The translations under genes were made by a program, and so were the position numbers. 64,000 nucleotides of DNA from Utricularia gibba. Its lineage: Eukaryota; Plantae; Magnoliophyta. The notes under the pieces were generated by a model. The model searched no databases, had not been told where the DNA came from, and saw nothing but the letters and a program-made list of their open reading frames with translations. Shown one piece after another: positions 1 to 64,000 of the stretch (within the stretch, counting starts at the first letter, position 1; every line of letters begins with the position of its first letter). The stretch spans positions 7,130,001 through 7,194,000 of the forward strand of contig CM007989.1 of NCBI GenBank assembly GCA_002189035.1, given 5' to 3'.

Positions 1-3000
1 GCCCTCATCCTGCGCGACAGTTGTGCATTACGGTGCTGTATCTTGTTTTGTATCACGACTGCTGACTATTGAATACATGGACTTAGCTGAACAGGTGAAT
101 GTATTAGTTTCTTCTCGCACTGGGGGGCGAAATATTAAGGCTTTTGTGTGCCTTTTCTAGTCCTTTTAGGGTTATTAACGTGATGTCTGTATGTTATCTG
201 GATATAGGAATTTCATCACTGTCATTCTAATCTGTAATGATGGTAATTTTACAGTCCTTGCAAGCTTTGAAAAAGATATCCCAGGAACACCCGACTGATT
301 GCCTGCAGGCAGGTGCACTCATGGCTGTGCTTTCTTATCTCGACTTCTTTTCCACTGGAGTCCAAGTAAGAATTTTTTTCGTTTGTTTTATATGGTTGAT
401 GTTATCCACGTGGTCATCTTCATTCATTGCTTGAGATTCTTTCTCATTAACATGTTTAAAACTCTTTTGTAGAGGGTGGCCTTGGCAACCGCTGCTAACA
501 TGTGCAAGAAGCTCCCATCTAATGCTGCTGATTTTGTGATGGCAGCAGTTCCACTGCTGACAAACTTGCTTCAGTATCATGATGCCAAGGTTAGATAGGT
601 TATCACAGAGATCATAATAACCATCCCCGTCAATCCATATGCAAATTATCAGCCTTTTGTTGACTCTTCTTTTTTCAGGTTGTAGAATCTGCATCTATTT
701 GCTTGACTCGAATTGCTGAGGCTTTTGCTTCATCACCCGAAAAACTTGATAAACTGTGCAACCATGGAGTAGTGACTCAAGCAGCAACTTTGATTTCCTC
801 GAAAACTTCTGGTGGTGGTCAGACTTCCTTTAGCGCATCTACATATACAGTAAGAGAATACTATTTGGTAGTGCTTGTTTGTTCCCCCTTCTAACTCCTG
901 CTTTTTATTTATGACTTTTATCAGGGATTGATTCAACTTCTTTCAACTTGTGCCCGTGGTTCTCCTCTAGGAGCAAAGTCATTACTCCTCCTTGGTATCA
1001 GTGGAATTCTTAAAGACATTTTGTCAGGTTCGGACGTGATGTCAAGCATGTCCTTTTCACCTGCTTTGAGTAGGCCACTGGAGCAGGTATCAGTAAACCT
1101 TCTAATATGAACGGTATTCATTTGAAACATTTTTATGGATATTAGATATCAGTCTTGATCTGCATTTATAATATTTCATTCCTCTCTGCGTCAGATTTTT
1201 GAGATCGTCAACCTGGCAAATGAGCTTCTTCCGCCACTCCCATTAGGAACTGTGTCTCTTCCAGTAAGCAGTTTCTTTCAAAGTAGAGACCCTCTGGGTA
1301 GGAAAAGCCACACAAGCAGCTCATACAAACAGGAGGGTTCCAGTGCGAATCCACAAGAGGCTTCAACACGCGTTAAAATCTTAACTGATCAGCCTGAATT
1401 TCTTGAACAATTTGGAGTGGATCTTCTTCCTGTTATGGTTCAGGCGAGTTGCTTTCTCAGCTCTGGTGTTGAGATAAGTTATTTGCTCAAGTGCTTATTT
1501 TGTGTTGGCAGATTTATGGTTCCAGCGTGAATAGTCGTGTACGCCACATGTGTCTTTCTGTTATAGGAAAGCTTATGTACTTCAGCCCTCCAGAAACAAT
1601 AAAGTCTCTGCTAAATGTAACAAACATTTCGAGGTACATGCTTCTTTTCCATGACACTGCTTGTTGCGTACTTTGGATCCGTGTCTGTGAGTTGTGATTC
1701 ATGCACTCGCTTTTTAGTTTCTTAGCAGGAGTTTTAGCTTGGAAAGACCCTCAAGTCCTGGTGCCTGCACTCCAGATATCTGGGATTTTGATGGAAAAGC
1801 TACCCGATACCTTTTCAGTGATGTTTGTAAGGGAAGGTGTTGTTCATGCTGTTGATGCATTGATCATGTCCGGATCGTCCAGCACTTGTCAATCATCTGG
1901 TGTTGACAAGGATAATGATTCCATTCCTGGGTCATCACCCCAGACTAGACGAAGTCGGCGTAGAGGCACCACTGGTAATCTTGATTCAGGTTCAGCTGAA
2001 AACCCTAAAAATCCAAGGGCAAACGCAGACGCACAATCAAATTCCGTTGAGGTTCTGCCATCCAGTGCTGGTATTCGTGCCACAGTTAGTGCATGTGCAC
2101 AAGCCTTTAAAGAGAAATATTTCCCGTCAGATCGTGTGGCCGTTGAATCTGGTGCTTCAGATGATTTAGTTCGTTTAAAGAGTCTCTCTAATAAGCTGAT
2201 TTCTAGTATTGAGGAACCCAAGGCCAAGTCAAAGGGGAAGTCCAAAGCATTTGGCTCTAAGCATTCTGATGTTTCTACTAGTAAAGAGGACAACTTGATT
2301 GAGGTCATAAGTGAGATTTTCAGGGAGATTAGCAAGGGAGAAGGGGTGTCAATTTTCGAGTTCATTGGTAGTGGTGTTGTTGATGCATTGCTCAACTACT
2401 TAACTTTTGGCTTATTCACTAAAGAAAAAATATCTGAGGCCAATCTACCGAAGTTGAGACAGCAAGCAGTCAGAAGATATCAATCTTTTATTTCAATTTC
2501 CCTTCCTTCCAGTGTTGATGAGGAGAATGCAGAAGTACCCATGAGTATTCTAGTGCAGAAACTCCAGAGTGCATTGTCCTCTCTGGAGCGGTTTCCTGTG
2601 CTTTTGAATCATGTTTCTCGATCTGGAGGGACTTCCAGTCTTTCTTCTGGTCTGAGTGGTGTTCCTCTACCAGTAAAAGTACGCCTTTGCCGATCTCAGG
2701 GTGAAAAATCCCTTCGTGATTACTCTTCAAACATTATTCTGATCGATCCATTAGCCAGTTTAGCTGCTGTTGAAGACTTTCTCTGGCCTAGGGTTCATCG
2801 TAGTGATTCTAGCCAAAAGCCTCCAGTATCTGCTGGAAATCCTGATACAGTGATCAGCCCTGCGAAGACTAGTGTTTCTTCACCATCGGCTTCAGCAACT
2901 GTTTGTGCTACTCGGCGTCATTCAGCACGATTAAGAGCATCTGTTAATGCAGATGATGCCAGCACGAAAGACTCACAAACTGAACAGCAGTTAAGCTCGT

Positions 3001-6000
3001 CAAAGGGCAAGGGAAAAGCAGTGATGAAGCCCAGTCAAGAAGAGCCAAGGGGTCCTCAAACTAGAAATACTGCAAGAAGAATAGCAGCTTTGGACAAAGA
3101 AAATGATGTGAAGGCAGAAGAAGAGGACACCAGTTCCGAGGTTTGTGTTGTACAGGCCACAGATTAATACCCATTATGCTTTAGGATCAATTCGTGTTTC
3201 CAGAAAGAATCAGTTTTTCTATTCACTTAGGCAGCTGAGCCTTCTTCTGTAGGAATTTGAATAAAAAATATTATATGCCTCAGACGATTTCTGTACAATC
3301 CTACCACCTTAGTTCCACCTTGCTCATTTTCTATTTCTTCGCATATGATCCTGGAATAGGAGTCTTTTTTGTCACCTTGAACGCTTAATGTTATTATTGT
3401 GCCAATCACAGGGGGATGAACTGGATATGTCACCAGTTGAAATTGATGAGGCTTTAGTAATTGAAGAAGATGATGACCTCTCAGATGAGGATGAGGATGA
3501 GGATGAAGATGATGAAGATGATGATGATGATGAAGTGGATGGAGAAGAGCATGATGAAGATGATGCTGATGATGTAAGTTAAAATTCTTGAGTAGATAGG
3601 TAAAATGATCTTCAGTGTTTTCAGTGTAAACTTTTCTATCCTTTTCCACCTTCAAATGTAGCTATAAGGAAAGCATAGAGTTTCTGCATGATATGGCGTT
3701 TGTCTCTGTGTGAATCTGCTAGCATGTCGGTTTTGCTGTTTGGTTTCATAAGAGCAGGATTGCAACAGAACACACCTTTTTGAAAAAAAAAAAATTAAGT
3801 ATTTCAAAATTTCCAGTCGTGTTGCAAATTCTTTATTGTACAGCATGTATTTTCATACATTCATGTTCTTCTCTATTGCCTTGCAGAGTCCCGCATGCCC
3901 GTTTCTTCTATTCTTCTGAGTAGTTATTTGCCACTAAGTCGTTCTTGAGTTTATTATCATGTTCCTTAGCAGGTTTTGGGTGACTACACACGTTCCACTC
4001 ACATGACAGACATTGTTCATGATGTTAAATTTGGGGACCACGTGGATGAAACTTCAGCAGTTGCCCCAGAAAATGGCCAGAGTATTGCAGCACATAGTTC
4101 CAGTGTCAGAGGTGCCACTGAGTTTCAAAGTGGCAGTCGATTTGGTTCAAGGGGTGCAATGTCCTTTGCTGCTGCAGCCATGGCTGGTCTTTCATTTGGC
4201 AATAACAGAGGTGTAAGAGGAGGCAGAGACTATCGAGGACGCCCCTTAATTGCCACTGATTCACCAAGGCTCATATTTACTGCTGGAGGCAGGCCACTTC
4301 ACAGACATATGACTATTTATCAGGCAATTGAACGCCAGCTTGTTTTGAATGAGGATGATGATGATAGATGTATGGGCAGTGATTTTGTGTCCAGTGATGG
4401 AAGCAGGCTGTGGAGTGATGTTTATACTATAACATATCAAAGAGCGGATGGTCCTGCCGAGAGGCCATCACTTGGAGCTATAAGCTCGCCCACTTCTTCA
4501 AAGGGGCTAAAGGCATGTTCCCCTAGTTCTGCCTCTGATAAACCAGGGCAGCACATGTCACTGCTGGATAGCATTTTGCATGGTGAACTTCCTTGTGATC
4601 TGGATAGAAGCAATCCCATCTACAACATCCTAGCACTATTACGTGCATTAGAGGGGTTAAATCAGCTTGCACCACGATTGCGGGTATTGCAAACGGTTGA
4701 TAATTTTGCCAAGAGCAAAGTTCCAAAGCTAGATATTCATGGTGTTGCTGGTGTTAGAGTTCCTCCAGGAGATTTCATTAATGGAAAACTTACTTCAAAA
4801 TTGGTTCGGCAGATGCAGGATCCTCTTGCAGTGTGCAGTGGCTGTCTTCCATCCTGGTGTTACCAGTTGATGAAAGCCTGTCCTTTCTTGTTTCCCTTTG
4901 AAACCCGTCGCCAGTATTTCTATTCCACTGTCTTCAAGTTTTCTGGTGCTTTGAATCGGCTTCACCAGCAGCAAGTTGCTGGTGGACATGGATTGACGAG
5001 CGATAGGCATTTTAGAATTGGGAGAATGCAGCGTCAGAAAGTTCGTGTTTCCAGGAATAGAATATTAGAATCTGCAATGAAGGTTATGGAAATGTACGCT
5101 ACTCAAAAAGCTGTGCTTGAAGTCGAATATTTTGGGGAGGTTGGTACAGGACTTGGACCAACTCTTGAGTTTTACACTCTTTTAAGTCATGAGCTTCAGA
5201 AAGTTGGATTATGCATGTGGAGGTTGACGTCACAAACAGTTGCACCTTCCATGGAAGTTGACGTAGATGGGCAACAGTCGGGCAGTGTTTCAGTGCCTGG
5301 GACTGATCAAGATATTATTCATGCACCTCTGGGTTTGTTTCCTCGCCCTTGGCCTCCAAATGCTGATACTTCTGATGGAAGTAAATTTTCAAAAGTTCTT
5401 GAGTATCACCGTCTGCTGGGTCGTGTTATGGCTAAAGCCCTGCAAGATGGTCGGCTCCTTGACCTGACATTGTCTACGGCCTTTTATAGGTTGATCCTTG
5501 GTCAAGTAAGTATTTTAGTTACTATTTGATTGAATAGAATATATTAGGTACCCATGCAGCAGATATTGATGGGGATTTGGCAGGAACTGGATTTTCATGA
5601 TATAGCTTCCTTTGACTTGGAACTATGGACTGCCTTGCAAGAGATGCAGGCGCTTGTGCATCGAAAAGAATATTTGGTTTCCTCTGGAGGTTCTAATTTA
5701 GAGGAGTTGTGCTACCGGGGAACTGCAGTTGAAGACCTTTATTTAGATTTCTCGCTTCCAGGGTACCCTGATTACATTTTGAAGCCAGATAGTGAAAATG
5801 TATGCATTCTTTCTCATTTTTGTATCATGCAGTGAAACTGAGTTACTAATGTTCGCACTTGATCATGCTTGTAGGTTGATCTGAATAATCTGGGTGATTA
5901 TGTTTCACGTGTTGTTGATGCGACAGTTGGGGCAGGCATTATGCGGCAAATAGAGGCATTTAGATCTGGTTTTAATCAGGTTTGAGTTTGTTGATTTTCC

Positions 6001-6845
6001 TTCGTTGGTGTAAATGGCCTTCATTGCTGCTGGTCTGTTAAACAAAGAAATAAATAATCCTAGGTTTTTGACATATCAAATCTGCAAATATTTTCGCCAA
6101 CCGAGCTGGACTACCTGCTTTGTGGGCATAGAGAGCTTTGGAAGGTAATTAAATGATCTTTTCATATTGTGTTTAGAAGACGGATTTGTCCGAGCTAGGT
6201 TTTTTACCCTGATTACTTGACATATTTCCTAATTATAGGCTGATACGCTTGCTAATCATATAAAGTTTGACCATGGGTTCACTTCAAAGAGTCCTGCTAT
6301 TATCAATGTGAGTGATCTTTCTCTTACATTTGGATATGCATAGTCCGTCAACTGAGTGAATGATTTTTCTTCTTTTAGCTTTTGGAGATTCTGGAAGAAT
6401 TCACACCCGAGCAGCAACAAGCATTCTGCCAGTTTGTTACTGGAGCTCCTCGGCTTCCACCAGGTGGCCTGGCTATGTTGAATCCCAAGCTGACAATCGT
6501 TAGGAAGGTTTGTTTGTGGTATACTGTTTTTCAAATGCTCTGATCCACTCTCTTGAGTACTCCTATTATCACTGTCTTGCAACAGCATTCTTCAAGCACG
6601 GGAAGCACTGGCCACAACGGTTCTGCTGCACTGGAATCTGCTGATGAAGACTTACCTAGTGTTATGACATGCGCAAATTACTTAAAGCTCCCTCCATATT
6701 CAACTAAGGTGGTGTATATGCCAACAAACTGTACATGAGTCCCATGTTTGTGGCATACTGAATTGCGTTCTCTTTTCAGGAAATCATGTACAAGAAACTG
6801 CTTTATGCCATCCACGAAGGACAAGGTTCCTTTGATCTGTCATGA
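1..6845 (+). CDS. UPL3: HECT E3 ubiquitin ligase, UPL3/KAKTUS-like (ARM repeats + HECT); 5' end lies outside the window
   Basis: Exons traced by hand, all in frame: <1-94, 255-365, 473-589, 679-849, 925-1086, 1195-1443, 1512-1633, 1718-3140, 3412-3573, 3973-5505, 5584-5799, 5875-5979, 6064-6144, 6239-6307, 6379-6507, 6586-6708, 6780-6845 (TGA). Motifs: [35 protein letters not shown], and catalytic [17 protein letters not shown]. Confidence 0.95.
3460..3573 (+). repeat. GAT/GAA/GAG-rich low-complexity tract encoding a poly-Asp/Glu linker in UPL3
   Basis: Encodes [37 protein letters not shown] within exon 3412-3573. Confidence 0.85.
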
Positions 6846-7388
6846 ATCCTCCCTTCACTGCTTCATTTTCAACCCTTATCTGCAAATAAGGAGACTCCTA
6901 CTTCGCTGCCTCACCAACATTAAATCGGGCCCTTGCTATTTTGCGGAAGATGGGTGCCGGTCACCAGCCCACGGCGCTTGCCATTCTCAAGCACTGGATG
7001 TATGCGTTGACTGGAATAAGAGAAATCAGATGCTTCTAGGTAACGTTGCCATCTCCATTTCTGTAGTCGGAGAGAGGAGTAGGAAGTTTTGCTTTCTGTG
7101 GAGCTGCTGGACTGTAAATAAAAGAAGTTTCTAGTCGTGCCTATACATTTATATCACTGGTACTTTCCTGTGCATATAAAAGCACTCATATTTTTCTGCA
7201 ACTTTCCTCATGATTCATATTTTTGCTTTGCTATATGTTATTTTAGTAAATGATATGAGTTATGTGACTCATAAGCGTGTGAAGTTGGGAAATTTGCTAG
7301 AAGTTTTACACTGATTTTGTTAGAAGTTTACATAAATGGTGTTGATCATCGCACGTGAAAGGAATCAGGCCTGTCTGTAAAATGCCTT

Positions 7389-7719
7389 TCATCCACGGAC
7401 AACTTGAATTGCAAGTGCTTTAGCATAGTGAAGGCAAAAGTCATCATCTTCTGCTGCAATTTGCTTCGTTCTGGCTATCTGAACTGTGCAGTGGTTCCTT
7501 CCCAGGCATTCCTCTTCCAAAACTTGATGTGCTTTCAGAGAACTGCATGGCCCTGTCTGAAAGCTTCCACATACGGCGGCTCCCTTTGCTCCGATGCTCA
7601 CCACTTCCACATTGCTGATGGCTTTTTTTTCAGGACACCCCAAGTGTGATCAATGCCTTCACAGTGGCATTGATTGAGTTGTTCTTCCTCTCCCATGTCT
7701 TGACATCAGGCGAATGAAC
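7389..7719 (-). pseudogene. Orphan, frameshifted terminal exon of a GH35 beta-galactosidase (C-terminal galactose-binding/SUEL lectin domain)
   Basis: After a TTTTAG acceptor (AG at 7721-7720) the minus strand reads VHSPDVKTWERKNNSINATVKAL. It then shifts +1 into SHLGCPEKKAISNVEVVSIGAKGAAVCGSFQTGPCSSLKAHQVLEEECLGRNHCTVQIAR...KALAIQVVRG*. The Cys pattern matches plant BGAL C-terminal lectin domains as recalled. No upstream exons were found in 7740-8450. Confidence 0.7.
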
Positions 7720-8493
7720 CTAAAATTATATGACTGCTTAATATAATTGGGGTGTTTAATAAAATAAAATCCAAAAAAAAAGCAGTTCATGGCAAATCAA
7801 ACAACTCATGCCAAATCAAAGAGTGAAAAGTAGAGTTTACCATCATCAAATCACTCATCCCAAACTAAATTGGGAGTTTAGATGTATAAAAACAACAATT
7901 ATAGCTTCGTATGATCCAAGATGCCCCTTTAATAGACATTACAAACTATACCCAATATGCTTAATGTTTCTCATAGTAAAAATTGGGGGTGCATAATGAA
8001 CATGAAACGTATGTAGATGTGAGGCGATCAAAGTTAAAATGATTTGATGTGAAATGTAATTTTTCAAATTTGAGTATGGCAAATAAAAACAAGAAATATA
8101 ATAATCATGATATGTAATTTTTTCAAAGAATTACAATTAACAGTTTTGAATCACGATTTTTCTTTTTCTTTTTTTTTTACTGTACAACATTTCACTACAT
8201 AGTAGCAACTAAATGTAATTATGTTAAAATAAAATATTTTTGAAATTTCTTCAAAATTTATGTTTTTTTAATCAAGTCATAAATACGAATTTGTTTTCCA
8301 AAATTCGAATACTGGATAAAATACCATTATTATAAAAAAAAATATTTATGAATACCTAAAATTTATCTGTAAAATAACAATATTGTGGTCATGAGTTTTG
8401 AAGATAGTAGTGTAATTTTAGGTGAAAGTGCATTCTAACTGCCAATAAAAATAAAGAAACGGAAAATATGGCCCTCGGATCTGTATCCGATCA

Positions 8494-11056
8494 ATGGCAC
8501 CGCCGAACGACGAAAAGGCGGCTGAGGAATTCGGCGGCAGTTCGATTCTTGAACGCTCTATCTCCAAGATTCTGATATTGATCGGTACTCCAAATTCTTT
8601 CTTGAATTGAAAAGAAGAAAAATCGGATTGGCTGTGAGATCATTTTTTTTTTTGAATTGTATTGTTATGTGAATGCTTGATTCTCATGTTTTTCGAATTT
8701 GAAGCTGTATGTTTATTTGTTTATTATTGTTATTTCTATCTAGCTTTGGAAGCAGAGGCATTACCTCTAGTGGAGAGATTCCAGCTTTCTCGGGAGCATG
8801 ACTTCGTGTATGATAAGTCGTACTCTATCGCATATTCATTCCATCTCTTCTCTGGATTGTGAGGGAGAATTCGCTTTGAACTAGGAGGAGTGTTGTATGG
8901 TCATACTTTTAGAAATGTTGCTAGAGTGTTACAGTTCTGAAATCGATCACATTGAGAAACTGAAGTGGTAATACCAGGTTTGTATGAGAGTGAGAATATA
9001 AGTAATTTGCTTTTTTCAACATTTTCTATGTCGTCTGCTATCAGAACTATAAGTTCATGGAAATCATAGTTGCTTGCTTTTGGTGGAATATGTCGAATAT
9101 TATCTTTTTTTTTCCTATTCAACATCTGATGTACTGTTGAACTCATGACACAGGTTTCCACATGGTGTCCCTTGGGTTAGGTACCATGGAGGTTACAAGG
9201 ATTTGAACATCAATATTGTTTGTCCAGGGAAAGACGGCAAATTAGGTTTTTACTCTCTAATTATTGCTCAATGGATAATTTTAATTTAGAACTTCTAATA
9301 GTGTGAGAGCGTGCTTCTCTGATGATAATAAAATTGTTTGCACTTCACTTGGTAAACAGTGGAAACGTGTATCATCTTCTCATTCTGTCATGGAGCTGCT
9401 CATTTAACGATAGGAATTTATAGAGAGTAACGTATTCCGGATTGCACATTGACTAAAATCTGATTTTCTTATCCATGTTTTCAAATTTGCTTGAAATTGC
9501 TGAGCCTTTTCTTAGAAAAATTTCTTATGAAACAAGCTCAATGTATTTCTAATATGAAGCTACAATCGCTAGTTATCGATTTTCAGGGGTCGACAGTGTT
9601 GGCACAGTGTCAGCAGCTCTTCTGACTTATGCTTCTATTCAAACATTTAAACCGGATATTATTATAAATGCTGGAACTGCTGGTGGATTCAAGGTTATTC
9701 AATAATTTACTCTTCATGAAACTTCTGCAACCCAAGTTTTTTTTTCTTTCGTGTGGCATCCAGTGACTACTTGAACCATCTATCTTTGCTATAATATTCC
9801 TGTTTATTTTGATTCAAACCTTTTATCTTTTCTTTCATGAAATATTCATGTTTACGATGTTGTCACGGCTATACTTCTTTTCTTCATGTTTGATGTGCTC
9901 TATAGCATTTTCTCTTTTATTTTTGTTTTCCACATCTCAGGCTAAAGATGCTTCAGTTGGCGATGTATTTCTTGTTTCAGATATTGCGTTCCATGATAGA
10001 AGAATACCTATTCCTGTGAGTACACACTATTATTTATAGCATGTACTTTGATTCCTATGATTACACTTTTATTGTTCATTGAATGTTGGATTTTCTGGAT
10101 TGCATAGATCAATGCGGAAATCTATAAAAGAATCGGAATTCGACAAATGCTATAATGTGAAATGGTGCAAAGAAAAATCGTTGTCCTGAAATCTCTGCCT
10201 TTCTCATTATTTTTCCAATGTGATACGCAGTCCTCGTGTAACAATATCTTTGCTCTGAAAGTTGCATGTTTGTTTCTTTCCATTGGAAAACCTTAGTTTC
10301 TACATGATGCATAACAATATGTACACAGTCCAGCAAAAAAAAAAAGGGTAGTTACTATAGGCAGTAAATATTGTAAAGGCGAACTGTGCTCCTTTTATCC
10401 TCTTCTAGATTTTAGCCCCCATGGATGATTCACTTGCCATTTTATTTATTGCTATTAGGTATTCGACCTCTATGGTGTTGGGTTACGGAGAGCATTCTCC
10501 ACACCTAACCTTGCGAAGGACTTGAATTTGAAGGTTGCATCTTGACCTCTTCATTCATCCTTGGACGGGCTGTGACCCAAAAGGTTCCTGGTTGTTTATG
10601 CAGGTAGGAAAACTGTCAACTGGTGATTCTTTGGACATGACTCCACAGGATGAAGCAGCAATTCTTACAAACGACGCAACAGTTAAAGACATGGAGGTAT
10701 CCTCTAACCTTGATTCAGCTTCAAAGCTTGGTTCATAATATTCACTTCTGACATTTGAACATAGTTGAAACTGAATCACTTCCAAACTATGTCTTAATAC
10801 ATTCCCAGTATTCAAGCATGTCAACACTACGACATTCCTCCTTACCTTGTGGTCTCAGGGAGCTGCCATTGCATATGTAGCTGATCTCTTTGAAGTCCCC
10901 GCAATATTTCTGAAGGCGGTGACTGACATTGTTGATGGTGACAAACCTACGGCCGAGGAGTTTCTACAAAATCTCGCAGCTGTGGCTGCAGCGCTCGATC
11001 AGGTGGTAACGCAGGTCGTCGACTACATCAACGGGAAGAGCTGTGCTGAACTTTGA
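8494..11056 (+). CDS. MTN: 5'-methylthioadenosine/S-adenosylhomocysteine nucleosidase
   Basis: Exons 8494-8584, 8744-8807, 9154-9245, 9587-9693, 9941-10015, 10459-10533, 10604-10696, 10859-11056 give 264 aa in frame. Motifs: IINAGTAGGFK, AFHDRRIPIP, KLSTGDSLD, VKDMEGAAIAYV, KAVTDIVDG. Confidence 0.95.
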
Positions 11057-11857
11057 TCACTTAACACAACCAGGAGACTGCAAGCTCCACATCTACTGTT
11101 CTCATTCTTCACACAGCCATCGGTATAAATCCTTTGCTGACAAATTGGCTATTAAACTGCATACAGGTTACTTCAAGTTTGTATGCGAACTGCCATGTCC
11201 AAATGCATGCTTTCCATTGAATACAGGATCCTTGTCTCACACAGCTTGTCTAATGCTCTTCTGATACAGATTTGCACACTTTTGGTGGCCTTATGCAGAA
11301 GCAGTTTAGAAAGTATTTGATGCTGATTTTGAAATTGAAAATGTGATTTTCTATTTAAAACAAAAATCTATTTTTTTAAAATGTGGATCAGTTATTAGTT
11401 AACATTTTAAAATCGAGTTTTATCTATTATTGTGTATTCATAGTTTTAAATTGAATTGCATTCAATTTATTATAAAAATATTTTAAAATACAAACAATTA
11501 TTTAAATTTAATATTTTAACGTCAAATTATTAAATAAAAACTAATAAATCATAAATTTGAGTTGAATCATTGGGATTTTTAAACAATTATACTAGCTTTA
11601 GGTTTAGGGTTCTAAAATAATAGAAATCAAGCAAATAAAGAATAGTGTTTGGTGGGTGGAGACTAAAGTGGCCACGACGTGACCGTCCAATTGATCATGA
11701 TGTGAAAGCCATGACATTACTAAAGCTGTTTATTACTAAATTATTAAAATCAAATAAATTGGAGAGTTGAATAATATATATATATTCGCTTTAAAGAAGA
11801 TGGCTTTATCTGCTGAATTTTTGGAAATTGAGCAAGGTCCAATTTGACGGCCAAGCA

Positions 11858-13296
11858 ATGGAGAGGCTCGTCTGCTCCAGCTCCAAGCCTATTCCCGGGA
11901 AACTTGGCCGGTATTCAACGCGTCTTCCTCCGCCGGCGTTCTCCCGCGGCGTCGAGCTTTTCTCCTTTTCTTCTTCCTCGCTGTCTTCTTGTTCTACGGC
12001 CGCGTTTCTTCACGCAAGGAGATTCAGCTCCCTTGTGCGCTCTGCCAATGGGCCTTCGTTTCTTCCCCGGAAAGCGCTGCAGGGATGGTCTCTTGATTCG
12101 GTTGATACTGGTGATGTGTCGGACCCAAAGCTCCATCGTGTGGACCGGGTTGTACAGAATTGGTGTCTGGCGAAGAAGGTACCAGTTTTGAGAGCCTTGC
12201 GTGTTATATTTGGGGATGTGATTGGATAAAAAACGATTAATTTTGCACAAAAGTCATCCTCGATCGATGAGACCAGGTGTTTGATTGATGGGAAGAGATC
12301 TAGTCTGTATTGTTTTATGGAGTGTGTATAAATTATGTATTCGGATTGGGGACTGGAACAGTGATGATATTCTTTTCTGTTCAAGATGGGAGTTCCTGGT
12401 ATCATTGGATAATGGTGTCTAATGTGATTGACTCGTTCTTCCTTCCTGCATTTCAGGTGATCAATTGTGGGCTGGCGGCTACGTTTTTAACATTTGTTAT
12501 AACGTGTCTCCACGGAGCCATTGCGTCTCCTTCTCTGGCTGCTTTTCAGGCCACGGCAAGTGGCGGAGGGCCGAGTGCGGAGGTAGTTGCAGTTGGTCAA
12601 CGTTTCCTTAGGAGCAAGTTGGTGAGCAGTGCATGGACTGGCTTTTTTGCCGGGTGTTTGCACACGTTATCCGGCCCTGACCATCTTGCTGCATTGGCGC
12701 CACTCTCAATTGGCCGCACAAAATTAGAAAGTGCAGCAGTGGGAGCTCTGTGGGGCTGTGGCCATGATGCTGGCCAAGTTTTGTTTGGCTTAGTGTTTCT
12801 ACTTCTCAAGGATCGACTGCACATCGAGGTGATTCGCACATGGGGCTCTGTCGTAGTTGGCTTGACCCTTCTGGCGATAGGCTTCTTGGGAATCAAGGAA
12901 GCTGTAGAATCATCTGAGGTCTCATTGTCACTTGAAACCGGAGTTGGATCACATGAACCAGCCCTAGCCATCCCTGCAAAAGAGAAGAAGAAGATAGGTT
13001 TCGCCACCTTTGCAACAGGTATAGTTCATGGATTGCAGCCAGATGCTTTGATGATGATCTTGCCGGCACTGGCATTGCCATCCCGTTTAGCTGGAGCAGC
13101 GTTTCTGATAATGTTTCTTGTGGGAACCGTCTTCTCCATGGGAAGTTACACGGTTTTTATTGGATCATGTAGTCAAGCTCTCAAGGAAAGGATACCTAGG
13201 ATCACAGAGAAGCTCACTTGGGCAGCTTCAGCGGTGGCAATTGCATTAGGAGCTGCCATACTGGTAAGCCAGTATCTGGGGATCAGTTTGTACTGA
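11858..13296 (+). CDS. CGF: Chloroplast protein for growth and fertility (CGF1/2)-like; NiCoT/UreH-type membrane protein
   Basis: Exons 11858-12178 (Ser/Arg-rich, transit-peptide-like) and 12457-13296 give 386 aa. His motifs GCLHTLSGPDHLAALAPL, WGCGHDAGQ and GIVHGLQPDAL, plus several hydrophobic helices. Confidence 0.85.
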
Positions 13297-13832
13297 TCAC
13301 ATATTGAGATTCTTCTACACTATGCTTGTTCCAGTTGCGAGGGAAAGTATTTGTTATCATTTTTGGGGAAACTAAGACACTGTTTTTTACATGTTAATTC
13401 TATTTGGTTGGCCTTGTTCCATGCACTTTTCTCTTTGTTCCTTTCATGAACAATCACATAAAATACTCAGAATCAGCGAAATTGCTCACCCAAGAATATC
13501 CAAGCTGTTCTTTTACAAAACACAGTGAAGTGTACAAACTTGTCCTGGAATAACTGATTCCAGAGTACACGTTCCATTTCACAGAATGCCACAAAGGGTT
13601 GAACAACAGCAGATTCCATCAATCCGTTCAAGGAAAACAACATGCGTCTTCCCGAAACTATCAGAAAATCCTACAAATGAATAAGAGTAGTGTGTAGTAT
13701 ATAGTCACGGTGCCATGCCCCCCCCCACAAGCTTCCCTTCGCTAAAGGATCATGGTCCATATTTTTCATGGTTTATGTTGTGATCGTTCAAAGAATGATA
13801 GTGAAGATGATACCTCAGAACCCTTTTACAGT

Positions 13833-16800
13833 TCATGCTTCAGCCAGATGCTCAAATTCCTTGCAGTTGGCCCCAACTTGACTCAGAGCAGAGACCAGTT
13901 TGGGCAATAGTTTGGCCAGCATTAACTTAAAACCAATGGAATTTGAATTTGCGCTCCTGGATTCACCAACATGAGCATCCCTTGTAAGTGAACCGATCAG
14001 ATGTCCCTTCATATATGCATTGCATGCCATAAGGATGTAAGGGCCACGCTTTCTGAAATGCTCTAGAATGAGCTCTTCGAAGCCCTGCATATATAACCAT
14101 GGAATTATGTTCACCTTGAGGCGAGAAGCATACAAGAGGGCTGTGTCGGAGGAAGCTTGATTAGATTACCTTTGGAGGCTTCCGCATTAGGTACATCATT
14201 GTCTTCAAATTCAACAAAAATGTATTTTCATTGTACGATAATGAATTCTTTTCCCCTTCAGCAGTCCCAACTTGTTTATCATAACCAGCTTCATTAAAAT
14301 ATGGCTTGGAGTTTAGCACTAGCCCCTGAAGAGATACCAGTACTTGGAGAATGCTCGAGGTTGATGGATCCCAAACCTCATTTCCTCTACCCGTCCAAGT
14401 GTTCAATAAACTCAGGCAAACTTTTCCTTCTTCATATAAATTTGGGTTAATTCTCCATCCTCCAGAATGGTAATACACTGACTGCAAACAAAGAAAGAAG
14501 TATGGGTAATAATTTAGATGTTGTGTCAACTGTAAATCCTGAAGATTAATCTTTGTTTTCATTTAGAGATACTGTTGTTAATCATAACTGGCAACAGAAG
14601 ACCAAAAGAAAATGGAAGACAAGGAGTAAACTTTGTGAAACAAATTTTATACGGAGAAGAGCCAGTGTGCAACGAAGATTAACTTATTGAGTAATGAAAT
14701 TCGAATACAAGATTAAAAAAAAACCACTAAGTAGCACTGAATGAAGTTCCAAAAGTTTGCAGAAAGAGAAAGAAAATTGTAAACACTGACTTACTGGGGG
14801 AACATCTGGATATTCTGGGGATAAAGAAAAATCAAAGAAAAACAGACCATCCTGATACGGAGTCCCATAAGCACCGACTATAACAGTCCTTAAAAGGTCC
14901 ATTCTATCCTCGTAGACACGGACGAATATACTACCTAAAAAAAGGCGAAAAATGTGACTAATTCGTTTTAATGATGCATCAAGGCATTGGGAGCAAAATG
15001 AGTATACCGGGTAGGTTGTTCTGAAGAATGTCCCAGTCTTTCTGAATCTTCTTGAGCCACTTTCTCGATGCAAAATCCTGCAAGTTTTGCACAAGGTCCT
15101 TCGATAATTGGAATGCAACAAAGTAATAAAATCCATTAATACAAACCTGGCTATGTGAACCAATAAAGTGATGATCTGATGGGTCTTTGATGATATCGAA
15201 ACACTTGAAGGTTAAAACAGATTCATCAAGTGAAGAAGTGTATGAATCTGGTGGTTTTAGGTTACAAAGAGTTTTGGAGATTTCCAGCACATCAGATGGT
15301 TGAGAAGCGCCTTTAGATGCAGCACTTAGTTTAGAGAGTTCAGTTTCCATATCAAAGCCTTTAGTACCAGAACCATCAGAATAAGATGTGTTTAAGGGTG
15401 ACTCATCAGGTTGAGAATCAACCTCGCTTTTGGCATCTGCATGTCCAGGATCTAAGCCACTTCGAGCTCTTGAAAATATTCCAGATGCTATTCTAGTCAT
15501 AAAACCAATTGCAGCCATGGGAAATGCAAGAGCTATGTTCTTTCCAGAATTTCCGGTGACCAAATTATCTTCTGTATCAGACTTCTGGTCAACATCTTCT
15601 GTAACAACATTGGCCTGTCAAAACGTGCATCCGATAAATAAGAGAACAGATAATAGCAATTGCAGTTACAATCGCAAATGGCATTCATCATGCACCTCCT
15701 CATTATTGGCAGAGTCCATATCATCTTCAACCGTTTCCCAACTGGCGGCATCACTGGCATTACTTCCAGTTGCAATTGATTCATCTTCATCTCGACCAAC
15801 AACATAAATCGCTTGAGGGCCAACCTACCATATGAAAAGAATATTAATTGTTTTTAGAAGTCAAATGAATAATCAGTATCTTTGCAGAGTTGGACATGAC
15901 ATATGATTACAACTGCACAATAGATCACCAACAGAAACTGAAAAAAGAATTACCAAGGATACCATGCCATCTGCCCAAGTAACCTCAATGTCACCACCTT
16001 TCAATCCTGTAATATTCCCAACCCATGACAAATCTGAAAACTCGTGAGTTTGTGCATCATCTTCATTTTCCACAGTATGGTGATCAGCCTCGCCATCTGT
16101 ATGTTGATTTGAACTTCCTTGTAGCATAGTTTCAACAGATAAATTTGAATCAACAGTTGATGAAATAGGCGCCAACCGGACAACTACATCACCATAGCAA
16201 TAATCATAGTCAGGATGCCCCTCTAGCTCATAAACACTGACAATCTCCTCTGTATCAAATTCTTTGGGGTCTTCTGCCTTAGCAACAGCCTTCAACCACC
16301 TGACACATGCAGTCTTATCTTTTGCATTGACACTTTGCACAACTCCAACACGTCTAGTCTCAATAGCATCATCACTATCAGAAGCTTTCTCCACCACATA
16401 CTGTTCAGCCACAAATTCATGATCCCCTGGATTTTCAATAGGAGCTAAAGATGCAGAATCAAGTTCTCTTTCTGTTGTCCCATCTTGCCAGATAACATCA
16501 AGCTTTGTCTTTATATTGATAATTTGAAGTGCCCTTTCAAAATTCTCTCTTTTCTTCCTAGCCTTTTTATCCTTCCAAGCAACTGATTTACGGATTTTTT
16601 TTCTAGTAAATATTCCAATCTCACGAACATCCTTTTTTGATCCCGAATTGTTGTTGCTAGACAGTGTCACAGAGTCATCATTCTCTAATGTACTCGTACT
16701 CCCCTGGAAAGCTTCTGAAAAATGTTCCAAGGATTTGGAATTTTTGTATTTTTCCATTGACAGCAACACCTCTGAATCTGACTCGTCAACAGTTTCAATT

Positions 16801-17917
16801 GATTCAGGCTCCTCAACAGTAGAATTATGAGAGTCAGGTCTAGATGATCTCTTATTGAATGGAACAAACTCCTGAGAGAATGGTAATAAGCACCAATCAC
16901 CCAATTGCCAATATGCAGGAGTGAAACAAGACAACAATTTTAAGTTTTTGGGACTTTGCTCTTCAAGTGGTGCTGTAGCACAATCAGGCCCATAACCGGC
17001 AGAAGCAATCCAATAAATCCACACTGATCCAACGGTAACTTTCATCACAGTGCCTTCTAGCCGGTTTGCTTTCCACAAACCAGATAACCACCGGGCATTC
17101 TTAAAGACTGAAGATGAGTTTGCTTTTACACGTTGACCAGGATAATATGGAAAATGTCCATCTTCAAGCTTGATCGTTCCAAGTGGCATAAGATGCAATG
17201 GGTCAGCTTTCATCACTTTGCAAACAGAGCCATCATCAAGCTGGACAGTGACATTATCAAAAACATCTTCAACTCTACCAAGCCAAGGCCCAAGAGCAAC
17301 ATAATCACCAATAATGAAATCCCTAATACGCCTCAAATCTCTAGATGGTATACCTTTAACGATAGAACCATCTTGTGTGGCCAAATCAACATCAATATGG
17401 ACATCAACAACAATACCTATTTGCCCAGTTGGATCTGAAGCAGCTGTCACGTAATCCCCATGTAAAAACCCCTATCAACAACCTCCACATCATTCATGCA
17501 TTCTGTAGTTTCAGATCCATCCATCCAAAGTACTCGGACCTGGTTAGAGTTGAGGAGCTTTGGGGAAGTCTCATCCTCACCATTGCTAGCAGTTTCACCA
17601 GCATTTACATCATGTTCCTCGGCATCCATATCCTTATGATCAACACCACTACCATTTCTATCCTCATCCTCATCCTCGTAGTCATCCTCATAATCATTGT
17701 CAGTGCTACTATCGGAATCAGAATCACCCGCCACCTCAATGACTAAACCAATATCATTCCCATTCTTTCTTCTCACAACATCTTGTCGATAGATGAAAGA
17801 GACGTTCTCCAAGTTGTTAAGAATCTTACCAGGTTGGCTTTCGAGACTCATATCCCCATCCTCCACATGGAATGTAGAATCCTCTCGCTTCAAAGTGGCA
17901 TCATTATCAGCATTCAT
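13833..17917 (-). CDS. UBC23: Large E2 ubiquitin-conjugating enzyme, UBC23 (PHO2/UBC24 family); one apparent 1-nt frameshift at 17464-17468
   Basis: Exons (-): 17917-15954 (contains the shift), 15824-15696, 15614-15147, 15077-15008, 14934-14795, 14481-14170, 14084-13833. UBC core: RVYEDRMDLLR, GTPYQDGLFFFD, RINPNLYEEGKVCLSLLNTW (catalytic Cys), YFNEAGY. Confidence 0.9.
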
Positions 17918-18431
17918 ACCAATAGAAAGCTGCAGATACTGCAAACGTTAATCAAAACCGTACAATTCAGAAACGCACATTAACGGATTGCCAACGAACC
18001 AAACTCAAGAGCAACACGGGATACACAAATAACCTATTCATATCCGTCCAGTTACTTCTATTGAACGCCCAGCTGATGAGGATTAACACCCAAACCCAAA
18101 ATTGCATCACACAAAAAAGAACTTTTACAATAAAAGCATTGCATAATCCCCACCCCAGCTATAACCCCCCACGCATCACTCAACAAAGTTTTAAAAATCG
18201 AAAAATAGAAACTAAGAATGCAGAAAACAATAAAAGTAATAGCATCGAATCACGAACAAAGCCGAATGAAAACCGAATGCGATTAATAGAAGAAAAACAT
18301 ACTGGGTAAAGAATGATACGGAATCACGACAGACACCCAGCTGAAATAGAAACAACGATTGCAAATAAAGAGCCAAAAGTATACTCTTTATGTTGATTGC
18401 AGTGGCGTTAGCATTCAACAGAGGAGGAAGA

Positions 18432-18452
18432 GAAGAAGAAGAAGAAGAAGAA
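18432..18452. repeat. (GAA)7 microsatellite in the probable 5' leader of UBC23
   Basis: gaagaagaagaagaagaagaa read directly from the sequence. Confidence 0.8.
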
Positions 18453-20014
18453 TATTTGCATTACACGCCGAGACGCCTTACGCCGCGCCGGTATACCCGT
18501 GAAACCAAGGGCAATCTCGTCAATTACTTGGCGTTGAAGCCATTTCAGATGCCCTTTTTTTATCAACGCCGATGCCCCTATTTTTTTAAAATATATAATA
18601 CCAAATATATTTTCCAGAGGACATTGGGCTTATTGGGCCCCTTCCTCTTCTATTTGGGCTCTATCTGGCCAATATGATAACATGAATTTTATCCATTCCA
18701 TTTTAAAGTATGTACACTTGCCTTAAAAAATATAATAATTTATTATTAAAAAATAAACAAGGGTTGGTAAAAATATCTAATTCTTTCTCTTTTTGATTTT
18801 TTTTAAAAATATACATCTTGTGTAGAGAGGAGGACAGAATTGCCTAAATAAAAGGGCTGTGGAGTTTGGACACATTATTGATAATTAATACCATGGGGCC
18901 CACTATGTTTGTGAATATATTTGGTATTTATTAATTAATAATATATCAAATCACTAATTATCACTCAATGCTTTCTCTTATCTTTATCATTAAAATAAAA
19001 AAAGCTGTCTATTGGCTTCCCATGAATTATTTGATGTGACAAGTGAAGGATATGGATTTTATTTTCAAAATCTATTATTTAATTTGAATGATTTAATTTA
19101 TTCTGAGGGTTACAAATTAGTAACAATATTTTAAAATATTATTTATATAATGATAAATCATTATTTTATGTGACACATAAATAAAGCCCAACGATAGTTA
19201 AAAAATAATATAATATATTAATTCACCATTTTTAAAATAAAAATGTAATGAATTTTTCTGAAAAGGTGTGATAAAATATTCTAAAATTAATGCAGTATCA
19301 AAATCACGTATAAATACCCATTTTTTGTTCTTACGATGTGACTATTGATAACCACCTTTTTTTTTCCTAAAGAGAATATATTATTTTTTTATTCCGCACA
19401 TTTTTTATTTGAAAACTGTGGGCCCTACCATGTAAATCCAATCCAATCAATGCGCCCCACACAACACTGCGGTGATAATTTAATTCATGCAATGTCCCCT
19501 AATAATTATTTACCTTCTATTAAAAAGAAATAAAAAAATTCATAAATATCAATGATGGTAGTGATAATGTTAAATAATTTTTTTATTAAATATCAGTAAT
19601 TTTTAATCTAATAATTCAAAATTTTAAGAATTTGTAGACAATTCTATTCAAAGTAAACCATGAAAATTAACTAATTGAAACGAACAATATCATATAAATT
19701 AAAAACAAGTCATGATATTTGATATTAAAGTCAAATTCAGCTCGTATCAAGGTGGGATGAAAATGCACTTAACAAATATGATAAGTGTTTAAAAAGTAAA
19801 AAAATGTAAAATTAAAGATTTAGTTACGATATTTCATATTGATTATGCACATATTTAAATAAAAATAATTTTACATGACTCATTTTTCTCAATAAGAGAA
19901 AACATAAAACCGTCAATGTTTGGTATTCGAGATATATAATATCACTTGAGACGGCGAGTTCTAACATTTCATTTATTTAAATTGATTTTACACAACTAGC
20001 ATAAAAAGTGACTA

Positions 20015-20161
20015 GTTTTGGGTAGAGGATTATTAAAAATTTATCGAAAAATAAAAAAGTCACGTCACCGTGACGTGCCACTGTGCTAGTGAACAACAGA
20101 CAGGGGCATCTTTGTTACAAAAGCGATTACAAGATGGTTTTGGGTAGAGGATTATTAAAAA
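20015..20161. repeat. 25-bp perfect direct repeat flanking a 97-bp segment with a TGACGTG palindrome
   Basis: gttttgggtagaggattattaaaaa occurs at 20015-20039 and 20137-20161. The palindrome cacgtcac-c-gtgacgtg is at 20061-20077. Confidence 0.85.
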
Positions 20162-23100
20162 GATGAGAATTATTTTGTATTTGGAAAAATAATATTAATA
20201 AAATATTAAATCTAGTCGGTTCACGCAATGCGTTCAGGTTGTCCCAACGAATTTAAAGCGCGATCGGGTTCATTGAATCCTGCAGTCCACGTTATTAATT
20301 GTCCAAATGGATCTTTTTTTATTTTATTTTCCAAATAAATTATATTAATATTTTTGGGTTTGTACTTCCCAAGTAAGCAGATAGTGGGGAGCAACTGGCG
20401 TGTACAGAGTACATTTTCCTGCAGAGCCATTAAACAACACCACCACAGAATGGGTATCCATCAAGATTTGATCTGCATTTTTATTTTAAATGAATATTCA
20501 TAAAATGCACCCTTTTATTATTTTCTGTATTCGGGAGTTATTTCCTTTTGTTTATTGAATGGAATGTGTGGTGGAAAGGCTTCCACATGATGTCGAATCC
20601 GAAGTAAGTTGAGCATGGCGTGTTGCGACATAAGCAACTGAATAAATAACCTGTCTAATCCTAAATAAACGTATAGGATGATGCCTATGTCGTCACCCAC
20701 GATGCATCTAATGATGTGTTTGCAAGATTTAATGTTTATTTGATGCAACTCCTCTAAATAAGTGATTTTATAAACAATTCAGTGTTTTAACTCTACATAG
20801 TATTAAAATACATAATACAATAAAAGTGAAATAATTAAATATATAATAAATTGTAAATTACTAGTAATCAGTTCATAATATTTTTTTAATGTGATTCATA
20901 TTTATTGTGTACTTGAATTTCATGTGTACACTGCCCTGACTCATCGAATTTCAACATATAGAACATAAGTATCACATGTTTTGTTGGAGAATTATTTCTA
21001 GAATTGATTTTATTGAAATTGAAATTGTACCAGATATAGACTTGGAAACATTTGAAAATTGATTTGTGTTTTAAAAAACCATAATATTTTTAAAAATAGT
21101 ATTATTTTTTTTTTTTTCAAAACACCTAATCACATGAATCCCTATTTCAACGACTGACTTAACGCGGCCCGTGTCTAAGAAACAAATGGTGTCTGCGGGT
21201 TCCAAAACTGATTGCCCTTTTTTTTTTCTTTTGGTTAGAAATTTACAATTTAAATGACATTTTTTATGGTTAATTATAACGGGGGTATGTCTAATATTTT
21301 GACTATAGGAACATTGAAATAAACCACAAGTGGCTTCGTCTTGACTACGGGCGTAGAGGCAATCAATGGCAGGTCGCTCCAACTCTTCCCATTCGTCCAC
21401 GTCGACGCCTGGCATGGTGACTCGGGTCGGGTCGGGTCGGGGGTTTGGATACTCTGAACTGGGATTGCGGATGGCAGCATGGGTGCTGTATCTATCCATC
21501 CATCTCATGGCCCCCCGATGTGTAGTGTAAGATGACAACCCCTCCCACGTACTCCTGAATTGACACTGCTTTTTTTTTGTACAAGGTGACGCGTGTATTA
21601 ATTAAAAAGCCGATTTTTTTGGATGCGCCCCCCTTTGCATATGAAACATAAGTAGTGTTGTGTAAATTTTTTTAATTTTAGAAACGTAAAAAATACAAGT
21701 AACTTTTTTTGAAGAATTAGAAAAAAAATGATATGTTTTGAGAAAATTACATAAATAGATGAAAAAATATTTTCCTAATGCAAAAAATAGAAATAAGAAG
21801 TAGAATTAAATGTTTTCTTATTTATGTTTCTACGTCATATTTATCTATACCCAAAAATTACTTTTTCAAAAAGAAAAACAAAAATATTTAACTCTAATTC
21901 CCACTTGCTGTTTTTATTTTTATAAAAATGATTTTCACTATTTTAATTATCAATGTTTCAAAATAATGGTAAATTGCTCCATAATAATTTGGTATATACT
22001 ACTTGGACATACATAATCCCCAATATTTACAATAATGGGCAATTATAGTCGATAATTCTTTAAAATTTCTGGCAAAATTAATCCCCAACTAATCTTGTCT
22101 AATTTATTGAATATTGATGATTAATTATGTTTATATGTTCAAATAGTGATGGATAAAAAGTGCTTAAAATATACAAATTTTAGAGATTAATTGCATGTGA
22201 TGTATAAAATTTTAGAAATGTATTTTTATCAGCGACGATAAAATACACAATTTTTATGAAAAAGTAAAGATTAATTTTACCCAAATATTAAATATTTTAG
22301 GTTTTTTTTAAGTAATTTGATCTTTTTTAGGAAAATGAGAAGGGAACTGAGGATGTATGGGGTAGTTTGTGATAATGTGGAAAATTATGGGCTCCTACAT
22401 AATTTAAAGAAATAATGAAGGGGAGGAACATTTCTGAACCCTATCTACTACCCTAATGCAAAAAGGCACCAATGTCATGTTTAGGTTTAATTGCATTTCA
22501 ACCCCTACATTATTTCTATTGATCAACTACATAATCAAGCGCTGAAATGTAAATAAACTACAACAAGTGCTCGTTGTTGACTAGGATCAATACGCACTTA
22601 ATGGCCAATGTGGAAGGATTAGAATCCACACCAATTTAGCTTCCTCAATCCTATATGTTTATGAACTACATTTTTCGATACCGTTGATTAATCTTTATAC
22701 GAGTTAGGATATGTTTTACAGGTATATTATAAATTTGGCCAATTTTGATGATAAGTATGAAAAAATTAGTCATTCGTAGTTAAAATCTTTTGACTGAGTG
22801 TGTGAGAAAGAATAGGAGAGTGATCAATTTTGCAAATGATCCTATGTTTTACTAATCGACAACCAAAGGAAACTAACACATGAAATTGAAGTATTTTTGC
22901 CAAAACAATGGGCTAAAAAAGAAAAAAAGAAATCAAACATTTGGACGTTATACTAGTGGAAATTGCACTAGACCCCTGGAAAATAGCTTGTCAATGGAAT
23001 AAATTCACCCCCAGAGGAAAAGATCAGGGGACAATTATACCCTCTAAATTTATCGAGTATTCCCTAATTGTTATATTATTTTTATTGACAATTTGCGAAT

Positions 23101-24562
23101 AATAAATTATCAAAAAAACTTTTTTTTCTTAAATTAATTTACCCCTTTGAATTATTGACTAATCCCACTTGAAGTTATTATGTACACTGATGTAACATAT
23201 CTTTTTTTTTATCGTAGAATTTTTATTATGTGTAATAAAATTTGAACATTCAACCATTATTACATCATCATTTTTTTAAAAAAATTGGAATTTACGATAA
23301 TGCTTGAAATTTAGGGGTGGCCGAGGTGTGGAAATCTGATGAAAATTGAAAGAGAAAAGAGGGCCTGAGCGCAATCCCATTTTCCATTTAGTGATCCGAT
23401 CGGCATCGATGTGATTCAAGGTGTGTATCGACCATGGTACTAATGACAAATGTGTGGCTACTGCAAGATCCATCCTTTTTTTGCTTTTACTTAATGGGCA
23501 GGCAAATCTACGGTGTGTTGACACGGGATCGTCTTCATTCCCTGTTTTCATTTCGTCAAACCAGAAGTTAAAGGCTCGTCAATTGTCTGTCCTTTTTTCT
23601 TCAATTTCCTGCTTTAAAGATCTAGTCTTGCTTCTCTGTAGCTTTGTAGTTTGAATAATTGGGGTGGTTGAGTCGTTTGGGATTCACTCCTTGTGTTTTT
23701 ACCCATAGGAAGTGGAGCCCGGAACTGGTCCCTTGCTCGGCTGGCCTGAAGCGCTCTCTTGTTGGTTTTTAATGGGTTTTGTCTGCTGGAAATTCCAGAG
23801 TTCCAGCTGTGGGAATCCCATACATCTGTTTCTTCAGAGTAACAGTAATTCCCCCCTCATAAATCTTTCCTCTCTCCCTGAATTGACGCTCTTGTATTTC
23901 ACCCTTTTGGCTTGTCTCTTTTTCTCTTTTGCAGTACTGAATCACTCTTATCGTCCGGTGCCCACCATCAACCAAGAGAAGTATTCATACAGAAAGACCC
24001 CACTTTAAAGCTTGTTTTTCCTTCCCTTTACTAAGTTAGTCTTGATTCTTATGGATCCACAGATCTAAAGGTACCCCTCTTCGGATTTCACTCTTTTCGT
24101 TTTTCTGGATTTTGATAATTGAGCTGCATCTCCTTGATGGGTTCCTTTGGATTTACTTGCTTCATTTATATTTCAAATTTAATCGTAGTTTTTCTGGGCG
24201 TGTAGATGTTGATCAAACAGTCGGAGTAATGAACTTTTTGACCATCATTCTTGTCATCGATTTCGTTGATTTTGAGTCACAGTCGTTGGCCTTCTTGGTC
24301 AAAGATGTGTTTCACATCCAAATCCCTTTTGTTTTCTTAGTCAATATATTCTTTGTCAATGAATAGGGTGTAAGTGTGTATTTCATTTTAATGATAGATC
24401 ATGACACTTCTCTGTTCTTGTTGCTAGGCTCGGTTCACAGATAATCAAGCTGTCACCTGCATCTTCTGGGATTGCTCGCTGCGTTATTGTATACATAGTT
24501 GCTTCACTAGTGACCAAGTCGCTGGGAGGTCACTAGATGTGGATGCGTTTGAAGCTGCTTGG

Positions 24563-25970
24563 ATGAACATTCTGAGGACTTGTTTCCGGCCGAGGGCTGA
24601 TGGCTGTGCCCGAGTCGGGTCGGATGGTAGTCGTCAAGATGGACTCTTGTGGTATAAGGATTTGGGGTACCATTGCAGTGGAGAGTTTTCAATGGCTGTT
24701 GTCCAAGCAAATAATTTGCTGGAAGATCAGAGCCAAGTAGAGTCTGGTTCTCTTAGCACTGATGCTTCAGGGCCACACGGCACTTTTGTTGGGGTTTACG
24801 ATGGACATGGAGGCCCTGAAACTTCCAGATTCATCAATGATCATCTCTTTCACCATCTAAAGAGTAAGTCCCCCATGGCTGGATCTCCCTTGTTGATAAC
24901 AGTTGAGTTACATTAGCATAATTCTTGAAGCTGAACCTTTCCTGAGGTATCATGGATGCTTGTTATGGATGATTTCTTGTTGTCTGGGGGTTGCAGGGTT
25001 CGCGGCGGAGAATCAAGCAATGTCCGGCGATGTAATCCGGAAGGCGTTTCAAGCCACTGAAGATGGTTTCATGTCACATGTGAGAAGGGAGTGGTCCATG
25101 AAACCGCAGATTGCAGCAGTTGGCTCCTGCTGCCTGGTTGGGATCATCTGCAATGGCACTCTCTATGTTGCCAACCTCGGAGATTCTCGGGCCGTATTGG
25201 GACGCGCCGTCAAGGCGACCGGAGAGGTGATTGCACTTCAACTCTCAGATGAGCACAATGCCTGTGAGGAATCCGTCCGGCGAGAGCTGAAGTCCCAGCA
25301 CCCTGACGACCCCCATGTCGTTGTCCTGAAGCACAATGTCTGGCGCGTAAAGGGTGTGATTCAGGTCTGTTTCCTGCTTCATCCTCTGCATATCGGTATC
25401 GATTCTGATCGTTTTCACTTGCAGATATCACGATCCATAGGCGATGTGTACTTGAAGAAAGCTGAATTCAACAGGGAGCCACTACACCACAAGTTCCGAA
25501 TTTCTGAGCCTTTCAAGAAACCATTCTTGAGCTCAGAACCATCAATCACCCTGCATCAGCTTCTGCCTCATGATCAGTTCATCATATTCGCCTCCGACGG
25601 CCTGTGGGAGCATTTATCAAACCAAGAAGCCGTCGATCTCGTCAACAACCACCCGCCTAGTGTAAGACACCATTTTTATCCATCCTGCAGCTTAGCTTGC
25701 TGAAATGTTCCTACCTTGCAGGGCAGCGCAAGGAGACTAGTGAAAGCAGCACTGCAGGAGGCAGCCAGGAAAAGGGAGATGCGATACTCCGACCTCAAGA
25801 AAATCGACCGCGGCGTCCGTCGCCATTTCCACGACGACATAACCGTGATCGTCGTGTTCCTGGACTCGCATGCCACCAGCCGAGCCACCTCCGGCCCTGC
25901 AGTTTCCATCAAATGTGGCGGCATCAGCCTTCCTCCCAACACTCTGGCGCCCTGTTCCACTCCACCATAA
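24563..25970 (+). CDS. PP2C.D: Protein phosphatase 2C, clade D
   Basis: Exons 24563-24863, 24997-25364, 25425-25661, 25722-25970; the start codon is uncertain. Motifs: [82 protein letters not shown]. Confidence 0.93.
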
Positions 25971-27814
25971 CCGGGTCTCAAGCTTGAAAACCCCTCCTCA
26001 CTCTGGTAACCTGCATTGATTTGTTTGCTTTGGCACCAATCTGGAAGAGGGAAAAAAGAAAAAGCCAGCTTCAAGGGGGGTGTTGAATTGAGTTATTCGA
26101 GTTGATGGAGAAGGTAGCCAACTGGTAAAATGACACTTTAGGGTTCTATACCACCATGTTCCAAGAGAAGGAACGAGGGAATATGTAGACCAGCCAGCCG
26201 TTTGAAGAAGAATGCCAGACAAAACAATGATGAATGCTACGCTACATTTTTAGTTTTCACATCTTCCCCTTCCAATCCTGTTTGACAAATACTTCTTCTT
26301 TTATATTTTTAATTTTTCAGGTAATTTACAATTAAATTTATTTTTTAAAAATTTTACTACTAGAGAAGAGACTACAGATTTGTTTGGTGCAATTTCAATG
26401 TCAATAAAAATATTTCTAAAAGTGATTTTTGTACAAAACATGCATTGTTTTTGTTTCACATGAAATTAAAAAGTGAAGTTCTTCAATTTTTTTAGAAGTT
26501 GTGTATCCTTACTTTAATAAAAACTGAAATACTTCTAGAATCACTTATTTAAAATTATTTTTTGAAGTTGTACTAAATATATCTTAATTTAAGGTATATT
26601 AAATGACACCCTTTGAAACTTGTTTTTTTTTCACTTTTGTAGAATTTAATTTATTTATATGATTAATTATATACTCAACTTATATTTTTAAGATAAAGTA
26701 TCAAGAAAATAAGAAAAAATATTTTTTTATCAGTAAAAAAATTAATTTCTAATAATATATAAATGATAGTTAAAATTTCACCTTCAGTGATTCAGAACAA
26801 CCAAAAAATTTGGAAAATAATTTTAAAAAATGATTTGAAATAGTGAAGAAAAAAATAACATTATTGAAAAAAAATTTTAGAATGAGAATAAATATTCTAA
26901 ATGAACAATATGATTTATTTATTATTTATAAAATTGAAAATAAAAAAATGAGAAATAAATATGCTATACAGAATTATTAATTTCTTATTTGAGAATGAAA
27001 ATTAAAAATAAAAAATATATGCAAAACATAGCTTAAATATATTTTGGTGGAGTTTATTTTATTTTGCTATTATATAAAATATCGATTTAGGGAATAATAA
27101 TTGAGACGGAGGCGGTAGAGCCAACCCCGGCAGCGTTCATTTCCCGGCATTCCACCAAATTGGTTTCCACTTCGCTGCAAAGTTGTACTATGCGCAATGA
27201 CACTTGTACGTTGTTTCTCCAGTTTTCATTGACGAGTCTTCCTGCGCCACGCGGTGAGTCTTCCTTGTGCTTGTCCTTGGTTTCAGCACAATTTCTTCCT
27301 CTGAATTGGGACCGGTGGTGAGGTGCGTGAATTTCAGGATCCGGCGGTACTGCGTGTTCGAGTTCATTTGATTTTGTTGGATGAGTCAGTGATCATTGAA
27401 TCTGCGTCACTCTGCTTGATTGGAAATTATCTTGGGCAGTTTATTCTTGCTTGAGCCGACATTGCGTTCACTTTTGTATTAGCGAGGGAAGCTCTACTCT
27501 CAAAGCTGAACTCTTGGTAGGTCATTTGCTTGGGTGACCTGAGTAAATGGCGTGACTACGAAATCAAAGCTAGTGGTAATTGTACGAGTGAAAAGAAAGC
27601 AAATAGTGAATATATCTTGCCATAGTAATGGTTATTCAAAAAGGTACGGTCTCCGAATGAGACTGAACACTAATGGATGTTTAACTGCTGAATGGTGGGT
27701 CACCAACAATTGGTGTTTGTAGTTTAGGTATCATATACACTCTGAAGCTACTGTTCCTTTTTTTAAAATCCGGATTCATTGATTGTTGGCTGAAAAGTTG
27801 AATTTCTAGGTGTA

Positions 27815-30448
27815 ATGGGTATGGCAGAAAACAATGTTGATCTGGATGAGGGCACCCTGGAGATTGGATTTGGTAACTTAATCTTCTCTTGATGCAATTT
27901 GCATGTATTCATTCATGTCTCTCATGTGTATATTGGATATCTTGGATTCTGCATTATGCTATTGGGGTGATGCTCTTGAAATAATGCAGATTACAGAACG
28001 GTGGCCAGGCCACTGGTTATACTTCATAAAGTCAAGGTGGATTCTTTATGCACCTAAGGATACTTAATATGCTATCGAGAAAAGAGTAGGATATTAGAGC
28101 ATTCGCCTAGGGGATGGAACAACTCGACGTGGGCAGGTTTTAGAGGTTGATGCAGAGAAAGCTGTGATTCAGGTGATTTTAACTAAATTTTCTAGTATAA
28201 GGCCTCTATTTATTTGTCTCCTTTGGGTACTCACTGTGAACTTGAGCAACAAACCAGTTTTTTCAATCAAGCATATCTGAAGAAGTTCCCTTTTTTTTTT
28301 ATCGATCCATTGTTTAACTGAAGGCCTTATTTGTGGCACCTGTATAAATGATCTCCCCCTCCTGTAAGTTTCGCACTGCTTGTCCCTAACTCGGACATCT
28401 TTTTATTTCTTTCACTCAGGTTTTCGAGGGAACTTCTGGAATTGATAACAAACATACAACCGTCCAGTTTACTGGGGAGGTATTGCTGGTTCAGCTTGCT
28501 TTTTATTTTTCTCCAGCCTTTTAATCCATTTAATAGATACCATGTAATGGTCTGTAGGTTTCTTTGGTGTCGCATGCACATAATACTAGGATGTCAAGTA
28601 TTTTTTGAAGAGCAATTGTGAAGAGACCATGATCTACAGAGTACCATGGTCTTCAGAGCTGATGCAATTTTTACAGATACTAAAAACACTAGTCTCCTTG
28701 GACATGCTTGGTCATATTTTTAATGGTTCCCTGAAGACGAAAGATAATGGCTCACCCATGCTTCCTGAGGCTTACTTGGACATTTCTGGCAAGTTTAGTG
28801 CATTGGAAATTGTTGCTCTGCATGCAGTGACGTTTTTACTGTGACATAACTGCTGTACTTGCGAATTCAGGCAGTGACGTTCTCTGCATTGGAAATTGTT
28901 TCTCTGCATCCAGAGGAAATGATACAGACTGGAATTTCAGCAATAGATGTGATGAATTCAACTGCTAAGGGACAAAAGATACCTCTCTTTTCTGCTGCTG
29001 GTTTTCCACATAATGAAAAGCTTACAGAAATCTGAGAATCTTCTTGAGGTGATTCACTTGGGTAGATTCTTGTTAGTGATAGAATGCATGTATTTCTTTT
29101 AGAAAATATTGGTGCCATCAAGATTGTGTTTCAATTTTTTTATTTATGCTTCACTTATTACCATGAAAATTTTATCTGAGACCAAAAACTTGTGTATGAA
29201 GCAATGAGGGCCCAGTACTTATGGATGGATATTTTGTTCATTTCTTGCTAGATCATCGGGCTCCTTTTTTAACTTCTGTGATTCATTTCTTAAACTCTGT
29301 GCGTTCATGGTTCATGATTTGGTTATTTTCTTGTGATATATTAATTTGGAGTGTGGTTGTTAATACCAAACCCTATGGATCTGTATTTTTTTCTATGCGT
29401 TCTTGGTTCATGATATGGTTATTTTCCTTGTGATGTATTGGTTTGGTCTGTGGTTGTTAATACCATACCCTATGGATCTGTATTTTTTTTTCTTTTGATA
29501 CAACTTATTCATGGCATAATCCCTTGCGCAGGACCATGAAGAGGACAATTTTGCAATTGTCTTTGCTGCAATGGGGGTCAACATGGAAACTGCACAATTT
29601 TTTAAACGTGATTTCGAGGAAAATGGATCCATGGAGAGAGTGACCTTTTTCCTATATCTGGTAATTATGGTTTTAATAATTTGCTTCTCAAGATATCCAC
29701 CGTATCTTTTGTTTCTAATATGATTTTTCTCTAGGCAAATGAGCCAACTATAGAACGCATTATCACCCTCGTAGACTTGCTGTATGAATGTGGGAAACAT
29801 GTTCTTGTCATATTGACAGATATGAATTCTTATGCTGATGCCCTTCGTGAGGTTTTCTTGTGTATGTGTTTTCTCTCTTCTTTGAGATTTAGCCCCTATT
29901 TTAATAACGGCAGATGAATTGAATGGTCATAGTCTAGAGCTTATCTTCCTAGGCCTCTACTGCTTGATCTCTATCTTGTTTTGCCCCCTGTATGCCCTTG
30001 CTGACTTACAGTCTTTCCAGCTTTATGCAAACTATGCCACTGGCAAGGATGTCCAGGCCATGAAAGCTGTGGTCGGAGAAGAAGCTCTCTCCTCAGAGGA
30101 TTTGGTTCGTATATCAAATTTATTAACCCAGATACATTTCTTCCCATCCGCAACATCTGATTCACAGATTCTCCTACACAGCTGTACCTCGAGTTTCATG
30201 ACAAATTCAAAAGGAAGTTCGTCTCGCAGGGGGCCTACGACACCCGCAACATCTTCCAGTCACTCGATCCAGCAAGGACGTTGCTCGGAATCTTCCCCTG
30301 TGAACTCCTCCACCGCATTCCGGCCAAGACACTGGACCTGTTCTACAGCAGAGACACATCCAACGTACGAGTCAACTCCTTCGATGTGTTTCCTGTTGAC
30401 AGACTGCACACATACTTGCCTGATTCCTTTGCCATTGAAATAGAATGA
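27815..30448 (+). pseudogene. VHA-B: Vacuolar H+-ATPase subunit B pseudogene
   Basis: Recognisable exons: 27815-27872, 27990-28036, ~28098-28172, 28420-28479, 28677-28788, 28871-29048, 29532-29660, 29735-29851, 30021-30104, 30182-30448. Lesions: SGV missing in exon 2; GPKYQEIV scrambled; filler insertion giving a frameshift and TAA at 28966-28968; IAAQICRQAGLV missing; RIALTTAEY replaced; about 110 aa (VSAAREEVPGRRG...SNQ) absent between 29851 and 30021. Confidence 0.92.
29297..29491. repeat. Diverged ~96-bp tandem duplication in a VHA-B intron
   Basis: Copy 1 starts at 29297 (ctgtgcgttcatggttcatgatttgg...ccctatggatctgtattttttt). Copy 2 starts at 29393 (ctatgcgttcttggttcatgatatgg...ccctatggatctgtatttttttt). 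Confidence 0.85.
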
Positions 30449-31540
30449 GCCCTCTGGAATCATCTTGTTGTTTGTCAAAACTGATGACTTGGATTTATCT
30501 TTTAATGCTAACCAGATAACCGTACCAGTTTGTTCACTCACACTGTATCTAGCTTCTTGATTGCTCCGTTTCTCACACGAAGCAGACAAACGGCACGAGC
30601 CTTTATCTCAGAACAAACAATACAGGGCAAAAACAAAACGGGGCACCAGAAGAGATGATGGATGGGGAGCTCGGGACCAAAAGCTGCGGGGCCGGGGGCA
30701 CTAATGGCCAAGCTGTCACTGCACATGAGCTTTAGGTATGTGCCCTGTATATGTTACTACTTGCAGTTTACCGATTTGGGATGGGGAAAAGGCACGTTCA
30801 CTATCAGAGTGAACTTTCACAGATACACAGAAGATTCCCTCTGTAAAGCTCTAGTCCACACACAACCATACACAGCCTGTAAAGGATAAAAACAAACCAC
30901 GCCTCTTCTATTTAGCTGTAGCTGTAGTTGTAGTCGCAGAAGTACCAGCTTTACACCACATGCTCTGGTGTCACCTTTCTAGCGTGCGTAGAATCCTCTT
31001 CCTCTTCTCTGTGTGCTCCCACAATACATGCATGTGCTGTGCTACTTCCTAACTCCAAGCGCAGCAGCAACTGTCCCTGACCCCAGCATTTAGGCTTAAT
31101 CCCCAACTGAGTTGTGGTTAGAGATGGGAAGTATGCAACGCATTCATTATTTGTGGGGTGAGAATTGATAAATAAGGCTTGTTTTGTTAGCACCTAGAAA
31201 TGACTATGTGTAGAGTAGCATTGTGAACATGTCATATGGGGAAGCAAAGGGCCAAAAGAATCCTCATACACAGCTTCAAGTCAACAGCATAAACCATCAG
31301 AGTAGAGTTTCCCCATGACAATACATAGCAAGGAAATCATTTCAGCATCATACTCTCTTGCACATACTCCAAAATTTGGGATAAACACGAGAGAGAGGTC
31401 CTCGCTCTGGTGACAAGTAGGAACCCATGATGGCAAAATAAATGAAATGGGGGCATAAACCACAAGAAGCCGAAGCAAAAGCATGAACAGAAAGCAGCAA
31501 CAAACTCAAGGATCAGATCTTGTTCTAAGCAGAATCGGAA

Positions 31541-32622
31541 TCACAGCTTACTCTCTGGTTTTCTGCAGAGAATCATGTACATTGGAGTAAAGATTCCAGT
31601 TTCCCCACCACGAGTCAGATAATCCGCAGTGACGAACAGCATTTCATGAACATCAACAACTCCCTGAGGTGCAATCCCGAGCCAAGCGAGACAAGTAACG
31701 ACAATGTGATTCCTCCAGTAGGCAATTCTCCCCATTTTCAAACGGCTCCACCAGGGCTGCGCCGGCGGACTCGCCAGATCCTTCTCAGAGATCACTTCAA
31801 AACCCACTTTCTTCGCTGTTTCAGCAATGTTTCTGCAGCTCCTCAGCCCCGGCAAAGCGTCACCCCGTTCGATTCCTTGTATTATCTCTACGTGATCTGC
31901 GCTTTCGGAGTTGTAAGATTCTGTGGTCACCCACTCATAGGAAACGTACAAAGAACCGGGCTTCAGAACCCTGTAGATCTCGCCGTAGACATCTTCAAGC
32001 TTCGGCGCGTGGCAAGTGGCCTCGATCGAGTACGCGCCGTCGAAACTGTTGTCTTCGAACGGCATCTGGAGAAAGTTTCCGCAGACGACCTCGCAGAGCT
32101 TATCAAGCCCAGCCTTTCTGTTGTGCATCCGTGCTCGCTTCACCTGATACTCGTTGATAGTGATTCCGACGACATTCGCCCCTGAATGTGCCGCAATTGC
32201 CCGCATCGGACCTCCAACGCCGCATCCGGCGTCAAGAATCTGTTTTCCCGGTCCCACATTAAGGAGGTCCACCGCCATCTCCTCGTGGAGGCGCGTGGCA
32301 TCGCGATGGGACTTGCCGGGAATGGAAGGAGAGAAATGGAAGGATTGGCCCCAACCCCACTCATAGATATCAGTAACGAGATTGTAGAAGGTGTCGACAA
32401 AGGCCGGCACTTTCTCCGCCGTCTCGATTTCCTTGGGCCGGCGGAAGAATGTCCAGTACTGCTTGAATTTGTCCTGGACCTTCTCACGCGCAATCGACCC
32501 CCAGAAAGCTGTGTCGCCGCCTTCCCCTTCTGCTCCGCCGATCCCAAGATACAGACGAACCAGTACAACCCGCCGGCCAGAATTGAGGCGGTGGCGGTGC
32601 AAAAGAGAGTTAAAAAATCCAT
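31541..32622 (-). CDS. SMT2: 24-methylenesterol C-methyltransferase (SMT2/3 type), single exon; one apparent 1-nt frameshift at 32498-32502
   Basis: N-terminal membrane anchor MDFLTLFCTATASILAGGLYWFVCILGSAEQKGK, then after the shift SIAREKVQ...FYNLVTDIYEWGWGQSFHF, ILDAGCGVGGP, YSIEATCHAP, IERGDALPGL. Adding one G gives 360 aa. Confidence 0.93.
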
Positions 32623-33776
32623 TCTCTTTCTAAGGACACCAGAAGTTTTAGGGTAGAAACGGCAGATACTGCCTTTATTGTGCTCCTTCCTTCCACTCCC
32701 TTCTTTTTCTTCAATTACTTTTTTTTCTTTTAATTTAAAAAAAAACGCGATATTTTATTTATTTATTTATCGTAGTTGAAAAATATACATATTTATTGCA
32801 TCCTATATAATTTTATCAAGGAAAAATTCAAAAATTAAAAAAAAAAAGGTGAAGGCATATTTTGACTTCCGAAGCACGTGTTACCGATCCACCAATCACG
32901 GAGGGACACGATGACCACCTCCATTTTTGTATTATCGATGAACCGTAATTATTTCATTTTTTGGTATTTTTAAATACAATAATAAATTTCGGCACACTGT
33001 GGGCCCAGTCCAATCTGTTACCACCCAAAATATGACTGCTTTATTGAGTGGGCCAGAGAACTGCGGCCCATCTTGATTCTGTTCTCACGTGCCCACGTCC
33101 ATTTAATCGCAGCAAAGAATGTGAATATGAATATGAAGGAACCTTCCATTCTATCTTTTTTTCTTCATTTTTTTAAATAGGTCATTTTTATAATAAATTT
33201 TAAATTATTTTTTAAAAATAAAATTTATTATTTAAAAAATTTGAATCTGATATATGACTTACTCATGCATTTGAGTTTAATCGAATTTAATCTCAATTTC
33301 AATCTATGATTTTAAAACGATATTTTTAAAATTACACAAATGACCCCTATTGATTTAATATTATCTCTATTATTTTAAAACAAAGACAAAATTGATCTCT
33401 AATATTGTTGAATATTAAATAATTAATATGCTCGATATTCAAATAATAGAAAATAAAAAAAACAAGTAAAATTTAAAAATTCAAAAATCAAATTCTAACA
33501 ATATACCAAACTTTGGAAATTAATTACACATGATATACAAAACTTGGGAGATCGATTTTATTAATGAGGACGAATTATATAATATGCGTTAAAAATAAAA
33601 AAAATTGTGAAAATGCAGTAACAATAATTACAAAAAATAATAAACATGACAAACATTATTATTATTATTTTTCAATTCAACGTAATAACAATAATCACAA
33701 AAAAATAATAAAAAAATCAGGGTAATTGACAAACAACTGCAACGTTGGAGGTGGGAAAAATATGGGAGGAAGGGTG

Positions 33777-36730
33777 TCAACGATGCAGAGTCTCCGCGGA
33801 CGGCGGGTTCCACGACGGCGGAATCCGGCCGGAATCGACCTGCGTGATGTGGACGTCGAGAGGATAAAGCCTGTACTCGATGTCCAGCTCCTTGAAGATG
33901 CTGACCATTTCCTCTACCAAAAGAGCTCTCCTCATCCACTTCTCCCCGATGTCCTGATGATTCATCCGGTGCCGGAGCCAGACCGATAACTTAAGGCTGT
34001 TTAAGCCTTGCAAGTCCATCAGAACCACCGCCGGGGAAGGGTACCAGTGCTCTGTCTTGTTCTCCACATAGCTTGTGATTCTTTGCTTCATGATGCCGAT
34101 CTTTTCTGCTGGTGTAGCGATGTGAACCATGAAGTCGACGGCATCGCCCATGTCTGGGCTCCGGTAGTAGTTGCTGATCGGCCTTGTGGCGAGAGTTATA
34201 TTGGGGAAGACAACCTTTTGATTGTCTGCTTTGAGGAAGACAGTAGTCAGGATGTTCATCTCTTCAACGACCATCTGCATGTTTGTGGACATTAGCTACA
34301 GAAAACAAGAGCTGCAACATGCATAGTAGCAGCCGGCATTTTTCTTTGTACCTGAACTCCATCGACCTCGCAGCGGTCTCCCACATCAAAAGGATGAATG
34401 ACGAAGACGAATATGACAGCCTCGAATAAGGTTCTGCAGGAGTTCCCAAAAATGAATGCCGCCAAAACAATCTCAGAGCTGAGGAAGATCAAGGACTTGC
34501 TTGTGACTATGCCAAGGATCACTAGGCAGATCAAAAGTATTATGATGAACACTATGACATCCACCAGCTGATGAAGCTTATTGACTGCTGTTTTCGTGTC
34601 GTTGAGAGTCAATGCGAGAGCTTTTCTCTCCCTGAAAGAGTTTACCTGCACATGAGATCCCATAGATAACCTCAGAGAAATAGTGAATATAGGTTGACTG
34701 CATGAAGAAGCTGTCCTTACCACCCAATTTTTCAGTGACGCTTTGTTGATCTTTCCACTTTCCGCTGATCCCTCAATGATGTTCAAGGTTTTGAATGCCT
34801 CTTCTTCTTGCAAGAACCGCACCAAATCCTCAAGTTCGATAAACCTGTTCCAAAACATTAAAAAGACAGCCCATGTTAATCTCTGATTGATTGTTGATCT
34901 CTGATTGATTGTTGATCATCACATTCAAGTATAAACTAGAACATACTTAGCTCTAGGCTTGGCCACATTGCGAAAAATTTTCCGGGCAGCAGCCTTTGCC
35001 TCACATTCGCTACTGATCAGCGTTGTAGATTCATCGTCCTGGGAGCTATGGAATGCTTGCTCATCCACTGTAGAAAGCGCCCCATGTTTAACAATTTTTA
35101 TCAACCTCTTCATGTTCCAAGCAGAAACATTCTTATTGTTCATCTTGTGCAGTGTGTTAATCGGTATTCCATGATCATCTTGGCCTTTCTGCTGTTGTTG
35201 GGAGAACATGGAGGCTGATACTTTCATAGCTTTTTCAGAACCAAGTGCTTTTCTACTCTTTTCATACAGCAAAAGCTGAGCAGATAGCTCTGGAGGCAGA
35301 GTGGCTCCTGCTTTCTGAAGCCTAGATACTTCAGCCATCGTCTTCTCTTCTTCCTCCTGAATGCTTCTGATCTCGATCAATGGTGGCCCAGAGAGCGTCT
35401 CGATCACGTATTGATTGAAAACAGACTCTTGGATACGATCAAAGAAAGTGCTCACATGAAATGAAGAAGCAAGAACTTTAACCATGAGTGTTTTGACGAG
35501 CCAAAGAAGAGTTCCCACCAATAAACAGAACATGATCTTGTTCATAAACCTCAAAAAGTTGCTCCTATCCACCTTCTTATCGAACATAGAAGTCCAGGCA
35601 ACAAGAACCAAGCCTAACCAGATGCAATTCCTCACGGATTTCCGCACACCATACACGAAATACAGTATCCTTTTCCTCATAAAAAAGTTCCTTTCAATGA
35701 AAAATACAGAAATCCTTATTCCCCAGCCTGAAACCAATCTCCCACATATCAGAACAAGAACTAGAACCTCCCATTTCCACAAGCTTAATCCTCTGAACCT
35801 CGTTGCCTTTAAACTTGAAACAACAAGAGTACAAACTAGAGCAATGACAAGCACAAAAAGGCTGATGCATTCTAGAATAGTCAAGACATCAATCATCTCC
35901 TTGTTGTAATCATCAGGAAGATCCTCATCAAACAATGGATCATCTTCTTCTTCCTCTGATTTTTCTAGTCTCCCAGATTTCATCATCCCTGATCTTAATT
36001 GACCAGATTTCAACATCCCTGATCGTAACTGACCAGATTTCATCATCCCGGATCTCCTGTCTGTCATCTCTTGAGGATCCATCAACCTTGACTTGGTCTT
36101 CAATTTTCCTATCCCACTTGCTCTTCTCTGAAATGATGTGCATTTCAGGACTGAAACATTATCTGCAGGATCCTGAATACACATAGACTTTCTCCTATTA
36201 CCAATCCTGGAACCGTTTTCCTTCTCATCAAGGCCTATATCAACCATGTCATCGTCCCTAAACTGGGGGTTTCTAAAGGAGACCTTTAGCTCCTTGGAAG
36301 GAGGTAAACCAACATTCGGAGGAAAATCGCTATAATTCCAATTTCTAAGCTCTTCCATTTCCAAATCCATATCAAGTAGCTTCTCTCCTCCATAGTCCCT
36401 CTGTTTATTCAAGAAATTCCGAATCAGTTTCGAAAACGCATCTTCTGACCCATTACTCGCATTAGAATCGGTTCTCCAAATACCCAAACTTGAAACACGC
36501 TGAAAATGACGCACCTTCTGCGATAACCGTACATCTCCATCATCGTCGATCCTGACGATCACCTCCTTCGACGGCGATGTATGAGATGCTTCCTTTGAGT
36601 CATCGGGCAACATGGGTCGTTTCTCATGCAGGGTGCCTTTCTCTGAGGCGGATTCCGAGGACAAGATTCCCCTGAATGAATTCTGGGACTTGAAGGTGCC
36701 CCTTCCCTTCACTGACGACGACGTATCCAT
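33777..36730 (-). CDS. MSL: MscS-like mechanosensitive ion channel, MSL4-8 clade
   Basis: Exons (-): 36730-34947, 34844-34721, 34645-34352, 34274-33777. Motifs: LWKWEVLVLVLICGRLVSGW, ASSFHVSTFFDRIQESVFNQY, ALTLNDTKTAVNKL, FVIHPFDVGDRCEVDGVQMVVEEMNILTTVFL, NYYRSPDMGDAV. Confidence 0.95.
34879..34917. repeat. Perfect 18-bp tandem duplication in MSL intron 1
   Basis: atctctgattgattgttg twice (34879-34896, 34897-34914), followed by atc. Confidence 0.9.
35973..36055 (-). repeat. 30-bp coding tandem repeat (~2.8 units) in the MSL N-terminus
   Basis: Units start at 35973, 36003 and 36033 and encode RSGMMKSGQL RSGMLKSGQL RSGMMKSGRL. Confidence 0.9.
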
Positions 36731-37469
36731 GAAAACACGACATGGACAAAATGCAATGGTTCAAGAAGAGGAAAAGAGACAAGAGGGGAGGGCATTCGTT
36801 TTCCGCCATTGACGACAAATTCAAAATCTCCAATCCGCATGCGCGATTAATTTAAAATTTCCCACGTGCGTTTCCCTAAATTTTAGTGCGTTTTTTTAAA
36901 AAAATTAATTAGTTAAATATAAATAAAATTAGAAAAACAAAAAATCAAATTTAAATCAGCATAAAAAGTTTAATCCCAAAATTTCGAAATTATAAAAAAA
37001 CATTTCAAATTATCAAAATTGTGTAAAGAAGACCTATGCAAATTTTAAAATTTTTAAAAAATAAATCAAACATGAAAACTTAAATATTTAACAAAAAACC
37101 TAAACATTAGGAGTTGAATATAAATATTGAAATATACAATAAAAATCCTAATAATTATTAAAAATATGTAATGAAATCCAAAAATGAGAGATTCACTATA
37201 CAATTTCATAAATTTGAGAGTTGAGACAAACTGTTTTTTTAAAAAAATAAGTTAGATAACCTATAATATAATTTTAAAATTTAATAATTAAAATTTTTAT
37301 ACTAATTGTAATTTAAATTGACACAAACAAACTCCACCTGTTAAATATAATATAAATCAAAGGCCGTACAAATCAGTGTAGTTGTAAGCTGGTCAAGGAC
37401 TACAGAGAGACTTCTTCTTCTTGAGATGACGGCAGTTCCCAGTTCAGTATGGTTGTATGGTATTTGTGT

Positions 37470-40400
37470 TCACCTATGTCCTCCTCCGCGTTTGAGAGCT
37501 GCGAACAGCCCACCTGATCGCTCCTTCTTCCCTTCGCCATCGTCCCCTACCTGCCATAAACGGAAGAAAGATAACCATCGCGCAAGCGAAACAGATGTGT
37601 ATGTTTGAAGCTGCAACTGTGTGTGCATCGTGGGTGATTGAACTGCAAGCATGGATGGGTGTGGTTCATACCTCCTTGGAAAGCTTCTTCAAGGTTTCAG
37701 TAATCTCAGAAAAATCGGATCTCTGTGCTGGATTCTGCTGCCAGCATCTTACAAGTAGCTCAGCAAGCTTCGGGTGGGTTTCTTTGGGAATAGTCGGTCG
37801 CAGGCCCTGACAAATGTGTCTCGATGTCAGCCGGGTTCAGACCTTGAAACTTAAGAATGAAGAGGTTGAGGAAGCTTACGTCGTGGACGACGCCAACGGC
37901 AGCTTGCAGAGGGGTCAAGTAGTCGTAGGGGAGCTGAAAATTCAAAACCCACAAATGGGAAACCTTTAGAACGTTAAAGGTTTAGGGGCATCTCGTTTAC
38001 AGAGCTCAAGCAAGATAAAAACATCACCTTTCCTGTCAGTAGTTCCCATAAGACAATCCCAAAACTGAAGACATCCGCTTTTTGATCGTAGGGTTTGTGT
38101 TCAATAACCTTGACAAATTGTAAGGTTACTTTGAAGTAAACTGCAAACATTCCAAAACTGAATGGAAGAAAGGGGAATGTACCTCAGGTGCCATCCATCT
38201 GTAAGTCCCGGTTTCAGCTGTCATCACACCGGTTTGTGCCCTCACTCGGGCGACTCCAAAATCACCCACTTTCACAACCTACGGAGAAGACAATGTAAAG
38301 TGGAATCCACGATGTAATGTAGTGTTTAAGTCCCCTTCCGTTTACATGAATTTGAGCATACCTCATGTTCATCCATCAAAAGATTTGCAGTCTTCAAGTC
38401 CCTGTGTATTATATTGATCTGATGCAAATAGTCCATTCCCTTTGATACGTCAATAGCCACTTTCAGCAAAGATGAAAGTCTGAAGTTGCTCCTTTTCTTG
38501 TGTAAGTAGTCGTATATACTTCCTCCAGACATATATTCTGTAGATGATAGACAGGCATTTCAACAATGGAAAGTTGATTCAGTAAGGATTCCCTGGTGCA
38601 TCTTAACTAATAAAGTCTCTAACTTCAGGCCTGGACTTGGTAAACACAGTAATAATAGAACAAAACTGTTTATCTTACTGAAACGTACCAGTTACTATGC
38701 ACAAGTTGGGGCGTCTGGTGCATGCTCCTATGAACTGAACCACGTTTTTATGTCGAATTTTTCTGCAAAAGTTCAAGGAAAACAAGAAAGATGATGTAGT
38801 CTTCATCACATTGAAGAAAGGGAAATTCTGAACAACTTTCCACGTATATGGACCTCATTATGTAAACTTCCTGAGCGAACTCCTTCTGGACGTCTTCATT
38901 CACACACTCTGCCTTGAGAATTTTAATGGCAACTTCTTGACCACGATAGGTTCCCTTGTATCTGGAAGAACAGAATGCAGCAGTTATATAAAAACAAAGG
39001 ATGGCTGCTATGTTGATGATTGTCATGCAAAACTTACAAGTCGCCATAGGATCCTGAAGCGACTTTGGATTCAAATTCTAAAAGGTGTGGATCGATTTCC
39101 CAGACATCAGTGCCATCATTGGGAATTTGCAGATGATCGGATTTGAATACAGTGTCTGTTTTCTCTTGTTTGATAACTGGGGGTAACAGACTTCTACTGT
39201 AATCGGAGGAGTGTCGCTGCATTAACAAAAACTCTTTCAAAAACTAATGCTCCAAGTATGCATGAAGTTCACCAGAATTAATACTGGAAAAACAATGCTC
39301 AGGTGTAGTTTAAACAAAAGAGACGAAAGAACAGCACCTTGAAACTCAACACTTTATTCTTGAGCATAGACTGAAGCTTTTCCACTTCCTGAGGAGTTAA
39401 GGCACAACAGTCAGCCACAATGACAGCAGGTGGCTTAAGAAGTATTTCCTGAGGATGGGTATTAGTACCTCATCATGCCAACCATTAACAACAAAAACAT
39501 CAAGGGAAAAGCCATCCTTAGTAGAAAAAGCATGTGCCTCCTGGATATTGAGGCCAAGCTCAGCTAACAGTGAGGTCAACTGCAATCAGCAAGTAAAACT
39601 TCTGGTAAAGAGATTGCAAAGTAAATCCTCCTAATGGCAAATGACACATAAAGCACCTGGCTGAGTAGCTTTGGTTTGTCTTCGCCTGAGAAAGTGATCT
39701 CATGCATTGGCCTGCATCAACATTGGATACAGACAGACAGGCAGAAACTCCAATGAGATATATACAGGATACTGAAAATGAGGCATGTCTAGATGATGAA
39801 GAGAAAACCAAGAAAGTGTGACGAATGGCATTTAACATTTTTCCAGAATGTATATTCCTGAGTCACCAGAACTGCTAATGTGTTGTACTGCAGTTGGAAT
39901 GGAATGAGAATGCATGTGGAACGTAGATATGACAACATGTCAGATTAAATATACCCGAGTAATTCGATTCTAGCATTTGATCCATCATTCCCACCTTCAC
40001 TTTCAAGAGCAAGCGCTTCAAGATTCGGAGAAGAACCGAAGGAAGGAGGCGGATGGGCACTGAAGAAATATTTGCAGAAACATATAACATGAAAACCATA
40101 CGATACTGAAGTACATATGCTAAAGGAATGAGGTAAACCAAGTTTTTTCTTTTCTTAAACTTCAAGAATGTTAACTCAAATAATAGTCACACCTTCCCCT
40201 CACTCTTCTAGGATTAGATGGACTGTCTGAACCATCTGATTCCCCGTCAATGAAAGGAACAACCTGCAAGTAAGTTGTCAAAGAACAATATGACAAGTCT
40301 ATCCACAATACTGCATTGACGTTAAACAACTTTTTGCAGGTTAAACACAAGCTATTGAAATGCTGCACCAGATGTTTGAAGAGCCAGAAATCCATCCCTT

Positions 40401-41335
40401 CCCCAACAATTTGTAATGCACACTCAAAACTAAGAATCCAAAATGTCGATATACTTCCGCTTCCAACTTAATACTAAAGCATTTCCCACATGAAACTCAC
40501 AATGTACACCACCTGGAAAAATTTTTCACATGATGCATTTGCTGGTGTTCAAATCTCATTTTCATTGATTGTCAATACATTTGAATTCAGACAAAGGAAG
40601 TTCAGATTAATAAATCGTGCATTCGATTCAATTACAAGCATAAGATAATCCCCCTTCCAGGTTAGAGTAAAAAGAGTAGACAATACAAACCTGTACAAGA
40701 CGAACATCCAAAGCCAGCCGATCATTGGAATCTCGAGCTAGTTGCAGCAGCCTCTTATGTGTAAGAACATCTTCTGCTCTCTCCAGATTCACATCCACCG
40801 CATACCTGGCAACAGGTAGCCATCATTTTATTTGTAAGGTGTAATGTAATCAAAGTACAACACCGACGAGCATCCTAAGGTTTTACAACAAGCATAAAAC
40901 CAAGCACTCATCAACTCTTTTGGTTTATTGCTTTGCATGCAGACTACAGGTCACTTCTGTTTAGATCAGCCTTAGATCTTAAAAAATGTTAAGAGCCAGT
41001 AAAGCTACAAGAGATTTTGAGTAAGAATTCAAGAAAAAAAAATTTATCATAAGATCATAATGGAGGAATGGAATCCAGAAAACACAGATCGCACTCACAA
41101 CCGAATAGAGAAAAAGAATGAAGAAAAGATATGGTTTTTACCTGGATGGAAGGCTGTTGAAATGGTCCCATAGTTGCTCAGAGAACGCCGGGTCTCGAGC
41201 TTCAGGATGGCCAGATTCAATCAGCCGCCTTAAAACCTCATTATAAACCTCAGATTTCTTGCTGTCATGGCGATTCAAAGAGGCCTGTGGTTTAGCCTCC
41301 GTGGTCGCGCAACTCCCGTCATCCTCAATCGCCAT
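37470..41335 (-). CDS. STY46: ACT-domain Raf-like Ser/Thr/Tyr kinase, STY8/17/46 family
   Basis: Sixteen exons traced in frame (-): 41335-41142, 40805-40691, 40263-40193, 40059-39955, 39711-39657, 39579-39469, 39388-39338, 39216-39038, 38961-38854, 38762-38689, 38537-38362, 38278-38183, 38108-38028, 37933-37880, 37806-37672, 37550-37470. ACT domain: [37 protein letters not shown]. Kinase: [41 protein letters not shown]. The specific paralogue is uncertain. Confidence 0.93.
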
Positions 41336-43214
41336 TTCCAAATTCCAAAACCCAGAAACAAAATCCACAGAAACACAGCTCCACCCAAAAGTCCACACCG
41401 GTTTCGCGTGGGTCCCTCGCGATCTGGGAAGCAAAAACACAACAAATAAAACCACTCTCCCACAAGAGAACCGTAAAAAAGATCAAATCTTGCGTTCAAG
41501 CATGATCTCAAATCATCCACACCTAGTCTCCCTTCTTCAAGCAGATCTCAAAACCCCAGCTTCGCACTCCTTTGCATGTCCCATCAGCGAAAACCAGCAT
41601 CTTATAATACAAAAAAATAAGATTGAAGGTTTCAACTGCCTTCCTCGAAAATGGCCCAGAAAGCTCCTCGATAAAATAATTTATTTATAGTTTATGATAC
41701 ACATAGATAAGGATCGGGTAGAAGAAACGGGGGTGGTAGAAACTTTTACAGTGAAGGCATTTTATTTAAAGAATTCCCTGTTCCTGTCCATGGTACCGAG
41801 AAACGCGAAAAAAGGTCAAAGAAGAGGATAAAGCTTGCTGATTTGCTCGAGTATATCCATCCGCATCTTCGTTCTTCTCCCTCCAGCTACCGCTGGTTGA
41901 CGCCAGCCCAGCCGCCCCTTGGCTATTCTAAGCCACCTGACCCGACCCGACCCATTTTTTCACCTCATATCTACTTGAGACCTGGTGAGTAAAACTGTAA
42001 TCTTTTTTTCATTTCGACGGCAGGCGAACATTAAGAGGAGGCGGAGTCGGTGTAATGACGGCAGGAAGTTGACCTACCGCGGCGCATTGAACCCGTACTG
42101 GTTTGGACAGCGGCGAACCGAAGCCGCGTGTCTTGAAAGGAGCAAGAGTGGTTGCTGCCGGATTGGAAGCTTCCCCGAATATTCTATACCATTTTTGCCC
42201 AACTAGTTAAAATAATGATCGAAAATTGACAAATATTTTATAATAATTAATAATATATAAATCAATAATTTGTAACATTTATTCTTTTTTATAATAATCA
42301 ATATCATTATAATTCTAACTTATCCTTCGTATTTCATCATAGTTTCAAGTTTCCATTTTCAATTTCACTCAAAGAATTAACTAATATTTCATTTACAAAA
42401 TACTTTTCATTAAAAAAAGAGAGAAAAACACTCCAAAAATCTCTTATTATAAGCGAACTATATTGAATAAAAAAAATAACCAATGCCATTGATATGTTAT
42501 TGGTGGATTAATATACAAAAATGAATATTAAAATAAACAAACTCAATTCAGTAAATCAAATAATTAAGTATATAATAAATTAATTATCAGTAATAATTAT
42601 TTAGGTCTAATAATAATACTCGTCATACTCATCAGATCTTGATTTCAACAAATTATGAATTTAGATTAAATTACTTATGATTGGTTAAAATATATTCAAT
42701 AATATTAAATTATTTTAAAAATATTGGGAAAATAAAATTATCACAATTTGAATTATTATACGATTTAGTCACGGATTTGTATTGAATCTGATCGAATTCC
42801 ATGTCAAACATATGATTCTAAAACATTGATCAACCCTTGAATGTACCCATGAAATGTTTGGATAAATTATAGGCGTAAGTGAACGGGGGGTTATTACTTA
42901 TTAGGATGCGATGGCGATGACTCACATCCACGTTAGGCCTCCCACCCCAAAAATTGAACCTTATCCAAACACGTGCACTCCACACACACTTTATAAAAAA
43001 TAAATAAATTAAATTTGATTTAATTATTTCATTTTTATAATATATTTATAATGAAATAAATTCGATTCAACCCCTTATAAAAAAAAGTTTACTCCAAAAT
43101 CGTACCCCATTTTGAAACACTGATTTACAGTATAATGTAATGGGATGATTTTATTTTGCTCACTATCTTACCACCCAGGTAAATTAATAAATTAATTTAA
43201 AATAAATAAATATT

Positions 43215-43420
43215 TGGTGGGTGGTCCCCGTCTACGCGCCCTTTGGCCCCTCCGAGGAGTCGCCTGAGTAATTAAATAGATAAAATATTCTGGTATAGAC
43301 GAGGTACGGCACTGTTTGTTTTTGGGTAGGGTTTGGGATTTCATTAATACTGTCGCCGTATGAATTTTCATGCCCGCCCCCGCCGTAGGGTTGTTTGGGC
43401 GGGCGCGGGGAGGCGGTGAA
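43215..43420. mobile_element. Possible degenerate non-autonomous DNA-transposon (MITE-like) remnant
   Basis: GC-rich island in an AT-rich spacer with gggtagggtttggg and cccgcccccgcc/gggcgggcgcgggg motifs, resembling subterminal motifs of dicot hAT-derived MITEs as recalled. No TIR or TSD could be defined. Confidence 0.25.
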
Positions 43421-43846
43421 ATAAATTTGTATATAATTTTATTTTTCTTATTTTTCAAGTAATTAAATCTTGTATTTTCCCTAATTTCAATTTTCTAATA
43501 GCGATTTAAGTTGATTAATTCGGATTGGAATGTTAATTCAACAAAATACCAAGGAATACAAAAACTGGAAAAATCGGGTATGTTTTCAAGGGATGGCACC
43601 TAGTAAGAAAAAGTATTGTGAACTGGCTGACTTCCTTCAATGCACCTTTGGGCGGTTTCTTTTTTAAATAATATCAAATATTTTAAATGGTTTTCATTAT
43701 TATAGTTAATATTTCACATTTTTTGAATATTCGTATTATTCAAATAAAAACACACAGCATGTCTAATTTTGAAGATTGCGGCGTGTAATAAACCTCGACG
43801 TCAACAACCCATGTACTAAGCTGAAATTCAACAAATAATGGTGTGA

Positions 43847-43942
43847 TGTATCTGGACGCTTTTACGGTACAGGGAGGTGTAGTTGCCTTGTATCTGGACG
43901 GGTTGATCGTACACGGAGGTGATGTCGCCTTGTATCTGGACG
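43847..43942. repeat. 42-bp tandem repeat (~2.3 units) in intergenic DNA
   Basis: tgtatctggacg occurs at 43847, 43889 and 43931, an exact period of 42; the intervening bases are also similar. Confidence 0.9.
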
Positions 43943-44971
43943 GACACCCCTGCAATCAGAGAGGAGATTGATTTCGTGGCGTGGGTGGCCCGAGCCTCTA
44001 AACTCAGTCCGGGCTCCTACGTTGCCCGGTTCGTGGGCAATCACGCACGGATTCGCGGATTGCATGCAAGATGCGCAATTTTTAGTTGTTGTATTTGATA
44101 AATTAATTTTATTTATTTATAATTGTATTAATTTATATAATATGTGTATATTTTAAAATAATACATTCTTATGGCACTCTAAAAATCGGATTCATGAAAT
44201 TAATGAATCTCGCGCCCATGCACCTCACTCCGAATCTCGCTACTCGCACCCATTTCGCGAGTGTTGAAGTACATTGGGCCGTAGAAAATACTATTGGCCC
44301 ATTATAAAGTCCATTAGGCCCAATTATGAGTGGCTTCCAATAAAATAGAGCATCGACTCCAAAAATATTATCTAAAAGTATTTTACAAAAAATATTTTAA
44401 TAAAATAAAAACTGATTATCAACTGTTTCTTATTAATTATAACAAATGCTTATGTATAGATATATTATGTTTTCTTTGATATAGAAATTATTTGTATTTC
44501 AAAATAAAACTATTTATTAAATCGATTTTTTAAATGAAGAAGTTGTTCCAAACAGATAATTAAATTTTGTTTGACATAATTTTTCAAAAAATATTCTTCG
44601 AAAATTGATTCTGATCAAATATAAAATGATATTTTATAGTTTTCAAAAGTTAAAAAAATATTTTTGGAGTATAAAATTAAAATAGTGTGAGATGGCCTAT
44701 GGCAATTGGCAACTTCCCGGCTGATGTTGTAAGACTATTTTACCCCCAACGTGGCGGGTGTTTTTTTTGGAACGACTGACGGGAGAGATCGGGAACTAAC
44801 TGGAGTCGCCGGGGCCTTCGCACGCGCTCCGTTTTCTTTTTTGCATTGGTGCTCTCGAATACCAGTTCATTTGTATCTTGAATGTTGTTCTTCTTGCATG
44901 TGTTTTTTTCTTCGTCTGTATCAATTTCTGTGGTGGTGAGAGAGGGTTTTTAATTGATTGGCGGGAGAGCG

Positions 44972-47712
44972 ATGGGAGGTGGAGAAGGGGTGAGCGGGGG
45001 AGGGTTAGTGAATGTGAATGTTCGATCATCAAAGGGCTCTGTGTGTTTGGTAAAAACGAGCGTGGAATCGACGGTCTGGGAATTCAAATGTTTGATAGCA
45101 CAGAATTGCGATGTGCCGGCTGAACAGCAGCGCTTGATTTACATGGGTCGGATCTTGGAAGACGAACAGACTTTACTCAGCTACGGTAATCGTATTTTTT
45201 TTTGTTCTCTAGACTTCCTTTTTTTTTCGAATAATGTGGTATTTGGAATTCAACTGTAGTTTTGTGAGTACTTTCTTGCTCCTTTCTTTGGAAAGCTACC
45301 AAGTTTTTGGGAGTTTTGTGATCTGTTGAAACGGTTGAAGCTGAGATTGAGAACGTAATTGTATGGAGATTCCTATCGGGAATGTGAAGTACAATGGGAT
45401 ACAGTAGATGCTTGTTCAAAGATGGAATTTAGTTTCTCGAGGAGAGTTCATAATAGTATACTGATTCGTATAGTTTCTTGGTAAACAGGTCTGCAAGCTG
45501 ATCACACGGTTCATATGGTGCGTAGCTTTGCACCATCGTCGGCCACCGCGTCTAATCCTACACCAAGTGAAGGGAATACTATTGCTAATGTTCATGTTGC
45601 TTCGCAAGCTACTAATGCAGGTTTATCTGGTGGAGCTCTATATCTATTCCCAGGCCTCGATTTTGGTGCATTTGGTGGAGCTGGATGGTATGCATTCGTT
45701 GGAGCTGGACTTCCTGATTTCGAAGAGTTGGTACAACAGCTAATTGAGTATCTTGTGAGCAATCCTGAGATCATCCGCTGTTTAATTATGAATTACCCTC
45801 AGATACATGAGATCATTGACCGAATCCCTGAGCTTGCTCATGTCCTTAATGATCCTAGCATTCTTCAGCAAACACTAGAAGCTGCTAGTAACCCAGAAAT
45901 AATCCGTGAGATGATCAGAAACACTGAGGGGCAATGAGTAATCTTGAGTCCTCTCCGGAGGGATTTAACATGTATAGATCCATGTATGAAAATGTCCAAG
46001 AACCTTTTCTGAATGCAACTACTATGGATGGCTTCACGACTACCAGTGGAACAGATCAGTTTGCTTCTGTATCGAGAGGTCAGTTGGGATCCCAAGCCAG
46101 AGATGGTTCTGATTCTATAGCTGCTGGACGTGAAAACAACCTATATGAAATTCTGACCCAATCCCCAACCCATGGAGTAGTAATGGTATACCTAAAAGTA
46201 TCCCTGCAGTCTCATGTCCGAGTCATGTTTTTTTTTTTTTGATCTCTGCCTTTGATCCGTATTTATGGTACAAAAATTATTTGAGTTTAAATTTGCATGT
46301 GATTTTCCTAGTGAATTATTCTGTATGATCTGAATGCTCATCGGCCTGAACCTGTAGTATTGGTGAATTTCCAGTTAACATTCCATTATACTACTAGCTG
46401 TATGTTTCCGATATACTGCCTGCAATGGCTTTTTATTGGAGTGTAAATCTTTCATGCATTAACAGCTTGAATGTTTTTGGTATGTTTTTAGGGACTCCTC
46501 AATCACGCAATGCTACTAGAATCAGCTCAACCGACAACACAAGGCGTCACTCAGCTGCGGGAGTACAACCACTTGTTCTTCCTCAATTCGGCGCCAATGG
46601 AATGCTAGACACGGCTTCAGCTCGTCGGTTCTTACAAAATCCTGCTGTGTTACAGATCATGCAGACCTTGCTCCCCGGCACTGACTACATTGGTCAGGTA
46701 AGCTTCAGCTTTCGTGGATTTGGCATTTATTTTGAAGAAGGCCAATGATTACTTTATCTCAGGCTGTAGCCTGGAACCCTCAGATCCGGAATGTTCTGAC
46801 ACTGAACCCTCAATTAAGACATATTATGCAAAACCCTGAACTTCCGCACGGTTTCCCCTCCTCAGCCACTTTGGAGGTTGCATATCATATCCTTTTTTCT
46901 CAAAAGTCAAAAATAAATTTGACGCTCCGCTGGATGTTAATGTAAACCATGCTGTGCATTCATATACTTACACTTTTGTTGAATTTGTTGTCTCAGCAAG
47001 TACTAGCTTTTCAGGAAATGCTCTCTCAACTTCGCCAACCGCAGCCAAGCGTGTGAGTACAAATTGTTCTTATGTTTGTTCGAATTGCTGTTCCTTTTCT
47101 CTCTTATTTTGAATTTGAAGTTGAACCCAAATTTTGGGATCCAGTTCCAACTTTTCCCCAATGGCTTGCTTTATCAGTGATACATTCTATCACTAGCGCC
47201 ACCCATGAGCACGATCAATGTTCCCACTTCCTATTCAGTTTGTATCCCACCCAATTCTAATCCCCAAAACTGCTCTTTTCAGGGGTGGAGCTCAGGCGGA
47301 TCAAAATAGAGGTAAACCCACGCCACCCCAAGTCAAACGTGTTGTGCATGCAATCTCTCTTGATGCTCCTTCACTTTCTAAGGTACTCAAAACAGTTCTC
47401 CCAGTGTGGAGACTCTAGTGAACATGTTCGGTGCGCTTACCGCCGGTAGCCTGACCCCGCCTGATCCCAATGGTCTGCCCTGCCCTCCCTACTTCGCAAT
47501 TTCATTCAGCCTTTTCCCTTGACATGATGATCAACTAACTCCACATCCTTGTTGCCTCGGTTCCCCCTGAAGAGCTCTATGCAACGCAGCTAGAACAGCT
47601 TCAGGAGATGGGATTCTCGGATATGCAAGAGAACATGAGAGCCCTGCGTGCTACCGCCGGAATCGTCCACGCCGCAGTCGATCTGCTCTTGGGGACCCCT
47701 CATCAACAGTAG
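44972..47712 (+). CDS. DSK2: DSK2/ubiquilin-like ubiquitin receptor (UBL-STI1-UBA), strongly diverged; possibly a pseudogene
   Basis: Exons approximately 44972-45185, 45489-46185 (two apparent 1-nt shifts), 46492-46697, 46763-46876, 46997-47052, 47283-47310, 47383-47472, ~47561/47573-47712. UBL: [28 protein letters not shown]1: [33 protein letters not shown]: [14 protein letters not shown]...AAVDLLLG*. The expected last acceptor reads GG at 47559-47560, and phases around exon 47283-47310 are ambiguous. Confidence 0.8.
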
Positions 47713-47978
47713 CGCGGTGCCATCGGCAACATCTGCAACAGCTGATGCAAACCAACCAGGTTCTGCTGCTTCCCTCCCTGCAAATATATGAATCTTGTGC
47801 CACTAAAAGCCGTCCGTCTGTTTCACTGGGTGTTATGTTCATCTTCCAGCATTTAACGAAAATAGATAATAATGATAATAATAGTAGCCACTAATTTATT
47901 AAAGAGTATTCATTTCGGAGACTGTAACACTGCTCCTGACCAACTTATAACACGATTATAAACATCTTGTGATCTTGT

Positions 47979-48227
47979 CTAGGCGGCGCAGGTGGCGCAC
48001 GCGCAGCCGGAGGCGCACCGGCAGGCCCCTTCCGCTTCCGCGCCCTTTTCACAGGTGCATGGGTTGCAGCTGCAGTGTTGGCCGCAGGAGCACACCATAT
48101 GCTCCACCTCCACCGCGCCGCCTTCACCACCGCCCTTTGAGCACTGGCACGCGGCTCCGCCGGGGCACGGTGTGGGACAGCCGCACCGGTCATCGCAGAC
48201 CTCCAGTCTCCCTTTCGGTTCCGCCAT
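47979..48227 (-). CDS. MT4: Type-4 (Ec, seed/embryo) metallothionein, 82 aa, single exon
   Basis: [29 protein letters not shown]...[18 protein letters not shown]...[14 protein letters not shown] has three Cys-rich domains and the two His residues characteristic of type-4 plant MTs. Confidence 0.93.
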
Positions 48228-48265
48228 GGAAGCCTGAAAAGCTGAACATTCCCTGTCTGCGTACA

Positions 48266-48352
48266 TATTTAACGGCCGTAGGCGAATCCACGGAAGATGA
48301 CACGTGGCAGACGCGGCGTACACTTGTCATCTGCTCCACCTCTTCATGCATG
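48266..48352 (-). promoter_or_regulatory. Seed-maturation promoter module of MT4: TATA-like box, ABRE/G-box and RY element
   Basis: On the minus strand: TTAAATA (48272-48266), GCCACGTGTC (48308-48299) and CATGCATG (48345-48352), all within about 125 bp upstream of the ATG. Confidence 0.75.
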
Positions 48353-48364
48353 GAGGCGGTGGAT

Positions 48365-48387
48365 ATCTATCTATCTATCTATCTATC
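48365..48387. repeat. (ATCT)n microsatellite upstream of MT4
   Basis: atct five times plus atc, read directly. Confidence 0.85.
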
Positions 48388-49567
48388 AGTCTATCTGATA
48401 AAGTGCAAAAGGGGGGAAATAAAAATAATTAGGGATTTGTTTCCATCTAAAAACTGGCCACGTTTCATTTATCAGGATGGAGTGCGACGCATGACACCGA
48501 ACCGTGGCTTTCGTTGCGGCAAAGAATTAAATCTGGAGAGTTACTTTTTTTCTTTCCTGGTAGGCGGTAAAAGAGAGAGAGAAAGTCAGTCACACTGCAG
48601 TTGTTGTTGTGGGTTGTGGGGCTGCCGGCGGCCATCTCCATTTAAGGGTATGAAGGCAGAGAGGGGGGTGCATGCACCCGACCTCAACGTGCACTCCAAA
48701 TCAAATATTGAATGTGTGTTGGAGATATTTTGGATATTTGTGGGGCAGGAAACCAGAGAGTAATCAACGCTGGTCCCCCCCCCCCCCCCTCCGGGCTGCC
48801 CAGTTACGCCGTTTGCTGGAAAGGTGTCCGCCACTTCCATCATACTCCCTGTTTGGTGTTGAATCCAAGATTCCAAAATTATAAAAGAATATAGTCGAGT
48901 CCATGACTGTTAAATATGGTATGAACGGTTTTTTTTGAATTGTCGGTTTATGAATTGTGATTTACTGTTGATTTCAATTTAAAATCAGAATTTTAAACCT
49001 TAAACCGAACATGAACTGAAACTCTATAGTTTTTTAGGAATTAATTTTCAAATACCCACATGAAAATGCTTACAAAATGCATCATTTTTTTCAAAGATTT
49101 TTCTAGTTCTCGTAACAATTATTCATAATATCTAAAAATGATTATGAAAATAAAAAATATTTTTTAGATATTCGCATGAACCATTAAGAGTGTCTATAAA
49201 ATGTATCATTATTTTAAATGTTTTTTCAAACCTTCATAATATCTATTAATGATATTTGGAACCATAAAAAATGAGTTCCGCATTGATAGGAACCACATAT
49301 TTTTCAGTTTCAAATATCTCAAACCTTCATAATATCTCTTACTCACCTTCTATATATTATTCGAGATAAAAGAATTTAAAATAGTTTTTACTTTTGAAAA
49401 TATTTTAAAATAGTAGCGGCTTATACGTTTTTAAAAAATAGATTTTTCAAAATATGGAGGGAGAAGGTTTTAAAAATGGATTATTTTACGTGAAAAAAAT
49501 AGTAAGTAGGACGGGAAAAAAATGCATTTATGTAGAAAGAAAAATGGAGCGTCTCTTGGAGGTTCGT

Positions 49568-50584
49568 TCAGTCGAGGGAGTTGGGACCAGAGCAGGCTTT
49601 GATCAGGGGGTTCCAAACCCACTGGACCAGAAATTTCCGCCCTCTGCGGCCGTTCATATTGTACGTCCGCCCGCCTCCGTCTTTAATCACCTCACCGATG
49701 TATCCACCGCCGCCTCCGGTACCGTACAGTCCCTCGCAAAGATCTGCGATCTCCGTGGGAGCGGTGGGATCCTCGCCGGCGTACCAGGCGTTAACGAGTG
49801 GATTGGAGGACAGTTCCGCGAGTTCGTGTCCGATCACGCTTATCATCCCGTCGATTCCGACGTCGCCGTTAGGGGGCTTTAGCTTCCCAGGCCCGCCTCC
49901 GGTCATGTACTCCGGAACGGCGAAGGGATAGGCGCAGATCTCGGGGCATTGCTTCCCGGAGTTCCCAATCCAAGCGTACGGCAACGTGTACCCTACCATG
50001 GAGGGGAAAGTGAAGTAATGGAAGCCGCAAACGGCGCGGCAGAAGTCCTGTACCACGACGTCCGTGGAGGTGAGGACCAGGTAGATCCCCTTCTTGTGGT
50101 CGACCGCGAAGGGTTTAGATCTGACGGCGTTAGCGATGACCTGTTGAATCGAGAGGCGCGTGAGGCTCGCGCCTTGGGAGCATTCCCGATCTGAGTACTC
50201 GCCTGCGATTACCACAGAGCGTGAGATGTTCGCGCCGGTCTGATCCGTGTACAGCGACACCGTACGCCACCACTCCGCAACAGAAGGCGACGGCGCGACG
50301 CGGCGGCTAGAGGCGGAGATGGAGAGGATGAAATCCTTGATGACGAGTTGCTGCGTAGCCGTCCAGTTACCGTACCACACAATGTAGATATTCACCGGCG
50401 ACGAGAGGACGGGTCCCATGTGGTACCGGAGATTGACGATGTCCGAGGAACCTTCGAATCTCTTCGACTCCAACAAACCGCCTGCAGAGCCTCGGACGGC
50501 GGCGAATCGGTGCGACCGAGGAGGAGCCGCGTGTACCAGCGCAGAACAGCAGAGAAACAGGAGAAAACTCTGAAGCCAAAACAT
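49568..50584 (-). CDS. EXL: PHI-1/EXORDIUM-like secreted protein, 338 aa, single exon
   Basis: Signal-peptide-like N-terminus [19 protein letters not shown]. Motifs: [71 protein letters not shown]. Confidence 0.93.
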
Positions 50585-51629
50585 GGCGGTTTGAAAATTG
50601 AAGGTGCGAATCCGAGAAGAAGAAGAAGAAGCGTAGGAAGGACGATTCTCTTTTTATACAAGGGAGCAATGGCCAAGTGTGCTGGCAACAGCTGCAATGC
50701 AACCGCTTATTATTTATATGGCCTCCAACCCCGCTTTTATTATTATTTATTATTCCGTGTAATGCTGAGGTAGTATATACATAAAACGACGTCGTACCCC
50801 TACCCAAATCAACACCTAGCGTACGGTACACCACCCCTACAGAATCATACACTGCTAGAATTTAGAAAATGGAATTTTTTATTTTTATTATTTATGATAA
50901 TAAAAATTATTTCAGATACTATTTAAGAAAATTCTGATGCTCTGAAATGTCTGAATGACAGCAGTGGCTCATCATTTCTCGTATTAAATTTTATTCGGTT
51001 AATATTTTAATATTTTTATAATTAAAGAAATAAACATAATAATTCTGATGCTTTGATCCGTACCCTCGTGAATCCTCGCCATTTTTACAGGCAATCATGC
51101 AGAAGTGTCACGGCGGGGCGGGATTTCAGTTGATTTTTATCCTGAAAGTTTCCCATTTTCTGCCTTCTTCTTCGGCTGAATGCATCGGGTGGAAGGAATT
51201 TGCATGTAATTTATATGGCTCACACATGCGCGGATTCAGAAACACACATACTTGCGTACGTTTATACGCTCCACGGAGAGATCTGCTTGACTCAGTCGTG
51301 GGGTTAGTTTTGTTTGTAACTGTTTGTTTTTGGAGATAATTTGAAAGGTTTCGCTTTCACATTTCCTTAATTCTACTGCATTGGGGGCACCCTTTTCTTT
51401 AGCGGGTCTTTCATTTCTCGTTGACGAGATTTTTATGGGCTTTTCTTGTTTGTAGTTCTGGACTGGTTTTGGTTTTTTTTGTTTGTTTATGTGTTAATTA
51501 GGGGTGATTGTGTGTTTTTTTTATCTTTGATTCCAGAGTTGAGTGATGGTGATGAGGATATACGGGATGATGAAAGGTTTGTGACAATTGGGATACTGTG
51601 GGAGAAGCGAAGAGGGATCTTGTTGTTTC

Positions 51630-54315
<2,686 letters not shown>

Positions 54316-54784
54316 TCACACTGAGAATGCACCAGGTAGACGGCAGACTCCCCTGCAGTGTTTCTTTCTTGTTCCTCTGGAAGCTCCCTGACCAGTTGCT
54401 TCTTGTAGTTTCATCCATGGAGTGAGTTATGAACTCACTGCACTTTTCTGGGATCTCAGAAATTTCCTTTGCAAGAAAGAAAAAAGGATGGAAGATTCAG
54501 GTTTATTACGATCAGCAGTTGCAGAGGGTGGAAGGTTTCATCTTTATGGTGCTTAGTTCATCTGGGGTTGTGCTTCCCCTCTTTTGAGAGGTTTTACTTT
54601 TAACTGTAGAAGCAGGCAGTAAAAAAAATTCCCAGAATGAGCATGACAAGTGTTTCACAGCAATCTTCACATACACGAATAGGTAGATGATGACGATCTT
54701 GTAACAGAGTTTCAACAAATATAAAAATGAAGAAATAATTTAATACTTTGTATGTATTCATGTTTGGTACGCGCTGATACCAGA

Positions 54785-55222
54785 TCAGTGGATGTTGCGG
54801 CGCTGTTTCTGGCCGGAATCGGGGCAGAACGTGTGGGGAAGGACGAGATCGTCGGCGCCGAGGAGTTTCCGGCTGAGCTGTGAAGTGACCTTGTAGAGAA
54901 TATGGCGCCAGCTGCCCTTATTGTGAGTACCTAGGGCGGCGGTTTCCTCCTCGTTCATTTCCAGATCCACGGCGAAGGAAGGCTTCCGGGAGAGGATCCA
55001 GCCCCATCCGAGGTCCCACCACTTCCTGAGAGAGTTCCCGGCGCACTCTCCAAAGGAGGAAAGCGAGGTGGAGCGGCGGAAGGCCCCAATGGCAGCGGCG
55101 GGATGAATGTTGAGATTGAGGTCGAGGGAGGAGAGGCGACGGCGTAGGCCGCCGGTGATCTCGGATTGGGAGTGTGAAAGCGGAAGCGAGTGGCTGCTCC
55201 GGCGGCGGAAGACGGATGCCAT
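54785..55222 (-). CDS. Small uncharacterised plant protein (145 aa), single exon
   Basis: MASVFRRRSS...LRKWWDLGWGWILSRKPSFAVDLEMNEEETAALGTHNKGSWRHILYKV. GC-rich, coding-like composition, and the Trp-rich motif resembles an unnamed plant family I recall next to CPK5/6-type genes. Confidence 0.75.
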   Translation of the reverse strand: MASVFRRRSSHSLPLSHSQSEITGGLRRRLSSLDLNLNIHPAAAIGAFRRSTSLSSFGECAGNSLRKWWDLGWGWILSRKPSFAVDLEMNEEETAALGTHNKGSWRHILYKVTSQLSRKLLGADDLVLPHTFCPDSGQKQRRNIH

Positions 55223-55665
55223 CGCCGTCGGTGGCGGTGAAAACGGAGGAGGAGAATGTGAAAGCGGAGTTGTGTCGTTCCCAGCTGCAAGACACCCTGT
55301 TCGATTTGTAGGCCACAACTGGAAGAAGTTTCACGTAGGCCCCACTGAGACACGTCACTCTCACTCAGTGGTTTGATCCACCGACATGATAACTAACCTT
55401 TCCCATAATATTCTTTATAATAAAATAAGAATATTTGTATTTTTTTAAAGAATAAATATTTTTGATAATAAAACTATTTTTTATCATATTTTTCAATTTA
55501 CGGTAGTTAACAAAAGAGGAATTAATGATGAAGAACAAAACGAGCCACAAAATATGAAAAATCCGCCACCTCAATAATTATTTGATTGTAATAATTGAGG
55601 AGAAATGGAGTTGGGCCGGGTCATGCGAGAGCTATAATTGGGCCAACTTATGGGCCTGGATTTGT

Positions 55666-55794
55666 AACGGCGGGCGTTACCGGGGACCCCAGGATCCAGC
55701 CGTCCAACTCCAACGGCTCAGATCATTCCAAGTTCAAAATTCTTTTGAATGAAAGGAAATCTCTGTTGTGTGTTTCGACCGTTGGAAGTTTGAA
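55666..55794 (+). promoter_or_regulatory. MSA (AACGG, MYB3R-binding) element cluster with TTTGAA motifs upstream of the kinesin-14
   Basis: tccaacggct at 55709-55718; gaccgttgga at 55777-55786 (reverse complement tccaacggtc); aacgg at 55666-55670; ttcaaa/tttgaa at 55733, 55744 and 55789. Confidence 0.7.
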
Positions 55795-56153
55795 ACCATT
55801 CTTCTCAGTTTCTTCTCCTCTGAGTTCAAGAAACTATCGTTTCTCTTCTCAGCAGTCTAAGGCTCCATGGATGGTACTCCTTTTTAGACTCTCATAATCG
55901 TTTCAGGCCAGAATTGATCTCAACTTTCTTCGGAAAGGACAAGTGTAATTGATGGTTTTGTTTTGTTTTGTTTTTTTTTTTTTTTGTGGGTTCTTTCCAG
56001 ACCTTGCTGTAGAAAGTCTTTGCTTGGATTTCGATCGATCGTTGACTATGTCTCCTGGAGATTGTGGTGAGTGTAAGTAAGATTAATTTTGCTTTCCTCA
56101 GACTTAATTGGGATGATTTTGCGCTACTAGATCTGAAGGTTGAACTACGTGTC

Positions 56154-59121
56154 ATGAATCAAAGTATGGGTTCCTGGTAGATTTCGAAATCTTCAATGAG
56201 AAATACCGTGGAAGTTTGATTGCATTCAACGTTGCTGTAGGTGAGTTAATTGTTAGTTTGGGGCTTGTTTTCAGGGGCGTACGAGGAAAATAGTGGTTCG
56301 AACTCCAGTTCTCCTTCTGATTCTAGTCAAGAAACACGTGATGTTCAGGGTGAGATGCTTCCGGTCTTTTTCAAACTCGAAGACATCAGTAACAAAGTTA
56401 GGGTGAGTGGATGGTGTTGACGCACTTCTATTTGTGGACCATTTTTTCTGGTATTTTGAAGGTAACCTTCGTTTTCCTCCAGCTTCTTAGAAAGGAACAT
56501 GAGAATTTATGCAGTGAAATCAAAGGTGTAACACTTGATTCTTTGATCGGTTCTGAATGCTCCACTGCCCTATATGATATTTGTGAGTAATCTCTATTAA
56601 AAAGATCTTTAATAGATGCATGGATTGTGTTTCAGTTTGTGATCGCTTCACTTTTGCTGTGTTCTAGCCAAGAAATACGTTGCGGATTCAGAGTTACTGA
56701 AGAAGAAGTTCCTTGAAGAATGCACAGAAAGAAAGAAACTCTACAACAAAGTGATTGAGCTCAGAGGGAATATTAGGGTCTTCTGTCGGTGTAGACCAAT
56801 GAAAGAAGATGAGATTACCAATGGTTCCACGTCAGTCATCGACTTTGACGCATTCCAGGAAAATGAGCTGAACGTCATCTGTTCTGATTCTTCCCGAAAG
56901 CATTTTAAGTTTGATCATGTATTCAAGCCTGAGGACAGCCAAGGTAGAATGGGTGCAAATTCTTCAATTTTTTCTGTCATTTCATGTTTTTATTATTTGT
57001 GGCAATGCTAAATGATTTCACTATATTGTTTTCCAGATGATGTCTTTGGTCAAACTCTGCCGTTGGTGACCTCTGTCTTGGATGGCTATAATGTGTGCAT
57101 ATTTGCTTATGGGCAAACTGGTACTGGAAAAACTTACACAATGGAAGGAACACCAGAAAATAGGGGGTAAATTACCGCACTCTCGAAGCGCTCTTCAAAA
57201 TATCTGAAGAGAGAAGCAAATTTGTGAGATATGAGCTGTTTGTCAGTATGCTAGAGGTCTACAATGAAAAGATTCGAGATCTTCTGGTAGACAGCTCCAA
57301 ACATCCGGAAAAAAAGTAGGCTTCTATTTCTGATTGCCCTTTGTATCCTTTAAGTCGTTGTTGGTGAGCTATTTTTCTTATAAGAAAAATGTTGATGCCT
57401 CCTATAAAATGCAGGCTGGAGATAAAGCAGTCAGCTGAGGGTACCCAGGAAGTACCTGGACTTATTGAAGCACGAGCTTATACCACAAGTGATGTTTGGA
57501 GTTTACTACAATCAGGAAGTCACGCAAGATCTGTCGGTTCAACTAATGCAAATGAACTCAGCAGCCGCTCTCACTGGTGAGTGTGAGGATATTCTGCTGC
57601 CCAGATACTTTACTCAGGTTATTCAAGGTTACCTATCACTGTCGGTACTGTGTATAAAACTCCTTACTCCTCCCACCTGCAGCTTGTTAAGAGTGACTGT
57701 TGTTGGGGAAAATCTGCTTAATGGGCAAAGAACGAAAAGCCATTTGTGGTTGGTCGACTTGGCGGGAAGTGAGCGTGTAGGAAAGATTGAAGTTGAGGGT
57801 GAAAGGCTGAGGGAATCTCAGTTCATTAATAAGTCGTTATCAGCTCTTGGAGACGTGGTTTCTGCCCTTGCATCGAAATCATCTCATGTACCATACAGGA
57901 ATTCCAAGCTTACTCATCTACTCCAAAGTTCGCTGGGTGAGTCCTGTGTCATTATTTATTCTCATTGTAGCTAGACAACAAAATGAGATGTAAAATGAAA
58001 CTCGTTTGCAGGTGGTGACTGTAAGACTCTCATGTTTGTTCAAATCAGCCCCAGCTTAGCTGATCTTGGAGAAACTCTTTGCTCCTTGAATTTTGCAAGC
58101 CGCGTTCGAGGAGTTGAACATGGACCTGCTCGACGGCACCCAGATCAACATTCCGAACTCCTTAAATACAAGCAGTTGGTATGAAGCGAAATTCTCGTCG
58201 TTGTGAACCATTCATTCGCCTGCTGGATTTCATTCTTGAATGTCTTGATTGTAGGCTGAAAAAGCAAAACAAGAGGAGAAAGAAACGAAAAAGTTGCAAG
58301 AAAATGCTCAGTCTTTGCAGCTGAGACTTGCTGCTAGGGAACAAATTTGCAAAAACCTTCAAGAGAAGGTACTTCAGTGCGAATTAGTTAGTGAAATGAT
58401 TTCAATTTCTTATACCCTCCTGTTCATCATCATTATTATTGTTATCTATCAGGTGCGTGATCTCGAAAACCAGTTGGAGAACGAAAGGAAAGCAAGAATG
58501 CATCAGGAGAACAGAGCTCTGGCCGCAATCTCTACTCAACCGAAATCCATACCAATGCCAAACATGTCAATGGACAAGAAGCCACCGCTAGGACCATCAA
58601 AAGCGAGGCTTCCCCTCAGAAGAATCTCAAACTTCATGTCACTTCCTTCTCCTGCTGCAGCAAAGAAAACCCGGATGCCGTTCCTCCCTTCTGTAAGTGA
58701 AGGGAAGGAGAACGCCTCATCAAGACCAAAGCTCACCATCACAGCAAGAAGAGGATCGATTGCAGTAAGGCCAGCTACGACAAAAACCTCTCAGGTGGCT
58801 ATTCAGCCTAAAAGAAGAGCCTCCATTGCAACCCTGCAGCCAGGTTTAGCAACTCCACTTTACAGCTCAAGGCCTCAACGGAATGTAGGCAGGCAATCTT
58901 TTGTTTGGGATCCACAGAGAGTTTGGAGAACCTCCAGGTTATCTTCACCCAAGATGATCGAAGCAACCCCGCTTGGCGGCTCAATCAAGTTCAGAGAAAG
59001 CCCTCCTTCCAAGCGAGACAGTGCTGCCTCATGGAAGCTGAAGCATCCAACAGTCGTTGCATTGCAGAAGAAGAAACTGATTTGGAGTCCCTTCAAGTCA
59101 AAGGGCTTGAAGAAAACATAA
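56154..59121 (+). CDS. KIN14: Kinesin-14 motor (KIN14S-like); 5' end uncertain; one apparent 1-nt frameshift at 57163-57167
   Basis: Exons approximately 56275-56403, 56483-56582, 56668-56943, 57037-57315 (contains the shift), 57415-57576, 57683-57936, 58012-58178, 58255-58368, 58453-59121. Motifs: [15 protein letters not shown]-loop [51 protein letters not shown]. Confidence 0.9.
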
Positions 59122-60436
59122 TATTTCCTATCTCTGATGTTGTCCCTCCTCCTCTTTCATTGGCATTACTTTCTCAACTCTGGGAACACACTTGAATTCA
59201 GTGCTAATGTTGTCTGCTATGATGGAGAAATGGATCTTCGCACTTTCTTGCAATCACCGGAGACTTTGAGCCGTACAGATTCCGATGATGAGGTGCGGGA
59301 GATGGATTCGGAAAGCACACCGACTTTCTTCTCCTACTTGCAGCTGAAGAATCTCCAAATTTGGACCAATTTTGTCAAATTCCAAACTCTACTCGAAACG
59401 CGTGTCACTCGGACAACTTTAGAAATTAACGAATTAAATAAAATCGGATTTAATTCATTTTCCATTTAATTATAACTTTGTTTATAATGGATCAAATCAG
59501 TTTCCACTTATTATTTTTACAATTAAAAATGATTCTAAAAAATACCAAGTTTCAATTTTGGACGGTCCCACACGTGTGTTGACCTCAGTATTCAAAGTTT
59601 TCGGTCATCTCGCCTAACTTTCTGGTTGTGTCTGTGTGTCGTTTCAGTTGTCGGGATTTTATTTACTTGGTCGTTGGTCTGAATCCAGTCTTGTCCTGGC
59701 ATTTGATTCCTTGTTATCGAACAATGCCAATGCCAATGCCCCACAAAACATCAGCCATCACTTCATACCATACAGCTATCTTCTTGGAATATTTGCCCAT
59801 CCACAGTGAAGTTTGCGCAAGCTGGGAGAGGATGCTGGCGTGTGTGTGTGAACTTTTTGGCAGCTGGAAGCAGCGAGGAGTAGGGACGGGTCGCGTCAAC
59901 CCAGACTCAAGTGCTGTCGGTGTGACCACGAGACTTTAAAGCCAGGGCGCTAGGACTTGGAGAAGAATCCAAATAACGAAGAAAAGAAAAAACCCAAATA
60001 CGGAGAGACAGAAAGCGAGAGAGAGAGACAGAAATATCATAATAATTATCAACGAATCAAAGCAAAGGTGTGACCGTTGCTGGTGTGAAGATAGAATTTC
60101 CAAGTATGTGTATTGTGTACATTGGCTCATTCCAGCCAGAAATAATGTGTTTGTTTGTGAACATCAATTACCCAGACTTCCAAGTACGTGTATTGTCATA
60201 GCAGCTGGTTGTAGTTTCTGGTTAGAGAGTGGGAAATAGAGGAACACTGGGGTTTCCTGGTTCACACATTTGACCATGTAAACTGCCATCTTCTTCATTT
60301 GGAACAGCAAAAAGACCAAGACCGAAGATCCTGTCTAATACCAAGACTCGTGCCTATAAAAACCCCTCTTGTTCATCCATTTTCATAGCATCAACTACAA
60401 AAAAAGAGTTTCCTTTTTTGCTGTGTAATCAGAAGA

Positions 60437-60613
60437 ATGGATGGACCAAGGAGAAACGGCAGCAGCAGCAGCAGCAGTTCAGGGAGCAAAGGAAGCGTTT
60501 TTCCTAAAAAGCAGGACAAGGTGATCACAATGGTGGTCAAGAACATCGCCAAGGGGGCCTCCGATGCTTGTTCCAAACCAAAAAACAATGGCAGGGTGTC
60601 CAACCACCCGTAG
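60437..60613 (+). CDS. Small basic peptide, copy A (58 aa) of a tandem pair; below the ORF-track cutoff
   Basis: MDGPRRNGSSSSSSSGSKGSVFPKKQDKVITMVVKNIAKGASDACSKPKNNGRVSNHP*. CCTATAAA box at about 60353-60360. Paralogous to 62514-62771. Confidence 0.75.
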   Translation: MDGPRRNGSSSSSSSGSKGSVFPKKQDKVITMVVKNIAKGASDACSKPKNNGRVSNHP

Positions 60614-62513
60614 CAGCGTCCTGCGGGAATGGATTGGTGTAGAAGACGTCTGCTGTGGTTGTTCATATGAGTTCTCATCAGGTTCTTTTCAGTATAGAAA
60701 ACGTGTGATACTTGTAACCCTCTTCTTACTACTACTAAGGCTGCCTATGTGTGGTTTGTCCATTTAAATTTTCATGAGTTTAAATTATTTGGGTTTAGAC
60801 AAATCCAAATATATAGATATACCTATATCATTACAATCCCTTGTGCATACATGAGAATATAATTATACTAAATAATCATTATAGTCGTATAATTAGTATA
60901 ATTATAACTACATATCAAATAACGTAATTTATTAAATCTACTATAAACCAACCTTATAATTTCGTATTAAACAAGACTTAAGTTAAAAAGTTAAATTGTT
61001 GAATAGAATCTTGGCATCTGCTACAAACCCTAAATCTCATTAAATAAAAAACTCACTATAAAGGTTTTCAAAACACATCCAAGTCAACCTGTCGGGTTAT
61101 ATTTCTTGAAAATAGCTTTTCGATAATATTATTGAAAAGTAAAATTTTTTTTAATATTTTTATTATTTTAGCAAACAACAAAACCAATATATAATTGGAT
61201 TTTCATTATTTTCGATTTCAAAGTTAGATATGGGGTGGAAGCACGTCATCAAGTCTTATCTTGAATGAGATCCCAAAACATAGAATAAGAAGGATTCAAT
61301 GCCACAAAGCTCAAATAATAATATTATATTATTAAAAGAGAAGAATATTCCAAGTCAGCGTAGAGTCAAGATTCGTCAAAACTTTCGACTGTGAAGAATA
61401 AACCGACTTTGGACACGTATACAGAAAAAAAGAAAAAAAAGAAGAAATCGACTTCAATTTCTGATTTGAAAGAGAGTAGTGGGTACGTTATATAACTTTA
61501 ATTTATTAAAATGATTTTATTATAAGGATTTCAAATTATATTTATTATTTAGTAAAATAAAAAATTCAAAATCTTAAATAAATATTGTATTGATTCCAAA
61601 TTATATTATTTAATTTCTAAATATTTATTTTATTAATATAATCTTAAAATTGATTTTTTATTCATGATATAATACACATACATAAGGACAAGGATCTTCA
61701 AGGTTTTACATGTTGAAATTATTGCAATTTCTTATTGGATTTTTTTTTCATTTTCTTTGGTGAAATTGTTTCTTGGTAGTTTTTTATTATTATTATTATT
61801 TCGAGCCATTTATTGTTTTGGAAGTTGAATTGGTCTTAGTGTGGTTCTAGGGTATGAGACATAGTAAAATATACATGAATAGTACATGTAAATATAATAA
61901 ATAATAGTAAAATATACAATTTATTAATATTTCTCTTTTTCCTATATATAAAAACACTCAATTAACCCTAATCTACTCTACCTCATACTATAAAACTCAA
62001 TTTTTCAATAATATAATTTAGGAAAATTTTATTATATAATAAATAAATATTATTATTAAAAAATACGATACTTATCCTAAAATAGTATATTTTATAACTC
62101 GAGATAACCCGTATTCCATATCCACATATTAACGTGTTTTCATGTACTGTACTTGTACTCTTCCTTGGTGAAGGGCTGGAGAAGATGCTTGAGGATGAAG
62201 CTAAAGAAGAGCCAGCAATGCATTCATTATTTCCTGGTCTACTCCAAACAATGACTGACTTTGAACTTTGCGTGGGGGATCAGAGATATTCCTTCCTCGC
62301 CCTCCTCCTCACCTCCCACACACAGACCAGACTGCATGCTTCTTTGACCAGGGAATAAAAACACCCCCACCCACCGCTGCTCTGCAACGGAACCTTGGAA
62401 CAGCAGCGGGATGTCTGAGTGAAGAAGAAGATTGTAGTGCTTGTTCCTCTTCCCTCTCCCTCCTATAAAAGGCTCTGCGCCTGCTCTCGCCTTCTCAGAC
62501 CTGACAGACAGAA

Positions 62514-62771
62514 ATGGAGGCACCACCCAGCAGCAGCAGCAGCAGCGCGGGGAGCAAGGGAAGCGTCTTCCCCAAGGAGAGGGAGAAGGTGATCACAATG
62601 GTGGTCAAGAACATCGCCAAGGGGGTCTCCGACGCCTACTCCGAGCACAAGAACAAGGGGAAGGTGACCCAGAACAGCCCTGATTCGGTTCGCCTTCTTC
62701 GCAAAATAACTTCATCTGGAGTGGAGCAGGCGACTGCCCCATTTAGCAGTGATCATAATGGTCCATGTTAG
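62514..62771 (+). CDS. Small basic peptide, copy B (85 aa) of a tandem pair
   Basis: MEAPPSSSSSSAGSKGSVFPKEREKVITMVVKNIAKGVSDAYSEHKNKGKVTQNSPDSVRLLRK... CCTATAAAA box at 62462-62470. Shares a 40-nt identical core with copy A. Confidence 0.75.
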   Translation: MEAPPSSSSSSAGSKGSVFPKEREKVITMVVKNIAKGVSDAYSEHKNKGKVTQNSPDSVRLLRKITSSGVEQATAPFSSDHNGPC

Positions 62772-64000
62772 GAATTAGGATCTTCTCATCCAAACCCTTT
62801 TTGTTTCTAGGAAAACATTTAATAATCAAATTTATTACTAAATATGGACCATTTTTATTTTTAAGAAATTATAAAGTCTCATCTTTCAGAATTAATTCTT
62901 GAACATTGCTCTTTTAAGAAGATATATTAAACAAAACCCTAGATTTTTCGAAAAAGATTAAATGGAATAAACCATACATATGAGATATTTCTATATTACA
63001 TTTTAGTTGCCTTATATCCCACAAAGTCTATCCAATCTGATAAAAAGAGGTGAATAACATGTTGCAGAATTTATATGATGGTAAAATGATCATTTAAAAT
63101 TATATATATATGGTATCCATTTTTCTCATATGCTTAAAAAACAGTGTCTACTTTTATAATACAGCATACATCACCAATTTGCTCGTCCACAACAAAATGT
63201 AAGAGTGGAACGAAAACACAAATACTTAGTTGAAGTGACAAAGGGGTTCTTGCCACATACAGTTTGGGGAGGCAATATTAGCAGCGACATAGATTATCAT
63301 ACTGATGAATACAGTTTCAGAAGGTGAAGGCATGAGGGTGTTTGGTTACTTTTCCGGCGGATATTGAATGTTTTACTATCTCTGTTCGGTCGGAGCCACT
63401 GACGGCCCTCGCTCAACGATCACTCCTCCCTCAGTACGCTGTCGCAATTTTCCAATTTTGTTTGTAAAATGCGCGCTGCTTGAGTGGATAGAGAGATTAG
63501 GGTTCATTTGATGAACAATTTCTACTTATTCCTGGTAGGGGATGTATTTAAATAGATAAACCTCTTCAATTTAGTATGGGAACTTTTTATTGAAAGAAAA
63601 AAATATAAAATTATGAGGATTGAATGTTCGAAATAGACAATATAATGTAATGTGAACGTAAGGCGTGACATTTTTTATATTAGATCTAAATTCATACTTA
63701 TGCCATGTGGAATAAGATGACATTGGGTGTTTAAAAAGGATAGACTATAAAGTTAAGTATGTTGTTATGATATATCACATTAGTTACGGATAGTGGAGAA
63801 GATGTAATTAAATAGAGAAGTTATTCTAACTTTACATGAAATTTTTTTCTAAAAAAAATGTAAAATTATAAGAATTGGATTGTTAGCTCATGACAACTTC
63901 TAGTTAGATTTCCCTACTTGGTTTCAAAAAACTGAAAAAAATGCCTTCTTTTTAAGGTTGCCATAGCAGCAGTAGGGAGTCCTGGGTGGGCTTGTTGTGT

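Follow-up and report, generated by a model that had tools for sequence, protein, structure and literature searches.

Genomic organization of the two copies

Two intact, single-exon ORFs lie in tandem on the + strand of the window, the whole 64,000 nt stretch of Utricularia gibba DNA that was analysed. Copy A (60437–60613) encodes 58 aa and copy B (62514–62771) encodes 85 aa, with 2077 nt from ATG to ATG. Both have a well-placed ATG (A at −3 and G at +4 in copy A), an (AGC)n poly-Ser tract and the core GSKGSVFPK-x3-KVITMVVKNIAKG-x-SDA. A TATA box, CCTATAAAA, is present on the + strand at 60353–60361, 84 nt upstream of the copy A ATG, and at 62462–62470, 52 nt upstream of that of copy B. The initial annotation had described the two ORFs together with their boxes, poly-Ser tracts and core, all of which were recovered here. 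By default the ORF lister ignores frames shorter than 60 aa, and the 58-aa copy A may be absent from the ORF track for that reason. The two proteins have pI values of 9.5–10.5 and GRAVY scores of −0.93 and −0.65, and no signal peptide was found in either, the polar N-termini (MDGPRRNGSSSSSSS and MEAPPSSSSSS) being without a hydrophobic stretch. No third copy was found within the window; a weak tblastn match at 16542–16685 was rejected as Lys-rich low-complexity sequence from which the motif is absent.

The upstream regions share several collinear blocks. The longest exact upstream word common to both copies is the 11-mer TTGGAACAGCA, on the + strand at 60299–60309 (position −138) and 62395–62405 (position −119). 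A further shared 8-mer, TTTGACCA, at −168 in copy A and −171 in copy B, is collinear with the remaining blocks and contains a W-box-like TTGACC at 60270–60275 (+ strand, 167 nt upstream of the copy A ATG) and 62344–62349 (+ strand, copy B). WRKY or stress control of expression through this element would be speculative. The W-box is a 6-mer, and its sharing between copies could reflect descent alone.

The copies differ at their 3′ ends. Copy A stops after KN-x-G-[KR]-V-x3-4, as do its relatives in other plants (see below), and both its length and its end are canonical for the family. The relatives and copy A end a few residues past KNKGK, whereas copy B continues into a C-terminal extension of ~30 aa (62679–62768, + strand) that is not present in copy A or in aligned single-unit relatives; DNA similarity between this extension and the 3′ flank of copy A is weak. 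An AG|GTG following the KN-x-G-[KR] codons and a downstream acceptor-like site are kept in both copies. Reading the locus as spliced genes was rejected, as copy A and the relatives terminate in frame at the candidate splice point.

An asterid small-protein family

A profile built only from the two copies, searched with HMMER against 1.84 billion representatives, retrieved two small plant proteins of 62 and 77 aa (P0001 and P0002, E ~2e-4), one of them in an Olea europaea cluster. Iterated profile searches, in which the family profiles included the window copies, extended this to 36 proteins with E-values down to 1e-32. By both approaches together, the relatives number ~36, are 46–80 aa in length and come from Lamiales, Solanales, Boraginales and Asterales. 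They include proteins from Olea europaea (CAA2969679.1/A0A8S0QV76), Handroanthus impetiginosus (CDL12_10857 and CDL12_18726), Phlomoides rotata (ACS0TY_028177), Dorcoceras hygrometricum (F511_05024), Salvia splendens (SASPL_148185), Withania somnifera and Centaurea solstitialis (OSB04_029134), and all are named ‘hypothetical’ in databases. The plant SV(F/I)P…V-x2-M motif, to which the initial annotation had loosely likened the core, is real, and defines a family of ~36 asterid proteins with the spacing SV[IF]P-x5-V-x2-M.

Alignment of 26 sequences shows P, V and T of the motif to be invariant and S, K, S and M near-invariant, giving a family motif of [ST]-V-[IFLV]-P-K-x4-[HK]-V-[SI]-T-M. Both window copies read S-V-F-P-K-x4-K-V-I-T-M and belong to the family by sequence similarity and by motif, the I-for-S change being unique to them. 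The general layout is a Ser/Gly-rich disordered N-terminus, followed by the motif, a single basic helix of amphipathic character, and a basic tail, KNKGK. Size class and order of parts are the same in the window copies, and in copy A so are the start and stop positions. Copy A follows the layout throughout (58 aa, helix at residues 29–45, KNNGR and then a stop); copy B follows it in the core and adds its extra tail.

Tandem or fused copies are frequent in the family. Four members (P0006, P0030, P0032 and P0037) consist of 2–3 units each, and in Olea and Forsythia several copies occur on one contig.

Several features set the window copies apart. They have VITM for VSTM, V for a conserved G and K for H, lack seven helix residues (about two turns) and sit on a stem branch of 1.36; copy B additionally differs from the family in its ~30-aa tail. 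Changes at near-invariant positions combined with the seven-residue deletion may mean that function has shifted in this pair.

Searches of curated resources returned no characterised relative. Across both copies and 26 family members there was no Pfam match above threshold, with compositional Dermaseptin and Aureocin signals below it, and a PDB profile search of solved structures returned designed helical proteins alone. A word-index search with copy B alone gave no match, and the exact window proteins are absent from a 15-billion-protein collection. The ESM Atlas holds three unnamed Streptophyta clusters of 63–66 aa without function, and of the 42 pattern matches that the family profile yielded in two metagenome scans, none was confirmed. 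Literature searches found no mention of the family motif strings or the relatives' locus tags, and none of small ORFs in Utricularia. No characterised family was matched, and the pair is not isolated. Judged by sequence, the window copies are additions to an asterid family already deposited under the label ‘hypothetical protein’.

Codon-level constraint

Copies A and B share 70 % identity over 37 aa (BLASTP, E 2e-16) and, at the DNA level, form a 142 nt direct repeat of 82 % identity. The 49 ungapped codons comprise 25 that are identical, 10 that differ only synonymously and 14 replacements, with 8, 6 and 17 differences at codon positions 1, 2 and 3, respectively. These figures agree with the earlier hand alignment, in which 9 of 40 codons differed only synonymously, and codon comparison bears out both the five synonymous-only codons placed within GSKGSVFPK and the stretch of 13 identical codons, which proves to be part of a longer 40 nt identical run. 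The synonymous bias is significant by Fisher's exact test (P 0.0007) and against simulations of an equal number of random substitutions (P 0.0013). For this single pair of 44–49 codons, NG86 dN/dS is 0.15–0.23 at dS ~0.8, well under 1 and in keeping with the constraint that had been claimed. The sense frame is the sole stop-free frame of the six in both copies and has the lowest omega. By these comparisons, both copies bear the mark of purifying selection in the sense frame.

Could the ORFs be untranslated, with the codon pattern arising as a by-product in a duplicated locus whose transcript is non-coding or antisense? Open over 95 aa at copy A, the antisense frame with shared third positions also has a low omega, 0.33. 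However, that frame contains a stop in copy B, an antisense ORF was rejected, and the sense-frame protein has start and stop positions conserved over four asterid orders, with E-values down to 1e-32. A non-coding origin of the pattern is accordingly rated very improbable.

Divergence of the two copies

The window copies form their own clade (100/100 support), with terminal branches of 0.38 for copy A and 0.046 for copy B. On this topology the duplication is assigned to this plant's own lineage. The copy B core is nearer the family consensus than that of copy A, and at nine of the ten synonymous-only differences copy A has A/T where copy B has G/C. As read from these comparisons, copy B is the one that retained the ancestral core and acquired a ~30-aa tail, and copy A is the faster-evolving one, its synonymous sites having drifted to A/T.

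This asymmetry could also be read as copy B alone being functional, with copy A a relaxed duplicate heading to pseudogene status and its open frame residual. The long terminal branch of copy A fits such a view, as do at least six replacement sites at which B but not A keeps the family consensus residue, and the A/T bias is what would be expected if codon or GC pressure had been lost in A. Yet copy A has an intact frame, the canonical family end, a TATA box and a favourable ATG context. When all substitutions were placed on the A lineage in simulations, random mutation yielded as few amino-acid changes as observed in only 0.13 % of runs and created a stop in 63 %. Decay of copy A is thus considered unlikely, and retention of two constrained copies is preferred.

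The 40 nt identical block

The identical run occupies 60518–60557 in copy A and 62586–62625 in copy B, both on the + strand, and covers the codons for KVITMVVKNIAKG. Such identity is improbable by chance: P is 6e-5 if the differences are placed uniformly, and 0.0025 when third positions alone are considered. In copy A, GC3 is 12/13 within the block compared with 26/45 elsewhere (Fisher P 0.023). Given this improbability and the GC3 contrast, the block is probably a short gene-conversion tract between the copies.

Selection at the nucleotide level, for instance if the block were targeted by a small RNA or formed an RNA element, could also leave a run without changes: none is seen at ~9 synonymous sites, set against third-position differences in 17 of the 43 degenerate codons overall (the P of 0.0025 given above). 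Against such selection, the block in copy A is GC3-rich as in copy B and unlike the remainder of copy A. In addition, Rfam gave no match over 59000–64000, the region containing the block, and no sequence complementary to it was found elsewhere in the window, while short conversion tracts are commonplace between tandem paralogues 2 kb apart. Nucleotide-level selection is therefore held to be a rather unlikely source of the identity, and conversion is retained as the working explanation.

Predicted helix and proposed mode of action

AlphaFold2 predicts one helix, at residues 29–45 in copy A and 26–54 in a typical family member, the remainder being disordered; confidence is moderate, with pLDDT ~60 overall and 70–75 in the helix. 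The hydrophobic moment of the helix is 0.56–0.58, a value reached by 1–3 % of shuffles. The suggestion that KVITMVVKNIAKG forms an amphipathic helix therefore gains support. Across the family the predicted helix begins at V-[SI]-T-M, and its body varies in length and sequence.

Because conservation falls on specific residues (P, V, T, S and M) at the motif and the helix start while the rest of the helix is variable, docking on a partner is proposed. A protein of this kind, without a fold of its own, would act as a small adaptor or regulator, its extended SVxPK segment and first helix turns serving to bind a conserved partner. This mode of action is offered tentatively, as a possibility somewhat short of even odds.

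Alternatively, the cationic amphipathic helix alone might act by generic binding to membranes or acidic surfaces, akin to hydrophilins or KIN/COR-type protectants, or as a leaderless antimicrobial-type peptide. A high hydrophobic moment, a pI of ~10 and a single helix within an otherwise disordered chain are all compatible with this, and one relative scores 18.8 bits on the Dermaseptin model, just short of its 20.9-bit cut-off. Among 26 members, however, that one alone gave such a score, which is compositional, and the absence of a signal peptide also speaks against a helix-only role. More tellingly, conservation is residue-specific before and at the helix start, whereas the Lys/Ala-rich helix body is the least conserved part and is partly deleted in the window copies. 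Action through the helix alone is thus doubtful, and partner docking remains the favoured proposal.

Overall, we place at roughly three in four the probability that the locus holds tandem, single-exon, TATA-driven paralogues under purifying selection that are divergent members of an asterid small-protein family, duplicated within this lineage and proposed to dock on a partner.

Significance

The pair would add two apparently unannotated genes to a very compact plant genome. With it is defined a small protein family, apparently undescribed so far and conserved over at least four asterid orders. Its motif is sharply defined, its helix is predicted to be a single one, and its members are often amplified in tandem; the clear motif provides precise residues for mutation. 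The two copies also illustrate how evolution can become asymmetric once a gene is duplicated in tandem, in this case probably with a short tract of conversion. Nothing is overturned, as lineage-restricted small proteins are common and function here is inferred.

Comparison with known small-protein systems

What defines a microProtein is that it is homologous to a domain found in some larger, multi-domain protein. The family resembles strict microProteins (of the LITTLE ZIPPER, MIF and KIDARI type) in being small, with a single interaction module, no enzymatic domain and plausible partner binding. The initial annotation's comparison with microProteins is not supported in this strict sense, as no genuine larger protein with the module was found: HMMER without restriction on length, using a shallow profile, gave the 62- and 77-aa proteins alone, alongside a length-limited word search. 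Longer word-search matches (Forsythia P0011, P0016 and P0017; Handroanthus P0008 and P0027) comprise a complete unit plus unrelated sequence, and seem to be fused gene models or mis-called starts.

Secreted peptide-hormone precursors carry an N-terminal signal peptide, which the window copies lack. PROPEP and prosystemin are likewise leaderless, small and basic, and many family relatives end in …G-K-V-N-P-x-N, a possible resemblance to Pep C-termini. Unlike these precursors, the family conserves an N-proximal motif and not the C-terminus, and the NPxN end is lost in the window copies. KIN/COR6.6-like proteins and dermaseptins share a short, Lys/Ala/Gly-rich amphipathic helix with no Cys and no fold, but no sequence relationship to them was detected with Pfam. 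RVxF, KxGS, 14-3-3 and calmodulin-anchor patterns, compared by eye with their motif definitions, were rejected as misfits to the window copies.

In SxIP signals for EB1 binding and plus-end tracking, the [ST]-x-[IL]-P core lies within disordered sequence that is basic and rich in Ser, and a basic residue precedes it by no more than 4 positions. The canonical core is present in 22 of 42 family units, 17 of which also satisfy the flank rule. The SxIP motif exists in EB1 partners (PMC5288973). The window copies depart from the core, reading S-V-F-P with F at the I/L position, as do 13 of the 42 units; the family also differs in having acidic residues soon after (PKERE) and conservation that reaches far into the helix. 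It is a long shot, but the family could represent an unrecognised class of mini-regulators, so far seen only in asterids, whose motif, lying in a basic Ser-rich disordered arm ahead of the amphipathic helix, docks on one conserved cellular hub. An SxIP-type signal for the microtubule end-binding protein EB1 would be the most specific candidate, and the window pair would be a derivative particular to its lineage in which the helix was shortened. If EB1 docking were true, these would be the smallest plant plus-end-tracking proteins.

Paralogous small ORFs and their surroundings

Two intact small ORFs lie on the forward strand, copy A at 60437–60613 (58 aa) and copy B at 62514–62771 (85 aa), 2077 nt apart from ATG to ATG and separated by an AT-rich spacer (GC ~24 %). 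The initial annotation had described them as a tandem pair, each with an upstream CCTATAAAA box, and both ORF positions and BLASTP (70 % identity across 37 residues, E 2e-16) confirm this. The box is located 84 nt ahead of the ATG in copy A and 52 nt in copy B, and both ATGs are flanked by a purine (−3) and a G (+4). At the DNA level, a repeat finder reports the copies as a 142-nt direct repeat of 82 % identity. Three collinear blocks are common to the upstream regions: TTTGACCA (−168 in A, −171 in B), with the W-box core TTGACC inside, TTGGAACAGCA (−138 in A, −119 in B), and the TATA box CCTATAAAA. Collinear promoter blocks combined with coding similarity indicate a duplicated unit of ~450 bp, comprising promoter plus coding sequence. 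The shared TTGACC suggests possible WRKY or stress control; being a 6-mer, it could also reflect simple inheritance.

Judging from ORF translations, the upstream neighbours are probably a calcium-dependent protein kinase (51588–54315, +; kinase and EF-hand exons) and a kinesin (56751–59121, +). Between these two genes, a 177-aa minus-strand ORF (54788–55318) contains the Trp-rich stretch WWDLGWGWILSRKPSF...DLEMNEEE and has no Pfam match at E 0.01. The kinesin C-terminal ORF (58294–59118) is Ser/Lys-rich; neither it nor the next ORF (59137–59466) matches Pfam. Upstream of the copy A promoter, at 60100–60200, a sequence occurs in two near-duplicate versions ~80 nt apart: ccaagtatgtgtattgtg, starting near 60100, and ccaagtacgtgtattgtc, starting near 60180, the latter containing an ACGTGT core.

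Coding constraint and a 40-nt identical block

Divergence between the copies is biased towards synonymous change, as first proposed. The 49 ungapped codons break down into 25 identical, 10 with a synonymous difference only and 14 with an amino-acid replacement; five of the synonymous-only codons fall within GSKGSVFPK, the same number as in the initial annotation. Differences at codon positions 1, 2 and 3 number 8, 6 and 17, and the Fisher P for the synonymous bias is 0.0007. Nei–Gojobori dN/dS is 0.15–0.23, with dS about 0.8. When the same 31 substitutions were scattered randomly over copy B, 14 or fewer amino-acid changes resulted in 0.13 % of simulations, and a stop was created in 63 %. The sense frame alone of the six is stop-free in both copies, and omega is lowest there too. 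The antisense frame with common third positions has an omega of 0.33, as expected from coupling via those positions, and a stop in copy B. Copies A and B are very probably real, constrained genes. In nine of the 10 synonymous-only differences copy A has A/T and copy B has G/C, so the divergence is directional as well as synonymous.

Third positions differ in 17 of 43 degenerate codons, yet 40 nt (A 60518–60557, B 62586–62625) match with zero differences. By permutation, such identity has P 6e-5 under uniform placement and P 0.0025 when third positions only are considered. GC3 in copy A is 12/13 within the block vs 26/45 elsewhere (P 0.023). Outside the block, synonymous sites are near saturation between the paralogues. 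The simplest reading is that the block is probably a short gene-conversion tract, from B to A. Nucleotide-level constraint might also have kept the 40 nt identical, but no complement of the block occurs elsewhere within the window and Rfam gives no match.

An apparently undescribed asterid family

Pfam has no match for the window copies, a word-index search with copy B as sole query returned none, and the exact sequences are missing from a 15-billion-protein collection. Full HMMER with a two-copy profile against 1.84 billion representatives recovered two small proteins (E about 2e-4), one clustering with an Olea europaea ‘hypothetical predicted protein’ (CAA2969679.1). Iterated profile searches recovered 36 proteins (top E 1e-32), with members in Lamiales (Olea, Forsythia, Handroanthus, Sesamum, Phlomoides, Buddleja, Dorcoceras and Salvia), Solanales (Withania and Ipomoea), Boraginales (Lithospermum) and Asterales (Centaurea and Lactuca); these four asterid orders are the range found so far and not evidence of absence from rosids or monocots. 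The matches also include unnamed Logan, ENA and JGI sequences. Metagenome scans with the family profile gave no confirmed relative. Named entries are all ‘hypothetical’ or ‘uncharacterized’, save three Forsythia models (O-acyltransferase or Ser/Thr kinase), and the sole precomputed Pfam domain is the LRR part of two of these Forsythia models. Literature searches yielded nothing on the family motif strings, the relatives’ locus tags or Utricularia small ORFs. The window copies add new, divergent members to a family deposited in databases yet apparently undescribed.

An alignment of 26 sequences defines the family module: M-[DN]-S and a Ser/Gly-rich stretch, the core (K)K-G-[ST]-V-[IFLV]-P-K-x4-[HK]-V-[SI]-T-M-[MV]-G-K-K-I-A, a Lys/Ala-rich segment, and K-N-K-G-K-[VI]-N-P-x-N followed by the stop. 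Across the alignment P, V and T never vary, and S, K, S and M hardly do. The initial annotation had noted a loose resemblance of the core to a plant motif of this kind, and profile searches and alignment now give it a family. Copy A starts and stops at the family positions, which argues against a spliced longer gene, and that model was rejected. Copy B continues ~30 residues past the family end.

Two or three units occur in one protein in the database relatives P0006 (Handroanthus), P0030 and P0037 (Centaurea) and P0032 (Lactuca), and several species carry multiple copies on a single contig; tandem amplification is thus typical of the family. In Forsythia P0011, P0016 and P0017 a complete unit is joined to unrelated sequence, and these are read as likely gene-model fusions. 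All such models, whether fusing two or three units or a unit with LRR or other sequence, appear to stem from misannotation where this small gene is tandemly arrayed.

The maximum-likelihood tree unites copies A and B with 100/100 support at the end of a long stem (1.36 changes per column), which indicates duplication within the lineage of U. gibba itself. The terminal branch of A measures 0.38 and that of B 0.046; at replacement sites copy B usually retains the consensus residue of the family (E, R, E, H, K, K). Copy A combines A/T-ending synonymous drift with the long protein branch. Unlike all relatives, both copies have I in place of S in VSTM, V where G is conserved and K in place of H, and have lost 7 residues of the helix.

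Predicted structure and possible mode of action

A helix is predicted at residues 29–45 of copy A (pLDDT 70–75 in the helix, mean 60) and 26–54 of P0002, a typical member (mean pLDDT 63), with the remainder of each disordered; about two helix turns have therefore been lost in the window copies. The 18-residue hydrophobic moment is 0.56–0.60, equalled by 0.1–3 % of shuffles, and the amphipathic helix proposed at first is thereby borne out. The proteins are basic (pI 9.5–10.5) and lack a signal peptide, Cys, a transmembrane segment or a fold. A PDB sequence profile search matched designed helical proteins and none else; the ESM Atlas holds three unnamed Streptophyta clusters of 63–66 aa.

In the extended SVxPK segment and the first helix turns specific residues are conserved, whereas the Lys/Ala-rich helix body varies in length and sequence across the family. 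A linear motif with a helix that folds upon partner binding typically shows such a pattern. On that basis SVxPK may act as a linear motif, and the helix would fold on its binding partner (probability roughly 0.4). A generic cationic helix that binds surfaces or membranes ranks after the linear-motif reading and seems rather unlikely.

Among known systems, the comparison with microProteins made initially is unsupported in the strict sense, as no larger parent protein was found in a weak test. A more specific lead, a long shot, comes from EB1 partners and their SxIP signal, whose flanks are basic and free of acid. [ST]-x-[IL]-P is present in 22 of 42 family units, 17 of which also fit this flank rule. 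The lead is placed so low because both window copies differ from SxIP in having F at the key position, and because acidic residues lie close behind the motif.
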